Of a DNA stretch of 64,000 nucleotides, positions 1 to 64,000 are shown piece after piece; the stretch's first letter is position 1, and every line of letters starts with the position of its first letter. The stretch comes from Anthoceros angustus (lineage: Eukaryota > Plantae > Anthocerotophyta), in NCBI GenBank assembly GCA_010909165.1, contig MU008180.1:805884-869883 (forward strand), written 5' to 3'. A model generated the notes under the pieces. That model was not told the origin of the DNA and did no database searches. It was given only the letters and a program-made list of their open reading frames with translations. Position numbers and translations under genes: made by a program.

Positions 1-3000
1 CTTTCAACTGGTGTGCTGGAAACAACACTTCCTCTTCTACTTTGGCTTTGGTTAGTTCGTGGGGCGATTTCAGGTGGAGCGGAATTGAGCTCCGATCTTA
101 TGCCCGATTTGCTATCTTCAGTTGCTGTATTGCCAGGTACAAAATAACCATGGAGCGGCATGAAAGCCATACGGTATTATGAATCATGGACCAGCATTTT
201 AAAACATATATTTTTTATGTATGTCCAATTGATTATGAATCATGGACCATCATTTTAAAAAATATATTTTTTATGTATGTCCAGTTGATTTTGTGATGAC
301 CATGAGTTTGTACCTTTGCTTCTGTTGGAAATGATCCCATTGTCAATATTATCTGTTGTACTATGTGTTGTTGAGCTCCGTGCTGTAGACAAGCGTTGGG
401 CTAGGGCCTTTTCATTCCCTTCCTTCATTGAAAGATTCACTTGAGTAATGTAAAACTGCTCATGCATCTCAACATTTCTCAAAAGTCTTGCCACTTTTGA
501 GAGTCCATTGTCAAATCCACATTTTGCCAACAGTGAGAAGCTTTGAACTTCATGCCCTTTACTCAAAGGCCATATTTGAATTCCTACTCCAAAGGATAAG
601 AAGAATGAGATTTTTAGTACAACTATAATAAGAGTTTAGGAAATTGTTCACTAATTAGTCACATGGAAGATAAGTACCAGGTTCTAACATTGTACTCCAA
701 CATTCTGTCTTTATATGCTCTACTAAAATATCCTTCTTCAAGTCATCAGTGCGCACCTATCTCAACAATAAGTAATGTTAAAAGCATGTTGAAAGATTTA
801 TATTTTTTTACATATAGATTTTAAAAATATATAACTACGTACCTTTTCATGAGCGTTTTCAACTTTATCTTCTCCTTCATTTCTTAGTGATTTTTCCAAA
901 TCTATATCCACTATTAGCTCGACAGAATTTAATTTTTCCAATTGAGGTGCCTGTAAAAAATTAGACACCGAATGTTTATGGTAATGATACCCACAACTTT
1001 CAAATGTGAAAGAAGTTTTGAAGGAAGTAATGGTTTTATAACTAATATTAAAATCTTAACTATACCTCTTTATTTTTATCGAGTACTTCATTGAATTCAT
1101 TACGAATACATAGAATACGTTTTCTCATCTCATTTTTATAAGCTTCTGCTGCTAATAAGGACCTATCAAAAGTAAATAATTAAAGTATATGTACATAAAT
1201 AAATAAATTATTTTAATTTTAATTTTTAAGAAATACCTCTCTTGCAGTTTCTTTTCATGGTCCTCAACCATAGATGATATATTTTCATCATGATCTTCTC
1301 TATTATAAGGCTTCTTAGGTTCCGTGATATTAACATCATCCTTTATTCGTGAAATATTATCTATTTTTAATTATAATTTATTAACCATGAATTTTTTTAA
1401 AGTATCAATTATTTCATTATATTAAATACTTATTTTATGGTAATAATTCATCTATTTATCTTTATCTATTCAAATGAGATAATTATGAAATCGATATACT
1501 TTTTGACTTCCAGAAACCAAAGTTTTAGATGTATTGGTAGACAAACAATACAAACTTACTTCCACGCATTTTCACAATGCCAACATCCGCTGCATCACAT
1601 GAGAATATTAGGCCAGTTGCACTTCCTGTGAAAAGTCTTCCCCCTCCTATAGTGGCACAAGTTATTCCTCCGCTATGTCCATCGAACATTTTTATTTCTA
1701 GAACCTGAAAGTTTCTCATATTTATGAAAAGACCTCTGAAAAGTTCATTTGTATCAAGAACAAGGATTAAAAGAGCGAGAATGTGTGCGATGTCTTAAAT
1801 AACTTGAAATGCACCTTAGTTGGAGGTTTCACAGGGTCTAAGACAGAATTTCGTATTTGCAGTACGCCGTCTTCCGCACCAGTCACAAGTATGGAGGCCT
1901 CCGGTAGAAAAACTAAAAGTAATTCAGATGTGTGGGGATTAGTGTATGATCCTACTAGAAAAACATGTCATCTACATAAGATATTGATTTCTCATATCTG
2001 AATGCTCTTAGTACCAATTGCAAATCCAGGCTTGGCATGTGCTAATAAACTATGTTGAGCTGTATGAGGCATGGCATCAGGTCCAGTCCATCCTTGCAAA
2101 CTATCAGGTAGCCTATACAATAGGAGCTTTTTATCTGCAGCAAGTCCCCAAACTACTCGTCTTTCTACGCCCTCCTTTTCGAGATAATACTTTCCCACCG
2201 CAATGGAATTTAAAGGAACTGTAGTCCGAATACTGGGAAAATTAGTTGCATTAGTATCATCTATTTAAACATTATTGTTTATAAGTTATGCTTTATATGT
2301 TATGTTACACATGATGACTACATGTAGATTAGACATGTATTACAACCATGCATGCTCTTGCTGAAAGTCTCGAAGTGCCTGACTCAATCCGTCTAATGAC
2401 TTTGGTTTCGAAAACAAGCCCTCCTCCTGGAGCTCTTGTTGTTGGTACTTTGATTCGAACAATCTCCCCTCGTAATAAGGATATCATAATATACATATCT
2501 TCATCTCCTGTTGTATTCATGCTAGTATGAAAAAACTGAAGTTACACGTATCATGTAGGAAACCCCTCATATTTTTTTGGTTGATACAATGCACAACAAA
2601 ATTGGGACTTGAAAGCAAGGAAGCATTACATGTTGACGTAGTTTCTTTTCACCTTTAGATTGGATATCCCAAGCCATAGACAACACAGGATCCTTCATTA
2701 ATGCAAACCCTAAAAGTTGTAAATGCATCCAATCAGGTGTTTCACTTTGAAGAAAGAACACTCTTTCATCCATGTGTGACGCAACCACTAGCATAGGAGT
2801 TGTCGTGCTAAAGAGTATCTACAAAACCAAGATATCTTGACAAAGATAAAAAATTATGAAAACTAGCATATCTATATATTGATAACATATAATACTTTTG
2901 CAAACGTGTTACGAATGTCATGCAGTTTTCTTACCACATTCAAGGAACACCTATGCACCTTGCTATGAAAAATAATAATAGAATGTCCTGCAGAATCCAC

Positions 3001-6000
3001 TTTCAAAATATGAACATCGCCATTTTCCGCTCCTATAGCTACTAGACACTATTAATGAAAAATAGATTCTTTTAGATGAAGTGCTAATTTTCTTATCTAC
3101 CATTTTTCAAAAAAGTTGTCACTTGCTTACATTGGACTCATGTGTGGCTAAACAATTTTGAGTATGAGGCATGGCATCAGTCCACCATCCTTGCAAACTA
3201 TCGTAGCCTATACAATAGGAGCTTTTATCCGCAGCAAGTCCCCAAACTACTGCCTTTCTACGCCTCCTTTTCGAGATAATACTTTCCCACCGCAATGGAA
3301 TTTAAAGGAACCGTAGTCCAGAATCTTGGGAAAATTAGTTGCATTAGTATCATCTATTTAAACATTATTGTTTATAAGTTATGCTTTATATGTTATGTTA
3401 CACATGATGACTACATGTAGATTAGACATGTATTACAACCATGCATGCTCTTGCTGAAAGTCTCTGCACGAAGTGCACAAACCTGATCCGTCTAATGACT
3501 TTGGTTTCGAAAACAAGCCCTCCTCCTGGAGCTCTTGTTGTTGGTACTTTGATTCGAACAATCTCCCCTCGTAATAAGGATATCATAATATACATATCTT
3601 CATCTCCTGTTGTATTCATGCTAGTATGAAAAAACTGAAGTTACACGTATCATGTAGGAAACCCCTCATATTTTTTTGGTTGATACAATGCACAACAAAA
3701 TTGGGACTTGAAAGCAAGGAAGCATTACATGTTGACGTAGTTTCTTTTCACCTTTAGATTGGATATCCCAAGCCATAGACAACACAGGATCCTTCATTAA
3801 TGCAAACCCTAAAAGTTGTAAATGCATCCAATCAGGTGTTTCACTTTGAAGAAAGAACACTCTTTCATCCATGTGTGACGCAACCACTAGCATAGGAGTT
3901 GTCGTGCTAAAGAGTATCTACAAAACCAAGATATCTTGACAAAGATAAAAAATTATGAAAACTAGCATATCTATATATTGATAACATATAATACTTTTGC
4001 AAACGTGTTACGAATGTCATGCAGTTTTCTTACCACATTCAAGGAACACCTATGCACCTTGCTATGAAAAATAATAATAGAATGTCCTGCAGAATCCACT
4101 TTCAAAATATGAACATCGCCATTTTCCGCTCCTATAGCTACTAGACACTGTTAATGAAAAATAGATTCTTTTAGATGAAGTGCTAATTTTCTTATCTACC
4201 ATTTTTCAAAAAAGTTGTCACTTGCTTACATTGGACTCATGTGTGGCTAAACAATTTTGTATGAATTTAAATTGGTGATGATAAACCTCCTTCCCCTTGT
4301 CGGCCTCCCATATTCTTACTGTGGAATCCCTCCCACAAGTTACTAAATATTTTCCATCCCTGCACAATTGAATGAAGGTTTTTGAGCATTCACGAAATGA
4401 CTATTACTTGTACACGTATTTCTGGACATAATTCTACCTTAGAGTGCCCATGGCTAATATAGAACCAATATGATGAGTGCTTTGCCATTCTACTAGAGCA
4501 ACTTGTGAAGCTAACGGTGATTGAGGCTTTGTTTTAGAATCAACTACCACCACTTGAGGTGCTCCTTTGTGATGATCTGGCACTAATGGCAAAGGCTTTA
4601 CTTCAGCCATAGGTGTAATTCCATGAAGCATGTGTTGCAACAATGTAGTAGACACATGAAGAGTCATCATCACCCCATTTGATGATCCTATTAAGACTTG
4701 AGCACCATCATCTCTATATGAAATAGACACAATATCAGGAAGAGCTAAGTGCATCTCGATTATTGTGTCTAAAGTAGAGCTCAGTTGTGCCAACTCTATA
4801 GATGTGGAATCTTGTTGAGGGAGACCTAAGAATGAAGTGATATGTCAAAGGCTTTTGAGATAAGTCGTACATAGATTTGCATTATGATATGTATCAACCA
4901 AAGTAACAAGAGGAACAACGGTGCATCTCTCTGAACAAGGAACTCACCAATTGATGGACTTTGCACCCACAGTAAATGACCACCATCCATGGCTACCAAC
5001 AAATGTTCTTCTCGAGCACATATATGAGTAATAGTACAAGGATTATGAACTTTGACTATCCTTTGTAATTTGTGCAACTCATCATCTCCTTCTAGATCTA
5101 CATTTGATCTTATGTTGAAGACAAATATCTCTCCATCTTTTCCACCAACATATATGATGTTCTCATGGGATGTCCATGTAAAGCATAAAGGAACATGAGT
5201 TCCCATTGCTAATTTATTACATGTGAAGGACGTTTTCTGTATATCACACAAACCAAACAATATAAATATCATAACCAGTACTAGAGATGACACACTAATT
5301 AAATCAAAAGGTTATAGATAATATGATTTGCGACTTGTGGATAGTACACAATTATAGCAAACCATACACTCTAAAAAAATGATCAATATTTCAAATGCAA
5401 GAGTTGTTGCAAAGAGTCTACGTGGTAACTTGATTGAAAAGTCCATATGTAAATTTCTCCATATCCTGAAACACATAATTGATTCTTATTCAGTGGGTTG
5501 AAGCAAATGTCTTGTGCAACACATTCTCCTAAGTGCCCTTCGATAAGCTTTTCAGCTGAATTGGCTTGAATGATCCACAATATCTACATATAAATCAATA
5601 ACAAATCATATTTTCTAAATAAAAGAATAAGTAGATTAACAAAAGGTTTCGAAAAACTCTTACCAGACGAAAGTCAGGTTCACAAGAAGCTGTTGCAAAC
5701 AGTTGAGCATCATGAGAAAATGCCAATGCGGAGATCTCTAGTTGTGCTACATCTGAAACATGGACAGTTACATGTTATAACTACAGGACGATGGAAAGAA
5801 CTTCACATCTTTCTCCAAATTTATGATAATACTTTACTATGTACAGCTATTTTGGTTAATGTCTACAACCAAGATTTGTTTATGGATCAAAAAGTCACCT
5901 GAAATTTTTGTAATTAACCTGTATCTTTGGTCTTTGCAGTCATGAATATATATTGATGGTTTAAGTCCCTGAATACAAATTAGCAACTAAGTATCAAGCT

Positions 6001-6472
6001 CCTTATAAGCCTATATCTTTGATCTTTGTAATCATGAATATATATTGATGATTTAGTCCTTGAATACAAACTAGGAACTAAGTGACAAAATTTTCTAAGT
6101 AATAAAATTTTTTTGAGTACAAAAAATAGATATCCAATATGTAGAAAGAGCTCTACCTTTTCAGCATAAGCAACATATTGGGTCTGAGGATGATATGCAA
6201 TTGTAGACATTCCTATTCCTTCACCCCAAAAGGCATGCGTGTTTTTGCCGCCACAAAGCGAGTAGTAACATATTGAGTTTCCGCAAATTGACAAAGCTCT
6301 TGCATTGTCCACATAGCAAAGTGGTGCACCTTGGTAACCAATGACATATCTATGCATCCATACAAAGAGTACTTTATATTACGATAATCAAGTAGTTCTT
6401 TTCTTCCATAAAGGAATATCCAATGAACTAACATCATTAAATCTTAGCTTACTCTACTATTACTGCACCCAT
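1..6472 (-). CDS. CFAP43: CFAP43/WDR96-like cilia- and flagella-associated WD40 protein, multi-exon, runs off the left edge (3' part missing); start codon uncertain (6472 via a short first exon, or near 6357)
   Basis: N-terminal exons YVIGYQGAPLCYVDNARALSICGNSICYY...AYAEK, ISALAFSHDAQLFATASCEPDFRL and QDICFNPLNKNQLCVSGYGEIYIW resemble the recalled CFAP43 N-terminus (VQGF..NVHFV..ICYPCGNY; MSFNPMNWRQLC). Further WD-like exons at 4826-5293, 4434-4793, 3422-3893, 1992-2198, 1525-1719, 255-566 and 1-150. Confidence 0.75.
176..292. repeat. ~56-bp tandem duplication, probably intronic in CFAP43
   Basis: attatgaatcatggacca(g/t)cattttaaaa(c/a)atatattttttatgtatgtcca occurs twice back to back. Confidence 0.85.
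2062..4264. repeat. ~1.1-kb tandem duplication of CFAP43 exons (copy 1 ~2062-3161, copy 2 ~3162-4264)
   Basis: Identical ORFs 2567..2794 and 3666..3893; near-identical ORFs 2329..2520 and 3422..3619; shared GTATGA at the left boundary, junction and right boundary. Confidence 0.95.
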
Positions 6473-7692
6473 TGTAGAAGATGAAGTAATCAAACTTTTG
6501 TATGTCTAGGTATCCAGAATAACACAACTTAGATGACCCATGGCATAGTTGTATTAAAAACTTGTTCCGACACAATTATCCAATTGTCCAATATTTCTCT
6601 CTTGCATGATCCAGCTCAAAAGTGTTCAATAAATAGAATGTCTTTTTGGTATGATCAACTCAAAAGTAAGTGTACAAGATTTCGGTTCGCCACTATTCCT
6701 CAGTGTTTTATATACAAGAAGCTATTACCACAAGTTTGCACAGAAAATCTAAAAACACATCACCCACAGATAGTAGAACAAATCTTAGTTGATATAGCTA
6801 TTAGGCGCCCCACTGCCTTATGGATAAACCTTTGGGTAGACCATTAGGCACAATAAAATTAATTTAAAAAAAGGCACTTCGAAACTTATTATAATTGTGT
6901 GTAGGATATATATCTACAACACATAATTTCTAACACCATAATTTTTGAGAATTCTGGTACGGACCAGCTAATATCTATATTATTAGGTAAAGTAAAAAAA
7001 ATTGCCGAATGAATATGTCAACTATGATATACCGATTCGTAAGATTCTAAGATGGAAGCTCATCAATTGATATTATAAGAGCCGCCGTTGCTTAATTACA
7101 TAAGTTTGACTTTAAAGGCCTACCTATATAGATACCTAGTTGATGGGTAAAAGTATTTTTCATACCTTGAAAAATATGATTCAATATTTCATTATATCTC
7201 TTAAAAATATTATTCTATAAGCCATTGGGGTTTTGTGGTAATAAATTATTTAAAAAATTCAAAAAATAAATTATGGCCTCTCGAAATGCCCAAAGATTTC
7301 AAGTTGCCAAAGGCTGATGAACAAGTACAGCCCTGGTGTGCTGCAAAGATATAAAATTGGCGAGACACGATATTGGCAATGAAACGTCCACTACATCAAC
7401 CCAAAATTCAAGCCAATTCCACATAAGTAGCCGCACCGCAATTAGGAAAAAAAATTAAAGGGTTTGGCAAGGAGTGCTGAACCCTAAACCTTGGTGGCCT
7501 CTACAATATATAGCTATCAATTCAATTAAATAAATACGAAAAACTTTATTATAATAAACTATTGTAAAAAACTTATTCTAAAGTACTGGACTATCACTGG
7601 CATAATTCTATTTAATTATCCCAAAATATGATGTTTGATGAGCGGGTGCAACTCTATCATTTTGAGCCAGTATGGTCGTTACCAGATCAAAT

Positions 7693-7930
7693 GGGAAGCA
7701 CCTTACTTGAATTGTAAGGTTTCGTGTCACTAGAAAACAAAGGGAGCACCTCACTTGAACTGTAAGGTTTATCATCATCAGAAACCATTGGAAGTAGCTC
7801 ACTTGAACAAATCTCACTTGAACTATAAGGCTTATCGTTATCAGATTCCATTGGAAGTACCTTACTTGAACTATAAAGTTTAGTGTCACCATAAAAAAAA
7901 TAGAAGCACCTGACTCAAACTCTAAGGCTT
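7693..7930. repeat. Degenerate ~50-bp tandem array (~5 units), probably transposon subterminal sequence
   Basis: Recurring g(g)aagcacct(t/c)acttgaa(c/t)t(g/a)taaggttt core, next to the Harbinger relic. Confidence 0.7.
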
Positions 7931-8129
7931 ATAGCTTACCACCTTGGGGCTTACGGCACAAGGCTTGAGGCATATAAGCTTACAGGCTTGGGTTGAAGGC
8001 CTAAAGGTCTAGGGTCTTGAGACTAGGGTCTAGGGTCCACTAGTTAGGGCAAAAGAGGCTCAGCTAGGGGCTAAAGATGCCTCGTTAGGCCTAAAGCCTA
8101 GGATATAAAAGTGGGATTAGTAGAAAGCG

Positions 8130-8680
8130 GTGACCACGAAGGGAAAGCACGTTCTTCATCAGATGCATCTCTATGGACAATGCACATGTTGTACGTGTCA
8201 GGATGAGAACTGTACACCATTGCTAGAGTATGCCTGAGTTTCATGTCCAATCGTTTTAGTAAGCATCGCCAATTTGCTTTCAAGGTTCCAAAAGGCACTC
8301 AATAGACATCCTAGTGCTGCTTTGAACATAATTTCAATATTGTTGCCATCGGTATTACCCGTCCTTGAAGCCTCGATATGGTGTGAGCATGAAAAGTCTT
8401 GGCCAATAGTAAATGTCGCCTACTTGGCTATAGTGCCCCAATTGTTTTTTTGTCACATTTTTGGCCAAGTTGAGTTTCGTTTGAATAGATTCCAATAATT
8501 CAAACTATCTGCCTCACCAAAATTATGATACAATATCCATATGATACAATAGTCAATTGTAATAGTTGTGAATAAAATCCTTTGCGATTGCAGTAATAAT
8601 CTTTGTTTACTTAGGGCCAATGATAGGAATATGTCACCCATCGACTAATCCAACCACAAAAGAAATACCTTCAATATTAG
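8130..8680 (-). mobile_element. PIF/Harbinger DDE transposase (DDE_Tnp_4-like) relic with stops and frameshifts
   Basis: Minus-strand pieces read GLVDG/HIPIIGPK, KDYYCNRKGFYSQLLQ, MLTPYRG, NYVQSSTRMSIEC, FGTLKANWRCLLKRLD and YNMCIVHRD, in the canonical Harbinger motif order. Confidence 0.8.
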
Positions 8681-9299
8681 CAAACTTATTTACATATTGC
8701 TCCATTCATATGCGGTCATGAGGCACTAGCCGGTTAGTGAAGATCAATTGAAGTGTGAAACCACCCTCATTAGGAGGTCCTTAATTGCTTACAAAGAGAG
8801 CCCGATGCAAGATATATAGACACACAACTTTGCTAGGAAGATGCATAAAGCAACAATCAACACTAGGGTACTGCTGTATTGGGTGCATGCATGGTTTGGT
8901 GCTCACTTTGGTGCGTAACGGTTGAAACATCCTTCTTTTGTCCTCTTATATTGAATATAATTTTATATAATTGATTTCGTTTCCAAACGATATGGTATTT
9001 TTATAGCTCATAGTATTCTTATGTATGTATCTAAGGTTAAAATATGAAATTAGATTATGGAAAAAAAACCTTGAAAAAAAATGCCTTGGTCCGGGGACGC
9101 TAAGACGGGCAATGTCCTCGACATTTGTCCATTGTGCCATGTTATTTTTACGAACCGGGGGAGTGAAGGAAGGGCATTGTCCATACATTTACTAGCGCCC
9201 CACCACGGACGCACCGCCGGTGCACTTGTTAATTTTATGGGCTGATATCAAGCATCTCGGTTTCATCAAGTACTTCAAACACAACGGGAAACCATGTGC

Positions 9300-10532
9300 G
9301 AGCAAGGCCTGTAGGTGATGGTGATGGCGCCCAGTGGATGCTTCATTCGAAGCCACAAACAAGTTGGCTCAGTGGAGGTAGGCATCTACACGCAACAATC
9401 CGCCAGTGGATGCATCATGAGACGCGGGCTCGGCGGAACAGCCATTTGTTGCGATTGCACATAGGCATGAGTGGTGGAGTGGGTGAAATCGAACCATGTA
9501 GGCGGGTCCAAGCTAGATGTTTAGGGTTTGGTCTCACACGGGCGCGCATGGTTGCTGCAGGCCATGTGAAGACATCGTTGTGCAGGAAAGGTCGTCTGAA
9601 GATCGGGCTTGGTGACTCTCTAGCGGGCAGACACGCATTTTCGGCCCCCTCAAAGAGGTATGGCACGTTCACCAGGAAGCCAGAGGCGAGCATGGGCTGA
9701 GAGCAAGCGTCGCCAGAGGCTGCGGCAGGCACAGGCAGCAGCTGTAGTGGCAGAGCAAATCCTGGAAGGACAGACGCCTAGTGTGATAGAAGTGGGGCTA
9801 TCTGAAGAAAGCATTTGCGTGGGGGCGGGGAGGCGGGGAGGGGGATGCGGTTGGAGGCAGGCGAGGATCAAGCAAGGCTTGGGGATGTTGACCTCTCACG
9901 GACCTCAACTGCAATGAGTCAAGAAGTGGAGAGCAAGGCATGAGTGATGGTGATGGCGCCCGGTGGATGCTTCATTCGAAGCCACAAACAAGTTGGCTCG
10001 GTGGAGGTAGGCATCTACGCAACAATCCGATGGATGCATCATGACGGGCTCGGCCGGACCATTTGTTGCGATTGCACATAGGCCGTGGTGGAGTGGGTGA
10101 AATCGAACCATGTAGAAGGCGGGTCCAAGCTAGATGTTTAGGGTTTGGTCTCACGCAGGCGCGCATGGTTCTGCGAGCCATGTGAAGACATCGTTGTGCG
10201 GGAAAGGTCGTCAAGATCGGGCTTGGTGACTCTGGCGGGCGGACACGCATTTTCGGCCCCTCAAAGAGATATGGCACGTTCACGAAGCCGTGAGGCGAGC
10301 ATGGGGTGAGAGCAAGCGTCGAGGCTGCAGTGACCTGAGCGGCAGTGGCGCAAATCCTGGAAGGGCGGACACCTAGTGTGATAGAAGTGGGGCTATATGA
10401 AGAAAGCATTTGCGTGGGGGCGGGGAGGCGGGGAGGGGGATGCGGTTGGAGGCAGGCGAGGATCAAGCAAGGCTTGGGGATGTTGACCCTGTCTCACGGA
10501 CCTCAACACAGCGAGTCAAGAAGTGGAGAGCA
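9300..10532. repeat. GC-rich ~0.6-kb tandem duplication (copy 1 ~9300-9930, copy 2 ~9931-10527)
   Basis: Duplicated ORF starts (MILACLQPHPPPRLPAPTQMLSS at 9871 and 10466); GAGCA at both ends and at the junction. Confidence 0.9.
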
Positions 10533-11325
10533 GTGCAGCGGGCCTTGAGCGAATCGAGTAGAATACCCATGCAGAGTAGAATATTCTACTCTTATTGTTG
10601 TGCCAATGTTTTCCCCAGTGCTTATAATTGTGGAAGCCAAAATTGAAGGTTATGTGTTTGTAGGCTGGGAGCAATTTGAGGATGCAGGCTATAGGTTGGG
10701 TGCTTGACTGTGGAGTTTTGATATTGAGATCTTTATGTGCACCCTCTGTCCGAAGGTGCACATAAATGTGAATACTCATCCAATTATGATCTTGTATTGG
10801 CAGTTAGTTTCTCACTCTCACTCCAGCTCCTTGGTGCTGGAGGGTTGCCACTAGTTTGGTGTGCTTGCCATTTCATGACTTTGGATCCAGATTCATGTAT
10901 GTGAGCTCACTGCTTGAATTTAATAGCTTAAATAGAATTTCACTGTACGTAGGACATAGTCCTACTGCAAAGAAACGCATGGGTTTCACAGTAGGGGTTT
11001 TGAACGGTTGTAGCAACATACAACACTGAAAAAGTGAACATGAAACATCTGCTTCAAAAGGTTTGGTTGTTCTACAATAGGGGTGAGAGACTAACTTGAC
11101 ATGGCGCCTACATAGAACTACTTGGTGAGGGAAATATCTAACTTGGTTTTACTTAACGTGGTAAATTGGCAGCAACTTTGCAATTGCCGTTATAAAACGT
11201 CGGAAAGATAGTTTCACTGAAAATAAAAATTATTTTTATTCTTATCATGATTTTGATTTAAGGGTTTCTCACAAGAAGGGTCTCAAAGCTAATCAAGCTG
11301 AGTAAGAAGTTCTAAGAGTACAGAT

Positions 11326-11413
11326 AACAATAATCAAGCTCCATATCAAACTAATTAAGATTATGGTCTAACAATAATCAAGCTCCATATGAAACTAATT
11401 AAGATTATGGTCT
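11326..11413. repeat. 44-bp tandem duplication
   Basis: aacaataatcaagctccatat(c/g)aaactaattaagattatggtct x2. Confidence 0.9.
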
Positions 11414-12643
11414 TCAATAACTGCTTGTTAATTAATCATAATTTTCTGATGTCCCTTATATCCAAATCAATTACGATTATACTTGGTCCGTTGGAACTTT
11501 CTTCACACGCTACTCTTTTAGTTTAGTAACTCATTCTACATATTTTTACTTTAAATACTTAAATTAGTGTATAATAGACATATCTCAAGATAGCCTCCTC
11601 AACTTAAATTAATTAATCAGACATCATAAATCAATTTATAGAATTAAGATTAGTGTAACCTAAACTTTAAAACACATTACTCCTAGCTGCAACTTGATGC
11701 ATCGTCCTTCTTTCCCTAAGCTGGCCTCCTTTGCCTAAATCTTATCTTTACGCTTACGGACCATCTGGCCACTGAGCAGTTGGCTCACTACTGATCTTCA
11801 TCAAGCATAGATCCCTAATTGGGTTGTCCATTCACGGGCAATTGGCCGTGACACCGTCAACAAAATTTACATCTCATCAAAGAGAAGGGCTCGTGTAATG
11901 GACCAGAACACCTTGGAATGCACGTATCCGGATGCCGGAGATAGAGTGTTGATTCTTTGGGCAAAAACGGAGAATCCTTGGGAAGGTTGAGAAAATACCC
12001 TCGGGGCTGGCAGCTTCGGGCACGTCATTGGAAGCTTCCAATTGAGCATGCCGCCTGTGTTGCTAATCCTGATGCTCCGGTAAGTGCAGCTATTTTGTGG
12101 TGGATGCAGCCGGAGGCAGTGAATGTGTGGCAGGCTGCACGGAGTCTTGGAAGCAGGAAAAAATTCTATTCAAAACCAGGGTGCCTGGACAGGCTGCCAC
12201 TTGAGGACTCCTTGAAGAGGGTCTGAGGATCAAGCCACTCTACAAGAGCCTCATGGGTACATCTCATCACCACGAAATCCACATCTGAGATATACCCATG
12301 AGGCTGCAGATTGTGGAGGCAGGTACCAAAGCCTGAAGCTCTTAGTTGGTTGATTGATTGGCACTTGATGAGACGGCCACGGTAAAGAGGAAATGAAGAA
12401 AAGCTCAGCTGACCAGCACAGCCTCCACTCAAACTCAACTCCGGAGAAAGTCATCACAATGCAAAACATGGTGTATTAGGTGTTCTTAATTACAACTTCA
12501 ACCCTCAGACGTCATTGATAGAGAAGAGATACATAGCTACATAGTTGGGAATACAGGTCCAAACTTTGGAATGCAGGTCGCTAGTTCATGCAAGTGGATG
12601 TGGAGCACGTGCTACTTCCTCAATATGATTTGCCCATCCCGAG

Positions 12644-13165
12644 TCACACGCCTGCTTCACTCCAAACAGATGGAGAAGAAGGAAGTGGGTCCTGCTCAGT
12701 GGAAGCAAGTGGAACAGAGGCAACTGGGTCTACCGCAACGGAGGCAACCGGAACAGGATCAACTGGGTGCAACTTAGTGGGAGCGAGTGGATCAGCGGAG
12801 TCAAACACAAGGTCGTCCCAAGAAGCAAGTGGAGCACTAGCATCCAACTCCAAGCCAAATTCGTCCGTGGAAGCCAGACCCACGATCGGAAGACAGAGGC
12901 TGCCAAAGAAAAGAATTCTCTGACAGCTTGTCAAAGCACAACATGTTCCCCCGCGACATCCTTGGAAGGAACAAGCTAAGGGAATAGACAAGTCTGAAAA
13001 ATCAAGGAGACCTCGCCTGCTCGAGCTCACATCTCGTGTGAGAGAAACTGCTCCTTTCAGCGTACGTCCGCCAAGTTTGCTTTGGTCATGCGCGTTACTA
13101 GAAACGACGGTGAAGAACACAAAAGCTATTAGCAAGACGCCGATGCTTTTTGTCCTGTTAGCCAT
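12644..13165 (-). CDS. Secreted cysteine-rich precursor (173 aa): signal peptide, RRGLL motif, 6-Cys knottin-like core, acidic Pro-rich tail
   Basis: ATG at 13165; hydrophobic N-terminus IGVLLIAFVFFTVVSSNA; core CSFQGCRGGTCCALTSCQRILFFGSLC; tail with DPLAP/DPVP/DPVAS/DPLP repeats; single uninterrupted ORF. Confidence 0.7.
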   Translation of the reverse strand: MANRTKSIGVLLIAFVFFTVVSSNAHDQSKLGGRTLKGAVSLTRDVSSSRRGLLDFSDLSIPLACSFQGCRGGTCCALTSCQRILFFGSLCLPIVGLASTDEFGLELDASAPLASWDDLVFDSADPLAPTKLHPVDPVPVASVAVDPVASVPLASTEQDPLPSSPSVWSEAGV

Positions 13166-14112
13166 GTTGCTGTTTCTCAGGCCTGCTGCACGCAATACAT
13201 ACGCCCTGTAAGGCCAAATCAAAGAAAACTACTAGGTATATACGTAATAAAGAATAATAAAAACACATAAATATCACAATTTGAAGTAAAATAAGTACAC
13301 ACAATGCTTCAATTCAAGAGTTGTGGATTTCCTTCTTTGTGTACCGGAGCTGAGCGGACCTGTCCAAGAGTAGGTACTATATACATATAAATATCTTTGA
13401 GGTATTTTTAGTTTGGTTGACTTAGATTGACTTTGACTATGAATTTATTTATTCTCCAGAGAGACGTGAACATTTTTGGGGAATAAGAGTTATATTTCTA
13501 CGAGCTACATATTGGTCAAACTCACACGCCATTGATAACCCTTCTTCATGCTCTTGAGTACACTAATGCAAGTAATTGTATTTCATTTCTAGTAAAGTAG
13601 ATCAGGAAATTTCATTCCACTATGTAAATCCCCGATATATTCAAAAAATAATTAAAATATAATAATTTATGCAAATTTTAATCCCATCAATTGGATCAAA
13701 TAACTTCATTTAAATGGGCTAATCTTCATGGGCTCATGAACAAGGAGCTCCATGTATCTTGTATGTGAGATGACAATGTCAAACAAAGCACACCATAGTG
13801 TAGTGCAAGTGTACCTCTATTTAAAAATGATGAAAGTTTACCATTATTGAATTATCCGCACCGATGGTCTCTGCACTTGAAGGGAACTAATGAGAGATAT
13901 ATAATTTAGTTGCAAATAAAATGGATTTTTGATAGAGGATTGCAACGTCCACCACTCTCCTCTCCCTAAAGATATCTAGTAAGAAAAGAGCTTACGAAGA
14001 TGAAGCACAATATCTAATTAGTTATTCATAGTGATATTATGATTGATATTGTGATAAAATATGATATTATATTGACATAATTACATATTACTATACTTAG
14101 ATAAAGTACGGG

Positions 14113-14304
14113 TTGTCCCTTTCTTATTTCACAGCTTACTTCAGACAGCGAGTCTCCGTTGCTCTTCAAAGGGCCATCTCGACGACGGCAATCCTTCACA
14201 AGGCGGCAACAGCAAGTGATGCTTCTTCCTCTTTCTCCGTCATTTACAGGCCATTTGTTCTTCCTGCATACGATGTTCTAGGAGCAGTAGGTAACTTTAG
14301 GTAG
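14113..14304 (+). mobile_element. 3' fragment of a CRE/NeSL-like non-LTR retrotransposon (restriction-like endonuclease C-terminus)
   Basis: AYFRQRVSVALQRAISTTAILHKA matches the recalled RLE C-terminal motif F.QR.S.A.QR.NA..I. Confidence 0.5.
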
Positions 14305-15038
14305 GGCTTAGTCGTTCTTTTTCACCCTGATCCCTGAGGTCCACCTTCATTGTTACGTGCTAGATGGGTTTTTCCCCATCGTTTTTTCTCTCAATAAACA
14401 CAAATCGTGGATAAAGTAAAGCTCTTAGACTTTTAATTAAACTCCATGCCTAATACGATAAGAATTAGGAGGTACGATTGTAGAAAAAGGAAGAGAACCC
14501 ATAAGTAAGGCGTTACGGACCGCGTCAACGAATTCGTCTCAACAGCCATTGAGCATGGGGTTTCGAGGCACATGCCTCGATTCTTTGGAACTGACTTGGA
14601 CATTCATGCCCACCAGATTTGCGTGAAAGTGGAAGGCGCAAGGGGAATATGCGGTGGGGTTGCTCTGTAGGTCTGGCTTGTCTTTCAGAGCAAGGTATCC
14701 GTTCATGACATGTTACCAGAGTGTCCAACATTTCTTCACCTACCTAGGCCGTTCACTCGCATCTATGTGTCTGAGAGAGAGTGCCTCCCACAGAAACGTA
14801 TGTAGTACCTAGGCGTTTTCTTTTGACGGTTCACGGTGTTCCCGGGCCCAGGTTTCTTCATGCAAGCAAAAGGGTAAAGACTAGACAAAAACCGAGATCA
14901 GGAATGGCGTCAAGGATAAACCTCGACAACACACACTTGTTTCAAAAACTATGATTACCGGCATTGGAGGTATCTGCTACATTGAGTCTCAAACCTTGAG
15001 TCCCGGAGACAAGAGGTTTGTATCGAGGGCTATTCAAG

Positions 15039-16742
15039 TTATACGAACCTGTTGATGATGGAGAGACAGGAGGAACGGTACCCCGAACCAAATAGGTTGT
15101 AATGGTTGAGGTAGTGGTAGAGCTTATAGAGCTCGGCCCTCTCCTCAAACCCTGATTGCTTTGGGAGCACCTAAAAGGCCATGAACAACAGATTGGGTAT
15201 TAAGCACGAAAGATTTGGAGCATGGAGCATGCTGATTTCACCTAACACACCAACCTCAAAGTAGGCGTTGTAGAAACTGTTGTTAAAACTGGCACACCAA
15301 GACATCCCAAACTCGGCCTCGTTGTGACCATCTGCAGCCACAAGTAGCGTTTTGACTTGGAATGGTGTGCAGATTAATAGGATTTGAGGCTGGTAGGGAA
15401 ATCAGAGGACTCACAGTAGCAAGCTGGATCCAATATCACCGGCGAACCCTGCTTGTCAGCAGAGATGTTGCCACTCCACAAGTCCCCGTGCAGAAGACAG
15501 GGCTTCACTTCCACATCCTTCATCAGGGAAGGCAGCTTTGCCAGTAACTGTTGTCCTGCCAACTCATCCCACTTATCGCGTTATCTTTCTTCCTCGTGTA
15601 CAGCTTTCTAGAGAAGGCAAATACTCGGATAGCGGCATCGGGAAACACACCCTTCTGATACAGATCGTTGTCTTGGTATTGGTCTTTAATGAGTTTGAGC
15701 TGAAAACCAAGTCTGCTGTCGCGAAAGAACGTGACCCAGTCTGCTGTCCAGGGGTTTTTCTGAGGGGTACTGCGGCAGATGAAACAGAGTTAGCCACGAC
15801 ACATACCTACAAGCAGCTTGCAAAATGCAGGAAGCGCCTCACCTGCCAATCGTGTTGTCCACATGAAAACCAAAACCCTTGTCTGACACACCAGCTTTGT
15901 GCATCTCTGCCAGTTGGCGTCCTAGCTCTGCCTGTGATTGCACTCTGGGTGACGAGGGAAAAAACGAAGCCACTTTGCATACCAATCCGCAATGAGTTAG
16001 GACTTGCAGGTAGCGGGCATGATGCAGTGCACCTGACTTTTGCCAGAACCAAACTCTATGAACTCCATAATGATGAAAGAACCTCGTCCTGGCAAGGATC
16101 CAACCTGGTGACGTTTCCGACAAAGCATATGAAAGACAGAAGGCGGGCATCCGCATGGAATCTACATACATAAGACCGGGTGCCGGTGCGAGACAACGAA
16201 CCTTGAAAGGTTTGGGCACACGAATCGTGCCGGTAGCATACATGGCATCCAGTCCAGCAGCTTCTCCCTCAAACATCGCAGGCTCAAAATCTCTGAGTGA
16301 CAGAAGCCCCGTGGTAAGCTCACGTTGCCAGCAACTCACAACCGGGAGAACTGCACAGATTTTCAATACTCTGCCTGTTGGTCTTCACAAAGAAGGAACC
16401 AGCATCAGTGTCATATCGATTGGCGGTGCTGATACAGCCTCCTCCAACAGCCGAGATCTGTTTGATTGCCGAGGCTCCCCCTTGGTCAAGAATCCACTCC
16501 CTCACAGGGTCTCCCGCCATCACAGCCTCTGCACATTGCACCCCCGCCTTCATATTTCCTTGTCCGAAGCAGCGGAACGCGAAAACGCGACTTGTTCACT
16601 CACTGATGCTAAGTCGGTTGCGCCTGGCAGGGATGCCTACAATGCCTATCCCGTTGTGAGTATCCAGCGCCCAGGGCGTTCTGGATGGTTGAAGTAGCAG
16701 CCTCGTGGATGGAGACCCCTGGATTCCCGCCACCGCAGCCAT
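15039..16742 (-). CDS. Fructosamine kinase family protein (protein-ribulosamine 3-kinase, FN3K-RP), likely plastid-targeted, multi-exon
   Basis: Exons: VGGGCISTANRYDTDAGSFFVKTNR, MFEGEAAGLDAMYATGTIRVPKPFK, LGRQLAEMHKA..FGFHVDNTIG, PCLLHGDLWSGN..VILDPACY, LYKLYHYLNHYNLFGSGYRSS; Ser/Arg-rich transit-like first exon from 16742; stop at 15039-15041. Confidence 0.92.
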
Positions 16743-17324
16743 GCAGTCTGTTTGTGAGAGAGCTGAATTCCGAGTACCACGAACTCGGGATCTCTGGACC
16801 GTCAAGCGAATTCTGCTCTGCTGCCACTCTTCTGTTTCTCTTCCAACTTGTGCTAATGTAATGAGCTGGGCAATCAGCTCCAGGCTTTCTTGGTTTTGCG
16901 AACAACTGCATGCTGCTCTGTCCAGGAAAATCGTAGAGCCCTTCGATGCAGCTGGTGACAGACAGCCTGCTTATCCATGGGATGGCTGGATAAGCAGCAA
17001 CCGGGAGAGGTAATTCGCGATAATAGCACTTGAGACTTGCTGTGAGAGCAGAAGTGATGAAAGTGGCGATGTGTTCCTCGAGGCGATAGGTACACGGAGA
17101 AGCTGGTTATCGAATTGGTGGATCGCGGATATTTCTGCCCTAATATTGGGGAAGCTTGTGCGACGCCTCATCGCTCATCGCGGCCAGGAACGAAGGGATT
17201 GTCCCGTCTCCAGCAGGAGCGGGTGCAAACAGCCACGCTGCTACGCAGCGTGTGATTTTTTGCACGCCAGATCCATCACATCGCCGTGCAGGAAATTCTG
17301 TGTTTCAGCTCCGTGCCGTCCAAG

Positions 17325-19038
17325 ATGAGTGCGGTGGTGTGTCCCTTCTCCAGACTTGGGATCAGCAGTGCCGAAAGGCCAGTGAAGGATCAGGAGAAGC
17401 GGCAAGAGGGAGATGAGCATCGGGGTGGCAAGGATCGCGAGCAGGCTTCAGCTCAAGAGTGTGAACAGCAAGGGGAGGAGAAGAACGGTGAGGCTGTGAA
17501 AGCCGGGGATGATGTCAAGAGTCCTGGTGCTGCAAAATGTCCGCTGGGGTACGATTCCGGATCGTTCAAGATCGGGCCTCTGAGTTGTGTAGTATGCCGG
17601 GCACTTCTCTTCGATTCCTGTCGATGTGTGCCCTGTGGCCATATCTATTGCAGGTTCGTTATTGACACCGGATGTTGCCAGTGCTGTCATCAATTGCAGT
17701 TTGTGCTCCTCTGACCTGACATTCTGATCGTGCGCAGGGGTTGCGTCTCGCAGTTTCAGGAGTGTCCACTCTGTGGTGCTGACATTAGGGAAACGGAACC
17801 TGATGAGCACCTGCAACAGATGGTGAACCAGTTCATTGAAGGACATGCTAGAATAAAAAGGCCTACTCTGAATGCTGGGGAAGATGGCGGGGAAGAAGCA
17901 AAGAAGGACGCCGTGACCTATGAGGATGTGTCGTTGGCAAGAGGCAGCTTTCTCCTGCAGCACGCGTTGAGGGTGAGTGGAACAAGCTCAAGTGCTCGTG
18001 TTTGTTATAAATGGATGGATCATGACTGTTGCTCTCCTTGGTGTTTTTGTGCAGGCTTTCCAGGCTCGCAACCTGGCGAGCGCGAAAGCAAGGCTGACAT
18101 TGTGTGTGGAGGATACAAATGAGGAGCTTGAAAGAGATCGTTCCAACCCAACTGTTTCCTCGCAGCTTGGGGCGGTTCTTGGTATGCTGGGGGACTGCTG
18201 GTAAGCTAGTTGGTCGGAGTCTCAAAATGCCTAGTGTGACAGCAGTGACTCAGATATGTATGTCTTCGTGCAGTAGAGCAATGGGTGACACCGATCTTGC
18301 AATTACGCACTATGAGAGGAGCGTGCAGCTACTTGAGGACCTGTCGCACAAGGACTCGGAGGTTTGACACCTCTTTTCCCTTCCAGTCCTTGCTCTACAC
18401 TGAACAGCCACCTAATCTAATCTAACCTAACCTTGCCCAGCACTTCTTTTCTCATGGGGTTCCATGAATCGAACAGATGGTGCATGCACTTTCAGTGTCT
18501 CTGAACAAGCTCGGAGACCTGCGATACTATGCCGAGGATCTGGCTGCTGCACGTGCATATTATAAGCGTGCCCTGGACGTCCGGAAGAAGTCTCTGACGG
18601 ACTCCAAGGTGCTATCAGCTCAGGTAAGGACCATGATGGCTTCTCCTTCCAGTCGTACATGAGGCATTCAGCTTTGGCGACACTGACGTATTTGGGCCGT
18701 GGGCAGTTGCTAGACGTTGCCGTGTCCTTGGCGAAGGTGGCGGACGTGGATCGGGCCCTAGGCAACGAGCAAGCCGGTAGCGAAGGGTTCCAAGAGGGTA
18801 TCAAAACTCTGGAAAGCCTCTCTTGGGACAAGAGCTGTCAAGATCCAACTTTGAAAGAGAAGGTATGTACATCTCATCCCGTGTCCCCCCTTTCCGTGAT
18901 GTTTGTTGGACGCAGCCCAGAGTGCTTCCCGTTGGAAGGAGCCCAGAGTTACCTCTAACCACAGCCTTTGTCGTGACGGCGGTGTAGTGGACTTCTGTTC
19001 TCAGCTTTCTTCGCGCCCAGGTGCCAACCCAGCAGTAA
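17325..19038 (+). CDS. NCA1: NCA1 (NO CATALASE ACTIVITY 1) RING + TPR catalase chaperone, multi-exon
   Basis: KCPLGYDS..FKIGPLSCVVCRALLFD..CVPCGH, CPLCGADI, QFIEGHARIKR, SQLGAVLGMLGDC, LSVSLNKLGDLRYY, LDVAVSLAKVADVDR all match recalled Arabidopsis NCA1 segments. Confidence 0.95.
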
Positions 19039-19156
19039 AATCGGCGATGAGAGGAAACCCTATATTCTGTAAATGTGTACATAAATGAGCTGAGAGCGCC
19101 TTCTTGACGAGATTTGCATGTGTGCCTTGCGAGTGATTAAGTGAGCCGCGCAGGGG

Positions 19157-20688
19157 TCATGAGATCACCTCTGTGTGTGGCCTGAATTTGTATGGTCGCC
19201 GAGGGGGAAGGATGAGCGCATGGTCGCGACGTTTCTCCTGGATCTCACGCTTCAAGACGTCCTCCACGTTGAATGCCGCTGCCGCCAGCTGAAGGGGCAT
19301 CCGCTTGAACACCGAAGTGCTTCCCGCCATCGCCTCTGCGGCGGGTCTGCAATAGCATTGCCCGCTTGTTAGACGTGCCGTGAGCAAAATCAACGGAGAG
19401 CCAAATCCACTCACTCGAGCTCTGCTTTCCTTGCAGATTGAAGAAGGCGATCCTCTCCCAGCCTTCGTCGCCGGCGGCCCTGACTGAGGCGAAGAAGTGC
19501 GGCTGCACGTACGCCTCGCCTGCCCTCACATCTGCTCTCAGCAACCGTCTACCTTGGTTGCTCACTATTTGAAATCGGCCGGAGCCCCTGCGATGAAGAC
19601 CTTGTGGTGGGCATTGGAGAGCCAGGACGGCGCTGTCAGGGCTCTCTGCGCATTTGCATCAATGCATTGTCAGCTCATGGCAGCCCAGCCCAGCGAATTC
19701 TAAGCTCGGAGCGAGATGAGTTTTAGGATCCGGATGTGCCCACCCACCGGTTCCAGCCTGACGTAGTTGGCAGCCAGACGCGTTTTCTCCAGAAGCGGCA
19801 GCTTGTAGCTGTTCACGGTGTGGAGCTTTCCGCCATCCCTGACGCTCACTTCAGGCGTGGAGCCGCCCAAGCTGTAACTGAAGTCCGCATTGCCCAGCAG
19901 GCCCTCCGGATCCGGATCCCCTACAATCTCATCACTGCGCCTACCGGTACCTGCGAATTCCACAAGCGACATGGGATCCATCTCCCTCTCCACTCGCACT
20001 ATGCCCAAGCCGGGCTGCGACCGCAGCAGCTTGTGCACCCTGTCCTCGTCCATGTCCCAGGCTGCCGACAACAGACGCGGGTTGAAGCCTTGCAGCATGC
20101 TCGCACTCTGCTCCTCCTGCCCTCCCAGCAGGTAGAAAGGCTGCCACCACGTGCCACTCCACGCTTGTGATCCAACATCCACAACAAGGTATGTCACATG
20201 CACGCATCCATGCCAGGAACGTACCGTGGACTCCTCGGACCCGGCGGTGTCGCTTACGGCCACAATCACCAGGTCCTGCTCGCCGTCGTTGTACACCCAG
20301 TGAGCGACGCCAGCCAGGCCTCCAACTCCCTCACCTGCAACACATTTGCACCCGGACGCCTGCAGGCCATGGCCAGTCTGGAGCAACCGAAAGTGGCGAC
20401 TGGCGTAGATGCCACTCAACTTGGACGACGTAGCCCAGAGTGGAGGAGTCGGAGTACTTGGGAAGCAGCAGCCCTCGCTGGGTGAGCGTCAGGCGACCCA
20501 GCCCTCCTGCAGGCCGGGAGTGCAGGAGCTCCAGACTTCCAGCGACCCGCCTTCTAGAAGCCTTGATTTCGTGCCTGGGCTTCTACAGCCTCAGGTCCCG
20601 CCCGGACAGGTCCCTCAGACCTGTCGAGGCCCCCATACGCAGCAGCCAGCAGCCACAAAAGCCACCGCGCTGCTGCCCGCCGTGCCAT
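19157..20688 (-). pseudogene. 11S globulin/legumin-like bicupin with signal peptide; several apparent frameshifts (pseudogene or assembly errors)
   Basis: EGGSLEVW, GLGRLTLTQRGLLLPKYSDSSTLGYVVQ, AGVAHWVYNDGEQDLVIV, FYLLGG..SMLQGF, GGKLHTVNSYKLPLL, APSWLSNAH, GSGRFQIV..GEAYVQPHFF, MAGSTSVFK; these pieces lie in different frames. Confidence 0.8.
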
Positions 20689-21052
20689 TGCGGCAGCATC
20701 CATCGACCTCCATCATGCGCAGCAGCCTCGAGCTCTTTATGTACGGCACTGAGTCTGGCTCCATCCGCACCCGCATGCAGGGGAGGGCAGGCTCACGTGC
20801 CTCGGCTTCCAAGCAAGGCCTAACACCTCCTGCATGCAAGGGCTCTCCGGTCGACTGGATCGCTGACCTCGGCTCTTGCCAAGGCATGGATCATCCGTCT
20901 CCTCTGCAGCCTCCAGTCCCTTCGCCAAGTCCACATCAACGAAAAACGCCTGGTTTGAAAGAAAGGAATGTCTTTTTTCACACTAACAGGAAAGGAAACA
21001 ACCGGGCATCAAAAAGGCTGTCCTGCACATCGCACACACCTCCAGAGCAGGC

Positions 21053-23637
21053 ATGGCCGACCGAATCAGGCTGGCGATCGGCCTGTGCACTTGCGCCCTC
21101 CTGGCGTTGGCCTCGCTGCCAGGAGCTGCTGCTGATGTCTCTTCTGGGACAGCTGACGGTGCTGAGGAGTGGGGCTACATCGACGTCCGTCCTGGTGAGC
21201 TCCAGCGGGGCAGGGCGCAGGTGGCTTGCCTCATTCAAGGCTGCAGTGCACTCACGCGGACTTGAAATGCTGGGATTGCAGGCGCCCACCTTTTTTGGTG
21301 GTTGTACTACAATGACGGCCTTCCAGCCGATGAAGTACCTATCGTCATGTGGTTCCAGGGTGGCCCTGTAAGTCACTCAGAACGTGCCTTGATGCATTGG
21401 GCACGAATGGGATGGGAGGGACCGCTTCTCATCGGACTTGGGTGTTTTAGGGGGCGTCTGGAGTGGGATTCGGCAACTTCGAGGAAATAGGGCCTTTGAC
21501 CACAGACCTGCGACCTCGGGAGAGCACTTGGCTCAAGGCTGCTCATCTTCTCTTCGTTGTGAGTGTCAGAGTCGTCCAGCGATGCCTGTTTCTGAAACAG
21601 TTTGTTGTAGAGGGAAGCTGAAGGAATTTTCCATCGTATTTGGGTGCTTTCTGATTCTTGGGTTTGCCGTTGCTGGCACGTTCAGGACAATCCGGTGGGA
21701 ACAGGTATAACTCCTCATAGTTCATGTCAATGAGCACGTCGTTGTTTTCAACATCTGTTTTGCCAGTCCCCTTGGTATTGTACTTCTAACCTGTTTCAGA
21801 AATTTTTTGAATAGGTTTCAGCTATGTGGATGAACCGGCTCTTCTGACAACTACCAACCAGCAAGTTACCAACGATTCAGTCTCTTTCCTGGTGGCATTT
21901 TTCAAGACTCATGATTCTCTTCGAAAAGCACCCTTCTACATTGTTGCCGAGTCTTATGGCGGCAAGTTTGCAAGTGAGCTGGGTGTGGCTATCCATGAGC
22001 TTCTTGGATTGGGAATCCTTGATTTCAACTTCAAAGGTAAGTGCAGTCAGAGGGTGCACAAACTGAATAGCGTCACATGTGAGGATGATGTGGGACATGA
22101 GAAAGCTGAATGGGCTGCAACTGCTTTCAGGAGTGGCACTTGGAGACACATGGATCTCTCCCATCGATTTTCTGGTATGTCCGAACCTCATCTGGACTTT
22201 GAGATGGTAGGAACCTAGTGGAGAGAATTAAAGATGCAGCTTACGTTTGTTGTGCAGTATGCCTGGGGACCGCTGTTGAAGGCCTTTTCACTTATTGATG
22301 AACGTGGCACAGAATTGCTGCAAAGGTACTCTGCTTGGGTTGAAGGCTATGTGGTTGTGACATTAAAATTTCATGCATCCCAACTCTTGTACGCTGGCCC
22401 ATTCTGGGCAGATTTGCAGATGCAGCTCAAGCAGAGATAGACAAGGGGCAATTTGTAAATGCCACATTCATTTGGGGTGATATGGAGGGAGTAGTGGAGG
22501 AACTCACTGACAATGTGGTATGCAGCACACTTGCTGGGGCTCAATCTGTTGCAATCATTTTGAACTTTGAACCATTTCTGACGTTCAGTTCATTGCAGGA
22601 TTTCTACAATTTGCTGAACCATGAAACAGACTACGCTGAAGCAGCAGGGTTGTTGGGTCTCAACTCCAGACATGTTTTAAGATTTCAACCTCCCTCGCTG
22701 GAGCAAACCATGAACGGGCCTGTCAGGCAGAAGCTGGGCATCATACCAACCGAAATCAGGTCTGTGTTTTTGCTCTTGTTGCACCACAGTGTTGTAGGCC
22801 TTTGTAGTTCTTCATTTCATCCTTTTGGTTTGCATGCAGGTGGTCGCAGTCATCCGGTCAGGTTTTCCAAGCACTTGGAGCCGATTTTATGAAAGACACT
22901 ATTGGCCAAGTAAGTATCAAGGCTCTGCAATGTGGTTAGAGATTATGAACGCCCATGAGTGCCACCACCCTTACATGAATGTTCGCAGGTTGATAGGTTA
23001 CTACAGTATGGTGTTGATGTCACTATCTACAGTGGCCAGGTGAAACAAATTCACAACACTCCGCAAAGTCAAGTTTTTTGGGACCCAGTTTAGGTTCTGC
23101 TCTGTCAAAGTATTGATAATTTCTTATGCCACTGTCAGTTGGATCTCATCTGCTGCACAACTGGAACTGAAGCATGGGTTCAAAAGCTAAAGTACGTGTC
23201 TGGGCCACTGACCAGAAGCTTGTGGAATTCCTGCATTGACACCTGCTTGCTGTTTGCTCAGTGACCTCGAGGTGTATTCAAGTTTAGTGACATGTCAGTC
23301 CATTTCTGTCTGCTAGGTGGCCCCATCTACCTGCCTTCAACAAGGCTAAGCGGGCAGCTATCACATGTGAAAAGGGTGAAGCAGCAGCCTTCTTCAAAGA
23401 GTACAGAAATCTGAGGTTTTACTGGATTCTAAATGCTGGGCACATGGTACGTTCCCGCTGTTATGTTCAGCACGTTTTGCAGCATAGCTTCCTTCGGTAA
23501 CTGTCTTGGAGCTAAATATTTGTGGTTTTGCTTCTGCCTCGTAACAGGTTCCTTCAGATAACCCATGCATGGCGTTGAAGATGTTACGCCTAATAACAGG
23601 ACAATCAGTCACCAATTCAAGGTGGTCAGCCGTTTGA
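21053..23637 (+). CDS. SCPL51: Serine carboxypeptidase-like 51 (S10 family), secreted, many exons
   Basis: Signal peptide; EEWGYIDVRP, AHLFWWLY, WFQGGP/GASG, DNPVGTG/FSYVD, catalytic AESYGGK, LDLICC, YWILNAGHM/VP; stop at 23635-23637. Confidence 0.9.
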
Positions 23638-24758
23638 AACTGTGTTTCCTCATGAAGTGTCCCATAACATGGATTCATAATCATTGTTCAACTGTTCAGA
23701 CGGTAATTGAACCTAACAAGGCCTCCGTAATGCTTGGCTGGTAGTTTGTGGTACCTTGTCTTTCCTCAGTTGTGCGCTTTTGCAGATAGAAAGTGACATC
23801 CTTGCTAGGTGTCTGGGCAACTAGGGACTTCACAACATATTAACACGTAGGTCTTCTGCGGAGGCCTACATGTTCATATGGAAGTTCACCGGATCAGAGC
23901 GATTGAATTTGGTGCTGGTTGCTGCAGGACAGAGGCTGGGATCGAACTACAGATACCCTACCGCTTTGTTCGTCCCACTCTATTGTGCCAGCTGATGAAT
24001 CGAGCCTCTCTCTTTTCATCAGCTTGTTCTTGTACCTACTTGTGTACGTAATTGTGAAATACATATTGCCCAGCTACTTTCAATTCTGATGTACACTGCC
24101 GTCTCTGTCAAGTTATTTTTTTATCATTAAGAGTGAAGGTGGGGGATGGCCAACATATTCTACCATGGGAACTCCGACTGAACCGCGGTGCACTACGCCA
24201 CAAGAGCAACTCCGACTGGACAGCCAGCACATGAATACTGCAATCTTCCAAAATTGTGCCCAACGAGCAAAGATAACACTAGTAACAATGGTCCTACTTG
24301 AGTGAGGTCCAGCTACCTCTGGAACTTTGATGAAACCACATCTAAGAGTGGCCAACACGAACACCCGGACCTATATAAGGAACAATGAGAATCTAGCTAG
24401 TCTGGCATGTGCATCAAGCACCTCATGCTGTGTGGCATGTGTCAGCTCGCGTCAATTTCCTGGGATCCTGTTGCATCTATGTTGCCATCCACTGAAGATC
24501 CAATTTCATTCACAGGCATGTGTACTGTCAAATTACCTGAGAGTTCTGTTCAGTCGACTGTAGCATAACCGCTGACACGAGGCCAGCTGCTTGCTTCAGC
24601 CAGGAGAATGCTGGAAGGCCGAGCCAACTCTCCCTTCTCAAGACCGGCTCCATCCGTCGAAGGAGAGGTTGAGCATCTTACCCTCCTCTCTCTGGCCAAG
24701 CTGGCCATGCAATCAGGGGGTAACTGAATGAAGCAGTTCTGAGAGAAGCCAAACGATC

Positions 24759-27653
24759 TCAGGTGAATATAGTAACCACATCTCTCCTGTAACCACGAAC
24801 CATGAGAAGCCTGGGAATGCCGTCAACCAAGAGATCCATGTACTCCATATAGCAATGGGGTGGATGTCGTGGAGGAGGCGGGGGCAGGCTGACCAACACA
24901 ACTGCTGCCATTCGGGAGTATCTGAGAATGATGGAATTCAACTTCAGCGTTGTGTACAGGAACTTGTTGACCTGCTGCTCATTATATGAGCCATCATCTT
25001 GCAGCGTTCTCTTCCTCATTTCTGCAGCTTGCAAAGCTATTCGTTTCCTGGCTTTCGAGAACGCCTCCACGGCATCTTCCCTGCCTGTCTCAACCTGATG
25101 TTCTTCATGGCGGACGTCCTCCCATGATTTCATAGTTACTACAATAACTTCAGCTTGCATTCTAAGGTCATACAGAAATTTCTTCACATCCGTCTTCAGC
25201 TCCTCCGCCTCAGTGTCCTCTTCTGCAATGCAGAACACCTGAATCTTGCAATTTTCAAAGCTTTCTTTCGCCCTCAGGAGCTGCGATAGAAGTAGCATAA
25301 GCCCCCCATCTCTAACGATCCAATAAAGGTCAATGGTTCCATACTGCCTCTGAAACTCCCCAGGCCACTCATCTAGGCCCTTCACGATCACTACAGCCTT
25401 GTTTGCAGTGGAGCAGTTATTTATGACATTAACAAAAATGTTTGGAATGTCATTGAGCTTCTCTTCCTTCCATATTTCTGGATAGCGCATGCAAACAATA
25501 TTTGGCTTCAAGTTTGCAAGGCCCATGGTCTGCACTATCCCACAGAAGCCTTCACAAAAGTCCCTGGCTACCACAACCTCTGCAACTCCCTCACAGTTCT
25601 TGTAGTCTATGTATGTGCTCAATAACCTGGACGCTTGGCGAGCTTCCTCAACCTTCTCCTTGTAGTCACCTTGAGTAATAGACACAAAGATGGACATACC
25701 CCGACCCTTCTTCTTCATGCAGTTAGCAAAATCTGCCAGCTTGGGGTGACAAGGCACATCCATAGGTAGGATCCCCCAAGGCTTACACAAAATAAGAGGG
25801 ATAGGATACCAGTTCTTCGGATGCACCTGGGTGGCTCCAAGAGAGCGCAGACTTCGGAGTGCCAACTGGAAGTAAGCACTCTTGAAACCATCTCCCCAAT
25901 CACCACCCTTCCCCTTAATACTGACGTAGTAATAAAGAAGGCCAGCAAGAGCCAAAGAAATGATAGTAAATGACCATGAAATTAGAAACATGATCGTAAT
26001 GCAGAGAGTGGCTCCCAGGAGCGACAGGCTCCAGTGATGGAACTTCCAACGAGGCCGCCAGCTGGGAGCATCAAGCAAATCCAGAAGAAGGCACGACAGA
26101 TTCACCCCACCATAGCACATCAAGAAGAACATGGTGATGACAGGAGTAATCAGATCCAGATTACCAATCACAACAAAACTAGCTGTTATGAACATGGTAA
26201 ACAGGGTTGCCAAGTAAGGTTCCATGTTGTCATGGGCCTTGAAATACTTAAGCACAGGGAGGATGTCATCGTTTGCAATGGCAGCCAGCAGACGAGGAGC
26301 ACCTGTCAAACTCTGAAGAGCTGCACCGAGAGTTGATAGAATGATCCCAACCTGGACTACCCAGGCTTCTGGCCATGCCAGAGTTGCAGTCAGAAGTCGA
26401 TCTGTCAACAGCTCTTCCCTTGTGGCAACCGCTCCAAACATAAAGACGGAAACAAGATAGAGGAAAGTAGTGCTTGCAATGGCAGACAAGGTTCCGATAG
26501 GAATCGACTTCTGTGTGTCTCTCAGAGTAGCTGATCGATTCGATCCAGCCATAATTCCAGTAACAGCTGGGAAGAAAAGCCCCAGAAGACCGCTGAAGTT
26601 CCAGTAAATGATGCCATCCTCCGCAGGTATACCTGCTCTGTTGGTGCGGGTGTACTTAGAACCCCAATTACTCTTGAGAGTCTTGAAAGACAAGCCAGTG
26701 ATGCCAGGGTGAGCTTCATCCCGCCCTTGAGCTACAAAAATCCCGATGAAGATGAGGAAGACCGACATGAGAACAGGAATGAGAAAAGCGGGGGCCACTC
26801 GGTTGATGATCTTCACCCCTCCAAAGACGATGAGACATAAGACGACAGTGGCAATCACTCCGTACACCTGCAGATCGTGAAGGTTGGGGCTGTAGATTGC
26901 GGTGCTCGCGGTGGGAGCCAGGGATGAATTGGGCTCTAAATTTGTGATGGTATCCTTGAAAATCCCTGCTTTAGGTAGAGCGTCCAAAAACGTCTCGACC
27001 GCTCCCAGAATGTACAGAGAGCCTGCCACGGCATTCCCAAGAAAAAAACAGAGACCAATGCTAACACCAACTTCCGGGCCCAGGGCACGGCCAATGAGAA
27101 AGTAGGGGCCCCCGCCTTTCATAGCGCCATTGGTTGCGATCGCACTGAGAGAGAGCCCCGTCAAGAAAGTGCACAGACAGCACAAGGCGACCAGAAGAAA
27201 GCTCTGCCACACCCCAGCGATGCCCACAATCCACGAGAATCGGATGTAGAAAATAATCCCCAAAATGTTCTGCAAGCAAGGAATGAAGACTCCCATGAGC
27301 GTGCCCAGCTTGGCAGACTTGGGCCTAGGCCGGCCCAGCGTGATGGCAATCTCCTCTCCCCCGGGACTCAGCGGCGTGGACGGCTGCTGGCCGCCCATGC
27401 TCTTGAGGCCCACCACATCCACCAGCGGATCGAACTCGAACAGCTCCAGCTTGGATTCCCGCTCCGTGCGCTCAAAAATGGCATGGGTCGGCGAGGAGGG
27501 CTCCTTCTCCACACTGTCCCTCGCGTCGTCATTGACGATCATGCTGTAAGGGGATCTGGGAGGCGTGGCCAGATCCACAGCAATCATGTCGGCGGGGACA
27601 TGGTCCCCGTCCCCGTTGCCGTTGCCGTGGTGGTCCGCAGCCCCGTTGTCCAT
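24759..27653 (-). CDS. CCC1: Cation-chloride cotransporter 1 (SLC12), single exon, 964 aa from the first ATG (MDNGAAD); ORF track extends to a TTG at 27710
   Basis: ESKLELF.FD.LV..GLKSM, KLGTLMGVFIPCLQNILGII, GGGPYFLIGRALGPEVG, FFPAVTGIMAGSNRS, HPKNWYPIPL, C-terminal RGYRRDVVTIFT. Confidence 0.97.
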   Translation of the reverse strand: MDNGAADHHGNGNGDGDHVPADMIAVDLATPPRSPYSMIVNDDARDSVEKEPSSPTHAIFERTERESKLELFEFDPLVDVVGLKSMGGQQPSTPLSPGGEEIAITLGRPRPKSAKLGTLMGVFIPCLQNILGIIFYIRFSWIVGIAGVWQSFLLVALCCLCTFLTGLSLSAIATNGAMKGGGPYFLIGRALGPEVGVSIGLCFFLGNAVAGSLYILGAVETFLDALPKAGIFKDTITNLEPNSSLAPTASTAIYSPNLHDLQVYGVIATVVLCLIVFGGVKIINRVAPAFLIPVLMSVFLIFIGIFVAQGRDEAHPGITGLSFKTLKSNWGSKYTRTNRAGIPAEDGIIYWNFSGLLGLFFPAVTGIMAGSNRSATLRDTQKSIPIGTLSAIASTTFLYLVSVFMFGAVATREELLTDRLLTATLAWPEAWVVQVGIILSTLGAALQSLTGAPRLLAAIANDDILPVLKYFKAHDNMEPYLATLFTMFITASFVVIGNLDLITPVITMFFLMCYGGVNLSCLLLDLLDAPSWRPRWKFHHWSLSLLGATLCITIMFLISWSFTIISLALAGLLYYYVSIKGKGGDWGDGFKSAYFQLALRSLRSLGATQVHPKNWYPIPLILCKPWGILPMDVPCHPKLADFANCMKKKGRGMSIFVSITQGDYKEKVEEARQASRLLSTYIDYKNCEGVAEVVVARDFCEGFCGIVQTMGLANLKPNIVCMRYPEIWKEEKLNDIPNIFVNVINNCSTANKAVVIVKGLDEWPGEFQRQYGTIDLYWIVRDGGLMLLLSQLLRAKESFENCKIQVFCIAEEDTEAEELKTDVKKFLYDLRMQAEVIVVTMKSWEDVRHEEHQVETGREDAVEAFSKARKRIALQAAEMRKRTLQDDGSYNEQQVNKFLYTTLKLNSIILRYSRMAAVVLVSLPPPPPRHPPHCYMEYMDLLVDGIPRLLMVRGYRRDVVTIFT

Positions 27654-29529
27654 CTCTGCTCGCCGGCTATCATCCGAGGCCCGCCGGCACCAGCCCGATT
27701 GCCCCCACAACCCGCAGATCGGCCCAGTGGAGAGTCAGGCAGATCCGGATCAGGGCAGCACCGAAGGCGGCAATTTGCGGAGCGAGGCGCGGGCGCCCAG
27801 GAGCTCCATGCCTCCCGCTCGCGCTTCCGCTCCCCCGGGCTGCCTCCTCAAACTTGCAAATGCCTGCATGGGCATCCAGGTGGAGTGGGAGGTAGACCAG
27901 ACCTAGCTGCTGCTGCCTGCCGCTTTGAGCGTGCCCGTCTATCTACCCTCTCCCTGCTTGCTGGCCTTCCATGCCTGGGCTGGCCCGGCCTGCACTCGCC
28001 TTGCGTCTGGTGAGAACGCGTGGGAGAAGGAGCGAGGGAAGCAAACAAGGAAGCCCTGCAGAATGTACCGCCAAAGTCTGACTCCGGTGCACACCAAAAT
28101 GCCAGTGCGGGGATGTGATGAGAGGCCGAGATGTTCGGATTTTCATTTCACTCAGTCCATGTGCATACACTACCTATGCATACACATCAGCACATATGTT
28201 GTACAACATACTCCTCCCATGTCTGTTTCATCCAGAGCATAGCTACATTATTTAACATGGCCTTCAAGTGTAGGGCCCACCCAACGTCACAGAGACTTGG
28301 ACTCACGAACTGTCTGTCAGAGGGACGACATTCAAGACAAGCGGAGCATGAAATGCATCATTCACAACCTCATTTACATCAGGACAAGGTGTCTATATTA
28401 TTTTGATGCACGCACACATAGGCAAACAGGAAATGAAAATAGAGCAGGCTGCTTGAGCGTCTGCTCAAGGCCTGGGGTAATCACATTCATTCATCGTGCA
28501 TGCATCAGTACCTTGCTGGCCCTCTCCGAGTGTACCCCTAGCATCCGGCCATGTACCCCGAGCCCTCTCACAACTCCAGGCACAACAACCGTGGGCACTC
28601 CACTCAGTCAGGAGTCAGGACTGCTGAGTGCAGACAGCCACATGGATGTACAGCTGCAAAGAAGCATTTCGAAAACAGTATTCTGGTGCAGACAGAAGCT
28701 CCGGATCTACAGCCAACGCACGGCGTGCTTAGCTATAACAGATCCCTGTCCTTAGGTACCTGATATACAAGATATCTTCACGCCACAGCTCCCTCACTCA
28801 CAAGACAACGATCGCTGCAAAATTCCTACCGCTGCTGTCCTGTAGAACATCAAGAAGAGCGGACAACATCCAGCTGAACAGTTACCGGTTGGGAGGCCAA
28901 ATGTGTGCGTCAATGACCAGGAACGAAGGCGCGGGTACGCCGTTTCTGCACCCGATGCTGCTATAGTTTCGAGCATGAAACTCATGCCGGAGAAATGGAT
29001 GAAGCTCCTGCGAGTGGATCTTGTTCACGCAGGTCCTCAGGGTGTCACTTGTGATACGAGAAAACAGCCGTCCCCCCGCCATGACGACCCTCCATGATTC
29101 GATCCTCCTTCGGCCCTAGCACATACAGTTCTTCAATGCAGTTCATGCTCCTTCTCCACCAGAAGCCTGCGTCCTTTCGAGCTGCCTCGGCGGCTGGTGA
29201 AGGCGTGCCGGCTTCCCGGCTTCGTGCGCGACCTTGGCAGACTCCGCTGCCATCGCGGACGCTCCTGGCAGCATGGAGCTGCTTCCGAACGCTTCAGTCT
29301 TTGTTAAGTTCAAGTCGCGATGAAGATGTCACGTGACAGGCCACGCAACCCTTCCTCCTAGACGGTTAAAAGGTAGGTAGGTAGATAGCTAGCAAACGTT
29401 TACACCACTTAGGTACTGTGTTAAGGGATGCTTGAAACAAAAACCCTCCGGAATCAGATTCTAACAAAACTCTCCACCTCGCATGAGCGCGTAGGAAATC
29501 AATGTGTTGATTGCGGCAAGGAAGGCAAC

Positions 29530-32500
29530 ATGGGAGATGACTCTGACTCGGACGACTCCTGCACTACCCCAGGCACAAGCCAACCAGGTGAGGAAGCAAG
29601 CATTTTCTTGTCTTCACAAATTTGTGCGGAAGGTCAGGTTCTGTGACTGGCAATGGAAACTTCTGATGGAATTGGGATGTGGTCGATCAGGACATGACCT
29701 GGTGAGATACATCGAAACCGCAGTTGAGACATGTGCCACTGCCAATGTGGAGGCTGTGAAAATAATTCTTGGAGTATGTCACAGATTTCCCTTTTTCATA
29801 GCGCTGCTCCGGCCAATACAACTTGCTCACCGTATTAGCCTGACCATTGTCGTTCAGAGGTTGAGTGAAGCTGCAGACGACGCTGTCATGAAGCTCATCG
29901 GTGAACTCTGTGGGTTGTTTGAGCGATACAATACACGTCAAGTCAGCATGATCAAGCAGGCCTTGGGTGCGTTTCTGGCAGGAGGGACCTTGGATATGCA
30001 GGGGATTGACAAGGTTAAAGCTTACTTCAAGCTGGAGCCGTAAGTGCTGAAATACTTCGCAGCTGCCACTCGTGTTGACATACAGCGCCTCAACAGGTCT
30101 GCGAGGACGAAGAGTTTCAGGAAGGGATTCAACGAGTTCTGAGTTTCCTTCCAGGGAAACCTCGTGCTGAGAAGTCTGATGAAGGGTCCAAAATTGACAA
30201 TCAAGCTGCAGGAATTCTGGACCGTACAAGCATTACTGTGCTCTATTCTTCTGCGCCATCCTCATCTGCAGAGGACGCATTGAAGAAGCCACTGCATGAT
30301 TCTTCCGTCTCAGATACTGATCGAGCCGCAGAATCTGGATCGTCGACGGTTCCACCTCTGACCAGTAGAAGGTATGTCGGCCCCTTTGATCAGGGTCCGT
30401 GTATACAACTGGCGAGGAGACAGCCTAGTGAGAGGCTTTACTCGGTGCCCGTGGCTATTTTTTGTTTCCCGAGTGGTTGCTACCTCCCAGTCTCACTGTG
30501 ACAACTGCAGCGAAAACGAAAAAGCACCAAGCAACTGGTCTGAATCTTGGAAGCGGGCTGTGCGGGGAGTTTTGAAGAAACACCGACGCGAAAGGATAAG
30601 GTATGAGGTTTCTAGAGACTGGATTGTTGATAAAAGTGGGCGTTTAGCATCTGACGGCTGGAGATTGTGCAGGGATAAGGCTTTGAGGAGAATGAAAGCA
30701 GGGCCTCGCAAAATCATCCCAAAATCTGATGCCACCAAAGAGCGGCTTCGTAAAATTCTCGGGTGAGCCCGAAATAACGAACTACTCATAGATCCTAGGT
30801 TGTTTCTGTTTTATTTTCAGTGTGATTGTTTATGACATGGTAGCTTTCTTCAGAGAGCACTTCCTTTTTGGAGACTTGGATGTTTCGTTAAGAGAGGAGA
30901 TCATAGATGCCTTTCAGGATGTTCGGGTTGCACCAGGCACAGAAATTATCAAGCAGGGTGACATTGCAGACAACTTCTACATAATAGTACGTGCATGTAG
31001 CTTAATTGTCTCCACACCTGCGTATGCAATAATCGTGCAGCAGGTCGTGTGTATCATGGAAACGTGCTCAGAGTACCAACTTTCTATGCAACAAGTTGCT
31101 TGTAGCTGTGAGATGGAAACTCACAATTCTGAATGTATGACCTCGCCCTAATTTCAGGATGTTGGGGAATTCGACATTCTCGCCAAAAAGGTAAGTACTC
31201 TACAATGTGTGAATGTATTTGAAAGGCGCTTGTCACGAGAGCAGTATTAAGGAAATGGAAAATGACATGTAGGACAGCATAAGCTTAATCTCGTTTTGAC
31301 TATATGAAGTAGGACATCTACTCAGAAGCTTATGAGGAGTGAGTCACATCACTGGCTTCTTGACTTCGTTATTGTATCAAGTAGGGAAATGAGCCTCCTA
31401 CTCTTGTGAAAACTAGAGGTGCTGGGGAGAGCTTTGGAGAATTGGCTTTAATGTATGATAGTGTTCGAAACGCAACCTGCAAAGCAACAGTTCACTCATT
31501 ATTATGGGCTGTGGATCGAGCAACTTTCAAGTCAATTATTGGGCGGCATTTAGCCGGCTCAGCAACTGCACAGGTTGTTGAGTAGTGCTCTTAGGGTTCT
31601 CCATTTTTTTTGTTGCTTTCATCATTTATGGAGCTGGTCATAGTGCCAGACAAAACTGAAAACTCTGTTGGCGTGTTGCAGGTGCTAAGAGAGGCACCAA
31701 TTCTCAAAAAGCTTTCAACGAAGGAGATTGTCAGTATAAGTCAGCAGTGCACTGTCTCAACTTTTCAACGTGGTCAGCATATACTGCTCGCGGGTGTCAC
31801 AATGGACAAGGTTCTTCCCAACACATTTGAATTTGGTAAAGATGTCTCATGATCCAACCATCGACTCCCAAGAAGGAAGATGCCGTTAAACTGACACTAC
31901 GTACAACCTGCAGGTTCACCTGATTCAAGATGGTCAAGTGAGGGTTAGCTGGGGAACTATGGCAGGTGGATCTACTGGAAGTGCAGGTGGAGAGACAGTG
32001 GCAGTGATGAATCGGCTGGAAGTACTAGGTGAAGCACTTCTGTTGAGTGCGGAAGCGGTGAATCTGTGGACTTACGTTGCTTCTTCAGAACATGTAACTT
32101 GTTGCATTGGAATCACACTTGTCTGCCCACACAAATAGTTGGTGGAGTGTCAGAGAAGTATAGTGGTTGGTGTCAGAACCCTGTGGGACTTGCAATTGCT
32201 CTCATCACTTCCGTTTGTTCTCTTCCATGGTTCAGAGCACTGGTATGGGGTTGTAAGAAGTAACTCGCCCTTTTCTTTCGTTGTACCTCAGGTGACTACC
32301 CTCAGTATGGACAGAAGTGTGCTCACTGAGGGTATGCTACATAACATGAGAAAGGGTCTACAAATCCAGCTTGTTACCTTGGCTTTGCAGCGCGTTCCAG
32401 CATTTCTTGAGCTCAGCTTTGAGAAGCATGCACGTTTGGCGGAAGCATTTGGTGAAACGTGTCACTTGAGAGGTATGAAATCAAGAGTTGAGCGACCCTG

Positions 32501-35500
32501 GATGGTAGCAATCAGTGCACGTCCCTGGAACCTGTATGGGTGCAAGTTAGCCTGTCAGTTGCCAGAATTGTGCTGATTTCCTGAACAGCTGCACATAAAA
32601 GGGTTGGTCGTCTTATTGCAGGGCAGGAAATTATTACCTGTGGTGCAGCTTTGGGATCGGCAGCTAGGATATATGTGGTTCAAAATGGTTCAATATCTCT
32701 TTCCAGAGTCCCGGAACCAACGTTGAAGGATGCTATAAGACAGCAACGGGAGTCATCTGCTTCTGTTCTTGGTGGCTGGAGTACCAGATTTGGGTCTTTT
32801 CTGAAGACAACAGGTTCGGGTAGCACACCACAATCTCCTCGAGGAAGTATTATAGCAGCTGGTCCAGATTCATTATCCAAGATTGGCAAGGCTGTAGACT
32901 TTAGGACTACATTGCCTGAACTGAAGCTAGACCTTGTAGGGGACAAGAGCCCTCTTGTACCTCGGCAGGGGGGAAGCCCAAGGCAGCATATTGGGTCTGT
33001 GGTTCTTCCAAGGCTGACCCATTATTCTGCCTTAATTGGATGTTGTAATGAAGCTAGCCCACGTGGTCTGTGCCCCTCTGAATGCCCCTACACTAACTAT
33101 GCGGTCATTGCATCAGCAAGGATGCCAAGAAGTTATAGCTCGGTGGCCATCTTGTTATGCCCTAAAGCCGCTGGTGGCTGTGCATGTGGTACTATCTAAT
33201 ATGTCTTTGATTCTCATGCATCCAGGTCTTCTGGCCCATGGACCATAACAACGTATGGTGTGTTTGGTGACGAGTGTCTCCTGAACTCCACGAAAGACGA
33301 TACTGATGGGCCACTTTCGCAAGCAGGAGCTGTTGTGGATAGTGCAGGGGCTGTGTGTTTATCTATTTCACTGGCTGAAGTCACAGCGATAATTGGCCCA
33401 GTGCAGGAGCTTCTTACGAGGAATGTGAACTTGAAGGTGTTACGGTGTGCACTTTTCCCTGTTCAATGAGTAATCAGTGTAATATGCAAAGTTTGATTTC
33501 TCAGGTGAAATATCGAAGGAGCCAGTGGGGCAACAAGAAGTAGATTGAAACATTCTGAACGACTCTATGTTTTTTTGCTAAATTCGGATACACTTTGTAG
33601 GAAAGTTCCATGCTTAGAGTATTTGACGGCCTCAGAGTTAGACTCCCTTTCTCGTTCCATGGGTATACTCAAACTCAAGCCTGGGGAGACTGTCTATCGA
33701 GCCTCTGACGTTGCCGACAGGCTGTTCATTGTTCGGAAAGGAACAGTTCATGAAGTCAGGGCTGAAACAAGTACTAGAGGAAGTATACGAAGTATTCCAG
33801 ATCAAGTTGTATATTCCAAGGGATCCTTTTTTGGGGATGAGGCTCTTTTGCAAGCAGGACCAAGGGCGTGCACAATGGTAGCGGGAGAAGCAGCACATGG
33901 TGGATTAGGTCAGAAAAGATTTCCTGATCATGGTTCCCTCGAGGATCAGACTCTTATCTGGATAGGCTACTTCTATTTAGGATGTCTTTTAGCGTTCTAC
34001 GTGCAATACATTGCATGTCTCCCACTTTGTCATGGCTGTTACAGGAGTTGAACTGGTGTATCTGGATAGGGCTGTGTTGGAGACCAATCTTGGCCCGTTG
34101 GTTGAGCTAAATGAACTCCGGAGAAAGGAAAATGAGCTAAGAGGCATTGTGAAAACGATAGTTTTTGAGGAGCTTCAAATCATCGGACTTCTAGGAACAG
34201 GCATGATCTCCTCCTTGTCTCGGCAAGATTACTTTTGGGCATACCAACTGGTCAAAGGATCCTGGCGCGCGATTTCCATACCAGCCCAGGCGGAGCATTT
34301 GATCACTTTTAAAATGTTTGAGCATTTGATCACTTTTAAAATGTTTTGCATACAGGCCTTTTTGGGAAGGTGAAGTTGGTCTATAGCAATCGCAGTAAAA
34401 TGCACTATGCATTAAAGTGCGTGAATAAAGCTAAGGTATCATACTGTTATTGAATTTAACTGGGATGTGTTATACGTCTATGACTTATCTTTATTTATTA
34501 ATATCAAATAATACATTTTCACATAATTATATAATCCTCGTGGTAATCATGCAGGTTGTTAAAATGCAGGAGGAAGAACATCTTCGAAATGAAAAGTTGC
34601 ATATGGCAGAATTAGATCACCCGTTCATAACAAAGTTAATCCGCACTTTCAAGGATCAGACTTGTGTAAATTATTTCTCCGTGATTGTGCTTGAATGTTC
34701 TATATGTGTAGTTGTTGTATTTTTGTTTAATTTATCTTTTACTGAGATAATGTTTATTTGTAATGATATCATGTAGGTATATCTCTTACAAGAACTTACT
34801 ACGGGCCGAGAATTGTTTCTGTTTATGGAAAAAATTGGCCGTTTGCAAGAGTGGGAAGCTGCTTTTTATGCCGGAGGAGTACTTCTTGCGTAAGGTTTTA
34901 GAATAATGTTTCTAGTTTTTATTTCCACACTTGTTATCTGAATTACAAAATGATTTGTAATTTATAGGCTTGAGTACATGCATTCAAAAGGGATTGTGTA
35001 TAGAGACTTGAAACCGGAAAACACACTCATTGGAGATAATGGCTATCCTAAGCTTATTGATATGGGGTTTGCAAAAAAAATTCACAATCGACGAACGTAT
35101 TCCATGTGTGGAACACCAGACTATATGGCACCAGAGATTATAAAACGACAAGGACATGGCAAAGCGGTTGATTATTGGGCCTTAGGATGTATGATCTTTG
35201 AAATGATAACGAACACAAGTCCTTTCAATCGGTGTGACGATTCTCCACAAGTAAGGATGTGATTCGATTTCTTCTATGATATTAAAAAAATAGTTTTTAC
35301 AGTAAAATATCGTTGAACTATTATGATTCCATCAGGTAGTCTTTCAAAGAATAACAGAAGGACGGATGCGCTTCCCACCCTACATGAGTTTTAATGCTGT
35401 TGATATTATTAAAAAGTTACTGGATTCCAATCCTGAGACTCGTTTGGGATGTCGTAAACGAGGTGCCCTTGATGTTAAAGAACATCCTTTTTTCACGAAC

Positions 35501-35809
35501 TTGATAAACTTTCAACTTTTAATACGGCAAAAGGAAGATCCTCCTGTAAGTAAAATTGTTTAACATTTGAGTGGAATAAAATATTTTCATAATAAAACTT
35601 GAGTTTTGATAAAGTGCATAAGTCTATTAGAAAATCTGAATAAAATAATTAATATAATAATATAACAATAATAATAATTTTATTTTTAATAGATGATACC
35701 CCCAAGGATCATGGACTATTCATCACTATGTATTCGCGATGATGAACCAGAATATGTGGATGTTTCCAACTCTCCAATAATTGATAGAAACTGGGACGAT
35801 ATTTTTTAG
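29530..35809 (+). CDS. Cyclic-nucleotide-dependent AGC kinase (PKG-like): N-terminal region, four cNMP-binding domains, C-terminal kinase domain; >20 exons; start at 29530 or in-frame 29428
   Basis: [138 protein letters not shown]...DVKEHPFF; ends NWDDIF* at 35809. Confidence 0.9.
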
Positions 35810-36800
35810 TTATGAGTGTACTTTTTTGTTTACAAGGATGCCTCAAACAGTATTTTATCATGAAATTGAAGAAGATCTCTTCTCGTATTATCTGGTAAAT
35901 AGTCTTCCTTGCTGAGAAGCTTTGAGCAATATCAAAGTGGGCTTACACTTGGTTCACATTATTACTTTTGGTTCACATTATGTCGGTGCAGCAAAAAACT
36001 ATTTCTGGTTAATCTTGCCTACATTTAAAGAGACTATTTGATAGACCTGTCTTTGTATAAAATGTAAGTAGAGCATGTGTCACGTGCATGGATTTTACGT
36101 AGAGATAGGTTTGTTTGTTGGTTCTCCTTTTTTGGCACGTTTTTCATGTTTTGCTTGTATTCCTCGTGTACTTTTCTTGGCAACTTAAATCATAATTTTT
36201 TACCATGTAAAAAAAATTTACCATGTAAAAAAAACTTTTTTTTATTGGCAACTTGGCCTTGATTTTCTTAGTCGACCATCGACGTCACCAACCGCTCGCC
36301 GCAAGAACGCATCCAACTACTGAGAGAGAACATGTGTCAAGCAACGAAAGCGATCCAATCAAACTAATAACAAAATCTACGACCAGATACAAGATAGGAT
36401 AGAGCATGAAAATGATAGCCTTCCTCAACCAGGAGAGCAAGAAGAAAACGAACAGAAACTAAAGGGTATTGTCTTTGTAGCCAATGTTTTGTTGCACTTC
36501 CTTGCTAAGTTGTAGCTACATCCTATAATTTCAATTCCACATTTTCATAAACAACCTTGACTTTAAGTAGAAAACTATGGAGCCACGCATTGATGACTTC
36601 ATGGGAGGAAGTCATCTTCATGACGACTCCAAAAGACTTGTTAGTCAAACAGTTGACGTCAATTGTTTTTGGAGGTGATGGAAATTACACCAAGGCTGAG
36701 ATTGACACTGAGGACGAGGGTCAAAGCTACGACGAGAAATTTCAAAGAACCGCATAAGGAAATGCCACTTGCAGCCACTTCATTTGTAACAGGGATGGGA
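35780..36800 (+). repeat. Segment B1: last kinase codons plus ~1 kb downstream, repeated in direct orientation at ~45853-46815
   Basis: attgatagaaa(c/t)tgggacgatatttttta and onward align; duplicated ORFs MSRAWILRRDRF/MSHAWILRRDRF and MEPRIDDFMGG. Confidence 0.9.
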
Positions 36801-36879
36801 GGCCTACAATATTGTGTGCTATTTGGATGGAGTCCTGAGTTGCCACTCACAATAGTTATAGCTAGGAACTTGGGGATGA

Positions 36880-37850
36880 ACATTAGAATGTATGTGCACC
36901 GTCATGACGAGGGAGCACGTAAACATGTACCCCGCCACATATATATGAACGGAGAAACAGGATGTTGAGACTGAGGGTTCATCAGTCTCAACATCTCTAT
37001 TGCATAACTGCATATTCTAGTCTCCTTGGGTGGCCTTACATACAGCCATCTATCATTCTCAATCTTTAGATTTTGAGGTCCCAAACGAAGATGACCCATA
37101 ATCATCCCAAGCTTGAAGGAGACATGGTTGCGAAGATGGAGTGGAAGCAAGGGTCTTCGAGGCTTGGAAAGGATACGAAAAAATTGCTTGTAAGTCTGGA
37201 GGTTAGTGGATAAAGATACAGAGACAGGAGACGAGGTGTAGGAGAGATAGGTGGATTGCAATTCATTGTGAATCGACCTATTGGAAGGAGGAGGCAAAAA
37301 TTAGAAGTGGGGTGGGCTGGAAGACTTTCGGGACAAAAGCCAAGCTTCTCGAGCCAAGCAGAAGACTAGGCATACCAGCGAGTCTTGTGACCTAAAGAGG
37401 GAATTGGAAAGCAAGAAGGAGGTACAGGGGGAGTAGAGGTGGGCTAATTGGACTGAGCTTCCTCTAAAGAATAGAGGCGGTACCAGAAGCTAGTTAGACG
37501 AAATACAACCTCAAGCTCAAACGAGATGATCGCAAACTTTGCAAAAAAGATGGCCAAGGGGACAGACTTCTTACAAACGATATATTGCAAAAGAAAGGAT
37601 GTCTATACTTCCTCCACCTTGCTCCAATCATCTTGCGATATAGGGGCCCCAAAACTTCGTAGCATATATACTGGAAGGAACAACAACTTCGTTGAACAAT
37701 CATTGCCGAGTGTGCATGTCATGATGTGCATCCTAGAGCATTGCCTCCGAACTCCACACATTGATGCCACACCCTTGACAATGCGAGCAACAGCAGAAAG
37801 CTTGCACTGAAATCTCATGGCATGAAGAGTTCTGCTTGCACTGAAATCTC
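36880..37850 (-). mobile_element. 5'-truncated, degenerate LINE (3' part of ORF2)
   Basis: Minus-strand pieces FGAPISQDDWSKVEEV*TSFLLQYI.CKKSVPLAI, TRWYA..SAWLEKLGF, and a C-terminal CCHC-like region CQLCNRDVETDE. Confidence 0.65.
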
Positions 37851-38268
37851 ATGGCATGAAGAGTTACTTCCAGGTGAACACGTATTAAGACTGAACAATC
37901 TCAACGGGCTGACAATAATTGTGAACTGCAAATTGTGATCAATAGGACGAACATGAGCTTGATCTTCTTCAAGTTCACCTCCAAGTCACTAGCCTTACAT
38001 AAGCGAGACAATACATCGAGTTGTCGTTGAAGGCCCCCTAGATTACTTTCATCTTCTTGAACTAATTGGAATGTTTTTCTATATTAGTGCTTTTAAAGTT
38101 CCAAAATGACAAAGAAAATCATTACCTTGTTATTAAAATTATAAAACTATTTTTATTAATATTAAAGTTTCATCTTAAAAAAAAACTATTCGGGAAATGG
38201 GCGCCAAAACTCTAGCCCCCCACGCTAGCTCCTCGTATCCTTCAATCACTAGGCACGTATCATTGTAA

Positions 38269-40863
38269 ATGCAAGCTCACTTATTTCTTCACCAAGACAA
38301 AGGGTGCAAACTCAATTCAAGGGTAACTACTGTTTTGTGCAAATACATACTTATGTCTGATGAAACTCATATCTGTAGGATTGGACGTTTTGCTAGACGA
38401 GGACACACCACACGCCAGGTAGGAGGAGAGGATTGGAGGATGTTCACGCAGTTTCGTATTGTGAACATCACCTCCGGCTTGACCGCAACAGGAAGCCCAG
38501 CTCCCCAAGGAAACAAGGAGGTACCAAGGCAAGGAGGAGGCATCAGGAGCTCGGAAGGGTGGAGCGATGGCAGCGTCTTCGCTTGGACAGCCAACATTTC
38601 ACGGTACAGCAAAAATGGTCAGGTTGGCCAGGCTCTCTCAACCTACGACAAGATGCAACAGGCCGGTGTGCATCCCAACAGCCACACCTTTGTCACTCTG
38701 CTCAAAGCATGCACCAAGTCACGAGACCTGCAGCACGGCAAGCGCATTCACGCACACGCTCGAGCACATGGACTGGAATCTCATGCCTTCGTCGCGTCTG
38801 CGTTGATCACCATGTACGCAAAGTGTGGCAGCGTCGCGGACGCGCAGCAGGTGTTCGATGCCTTGCCTCGCCGTCACTTGGATATTGTGTCGTGGAATGC
38901 CATGATTGCGGCGCATGCGCAGCAACAGCAGGGATCGCAAGCCTTGCACCTTTTCCGGCTCATGCAACAACAGCCAGGGGTTACGCCAAACGCACGAACT
39001 TTTGTCAGCACTCTTCAAGCATGTGGCAGCCTTGCGCAGGAGGAGGAAGGTGCGCTGGTGGATGGCCAACAGGTTAAGCTCCACTCCCTGCTACAGGCCA
39101 GGGACATTCATGCTGCAGCCAGGAAAGGCGGATTTGATTCTCATGGCTTTGTTGCCAATACCTTACTTACAGTCTATTCCAAATGTGGCAGCATCGAGGA
39201 TGCTGAACGCGTGTTCCACACTTTGTGCCACTGCGATTTGGTGTCATGGAATGCTATGCTTGCAGCGTATGCACAGCAGCAGAACCTAGCACCCAAGGCC
39301 TTGACTCTCTTTCAGCAAATGCGACATCAGGGGGTGAGGCCAGACGCACGCTCCCTTGTAAGTGTGCTGCAAGCATGTGCTAGCATGGCGCAGAGCAGGG
39401 AGGAGGTCCTGAGGAAGGGCAGGGAAGTACATTGTGTAGCTACAGCTTGTGGCCTGGATTCTCACCTCTTTGTGGCTAACGCTTTGCTCACGATGTATGG
39501 AAAGTGTGGGAGCATCGAGGATGCCCGCCAGGTTTTTGAAACACTGCACGACCGCGACGTGGTGTCATGGACTGCCATGATCGCAGCCTATGTCCAGCAG
39601 GAGCAATCGGAAGCTGCCCTGCATGCTTTTTGGCAGATGCAAGGCGAAGGAGTTAGGCCAGATGCGAGAGCCTTTGTCACCGCTCTGCAAGCATGTGGTA
39701 ACCTCGCTGAGAAGGAGCTAGCTTCTCCTCCCTTCAACGGTCAGACTGTGAAGCCGTGGTCCCTTCAACGGGGGAAGGAGGTACATGCTGCGGCTAAAGC
39801 AAGGGGATTTGACTCAGATTCCTTTGTGGGTAATTGTTTGATTAGTATGTATGCCAAGTGTGGGAGCATCAAACATGCAGAGGACGTGTTTTATACACTG
39901 TCCAAGCGAGATGTGGTGTCGTGGACTGCTATGGTCGAAGCATATGCCCACAACGACCAAGCAGAAAAGGCATTACAATTCTATTCTCAGATGCAGGCAG
40001 GAGGCATGAAGTCCAATGAGGCAACTTTTGTTTCCGTTTTGAAGGCTTGCAGCAGTATAGGGGCGTTAGAAATGTGTGTGCGCACTCATCAAAGTATTGT
40101 GCAGAGCGGATTCGGTCACAGTCTTTGTGCTGCGAACAGTCTTATTCATGCCTACGGCAATTGTGGCAGCATGGTGGATGCACAATGTGTATTCAACTCA
40201 TTGCCTCACCCTGATGTGGTGTCATGGTCTGCACTAATTGCTGGGTATGCCCGACAAGGAGATTGTTTGACAAGTATCCAGTGCTACGAGAGCATGCGTC
40301 TGGCAGGTGTGGAACCGAATGCCGTCACATTTCTGGCTCTCTTGTCTGCATGCTGTCATGCTGGCATGGTGGATAAGGGATTGGAGAGCTTTGAAAGGAT
40401 GACCAGAGATCATGGCATGTCTCCAGGGCTGGAGCACTTTGCTTGTGTCATTGATCTCGTTGGGCGTGCAGGACTCTTCAGCAAGGCAGAAGAGCTGGTT
40501 TCGCAGATGCCAATGAAGCCTGACCTTCCGGTGTGGCTTTGCCTACTTGGTGCCTGCCGAAATTATGGAAATGTGGTACTAGGCAAGCGAGCCTTTGACG
40601 GTGCCGTGCAGTTACAACCAAGACATGCAGCTGCCTACGTTCTCATGTCCAACATCTATATGGATGCTGGCATGCAAGACTCTGCTAAGGGAATAGATGA
40701 GCTGAGGCAGGGTTTACTTGCATGGAAAAAAACCGGGCAGAGCTGGATTGAGCATGATCAGGAGGTACACACGTTTTTGGTGGGAGACTGCCTCCATCCA
40801 CAGGAGGCAGTGATATACAAATTGCTCAAACTCCTAAGCTCGCAGATCAGGAAAGATGCTTGA
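38269..40863 (+). CDS. PLS-class PPR protein with E1/E2/E+ C-terminus and no DYW domain; probable organellar RNA-editing factor; single exon, 864 aa
   Basis: Repeated MYAKCGS..A..VF / DVVSW.AMI / GV.P...TFV..L.AC motifs; E domain HFACVIDLVGRAG, PDLPVWLCLLGACR, AAAYVLMSNIY; ends KKTGQSWIE...HTFLVGDCLHP. Confidence 0.97.
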   Translation: MQAHLFLHQDKGCKLNSRVTTVLCKYILMSDETHICRIGRFARRGHTTRQVGGEDWRMFTQFRIVNITSGLTATGSPAPQGNKEVPRQGGGIRSSEGWSDGSVFAWTANISRYSKNGQVGQALSTYDKMQQAGVHPNSHTFVTLLKACTKSRDLQHGKRIHAHARAHGLESHAFVASALITMYAKCGSVADAQQVFDALPRRHLDIVSWNAMIAAHAQQQQGSQALHLFRLMQQQPGVTPNARTFVSTLQACGSLAQEEEGALVDGQQVKLHSLLQARDIHAAARKGGFDSHGFVANTLLTVYSKCGSIEDAERVFHTLCHCDLVSWNAMLAAYAQQQNLAPKALTLFQQMRHQGVRPDARSLVSVLQACASMAQSREEVLRKGREVHCVATACGLDSHLFVANALLTMYGKCGSIEDARQVFETLHDRDVVSWTAMIAAYVQQEQSEAALHAFWQMQGEGVRPDARAFVTALQACGNLAEKELASPPFNGQTVKPWSLQRGKEVHAAAKARGFDSDSFVGNCLISMYAKCGSIKHAEDVFYTLSKRDVVSWTAMVEAYAHNDQAEKALQFYSQMQAGGMKSNEATFVSVLKACSSIGALEMCVRTHQSIVQSGFGHSLCAANSLIHAYGNCGSMVDAQCVFNSLPHPDVVSWSALIAGYARQGDCLTSIQCYESMRLAGVEPNAVTFLALLSACCHAGMVDKGLESFERMTRDHGMSPGLEHFACVIDLVGRAGLFSKAEELVSQMPMKPDLPVWLCLLGACRNYGNVVLGKRAFDGAVQLQPRHAAAYVLMSNIYMDAGMQDSAKGIDELRQGLLAWKKTGQSWIEHDQEVHTFLVGDCLHPQEAVIYKLLKLLSSQIRKDA

Positions 40864-41399
40864 TTTGATTTCACATGCGAAGCTGATTATTTATGGTTGT
40901 AAGCCAAGGCCCTGCCTAGGTGGCTTTCACAAGATACAAGTGAAGTATGGACACGAATGCCAGCTGCACTGCTACGATCCCAAGTAAGATACAGGTGAAG
41001 TATGGACAGTAATGCTAGCTGGACTGCTACGATCCCGTGTTAGAGTGAGCTGCAAAATCCTCAGTCCCGTCTTCCCTGTTAGCAGTTAGCAACGTTGAGT
41101 TGCAAAATACTGGCTGTCATTCTTGCAGACCTGACAACGTGGAACTCCTCTTCTGAAGCTCAGCTGTTCAAGGACCAGATGTACAACTCTTGAAGGCTCT
41201 TCTGTAATTCTAAACACTGGAGCAGACAGATACAGTATACGTTCTCCTCCGTATGCATACCGTGCATGACTGTATGCTACAGCTGGACCTGCCAGCTGGT
41301 TGGAAGGAAGCTATGCCTTTTAGTGCTAAGAGAAACGCTTGAAGGAAGGTCTGCATCAGTGGTTTGCTGTATGTGCGAAATCATGTATATGGAATGAAG

Positions 41400-42200
41400 A
41401 CTTAAGTGTACTCGGAATCTGAGAGTACAGCGGCCACCATGGTCCCTGTCAATCTGGGAAGGTTGGCCAGAACTTGTCTATCGCAAGGTGTGGAAACAGA
41501 TGTGATTGAGATTTCACTTGAGCACCTCAACCGATGCGACAATCAGGTAGAGCGGGATGACCATATCTCAGCGGCAGTCTCAAGGTGTGTGCCTCTGCAA
41601 AGGACCTGGTTTGCAGAAAGGAGGTGCAAGCCGACGTCCAGGCCGGTACCGGTGCTCTCAAGGCTCATCTATCTGTTGGCAACAGCCTGGTGAGTTCCAT
41701 GCTAAATGTTGCAGCTTGGATGAGGCTGGAAGTTTTTGACACCGTGTCCAGGAGAGATGTGGTGCTTTGGAATCCCATGTTCGTAGGAGCTACTGAGCAG
41801 GGCCTCTGCCACCCTAGTTCTGTATGCAAGAACGTAAGTTGAGGTTAATCGCTACAGCCGACTGTGTCACTTTGTTTGCCTTCTGCAGGCATATGCGAAT
41901 GTAGGTGCATCACAACAGGAAAAGCAGGTGCTGTGACGTGCTAGGGGCAGGGAAGGTGACGTCTGCATCCGCAGCTGCTTGGTGGACATGTGTTCGGAGA
42001 TGTGGTTGGTTGGATGATGCTCTGAGATCTCTGTTCAACAGCTTGTCCAGGAGAGGTTTGCTGACATGGACTGCCATGATTGCAGGGTAAAATCAACAGG
42101 GATTCGGTACATCAACCTCGGGCGTGGTATGCAAGAACTCAACTCCAAGCCATTACTCCAGCGAATCATGGGTGCTTGCAAAACTTGTTCAAGTTTGGAG
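41400..42200 (+). pseudogene. Degraded PLS-PPR relic
   Basis: Frameshifted PPR fragments HLSVGNSLV, AKCCSLDEA, FDTVSRRDVVLWN, CGWLDDA..LFNSLSRR..TWTAMIAG*. Confidence 0.75.
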
Positions 42201-42663
42201 CCTTGTAACCGGGGAAGCAGATCGGGAAAGGCTTCACCGTTCCACCTTAGACGAGTAGCCCAATCTCGACCTAAACTGTGAGCACAGGTTTCCCGTGACC
42301 TTATCTCCTAGTGTCCGACCTATACAGCGCATCAAAGATTGGCTCAAATGTGAGTGGGACATGGGTTTAATGAAACGAGCAGACCTAATAGGTATCCAAG
42401 CGCATCACTACTATGAGCAATTTCTTAATCAAGAAATTAGCACCGGCATAGAGTAGATTCTAAGTTTGGAGTGTAGCATATACCAGATTCGGAGCTTGCT
42501 TGAAGTGCTCGCACCCCTATATATAATGATGTAGGATGGCTTTGTAAGAGTATGACTAGTCGTGTTCACATAATATTTGCTCGTACTAAAATATTTTATG
42601 TACAACTTTTTATTGTGGTCATTCTAGTTTGTACGTATTGTTTGTCTCGAGCCTTAGAGTAAC

Positions 42664-44139
42664 ATGGCCAACAATGTGGAAGGCAGTAGGGTGCAAGAAG
42701 GGGACCAAGATGAGGAGAGACTATCTCTTCTAGTTGTTTTTGTGGAAAATAAAGCTGAAGGCGCTAGGGCATCAAAGAAAGATGACATGGATGCTGCTTT
42801 GTGGAGTAGATTGCCAACTGATATCTTGACGCATGCTATGGCATTAAAAAAAGATGACATGGACGCTGCTTTGTGGAGTACGTTGCCAAATGATATCTTG
42901 ACGCATGTGCTTACTCGAGAACTACCTGTCAACAGTTGCTTGCGGTTTCGATGTGTTTGTAAGGAGTGGAGACACATGCTCTCGGGTTCTAACTTCAAAA
43001 GAACCATGTTATGTGGTTTGCATTATTCTACTTGTCGTAAAAATACTTCTAGAGTTGAAAGGTCTTCACGTCTCATAAAGGAGGCGGAGAGAATGTCATC
43101 CTTGCTTTACGCTCCAGGATCGATTATGAAAATGCACATGCACGAGATAAGCCTGTGTTTCCTACCTCCTATGAATTATAAGCTTTTGAGCTCGGATAAG
43201 GGTTTGCTCCTATTAGAAGGAACGGAGAATAACTATGATTGGAAAAATCATCAGGATGTTTCCGATTGGGAAGATTTTCTTATCAAAAGACATTTATTTG
43301 TTTGCAATCCCTTGACCAAGTCATGGAAGCAGTTGCCTCCATTACCGGAAGTGAAAATCGAGGGAAACTTAAATTCTCCTTATACGGAAACCGATATTGG
43401 TTTGAACTCCATACAAGTGGATGCAACTACTAAAGCATACCAAGTTATGCACATGCAAGAACTTCTAGAATTGCGACGTATAGTATTGTTCCTTTATGAT
43501 TCAGAATACTCATCTTGGAAATATTGGGAGCATGTATTGGATGAGGATGAGGATGAAGATTATTCTTGCAAATTTCTTTTTTACGAAGGGGATATTATTG
43601 CTCTCAAGCGAAATTATACTACCGAAAGCTTCGAGACCTGGTCGGTGAAGGGGGGAGCCACGTTTCGTTACCTGGACATGCCTAACTATAGGCCATCAAA
43701 TTGTACTAAGTATTTCTGTGTGGAACAACAAGGTGATCATGTCATTGCAGCGGGTGCGCTTGAGGATGATTTTGGAGTAGGGATTTGGAAGCTCAGTCAT
43801 AAGTGGAGAGAATGGAACCTTGTATCCACCATTAAGTTCGAGGGTCGACTCTACCATCCCAAAAGACACTCACACATTGCTAGTAAGAGGGAGTTTTCTT
43901 TTCAAATGATGTGTGCTGTGGGAGATGTCATCTTCATCAAATTTCTTGTAAAGTGGGATTCGGATCCATCTTTCCCTCAGGCTCACTTATGGCCAAACAA
44001 GGAGACAGAAGGGTTCTTTGTCTTCTATACCAACACTCAGACTTGGTCTCTAAATTGGCCAGCTAAACATTGCTGTACATTGCCATTTTTTCGCCCTCCA
44101 GTTTGGTTTGAGCCTAATCTACTAGTGTCCCAGGTGTGA
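42664..44139 (+). CDS. F-box protein with kelch-like/beta-propeller C-terminal region, single exon, 491 aa
   Basis: LWSTLPNDILTHVLTRELPVNSCLRFRCVCKEWR F-box; LFVCNPLTKSWKQLPPLP; C-terminal FEPNL. Confidence 0.9.
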   Translation: MANNVEGSRVQEGDQDEERLSLLVVFVENKAEGARASKKDDMDAALWSRLPTDILTHAMALKKDDMDAALWSTLPNDILTHVLTRELPVNSCLRFRCVCKEWRHMLSGSNFKRTMLCGLHYSTCRKNTSRVERSSRLIKEAERMSSLLYAPGSIMKMHMHEISLCFLPPMNYKLLSSDKGLLLLEGTENNYDWKNHQDVSDWEDFLIKRHLFVCNPLTKSWKQLPPLPEVKIEGNLNSPYTETDIGLNSIQVDATTKAYQVMHMQELLELRRIVLFLYDSEYSSWKYWEHVLDEDEDEDYSCKFLFYEGDIIALKRNYTTESFETWSVKGGATFRYLDMPNYRPSNCTKYFCVEQQGDHVIAAGALEDDFGVGIWKLSHKWREWNLVSTIKFEGRLYHPKRHSHIASKREFSFQMMCAVGDVIFIKFLVKWDSDPSFPQAHLWPNKETEGFFVFYTNTQTWSLNWPAKHCCTLPFFRPPVWFEPNLLVSQV

Positions 44140-44934
44140 CAAATATACAGGGTACTAGTTCAACAAGATGCAAGCTTAGCAAAAGAGAACCCACCTTGCT
44201 AGTTGCTCAACTTGGCTTTTATTCCATTGTTGTTATGGGTGTTAAAATTGAGTCGTCGTTTAGGAGTTCTTCTCACAGCTCAAGTGGTTATATATGTTTT
44301 TCTTATTAGTTTGTAAGTTATTTTATTTTTATGTACCTAAAACATTATTGCTATCTGGGAAGGGTTCATATCCAACTAAATTGGTCTGCAATTTTAATAT
44401 TAATGCAGGAAATCAAACCAATGTAACCTGTCGAAAATGATTATTCATGTTTATGACACGTTTTCATTTTCAAATTGCATTCGTTCAATCTATACATATA
44501 GTTCGCAGTTAAACTATGTATGAACAAACTTATCGTTACAACATTGTGAAGCTGGTGTTGGCGAAGCATCTTGGAGCGATCAGTGTTGTATATATATCGC
44601 TTATAGATTGTCATCAAATATGACTGAATTTGAAGGAGGAAATACTAATTAAGTCAGAATAGTGTTTGAAATAGAAATGCACCTTTTGTTTTAAATTTAC
44701 ATGAATCTCAAAATTTACTAAGTAGTTTGTTAAATTTTCGAAACTTCCAAGATACTTATTTGAGAAGCTTGTACTATGCTATGGGTGATGTCATCCGTGA
44801 GTGTGCAGATGCACGTCCATTTGTGTAAGAGCTGGAGTAAACACATGTGCCTGGATCTGGTACTAAACGTCAACTAGTCAAAAAGAAGAATTGCCTGTTC
44901 TTCTTCTCATCCTGCAATTATTACTCATTCGGAA

Positions 44935-45135
44935 ACTCGTACTCTACAAACTTCGCTCTCCAAACTCGCTCTGCAAACAAACTTAGCTTTGCAAACAACC
45001 TGCAAACTTCACTCTGCAAACTTCGCTCCGTAAACCTCGCCAAACTTCGCGCGCTCGGCAAACTTTCGCTTTGCAAACTTCACTCTGCAAATTTTGCGTC
45101 TTGTGCTACAAACTTCAAACCCTAAACCCTAACTT
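44935..45135. repeat. Degenerate ~12-14-bp tandem array (aaacttcgctctgc-like) ending in aaaccctaaaccctaa
   Basis: About a dozen aaactt(c/t)(g/a)c variants read directly; typical of transposon subterminal DNA. Confidence 0.7.
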
Positions 45136-45663
45136 CTTGAAACGTCCCTCACAGACCTTACCTAAAACCATATCAATTTGCTTTTCAATGCATCTATTTA
45201 TTAAACGCACTGCACCCCTTGCATAACAATCCATCATAGAGCACAAACATGCTAAATCAACGCAAAAAGATATAACCTTGCCCTTGCGTGACTATTTTTT
45301 TATATTTTATTTAATAAATTTCATTCCACTAATGTTTTTTGACCTTGAAGTGTAGGGATGTCGCTCGACCACTGTACCTAGTGATTTCTCGAGTGCAACC
45401 CCCAGTACTCCAGTCAAAAGCTGCCTCTCGCTTGTGGCCTGGAACACCGAAAAACTAGAGTAGCAAGGTTAACAAGATTAAAACACCACTCCCGACAACC
45501 CTATGCCAATCATGACATGATTCTTAGAATACCTGGACGATGAGCAAGGTAGCCACACAGGCATCCATGAAGTCGGACATTTATAACTTCATGTCGATCA
45601 TGCCATAAGGTTGCTCCACACAAGCTTAGGCTAAGCGCTTTTGTACTTGAATCAGTTGCAGGC

Positions 45664-47002
45664 GCATGCTACTGTACAGGTTATCCCTGCAACAAGCATT
45701 GCCATCGAATCTCTTTCATTTGACTGAAATGCTAGGGAAATCTCAGGAGGCAACAGTGCAACCGCTTCAACGCCCATAGCAGCAGCTGTCCATCCCACTT
45801 CGACGCGCTTGGTACTTTTAGGTACGTCAACCGTAAATTCTAGAACTCGGATATTGATAGAAATTGGGACGATATTTTTTAATCAGAGTATACTTTTTTG
45901 TTTACAAGGATGTCTTAGTCAGTTTTTTATCATGAAATTGAAGAAGATCTCTTCTCGTATTGTCTGGTAAATAGTCTTCCTTGCTGAGAAGCTTCGAGCA
46001 ATATCAAAGTGGTGTTATTATTATTTTTGGTTCACATTATGTTGGTGCAGCAAAAAAGCTATATTCGGTTAAGCTTGTCTACATTTAAAGAGACTATTTG
46101 ATAGGCTTGTCTTTGTATAAAATGTAAGTAGGGCATGTGTCACATGCATGGATTTTACGTAGAGATAGGTTTGTTTGTTGGTTCTTTTTTTTTGGCACGC
46201 TTTTCATGTTTTTCTTGTATTCCTCGTGTACTTTTCTTGGCAACTCGAAAAACTTTTTTATTGGCAACTTGGCCTTGATTTTCTTAGTCGACCATCGACG
46301 TCACCAGCCACTCGCCGCAAGAACGCATCCAACTACTGAGAGTGGACATGTGCCAAGCACCGAAAGCGATCCAACCGAATTAAGAACAAAATCTACGACC
46401 AAATACAAGATAGGATAGAGCATGAAAATGGTAGCCTTCCTCAACCAGGAGAGCAAGAAGACAACGAACAGAAACTAAAGGGTATTATCTTTGCAGTCGA
46501 TGTTTTGTTGCACTTCCTTGCTAATTAAGTTGCAGCTACATCCTATAATTTCAATTCCATATTTTTGTAAACAACCTCGAATTTAAGTAGAAAACTATGG
46601 AGCCACGCATTGATGACTTCATGGGAGGAAGTCGTCTTCATGACGACCCCAAAAGACTTGTTAGTCAAACAGTTGACGCAATTGTTTTTGGAGGTGATGA
46701 AAATTACACCAAGGCTGAGATTGACACTGAGGACGAGGGTCGAAGTTGCGACGAGAAATTTCAAAGAACTGCATGGGCAAATGCCATTCGCATCCGCTTG
46801 ATTTGTATCGGGGATGCAGGCATGCTGATGTACAGGTTGTCCCTGCAACACGCATTGCCATGAAATCTCTTCCATTTGACTGAGATACTGGAGAAATCCT
46901 TGGAGGCAACGATGGAACCACTTCACCGCCCATAGCAGCAACTGTCGATCCCAGTTCGAAAGGTCGGTAGTTTTAGGTCAAGCAACCGTAAATTCTAGAA
47001 CT
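45664..47002 (+). repeat. A-B2-A' structure: ~185-bp direct repeats (45664-45847, 46820-47002) flanking the kinase 3'-end copy B2 (45853-46815)
   Basis: gcatgct..tgtacaggtt.tccctgcaaca ... aaccgtaaattctagaact present twice. Confidence 0.85.
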
Positions 47003-47129
47003 GCAAGCTTCGAAAGGGTCTCATCTCCATCTGTCAATGCCTGCATGTGAAGAAGGGTGAGCCGGGCTAATGAAGTCGGTTGAGCGGGATGACCATATCT
47101 CAGTCGTAGTCTCAACCCTACTAGAAAGG

Positions 47130-49550
47130 CCAGCCTATGTTCCAGTCATTGTTGTGATTTTATGTTACACTTCCAAATTGCAACATGCTTTGGTGGCTTG
47201 GTATTAATTTTATCACTTCTTTGCCCAAGTGATGGCACAATCTTGACACGAACTTGGCTCTCTCGTCTATCATCTCACCCTCATAACTATACCCCCTCTC
47301 TCATATGGATTGTTTATGAATTCCCACATGCAATTGCAACATGACTGTAACAAGGAGCCCCTAGCCTTTTGTCTTCGGTACAGTAAAAGATTGGAGGCCC
47401 TCCTCCATGTCCAAGTCAACGAGTGCCCTCTGCTCGTCTTCAAGGCCTTTCCAAGTGTGAACCTCGAGCACAAAAGTCTGGAGTCATCTAGAAGTTTCTT
47501 CAGGTCTTCCATGTCTTTCACTTGCTGCACACAACAAGCAAGTGAAAACTCAGAACAATTAGGGGGGAGTGATGGGGGCGCCCGCATGCCAACGCCCTCA
47601 GCCACATCTATGTGCAAGAAGTGGAGAAATCAATACCTTGCCCTCAAATGCCGTCTTGAATCTTGCAATGACCTCATCTGACGAGTGATGAGGATATTCT
47701 TGTCTAACTTGCTCAAATGATTGACAGCCCAAGTGCTTTGCCAGTGCCACTCGAATCACATGAATTTTTTTGCGGAGAGTAACCTCTTTCGCCAGCAAAT
47801 TTAGGTCTCGTAGCCCTGTCAAGACCTTTTCAATCGTACTTATTACCATTTGCTGGCCACTCTCCCCCGGTGGGATGCCCTGGAAGCTTTTCCATGGTTT
47901 GCCATGCATCTCTTTAGGCTTGACAAAGACACTGTCCATGGCCTTTACCTCATCTATCGCCTTACCTTTCTCCTTGCTCTTCTTGCTGGTGCCTATTGCA
48001 ACATGTTTCGCCTGTTATGGGAGCTCCATGGCCTCCCACTTGCTAAAGATATTGTCTACATTTGCCCAAACTTTCCCTTCTAACAAGGTGGACAACAGGA
48101 CCCATATTCTTGTTCATCCTCTCGACCCATATTATTGTTCCATAATATATTGGGTTCCATAATATATTATTGTTCATCCTCCCGACCCTCATTGTCTTCG
48201 ATGAGGCCCAACACCTTGTACAAGTTGAATTTCCAGTTCATGGTCATGTTCAGACCATCCCGCTTCGCGATTTGCAACTCATCTCTATTAGATACCTCAC
48301 TTGCTCAATGACGTTCATCTTCCTCCTCTTGTCGGACATGGTGTTGTGGTTAGTGGCCAAAACTCTCATCTCCGTAGCGGTAAGTCCACAATACCCATGA
48401 GCTTCAATCCACAGGAACCTCGCCTTTCCTGGTGATATGTCCGCAAGGTGCTTTATAGCTGCATACATTGGTCCCTCCAAGCACACCCATAACATACTTC
48501 TTAGCCCGAAACTTCTTCCAGTCCAGGCGTTCAATATCAATCACTGCAATCTTCTAATCAATCATGCATAAAAGGGGCATTGCACTTCTTCCTCAATCCT
48601 TCCCTTTGATATTATCCGAGCAAGGTAGTTTGCCCAGGCCTCATTAACCCTTCTGATTTGTGCATATGGAGTAAGGAAGGATGCAGAGCGCAGATACTCC
48701 AACTTTACCAAGACAATCTCCGCTACCACCTTCTTTGCATATGCCAAATCCTTGATACTTGTAAGATAGTCCTCATCCAAAGCGGATGCCTCTAGCCTTT
48801 CCTCATCTGTTGGGATGTTGGGATGAGGGTTTCACTATATGAGGGTTTCACTATTCGCTTCCTCTTCTTCCTACCCTCGTTATCTTCCGGTCCCTCATTT
48901 TGCGTCGAGGTACCGCGGGCTGCCGAACCGCTTCCTCTTCCCGCACTCCCGGGAAGATGTCCTGCCTCAGCCTCCTTCAAGAGGGCAAGCATGCCGGGCA
49001 TCTGGCCTCACATCACACGCCCAACCCGACGACGCCGGGTGGGCCTTTCGACCGCTGGAGGTTTGGTCTTCCATTGCCCGCGACTCATCTAGAGCGTAAA
49101 AACTCATTTATGGCATCACCATAAGAGGCTGGGTGACACCTACGTTGCGAGGTTCCCTCTGGAGCGCCGGCATACCGGCACCCGGCATCCAGAACTCCTT
49201 CGTAGCCCTCCATGAACCACGCAGCTTGAGGGGTACACAGTTCTCGGCTTTCTCGAAGAGGAGAGAGGCCGCCGGCATGCTGGCGCTCTGCATCCACATC
49301 CGGGTTATATGCCACAGTGAGCACGAGCAAAGAAGCTCTTTCATGATCTGATGGGAAGGCTAGAATGTCGTCTGCATCCCTGTTCTCGTTTTCAGGATCC
49401 GAAAAGCCTTCATCAGAGGATCCAAGCAGTTCCGGGATGGGGCCATCTTCCTCGTCTTCAGGGCCAAACTCTGGCTCCGAAACTGCATGCACCAATCCAT
49501 GTGCTCCTTTCCCGAACTGTGGCAGACTCGTCCTCTGGTAGGACATCTCC
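47130..49550 (-). pseudogene. Decayed long ORF of unknown, probably transposon-borne, protein
   Basis: Colinear minus-strand ORF pieces 49085-49546, 48792-49001, 48562-48780, 48250-48540, 47598-47939, 47270-47617, separated by stops and frameshifts. Confidence 0.5.
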
Positions 49551-50159
49551 CTTCTGTGAATGATGATGGACTGTGTGATGGCTGCACACGGGCATCTAAA
49601 AACTGGCTAATCAAGGAAACGCAAAGAAGACACAGCGGCCCAGGCGGTTGACGCGCCTATAGCATCCTGCCTCCCGCAAGGATTGCCCACAGGTATGGAT
49701 GATTGTTTTGGTTCAATATGTTGCGCACTATGAACAAGATCATGGCGACTGTGCATCAGACATGCATATCGCGACACCTTTTGCCATCGACATCGCACAT
49801 CGCACATTCTGCATCGACATCGACATTTGACATCAGACACCTTTGACATCGACATCGCCTGTGACATGCGACACTGACTGCTCGCTGCACACTTGCAGAT
49901 TAAAATTCCCTTCATCAATTTTGGGGAAATCTTCAAGACTTTTAAGCATTGAGGAACAGAAATGTTGGGTGTGGTACCTTGGTCTGGCAGGTGGAGGAGG
50001 AAGAAGGTTGTCCCAGCAGTCTCCTAAATTTCCACGTTCTGTGCTGCCAACTCCGCAGAACTTGAATCTTTACTGTACTATAGGCAATGTTAGGGGAGGT
50101 GGCAATCTTTGTGAAGATGAGAAGAAGAAGAAGAAGAAGAATTTTATTTAAGCCCACTA

Positions 50160-51325
50160 AGAGTAACACCCCTCATCTGCTGCAGCCAAGAAGGAGCGTC
50201 CAAGTCTTCCCAATGCCCAGACCTCGCCAATTCACTCCACAAGAGACTTGCACGATTCTCAACGCCTCAACCTCACGACACGGACTAGGCTCCAAGTAGC
50301 CCGTCATTCATCGACGACTCAGGCCACCTCCGAGGTGCTCTTTATTATAAGAATACAACGATGGAATCGGCTATCTACGCCCAATCAAGCACGCCTTGAT
50401 TCCATGACAAGCTCACTAGCTAGCTCTCCACAGCTCTCTCAACACAGGCTTGCAACAAGACACTTGCCTCGCCTCTCAAAGAGTGAGTAACTTGTAACTT
50501 GTTCCTCAAAGCCCTTGCTCTAGCCCTTATATATCCCGCACGACCTTAACTAGGCAATGTTAAATCTAGGGATTCTGCACCACTAATCACTAAGAGTCCT
50601 CTAGGCAGTCTTCATTTGTGGTCAGCAATTCCTCTCTAACAAGAGATTGCAAGCATGCAACACATGCATCTTTCAATGGGCTACTAACTTAGCTTTTTAC
50701 CTTTTTCAATTTCACCTTTCTACCTTGTTTCACCAGTGCATTTCCTCCCCCCGAAGATGTCATTGTCCTCAATGACCTCCGTAACGCGAGATCATCCATG
50801 ATCCTTGTTGCACATCTTCAAGTGAAACCTTATGATCCGATAACCACAAGCCTTACCAGACACTGCACATTACCACCGATGAGGCACTTCTCTCTCAGAA
50901 TTCAACAATTTCCAGCACCATGATTGTGTTGAACCGTGACATATAATCCTTCCTGCTCATATCTTCATTCTCTTCGAAATCACAAATGGTTTCAAAGAAA
51001 GAGACATGAAACACATTATGAGAGAAGATCCATTCAGTAATCGTAGTTTGTAAGCCACATTTCCAATGCGCTGTAACTACGAAAGGTCCTCCATACTTAG
51101 GCCTTAACTTTGAGGTCACCTTGTGGTAGTGGGAAATTCTTCAATTTCACCCACACCTTGTCTCCTACTTGAAACTCTCTTGCCGCTGTCAAGAAACTTC
51201 TTTTGTCCCGAGCCTTGGCCAATATCTTCTTAGCAACTTATGCCGGCCCTTAATCGCTCAATGAATTCATGGGTTCTCTTGCCTCAAACACGCCAGCATT
51301 CAACATGGAAACTACGTCCATTGCT
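50160..51325 (-). mobile_element. Ty3/gypsy chromovirus 3' end: integrase C-terminus, probable chromodomain, PPT (~50741-50755) and 3' LTR (~50160-50740)
   Basis: FQVGDKVWVKLK, KLRPKYGGPF, HNVFHVS; purine tract ttcggggggaggaaa followed by TG on the minus strand; LTR end resembles TGTAACACCCC (gagtaacacccc). Confidence 0.75.
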
Positions 51326-53940
51326 TCACCCCATCCGAAAAGGTGTGTAGCCCGTGAGCTATGTACGTGTTATTATAACAAAATTCCGTGATCCTCAAGA
51401 TGATTACTCGGGCCTCACCGGGTCCATCCACATACATGGGTCTTAGCACGGTTAGGTATACCACATTTTGTGACATATGCAAATGTGCAATATGCATATA
51501 CCCCAAGTTTCGATTATCCAATATTTATATAGTTTGAAGTTAAGTCAAACGTGAACATGTCATGTACAAATTTAACTTGGGAACCGAAAATGCTTGGCGT
51601 GAAGGTGTGGCGGTGCTTCATCTTCACGCTGGAGCTCTTCGAGGCGTCCGCTATCGACCATCGACATTTGGAGTGTTCACGGAAGGGAGGAGGGTGCCCA
51701 CGAATGAGGTCCCCACGCTTAGAGGCCGTGTGCACGGCGGAAGGGAGAACGGCAATCACCGGGAGGATACAAGTTCGCAGCCACCAACTGCAAGGTGCGA
51801 GGTTGCTCAAGCCGCATTCATCGGGTTTAGGGTTTTGCGCTTGCGCCATGGTCCCGCCCGACTACATCTGCCCATCAGGGAAACGCCCACCCAGGAGCTC
51901 GGAAGCTACGCGGATGCCCTCCGTGTACTACATGTTTCCTAGTGGGTGAGGTGGTAATCGTGACGTGAGGAGTGTTTTGCGCTCAAGGGGAGGCACCTCC
52001 ACCGCATGTCCCGAGGCCTGTGGAGCCCTCCCGATCAGCGGCTTCACGACATGGGCCTTGTCCGCACGGCGAGGGTCGCGGATGGCGGAGGACGAGGGGG
52101 AGGCGATGGTCGCTGAGGCATGCCTCCGAGGGGCATGCCGGGTCACGACCCAGAGTTGTAGCCGCCGAGGCAAGGGCGAGCCTGGTGATGGAGGCCGCCG
52201 CAAAGACGCGTGATGGCCTCGCTAAAGAAGAAGGCCCGCCACCGAGGTGGCTGTGTTCATAGTGATGTGGAGGCATGCAACACATGCATCTTCTTAGCAG
52301 GCACTACTAACAGCTTTTTACCTTTTAACTTTTCACCTTTCTACCTTGTTTCACAGTGCGTTACTCTCTCCCCCTTTGGGAAGATGTCATTGTCCTCAAT
52401 GACCTCCGATTAGAGATCATCCATGATCCTTGTTGCACATCTTCAAGTGAAACCAGACGATCTGCATAACCACGAAGCCTTACGGATACTACGGTACATT
52501 ACCAGATGGCACTTCTCTCTGCAGAATTCAACAATCTCCCATGAGACCATGATTGTGTTGAACCGAGGATGACATAATCCTTCTTTCATATCTTCATTCT
52601 CTTCGAAATCACAAATGGTTTCACAAAGAGACATGAAACACATTATGAGAAGATCCATTCGAACAGCTGTGGTTTGTAAGCCACATTTCCAATGCGCTTG
52701 AACTACGAAGGTCCTCCATACTTAGGCCTTAACTTTGAGGTCGCCCTTGTGGCGTGGGAAATTCTTCAATTTCACCCACACCTTGTCTCCTACTTGAAAC
52801 TCTGCCTCTTGCACTGTGCACTGTCGGCCAAACTTCTTTTGCACATGAGCCTTGGCCAATATCTTCTTAGCAACTTCATGGCCCTTAGCGCTCAATGAAT
52901 TCACGTGGTTCTCTTGCTGCTTTGTCTCAAACACGCTAGCATTCAACATGGAAACTACGTCCATTGCTTTGTTACATCATACGAAAGGTGTGTAGCACAA
53001 TGGAGCTATATGATGTTATTATAACAAATTACGCATCCTCAAGATGATTACTCCGAGTCTATTTGGTCCATCACGTACATGGGTCTTACTTGCGGTTATA
53101 CCACATTTTGTGACATATGCAAATGTGCAATATGTCTTTGCATATACCCCAAGTTTCGATTATCCAATATTTATATAGTTTGAAGTTAAGTCAAATTTGG
53201 AGCGTGAACATGTCATGTTATGCTGAACTTGGGAGCCCGAAAGTACCGCTTGCGTGAAGGTGTGAGGCTTCATCTTCACGCGGGAGCTCTTGACGTCCGG
53301 CACTATCGACCATCGACATTTGGAGTGTTCACGGGAAGGGAGGAGTGCCCGGCTGACGCAATGAGGGTCCCACGCTTAGGCGAGCGAGCCAGCGGAAGGA
53401 GAGCAGGCAATCGCCGGGAGGAGCAAGTTCGCAGCCACCAATCGCAAGGTGCGAGGTTGCTCAAGGCGCATTCAGCAGGGTTTAGGGTTTTGCGTTTCGC
53501 CATGGTCTGCTCGACTACATGCCTTGTGAAGCGCCCACCTAGGAGCGGAAGCTACGATCACGGATGCCCTCCGGGTACTACATGTTTCCTGAGTGGCGGT
53601 CCTCGTGGGTGAGGTGGTAATCGTGGCGTGAGGGTGTTTTGCGCTCAAGGGGAGGCACCTCCACTCGCATGTCCCGAGGCCCAGCTTGGAGCCCTCCCTC
53701 GAGCCCAGGCGTGGCTTGGGGCCCGACATGGGCCTTGTCCGCCTGGCTGCGGATGGCGGAGGGCGAGGCGAGGCCTAGGCGATGGCGCAGGCATGCTGCT
53801 TGAGGGCATCTTGGTCGATCGACCCGAGTTGTGGCTGCTCGAGGCAGGGCGCACAGGTGATGGAGGCCGCCCGCTGCGGTGATGGCCTCGCTAAAGAAGG
53901 CTGGCTCGAGGCGGTGTGTTTTCATAGTCGAGATGTGGAG
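50653..53940. repeat. ~1.6-kb tandem duplication (50653-52272, 52273-53940), indel-rich
   Basis: gcatgcaacacatgcatc starts both copies and both end tcatagt..atgtggag; parallel ORFs (ETICDFEENEDM; HRPSTFGVFT). Confidence 0.9.
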
Positions 53941-53949
53941 GGTGGCTCA

Positions 53950-55900
53950 CGTGTTCCTCATGCTCTCCATTTGACATAGCATGGTCCATGTTCCTCATGG
54001 TGTCTAAGGTTGCCTTGTGTGTGGAAATGCCTCTAAGTCCGGACAACGGGAGCTTGAAGAAAGAGGAGGCGAGGAGATGTGGAAGACAATTGCTCGGTGG
54101 GGAGCTCAGGCACTCATCCGGTGGCAGTGGCGAGATTGCAGGCGAGGTGGGCGAGCTCACAGGTGCCCAAGCGCAGTGGCGGATCCATGGTATCAAGGCG
54201 GGGCGGCGAAGCGGGCGGAAGGGAAGGGCCGGCGGCGGCAAAGGCGCTTGGAGGAATATGGGCGGCGAAAGGGCCCATGGCAAGTTGGACATGGAGGCGG
54301 TGATGGCGACCCTCCGTTGTCTTTGGGGTGGATGTCAAAGACACAGGACTCATAAATGGAGGACGGGTTGGGGAGCAGGTGGAGGCTTTTGGGCCCCTAG
54401 TTTTAACGAGGGGCATGGGTGGCGAAGCCCGATGCCCTTAGCGAAGAAGAATGGAGGAAATTGATGTTCTTATTTTTGGCATGTCTGAGGCCCACTGAGA
54501 AGCGGATCCCTAGGCTCATGGCCCTTGGAATTCTGTTGGAGAAACTTGTTGGCCTCGGCGTGAGCGGAAGACCTTCCACGAGAAGACACAAGCAGGGAGG
54601 AATAAAGCAGAAGTCGTGAGGAAGGCGGGCGGTGAGGCTGCGAGAGTCAGGAGGAAGAGCCCTACTCGTTGTAGGGGCCCAAGGACCTGGCGGCTTGGGT
54701 TGGTACTCTAGTGCTTTCAAGTTTGTCTCACCTTGTGCTACATGTTTGTCATGCACATGGTCCTAAGTCCTCTACGCCTACTATCATGTGAGGTGCACCC
54801 TAGTCGGCCCTCACGGTCATTCAACCTAGTTTGCCATGGTGTAGGGTCATGTGAAGTGCACCATGCTCGTTGTTGCCTTGATGTCACTTTCGGACCAAGT
54901 TGTTGAGCAACATGTGCGTTGTCCTGGTCATTTGCTACATGTTTCTCCTCCACTTGATGTGCCCGATTATCACTTTTTATTCCGTTTGCTCGACTGGTGG
55001 GCACATTGCTACTTTCCACCTGTGTGTCCCACTAGATCCAGCGATGGGTGATTTACTTGCCTTTGTACTTGTGAAGGTGAAGGCTCGCGAAGGAAGACCA
55101 AGGTGGCTACGTGCTCGCCACAGTCCGTGTCATTTGGGAGTTGGATGTAAATGTCCAACTTGACAAGGTGGATGCGTTGCAAAGGAGGTAAAGCATGCTT
55201 TGACCGATGAAAGCAGGCTTGGGGTGGCGTTCGACACAAGTGTTCCCGAAATGGAGATGGTGCGAGGCATCGAAGATGGCGAGACTTTGAGGACATTCAA
55301 GGGCACGGATCCTTGGTCGACCACCTTTGGGTCACTTCAAGCCATATGCTCTGGAGAAGAGCACATGTATTTGAGTTGAGGCTGGCGGCGGAGGACTCTT
55401 GCTGCCTTGAGCTTCAGCAGGCTTGTCTTTGTCGACCGGAAGAGCGGATGTTCAACGTCCTCAAGTCCTTGGCAGCGGTCATGGATGTTGAAGTGGAGGA
55501 GGCACAGTGCACCAACTTCCTTCCAGGCGCCCTTGGGCGGATGCGGGGCCGACCATTGTTGTGAATGCTTGCCCTATATCGCTAGGTATGCTTTTGGTGT
55601 CTTGTGTGGATCACACTTATGCGCCTAGTGCTTGCCATGTTTCTCTTGAGTACATGTCATTGCGGTGGTTTGGGCGCAATGGCGATTCTCTCATGCGGCA
55701 TATGTACCATGAATTTTGCCTCTTTTCTCATTTGCGGACCAACAAGCATTGTGCCCTCGAAGAGCATGGAGGTGGACACCGGTGGTTCGCTGGGATCTGC
55801 CGCGAGGAGCAGTGAGGCATGGTGCGATGAACAACTCAAGGAGTGGAAGTCAGTACCTTGAGCTTGTAAAGGATCCGGATGGATTGCTCTCGCCTTGAGA
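53950..55900 (+). mobile_element. Heavily degraded L1-like LINE ORF2 (post-RT region and zf-RVT-like C-terminus)
   Basis: Pieces EEEWRKI, WNSV..CWPRRE, RNKA.VVR, CFWC, and a W..RSSEAWCD tail resembling W.IW..RN. Confidence 0.4.
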
Positions 55901-56294
55901 AGATTCGCGAAGTCACCGCCGTTCATACCGCAGCATCTCCGTGTCAGGCGGAGGGTGTGGGCGGAACGGGATTTCCTTTTCCCTTGTATTGCTTTCCTCC
56001 AAAGCTAATGCTATCAATGCTTTTTTGCAGCTTGCTACGACAAGTTGCCTCCGATGTCAAGTGCCGGTCGGTGTTCCCATTCGAATCTGGCGACTGTTTA
56101 CCACCCAGCGGCTCGTATGGCTCGGTTTTGGCGTCGGATCGAGACGGAGGGTTCCTTGGACCCGCCCTCGGTGAAAAAAGGGTGTGCCGAGGCATTCGAG
56201 TAGGGCTAGGGAGGCGGCAAGTGCGAGTGCTGCGGGAAGACAATGCAGGCGGGGGGATCGAGGGGACCCGGTGCATTTGCACACCAGGAACAAA

Positions 56295-56835
56295 GTGCGA
56301 TGTGGGGGAGAAGGCCACACAGGCGGTGGAGAAGGCCACGCCTTGAGAACACCACCCCGTAGAATGCCACACCTAATGTGGAGAAGATCACAGTTGAGGT
56401 GGACAAGGACACTGCGAGAAGGCCATACACGAGGTGGACACATGCGTGGAAGGCCATACACAGGTGGACCACGGTGCGATGGAGAAGGCCATACACAGGT
56501 GGCACAATTGCGATGGAGAAGGCCATACCGGTGGACACAGGCAGCGGTGGAAGGCCATACCTAAGGTGGACACAGTGCGATGGAGAAGGCCATACACGAG
56601 GTGGAGAAGGGCATATGGAGTGGAGAAGGCCACACTTGAGGTGGAGAAGGCCATGCACGAGGTGGAGAAGGCCACACTTGAGCAAGAGAGGGCCATACAT
56701 GATGTGGAGAAGGACACGTGGCGGAGAAACACACACATGATGTGGACAAGGACAAACACGGGTGGAGAATGAGGTCTGGCGAGGCGAAGAAGGGTGCATC
56801 TCAACTAGACAAGGACACACAGGGTGGAGAAGGAC
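56295..56835. repeat. Tandem array of a ~21-bp unit (gtggagaaggcca(c/t)ac(a/t)(c/t)gag)
   Basis: ggagaaggcca recurs >15 times; one frame reads VEKATLE VEKAMHE VEKATLE QERAIHD. Confidence 0.85.
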
Positions 56836-56866
56836 CCTTGGAGAATGACACACACAGTCGCTGCAT

Positions 56867-59800
56867 TGTCTCGAGGTTGGGAATGTGAATGGGTGGGCCT
56901 GATTTGGTGCGGCGGGATAATAGTGCTGTGAGCATGGGGACCCGCTCACGGGAAAAGAGGCCGCAGCGTAAGGCTCAAAGGCGACCAAGCCCGGCACATT
57001 CGGCAAGATCGAAGACTAGTCACTTGCCTCCAGTGCAAGAGTTGGAGCACAGGGATAACTATATAGTGCGTGCGGAGCGCAATATAGAAAACGTTAACTT
57101 CTACCTCCTCGGTGTGAGGTGTGCACAAACTCGAGCCTTGGTGTGGAAGACCACATGTGCACTAACCCCGCTCCCAAGTGTCGGGATGAGCGATTTTTTT
57201 GTTTTGGATGTGTTAGAATAGCAAAGTGCTTTGAGAATCAGTCGTCTTTTATACGGAATGGTCCTTGGCCCTTGGAGATAATAATAATTTTTTGACCCTT
57301 AGGTTTGACCCGGAGGGTGGGGTAAATAGAGTCCTTGGGTATTGGGAATTTTTAGAATAAAAGGTGTCTATATATGCTAGGGATGCTCACAATATGCCAC
57401 GTTGAGTAGTCAAGTGGGGTGGTGGCTAGTTCCACCACGGTGGCGAAAGCAGGGCGTCTGAGACCGAGTTTACAACCCTAGTGGCGGGCGGGACTACATC
57501 GGGTCGGGCGCAGGCGGGAGAAGGGCACACCCGGCCAGCAGTCGCGACTTTCCGGGAGAGGCGATCGGGCGGAGGCTGCGGCAAGAAGGCGGCGCGTACA
57601 ACTCGCCGAGCCAAATCTGTCTGCGGGAGGAAGAGGCGCGGCAGTCGGGAGACGGGCGGCGGCGGAGAGAAATCAGGCGGCAAGTTCGCGAGGCGTGGAA
57701 GGAGGCGGCGTCGATTTTTCTTGACGAGTCTGCGGGGAGGTCGAGGTTTTGGGAAACAACGAGAGAAGGAGATGGCGCTGCGGCGAAATCCCCACCTTGT
57801 TATGGACCCTTTGGAAAGTGAGGCTCGGCTGGTGCGAGGCTGGGCACAGTTCATGGAGAAGAAATGGTGCTTGTGACCTGCATTGGTGCAAGAGTCGCCC
57901 GGCAATTAAGGACCAAGTCGCAAGAGGGTGGAGGAAAAGGCCAGCGGGATTTGGCCCTCTTTCGAGGCGGTGTATGGGCGAAGCATCGAAGATGGGAGCT
58001 TGGTGATTGACCCCAGTGAAGAAGACCTTGAGGCTGCACGCGCTCATGAAACTGGGGAAGTGAGTGAACAATGGTGGGTGACTCGCCAACTCGTGTCTCT
58101 GTGGTGGGATTAGCCAAATGGATTTTGTGTTTCTCTGAGCCGGAAGGCTGGATCATATGGCGGATCACTTCTTGGTTTTTCTTCACGAGGTGGTTAAGGG
58201 TACACAAATTGATTGGGGAAGGATGATTTTGAAAGAGCACATGAGGAGAAGGCGAATTACTCTCTCCTTCCCTCGGCCCTCCTTGATTTCACCTTTCGAT
58301 TCATGTATTTGCGCATTAGGGTGTTTAGCAGTTGGGCATGTCCTGCATGGTTGGAAGCCGGTCGGGGAACTCAAGGTAGAAGAGGAGGAATTTAAGGAGG
58401 ATTCGGGCAAGGATTCCAGCGGTTGGGAATCGCCTCCTGGAAGATTCGGAAGAGGTGGGGAAGTTTCCAAGGGTAAGCGAAGGCGGCAGTCGAGCAGGGT
58501 CGGCGAAAAGGGAGGAACGACGCGTGAGGAGGAGGAACCCACCTACAGGGTCACAGTCGAAGGCAGGGAGCAGGTAAGGAGGGAAAATAAAGGGAAATGG
58601 CAAGTTGCTCCCCTCCAGGTCGAGGATGAATCACGCTAGAGAATGGGCGGGGAAGAGGCGATGGCGGACCAACCCCTAGGAGAGGAGGGTTAACTGCCAA
58701 GACCCGGCGACTCGGGATATTTTGGCGACATTTCATCTGGGTAGGTGGGGATAGGTGACACACCTCGCGTCACGAGGTGTTGTGGAGGCGGATGGGCAAA
58801 GGACAGCCAATTTGGGGATTTGCGAGGTTTGACTTGACCATGGCTCGGAGCGGATCTCCTCGATCAAGCGACCATGGCTCTCTCACAGTGAGTGTGCAAG
58901 GCCAGGAAGTTGCTCAAGGAGAAGTTGGAAGCACAGGAAGGCGAGGCAAAGCGTAGAGGCCTTGAGCAGGGGTGACGGCCTTATACAAAACGAGGCGATT
59001 AAGGGCCATGTCCACTCGGCAGGAGGCCTTAGTAATCGTCAAGGGGGCATGCTACAATTGAAGAGCTTCAAGATGAGGTCTCGCGAGTCGGGAGGCGGTG
59101 GGCGATGGCGCCCTTGGAGAAATTCAAGAAGCTGGCGGAGATACAAGCGGGAAAGAAGCTAGGGCGAGTCAAGAGGGTGGCCAGAAGAAAGGAGGCGACG
59201 CGAGGCAGAAGCAACCACCGTGGAAAGACCACCACGGTGGCTAAACTCCGTGGGCGTGGGCGAGGTGGGGAAGTCACCGGCAGTGTCGCAGATGGAGGAC
59301 GGATCTCACGGAGAATCAAGGCCGGCCCGGATTGTCCACGGGAGGAGAGGTAAGGACCTCATCGAGGAAGGGCGTATTGTGCTACGTCGGATGAGGATGC
59401 TCATGTCACAGCCACTGCATGGTGGCCAGTGCTCACTCTAAGCGTGTATGTGGTTGTTAGAGACGGGGAGGCGAAACTCAGGTACAGCATCTCTTGACGG
59501 CCTGGCGGGTCTTTGTTGATGGACGAGCGCGCCACAATCCGTGTCGTTGTAGTATGGAGTCAGTTCCCAAGGAATAGTAGCCTCGTTTGGCGCTTGACCT
59601 CTTACTCAGGTGGGCGGGGGTAAGGAAGTCTGGGGCACCTTGAGTCTTTGCGTTGGTAAGCGGCGTCTTCGCCTCTTGACTCCACGAGTTCGTCGGGGCT
59701 CGGCGGCCCGTCGTGGTTGTTGGCATCAGCCGGTGCGGGCCATGGCGGCCGGCTCCCTCACATGCTTGGGGTGCTCGGGAGGGCACCAAAAGGAGGAAGA

Positions 59801-62800
59801 ATCTCCTCCCAAACTTCCACAGGTGGTGAGGGGTTCGCTCAGGCGTATGGAGTCAGGAATCCTCGATCGTCCTCCTCCAGTCGCTTGGTCTTGAAGGGCG
59901 ACCCCCACCTCAGGCGCCCTTGCACGCTCTACCGGGGCCTCCGGCCCGGGCGCCCGTTCAAGCTCTCCCTGAAATGTCCCCATACATGAATCGGTATGGG
60001 GTGATGAGGCTTCTCGCTCCTTAGCTTCGTGCCTCTGGAGGCAGGCGAAGATAATCCTTCCCGATCCGCTCTCTTCCCAGCTGGGCGCATGCGAGAATAG
60101 CGAGGTTATCACCAGGTGATATTGTGGGCGTGGATTCTACTGGGTGGGAATCAGGCGGTAATTTGCTCAAGCGCATCTCTTGGGATTTCGTAGCTTGACT
60201 GTCATACCATGGCTCATCTGCAGCGGATCTCTCTTTCGTCACCAGGGCATGCTTGGCTCTCTCACTGGTCTCAGTGCTGGCCTCCAACAGGAGAGATTGC
60301 TCAAGGTTTGGAAGCTGCCTGGAAGCATGCGGCACCAGGCAAAGAAGCGGATTTTGCCCTGCTGTGACTCTGCACCCCGGTTGATACGCAAATGCCTTAG
60401 TGATCCGGTCGCGATTAAGAGGCCATTGACTTCCAGGCTCGCCGCCCGAGCAGGCCTTAGTAAATCGCCTTTGCTCTGGCGCAAGGCGCCTCCACTTGAT
60501 TGAAGAGCTCTTCAGACTGAGGTTCCCCCCTTAGCTGCGAGGTCCTGGTGAGCAGCGCTTGGGCCTAGCGAGTAAATCTTGTTTGTGTACAATTGGAGGT
60601 AACATAAGGCGGGAAACCCTTGCAGACACTAGGGCCGGAGAATCCAAGACAGGCGTTTCTCTGGCCAAGAGAAGGCCGAATGCTTTCATACCACTTGCCT
60701 CGGCCTTCACTTGCTCTTGGGTTCCAGAGCAACCCTCCTCCCACAGGTGGCCTCCACTTCACAGGTCTTCTCCGGTGGCTAAACCACCCAGAGACCCCAA
60801 AAGCATTCAAATCCATGACGTGGGCGGAGTGACTGCCGTGTTTTTCTTCCCACGGCCCGGCCATTTAGGGTGAGGCCCCCACGCCAGAATGGAGTGGATG
60901 GCATCTCCTGAATCCAGAGGACCTCCACTCTGGCCCGGGATTGTCACGGAGGAAAGATGGGTTCCTCAGACCTCTGCAGCCGCCAGGAAAAGCGTGTTGT
61001 GCTACAGGCGTCCGGAGTGGTCGAGGATGCTCATGTCCATCAGCCTCGGTTTAGCTCTTGGCCTCCTAACTCACTTTCGGCAGTATGTGGTTGTTACCGG
61101 GATGGGCCCGAAACTCGGTGTAGAAGTCGAGGGGCTGCATCGCTACAGCCGGGGGGCCATTTGGCAGGTCTTTGTTGATGAGACGGAGTGCGAATCCGGG
61201 TGTCGTTGTGAGTATGACCGCTCCCTCCCTTGAGCCGCACGTCTTCGCCCTCCTTGCCGGCGGCTCTTGACCTCTTACCACTCCAAGGTGGGTAGGTACC
61301 CAAGACCTCCGAGGCCACGAGCACTGCCTTCCGCCTTCGGCCCCGTCTGAGTTCGTCGGGGCCCCAGTGCGTCGTGGTTTCAGCTGTCTAGGTACGTGAG
61401 CCGCCAACGCCTCCCAGATCGCCTCCCGTGCTACCGCCTCGAGGGGGCACCAAAAGGAGGAAGGGGAATCTCCTCCCAAACTTCCCTGGTGAGGGGTTCG
61501 CCCAGACGATGGAGTCCAATCCTCCCGCCCTCCTCCCGAGTCCGGGGAAGACTCCCCCACCCGGCCCTTGCACGCCTCAGGCCTCCACTTCCCGAGCGCC
61601 TGCCTGCCTCCCTCCTTCAGAGCTCAAATGTCCCCATACATGAACCGATGGCGAGGGCTTCTCCTTAGCATGCGGTTTCCCGATCAACCTAAGATAATCC
61701 TTCCCTGCCGCCTTCTTCCTGAGCGCATGCGTGAATATAACAGTTATCACCAAGGTGATCCACCTTGGTGAGGTGTTCCAATGGATAATGATCCGCCACA
61801 CTTTACTCGACCGTCCAGCAGACGGATATATCAACCATCCGTTGTCCGCTGCCTGTGCCTCAAAGATCGCCACGCGTGGTCGGCCCTATCTTCCCTTCGC
61901 CTTAAGGGGCCTGCACCACGCCCCTTCTTCCTCCTTCTGCGGGTAGGCCATCCTCGGGACCTCCAAGGTCCATCGCCGGGTCCTCCCGAGGTTCTTGGAT
62001 CGACCTCCTTGTTGATCGCCAAGATCTTCCGCAAACTCCTGACTAGAGTGACGTTGTCCAGGCCAATACACGTGCCATTCCCCACCAATTCCCCCGCCTC
62101 CAGCCAGGCAAGTCCGGATAGCCGGTCACAATGTTGCGCCCACGAGGGTCCATGGCCCGACTCCGGCTTTTGGGTGCCATTGCTTTCTCCTCCTCTTGTT
62201 GTCAGCCGGGCCGAGTCCACGGCACGATGTTCCTCCTCACGCTCCAACCTCGACTGAGCCGCTTGTCGACTGGCGCCCAAAAGATAGCGCCAGAGAGCCG
62301 GATTATGAGCGCAAGGGACCGTGAGGATTGTCTGAGGTCGCAAATAAATGACCTCCTCCGGCCAGGAAGTAACCGCTGGGCAAGGCGCTCGTCCAGAATC
62401 GCTGTGGGTCTGCATGGCTTACTCGACCCCACGCTCTTACTCGCCTTACGCTGCGCCAGGCGTGAATACCGCTATAACGGCCTCGCAAGGTTACGGCCCC
62501 GCCCATCTGCATGCCCGACCTCCACTGTGGCCCACGTGGCGCCGCCTGCCCGTCTCACGCCCGCCTCCTAGGTTACTCGCGATTTATCCTGCTGACTGGA
62601 GTGGGTTCCGGACTTATCTCATTCCCGTAGTCCGAGCTTGCCATAGTGGTACCGGGGTCCGTTGTTCACTCTGAGTCCGGAGTATACTCCGAGCCTCGTC
62701 CAAGCGCCACCCCAATTTATTCCTCCTTTTCCGCCTTTATTTATCCTTCAATCCTAAAAACAAAACCCTACTTATTTCTTAACTCGTGAAGTGCATAGCC

Positions 62801-64000
62801 CACATACTCCTTCTCATCTGCTACGCCTCCGCCAACACTAATGACATTTCTTCACCCGCCACCCGCTCACCCGAGTGCAGCCTCCATCTAGCCGTGCGGA
62901 TGGACCCGTCATATACTTGCACCACTTGGTACGGACCCATCCATCTCGTGAAGTTTGCTCGAAAATGCATGTAACGACTATCATAAAGGAGGGCCAGTCC
63001 CTTCCTTTACATACTCCCGATTCCGCACGATCGTGCCAAATCTTTCACTGGTTTTGCACCAATCATCTTCACCGAGCTTCTTCCCCGTCCTCCGTAACAA
63101 ACCCCAAGAGTCGCCGAGCCGGCTTTCCTCCGCCGCCTCCCTTCCATCATTACTCAAAAGTGGGCACTTCAAACTCCACCGCATTACGGAGAGTGTCCGT
63201 AGGTCAAGAAGCAGGTCCGCACCTTCCTCTGTCGTCCTAACGCCCATGCGGATGGCGCTTGGTATCCTGGGCTCATGAGTTCATCGTGAGTTTATTCAGA
63301 TCCCGCAGATGAGCCCATTTGTCTTCTCCGTCACCCCATTGGCCTTGTAGGATTGTGGTGCTCATGATTGATGCAAATACTCCATGGCGCCACCATCATT
63401 AAGGAAATGGGTTCCCCTATCACTTACCAACATGGACATCCGCATCTGTTATGATGTTCTCATGACAGAATTTGGCCAGATTTTGGTGAGTCCGCTCTTG
63501 TCGCCACCGCCTACCCACCGGTGCAGAGTCCGCTGCCACCGTGATGTATCTCCTTTGTGTGTCTTGTCGAGGTCAGATAGGTCCAACAAAGTCAATACCC
63601 CACTTTTCGAAGGTGCCGCCAATATCCATTTAGCGGCCACCGTGTCGCTTGGCTTTCCGATCCGCCGACAAGCATCACACTTCTTCACAAACCGTGGGTG
63701 TCCCCATACATTGTTGGCCACCGATCCCGCCTAAAAATCTTTTGGTGGTGACCGCGTAGTGTCCTCCCCAATCCTTCGTGCATTCCTCGACGACCGCCTC
63801 CTCTCTCGCCGGCCAGGTACCTTCGCTCTACTCCGTCCCTAATTTGAACACACACCTGTGTACATTCTCAAGGGTCGAGCATAGTGCACGAATGCCTCCT
63901 CCGCCCACGAGTCGATTGGAAGCTCCATTCCCTGAGGTACCGCCTATTTCTTCAGAGGCCTGGACGGCGACCCTCCCTTCTCCGCTCGCTAAGGCCGCTC
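56867..64000 (-). mobile_element. Tat/Athila-like (non-chromovirus) Ty3/gypsy element, 3' part: integrase (~62900-64000), long 3' region with extra ORFs, putative PPT (~57165-57177) and putative 3' LTR (~56867-57161)
   Basis: FVKKCDACRRIGKP zinc finger and (P)FEKWGIDFVGPI integrase motifs on minus; cacttgggagcgggg purine tract; TG...CA bounded ~295-bp block. LTR limits are tentative. Confidence 0.7.
59290..61760. repeat. Two diverged direct copies (~59290-60120 and ~60880-61760) inside the gypsy 3' region
   Basis: Shared gggcaccaaaaggaggaag..aatctcctcccaaacttcc, aaatgtccccatacatgaa, aagataatccttccc; minus ORFs both contain GKDYLRL. Confidence 0.75.

Follow-up and report, generated by a model that had tools for sequence, protein, structure and literature searches.

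PKGs carry cyclic-nucleotide-binding (CNB) domains: in Plasmodium PKG the third CNB alone is degenerate, and metazoan PKG pairs two CNBs with a leucine zipper at the N terminus. Green lineages also hold such kinases. The flagellar proteome of Chlamydomonas includes PKG-like and cNMP-dependent kinases (PMC2171396). In Marchantia, PKA-R mutants impair sperm motility, and the fused PKG-type kinase described below is absent from the main-text discussion of that study (PMC11032487). Here we analyze a locus in a 64,000-nucleotide stretch of Anthoceros angustus DNA (the whole of which we call the window). Our analysis confirms that this locus is a real gene, intact throughout, whose product is a PKG-type protein kinase dependent on cyclic nucleotides and equipped with four modules to bind them. 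Related genes are already present, unstudied, in public annotations, and the present gene adds a member to a known PKG group.

Gene model and N-terminal region

The features that define the 5′ part of the gene are as follows.

29530..35809, plus strand: entire coding span, 22 exons, a single open reading frame without internal stop
29428..29430, plus strand: upstream ATG in the same frame as ATG 29530
29530-29587, 29691-29773, 29858-30013 and 30097-30371, plus strand: exons 1-4, conserved N-terminal region (residues ~20-100) and variable Ser-rich linker
30584..30598, plus strand: RRERI, candidate pseudosubstrate (autoinhibitory) site in exon 5 (30511-30600)

The intact model runs from ATG 29530 to the stop codon at 35807-35809, yielding a 3558-nt coding sequence of about 1185 residues plus stop. 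From residues 1-22 to 1185 it is colinear, end to end, with proteins of Marchantia (Mp1g01440), Riccia, Calypogeia and Physcomitrium; the Sphagnum and Diphasiastrum orthologues are colinear with it from shortly before CNB1 onward. Identity of the orthologues to the predicted protein is 47–62% over the aligned spans. Twelve introns (1-10, 12 and, for its acceptor, 11) were confirmed by RNA-like contigs that match the window at 100% identity and show GT..AG joints; the other nine were placed using GT/GC-AG sites and orthologue colinearity. Introns 1-3 and those of CNB1 thus belong to the set defined by RNA joints. Translation probably does not begin at the upstream ATG: relatives have 2 nt inserted at 29486, which would disrupt the frame from it, and we therefore favor 29530.

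Exons 1-4 align with the N-termini of the Sphagnum and liverwort proteins, and the encoded region has no sequence match in the PDB. Differences from relatives in these exons are synonymous except in the linker. Over the gene, eight of the nine visible exonic differences (linker aside) are synonymous third-position changes, and the indels lie in introns, a pattern that indicates purifying selection. Approximately 35 residues upstream of CNB1, the orthologues keep RR[EQ]RI. By analogy only, we regard this motif as a candidate pseudosubstrate; its role is presumably that of RRNAI in PKI and RRGAI in PKA RI. The AlphaFold2 (AF2) model of the Marchantia orthologue begins downstream of it.

Four CNB domains, two of them degenerate

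30716..31690, plus strand: CNB1, spanning exons 6-9 plus 9 nt at the start of exon 10; a 33-nt micro-exon (31158-31190) lies within it
31433-31477, plus strand: canonical phosphate-binding cassette of CNB1, GELAL...RNAT
31691..32366, plus strand: CNB2, exons 10-12
32025-32072, plus strand: degenerate cassette of CNB2, LGEALLL..NLWT, with Gly-Glu kept and NLW replacing Arg
32367..33415, plus strand: CNB3, exons 12-14
33263-33298, plus strand: degenerate cassette of CNB3, FGDECLL, lacking Arg
33416..34106, plus strand: CNB4, exons 14-16
33830-33874, plus strand: cassette of CNB4, FGDEALL..PRACT, with Arg present and Asp at the usual Glu position

Motifs quoted for all four domains in a prior sequence-only reading were located on the plus strand of the window, and its division of them into canonical (CNB1, CNB4) and degenerate (CNB2, CNB3) held when the cassettes were compared across orthologues. 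A complete phosphate-binding cassette (Gly-Glu ... Arg) occurs in CNB1 (GELAL..RNAT) and in CNB4 (G(D)EAL..PRAC(T)). The pieces of CNB1 match the Pfam family cNMP_binding with E values of 3.4e-8 and 0.0038, and its Gly-Glu and Arg are kept in all orthologues. CNB4 matches the same family at 2.2e-10; its cassette reads FGE.AL..PRST in the orthologues, and its Arg is kept among them save in one Sphagnum protein.

Which nucleotide might these cassettes favor? The earlier suggestion of cAMP, drawn from the residue after the Arg, finds no support, because most orthologues carry Ser after the CNB4 Arg (R-S-T). The Ala of the window (R-A-C) is an exception, as are Val and Leu in two mosses. In CNB1, the corresponding residue is Asn in all orthologues, which fits neither textbook selectivity pattern.

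The Arg is missing from CNB2 and CNB3 in every orthologue. CNB2 matches Pfam cNMP_binding weakly (E 0.055); its degenerate pattern is common to the orthologues, and it forms a barrel in the AF2 model. CNB3 is interrupted by a Ser/Gly-rich insert of ~95 residues, from ~32702 to 33241 across intron 13, and its piece from the window has no Pfam match. A profile of ten orthologous CNB3 segments, by comparison, finds PKG I (the N-terminal half of its CNB-B domain, E 1.8e-6), PKA RII and Plasmodium PKG. In the AF2 model, the halves of CNB3 are confident strands, and the insert is a disordered stretch of ~80 residues with pLDDT below 50.

A complete AGC kinase on the same chain

34158..35806, plus strand: AGC kinase domain and tail, exons 16-22
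34045-34200, 34356-34435, 34555-34665, 34777-34889, 34968-35250, 35336-35545 and 35693-35809, plus strand: exons 16-22
34194-34372, plus strand: Gly loop
34406-34423, plus strand: Lys of YALK
34999-35022, plus strand: YRDLKPEN
35059-35076, plus strand: DMG
35095-35136, plus strand: T-loop to APE
35789-35806, plus strand: C-terminal NWDDIF

Pfam Pkinase matches exon pieces between 34340 and 35560 (best E 2.5e-35). All catalytic motifs are intact, including the glycine loop, the Lys and the T-loop Ser. The domain belongs to the PKA/PKG branch of AGC kinases: its closest PDB sequences, searched with the kinase exon, are PKG I and then PKA-C; its tail is a truncated hydrophobic tail of the PKG/PKA kind, and it is 70–80% identical to the orthologue kinases. 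The CNB domains lie N-terminal to the kinase on one polypeptide, as read from the single open frame over 22 exons and its colinearity with orthologues. At the level of sequence, a single gene thus codes for the conserved N-terminal region, for the four CNB modules and for an AGC kinase whose catalytic machinery is complete.

The Marchantia orthologue, modeled with AF2 at a mean pLDDT of 84.6, shows four beta-barrel modules and a kinase. The model's top Foldseek match is full-length Plasmodium PKG (~933 columns, E 2.5e-60), and the second is the human PKG I R-C complex. The AF2 barrels, the Foldseek alignment and the CNB3 profile match support four tandem CNB folds before the kinase; taken with the Pfam results, they bear out the initial description of a PKG-like kinase with four CNB domains.

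Transcripts with stops and retained introns

32094..32165, plus strand: exon 11 extension, 72 nt, which brings a TAG stop into the frame (32136-32138); productive splicing would use the GT donor at 32094
32995..33225, plus strand: intron 13, unspliced in all RNA contigs examined, which are continuous over 32620-33284
33445..33600, plus strand: intron 14, where CNB3 meets CNB4, retained in the RNA contigs of this plant
33900..34044, plus strand: intron 15, unspliced in RNA contigs, with predicted splice sites; relatives have indels at 33979 and 33987
34201..34355, plus strand: intron 16, with a putative GC-AG boundary, splitting the glycine loop; unspliced in RNA contigs
34436..34554, plus strand: intron 17, in which RNA contigs from this plant and from a relative run out at 34437 and 34458, just beyond the exon 17 donor

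The gene is transcribed in many runs from at least seven studies. The intact 1185-residue reading requires the donor at 32093/32094 for exon 11 and the splicing of introns 13-21, neither of which is seen in this plant's RNA contigs. Instead, the exon 11 extension is present in all RNA contigs examined, and a stop-carrying joint (32164/5 to 32291/2) occurs in four of four runs, from three related taxa. Orthologue proteins have no insert at this site. RNA contigs do not cover 34460-35399, and those of this plant link CNB4 with the first kinase exon solely as unspliced RNA. The expectation that transcripts would join the CNB and kinase exons therefore found no support in this plant's contigs but held in relatives, in which spliced mRNAs (L001 and Physcomitrium contigs) connect the two parts.

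The boundaries of the unspliced introns were assigned as follows. Intron 13 is one of two in-range GT-AG pairs that leave the frame open, and we take it as non-coding because relatives have frame-breaking indels at 33042, 33072 and 33199. The alternative donor, at 33070, is less favored, as it would place the relatives' 1-nt insertion at 33042 within coding sequence. For intron 16, a GC donor was adopted because no GT donor restores GTGLFGKV, which is kept in all orthologues. This intron also contains a ~27-nt tandem duplication near 34294-34347, and relatives have replaced letters in it between 34233 and 34344.

Could the main product be a truncated protein of ~490 residues, resembling a PKA regulatory subunit and ending within CNB2 after the N-terminal region, the inhibitor-like site and CNB1, with CNB3-CNB4-kinase made separately or not at all? 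The stop-carrying junction found in every run would fit. So would an mRNA from an unrelated seed-free plant: at the matching position it carries 48 inserted nt, which include two TGA codons, and its called ORF begins directly after. Yet a stop upstream of further spliced introns is the usual mark of a decay-targeted transcript; the Physcomitrium contigs and every orthologue annotation read through the position; and the downstream exons are conserved as coding, in frame with those upstream. The contigs cannot tell which form is translated. On these grounds, we consider a truncated main product improbable. Far less probable still is that the gene is decaying to a pseudogene in this lineage and that its odd transcripts reflect a loss of proper splicing. 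Although neither this plant nor its two relatives show a productive transcript among the RNA contigs, all 22 exons are in frame with neither stop nor frameshift, the catalytic motifs are unbroken, domain-exon differences from relatives are mostly synonymous with indels only in introns, and the protein retains the identity to orthologues given above.

Beyond this plant and its two relatives, similar unproductive, stop-carrying forms were seen at the same junctions in Physcomitrium and in a further distant seed-free species. Physcomitrium contigs retain an intron at the same CNB3|CNB4 junction as intron 14. Because the transcript forms here carry a premature stop and retained introns, output seems to be controlled at the RNA level too. 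A stronger version is that splicing, not transcription, gates kinase production: ordinary tissues would make unproductive RNA (through the intron 11 stop choice in CNB2 and retention of the introns around CNB3|CNB4), and productive RNA would arise only in a special cell type, plausibly spermatogenous cells. We offer this as speculation that is unlikely to be correct; if true, the male germline would be the only place where seed-free plants make this cyclic-nucleotide kinase.

Phylogeny and distribution

Three database searches returned orthologues from liverworts, mosses, lycophytes (clubmosses) and this plant. The same searches gave no orthologue from ferns, from seed plants (Ginkgo and cycads included) or from charophytes, groups of which the fern, Ginkgo, cycad and charophyte coverage may be thin; the only angiosperm relative found was a distant PP2C-CNB-kinase. 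In trees, the land-plant clade has 100% support, sits on a long stem branch (~1.2–1.4) and adjoins the four-CNB PKGs of chlorophyte green algae. Pfam calls only two to three CNBs in the land-plant proteins. In the papers searched, we found no mention of Mp1g01440 or Mapoly0029s0103 and no biochemical data for any member of the clade.

Our preferred reading, which we hold to be probable, is that the locus is an orthologue in a land-plant clade of PKG-type kinases, vertically descended from green-algal four-CNB PKGs. Several observations count against it. The RNA contigs of this plant carry the TAG that closes the frame, retain introns 13-16 and leave the kinase exons uncovered. Further, one intron has a GC donor that was assigned rather than seen, CNB4 has Asp for Glu, one Sphagnum protein lacks the CNB4 Arg, and the pseudosubstrate is an analogy.

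The sequence-only reading had also proposed a sperm or flagellum effector of cyclic nucleotides, kept only where motile sperm are still made. Part of this survives: the phyletic spread noted above spans seed-free groups and omits angiosperms. The word "only" does not fare as well, as ferns, Ginkgo and cycads have motile sperm and gave no orthologue, even though they keep CAPE, which itself has a motile-sperm distribution (PMC8115329); sampling might explain the gap. The kinases of the Chlamydomonas flagellar proteome (PMC2171396) are in keeping with the proposal, as is the Marchantia cAMP module (CAPE, PKA-R), which controls sperm motility in a plant for which 14 CNB proteins were counted (PMC11032487). 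Unproductive transcripts in RNA runs of unspecified tissue would likewise fit a productive form in a rare tissue. Conversely, transcription is detected in many runs of at least seven studies, and the papers searched gave no expression or localization data for any orthologue and nothing on a part played by it in sperm or flagella. We rate a sperm or flagellum role as possible, though less likely than not.

Proposed mechanism

Under the preferred reading of a PKG-type orthologue, and by analogy with PKG and PKA, the regulatory half would autoinhibit the kinase at rest, possibly with RRERI in the substrate cleft. A cyclic nucleotide, either cGMP or cAMP, would bind CNB1 and CNB4 (the latter adjoining the kinase), whose cassettes keep the Gly-Glu/Arg signature; binding would then free the catalytic domain to phosphorylate basophilic Ser/Thr sites. 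CNB2 and CNB3, with no Arg in any orthologue, may be spacers with a structural or regulatory task, much as the third CNB, also degenerate, is in apicomplexan PKG.

Comparison with known systems

The statement that multi-CNB PKGs occur in green algae and apicomplexans was upheld by Pfam searches of algal proteins and by the Foldseek match. Apicomplexan PKG (Plasmodium falciparum/vivax; PDB 5DYK, 5DZC) resembles the present protein in its single-chain layout of four serial CNBs and then an AGC kinase, and in the degeneration of some CNBs; it is 37–39% identical to the Diphasiastrum orthologue over the CNB4-plus-kinase part. Unlike it, the plant protein has degenerate second and third CNBs, a ~95-residue disordered insert in the third (in the window) and an extra N-terminal region of ~230 residues; the domain packing of the plant model differs (TM ~0.45–0.5, rmsd ~15 Å), and the two proteins fall in separate clades.

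Metazoan PKG I and II share the WD-x-x-F C-terminus and the placement of regulatory CNBs N-terminal to the kinase; the protein described here differs in its four CNBs and in an unrelated N-terminal region that the PDB does not match. The angiosperm "plant PKG" (PP2C-CNB-kinase, e.g. the At2g20040 family; Urochloa P0181/P0182) likewise carries CNBs and a kinase on one chain, but it has a PP2C domain and two CNBs. It was rejected as an orthologue: its match reaches only E ~1e-33, with 31% identity across 20% of the query, and in the tree it stands apart on a very long branch. The Marchantia PKA module (MpPKAR1/2, MpPKAC) and CAPE are, like this protein, cyclic-nucleotide signaling parts of a seed-free plant; in that module, however, regulatory and catalytic chains are separate, whereas here they are fused in a PKG-type kinase. 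The nearest clade in the trees is that of the green-algal four-CNB PKGs (Cymbomonas, Dolichomastix, Bryopsis, Myrmecia, Trebouxia). By Pfam, these have four CNB stretches and a kinase; unlike in the land-plant proteins, all four CNBs are recognizable, and identity is just 38–41%.

Gene structure and transcription

Between 29.4 and 35.9 kb on the + strand, the window contains many short open stretches in alternating reading frames, as expected of an intron-rich eukaryotic gene. Pfam recognized cNMP_binding on four of the open pieces and Pkinase on five pieces farther downstream. Among solved structures, the largest kinase exon was closest to PKG I, with PKA catalytic subunits next. Public RNA contigs cover the locus: those of run X1 were 100% identical to the window, and those of three runs from two related taxa (hereafter, the relatives) were ~95% identical. 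Over 29400-35399, GT..AG joints in these contigs delimit introns 1-10, the acceptor of intron 11 and the whole of intron 12; thus, the locus is transcribed and spliced. Run X1 has a word share of 0.55, for which the placed pieces alone roughly account.

We built the model on the RNA joints, to which we added a donor at 32093/32094, frame-keeping GT-AG pairs and one GC-AG intron. It comprises 22 exons encoding 1185 residues without an internal stop. For intron 16, no alternative GT donor retains the glycine loop (GTGLFGKV); a GC donor was inferred for 34201-34355 as the sole way to restore it. The start codon was taken as the ATG at 29530; an upstream in-frame ATG (29428) is disfavoured because 2 nt are inserted between these codons in the relatives. 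Features of the gene and its surroundings are as follows.

Features of the kinase gene and neighbouring genes
31158-31190, + strand: 33-nt micro-exon within CNB1, the first cyclic-nucleotide-binding module; RNA joints on both sides
34201-34355, + strand: intron with a tandem duplication of ~27 nt (~34294-34347); GC-AG boundary inferred
24762-27710, - strand: intronless 983-residue ORF with AA_permease and SLC12 domains, directly upstream of the kinase gene
38269-40860, + strand: intronless 864-residue PPR protein with an E motif
42664-44136: F-box protein ORF

Its two domains mark the 983-residue ORF as a cation-chloride cotransporter, and the E motif suggests that the PPR protein is an organelle RNA-editing factor. 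Within the 34201-34355 intron, the relatives have a different 85-nt sequence. An unspliced contig spanning intron 7 (30958-31187) is present in runs X1 and X2.

From 32620 to ~34440 the contigs are unspliced. In this region, the relatives bear frame-breaking indels (33042, 33072, 33199, 33526, 33979 and 33987), indicating that the unspliced stretches are non-coding. Contigs from X1 and X7, another public run, end at 34437 and 34458, just beyond the exon 17 donor. No RNA contigs were found on 34460-35399, where filtering may remove conserved stretches; the gap therefore does not show that transcripts are absent. Outside the linker, eight of the nine visible exonic differences from the relatives are synonymous third-position changes, and the one retained intron sampled has diverged by ~9%; the gene is therefore under purifying selection. 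A pseudogene was rejected on the open 22-exon frame together with the mostly synonymous differences.

Homology searches and folding employed orthologue proteins and single window exons rather than the window's spliced protein. A search with the CNB4 exon retrieved a protein of 981 residues, which matches model residues 208-1185 in one segment (61% identity). Full-length proteins from Marchantia polymorpha (MPTK2_1g01440 = Mp1g01440 = MARPO_0029s0103), two Riccia species, Calypogeia and Physcomitrium have alignments that begin at residues 1-22 and run through 1185. None of the orthologues has extra sequence where exons 11 and 12 meet, and all of them keep the glycine loop. The gene model is validated by these proteins.

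Domain anatomy and ligand

Residues 20-100 are conserved and are followed by a variable Ser-rich linker; the N-terminal region had no match below E 0.5 among solved structures. An Asp following Gly violates the usual rule for N-myristoylation. This modification of the MGDD N-terminus was rejected because of that Asp and because the N-terminus is not conserved; the precedent considered was that of ciliary kinases with N-myristoylation (PMC2171396).

A conserved RR[EQ]RI motif lies ~35 residues upstream of CNB1, whose cassette is complete (GELAL..RNAT). CNB2 keeps the Gly-Glu without the Arg. CNB3 (FGEECL) also lacks the Arg and is interrupted by an insert, 95-150 residues long, in which the motif GWGxRLGSFLK is conserved. 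For the CNB4 cassette, most orthologues have FGExAL..PRST and the window has FGDEALL..PRACT. This comparison across orthologues bears out the sequence-only reading that CNB1 and CNB4 keep the Arg while CNB2 and CNB3 are degenerate. Pfam called only two or three CNBs on the orthologues; the CNB3 profile nevertheless matches PKG I, PKA RII and Plasmodium PKG in their CNB domains. Marchantia residues 200-1164, modelled with AlphaFold2 (pLDDT 84.6), form four barrels and a kinase, with the insert alone disordered. In the kinase, every catalytic motif is present, a Ser occupies the position of PKA Thr197, and the end (WDDIF) is PKG-like.

Judged by its architecture, the protein can safely be classed as a PKG-type kinase, presumably regulated by cyclic nucleotides. 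By analogy to PKG and PKA, nucleotide binding at CNB1 and CNB4 would relieve autoinhibition, and CNB2 and CNB3 would act as non-binding scaffolds. The residue after the cassette Arg had suggested that cAMP may be the ligand. Reading the ligand from this residue was abandoned: CNB4 has R-A in the window and R-S in most orthologues, and CNB1 has R-N everywhere.

Distribution and phylogeny

The databases were queried with the full Diphasiastrum protein, with its CNB4-plus-kinase part, and with its kinase domain alone, which catches fragments. With all three query types, orthologues (63-81% identity) came only from the following groups and one transcriptome.

Orthologues by lineage
Liverworts: Marchantia, Riccia, Calypogeia
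Mosses: Sphagnum, Physcomitrium, Ceratodon
Lycophytes: Diphasiastrum, Selaginella

A partial Marchantia paleacea model, P0012, also belongs to the family; its called ORF is without most of the kinase (47% identity). The next matches with the CNB-kinase layout, at 35-43% identity, are PKGs from green algae, oomycetes, dinoflagellates and apicomplexans. Among angiosperms, the only relatives found were PP2C-CNB-kinase fusions (E ~1e-33), in agreement with the earlier statement that flowering plants lack a canonical PKG apart from such a fusion.

Trees, a step foreseen in the sequence-only reading, place the land-plant proteins in one clade (100% support) adjoining chlorophyte PKGs, which have four CNBs by Pfam. 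Within the clade, mosses form one group and liverworts another; the first tree joined the two (SH-aLRT 97). The window protein belongs to neither and groups with the lycophytes (89/97). A prasinophyte protein, P0189 (Crustomastix stigmatica, MMETSP), combines PP2C, three CNBs and a kinase, and its kinase is placed near the four-CNB green-algal PKGs. Given this layout and position, the PP2C-CNB-kinase layout of the angiosperm "PKG" may be old in green plants.

Does this distribution speak for a role in sperm? Such a role would fit the loss of the gene in angiosperms, the PKG-like kinases of the Chlamydomonas flagellar proteome (PMC2171396) and the Marchantia sperm module of cAMP, CAPE and PKA-R (PMC11032487, PMC8115329); that no fern or cycad orthologue turned up weighs against it. 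Searches with the Diphasiastrum queries recovered no orthologue from a fern, Ginkgo, cycad, conifer or charophyte, an absence that may be a sampling effect; absence from angiosperms is credible because these are heavily sampled. Of the proposal that the gene was kept only in plants with motile sperm, the angiosperm part is supported, but the lack of fern and cycad orthologues does not fit it unless due to sampling. A literature search found neither expression data for the gene or its orthologues nor papers naming Mp1g01440 or Mapoly0029s0103.

Unproductive transcripts

In four of four runs, exon 11 ends at 32165, bringing in an in-frame TAG (32136-32138); the extension comprises 72 nt (32094-32165). 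L001, an mRNA contig from another seed-free plant, is spliced from CNB1 through the kinase end. At ~430-480, directly after ASSEH (the position of intron 11), it contains 48 extra nucleotides, in frame and with two TGA codons, that apparently come from the use of an upstream acceptor. Two distant species therefore have a stop-carrying insert at the same CNB2 intron.

A Physcomitrium ORF (P0342), found in 24-32 RNA assemblies, ends just after ...NLKNLR. Physcomitrium contigs (L002 1549-1846, L003 and L005) retain a ~298-nt intron at the CNB3|CNB4 junction; their remaining introns are spliced, and the contig continues into the kinase. The retained intron corresponds to window intron 14 (33445-33600), which is also retained in the window plant and the relatives. 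A transcript joining CNB and kinase exons is therefore found in L001 and the Physcomitrium contigs, but contigs of the window plant stop near exon 17. The recurring forms suggest either regulated productive splicing or decay-coupled dampening; RNA contigs give no ratios, strand or tissue.

Annotated isoforms and models (P0164 vs. P0338, both Physcomitrium; P0012; P0163) differ mainly within CNB2. Physcomitrium isoform X3 skips one exon-10-like block, and CNB2 has a gap in M. paleacea and divergent text in S. magellanicum. A role for CNB2 as an alternative-splicing hot spot would fit the annotated sequences.

Comparison with known systems

A 2018 review called it controversial whether plants have cyclic-nucleotide-dependent protein kinases (PMC6174285), and reviews regard such kinases as unproven or absent (PMC6174285, PMC3499706). 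A Marchantia study counted 14 CNB proteins and followed PKA alone (PMC11032487). Public annotations already include the orthologues, often under the automatic name "cGMP-dependent protein kinase". New here are the recurring unproductive transcript forms, a domain anatomy in which two CNBs are live, two are dead and an insert is conserved, a distribution narrower than that of CAPE, and the member from the window's plant, probably a hornwort, which would add a third lineage of bryophytes to those found here to have the gene. Marchantia Mp1g01440 and the Physcomitrium gene offer a clean genetic entry point; the gene could reveal a role of cGMP or cAMP acting via a kinase in plants, and the cause of its loss in euphyllophytes or seed plants.

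The best structural matches of the Marchantia model were full-length, four-CNB Plasmodium PKGs (E ~1e-60, ~933 columns), followed by the human PKG I R-C complex. Together with the four-CNB algal PKGs called by Pfam, the Plasmodium match agrees with the premise that multi-CNB PKGs occur in green algae and apicomplexans. Flowering plants have only an atypical fusion of PP2C and kinase; the PKG-type kinase of seed-free plants is canonical and apparently functional.
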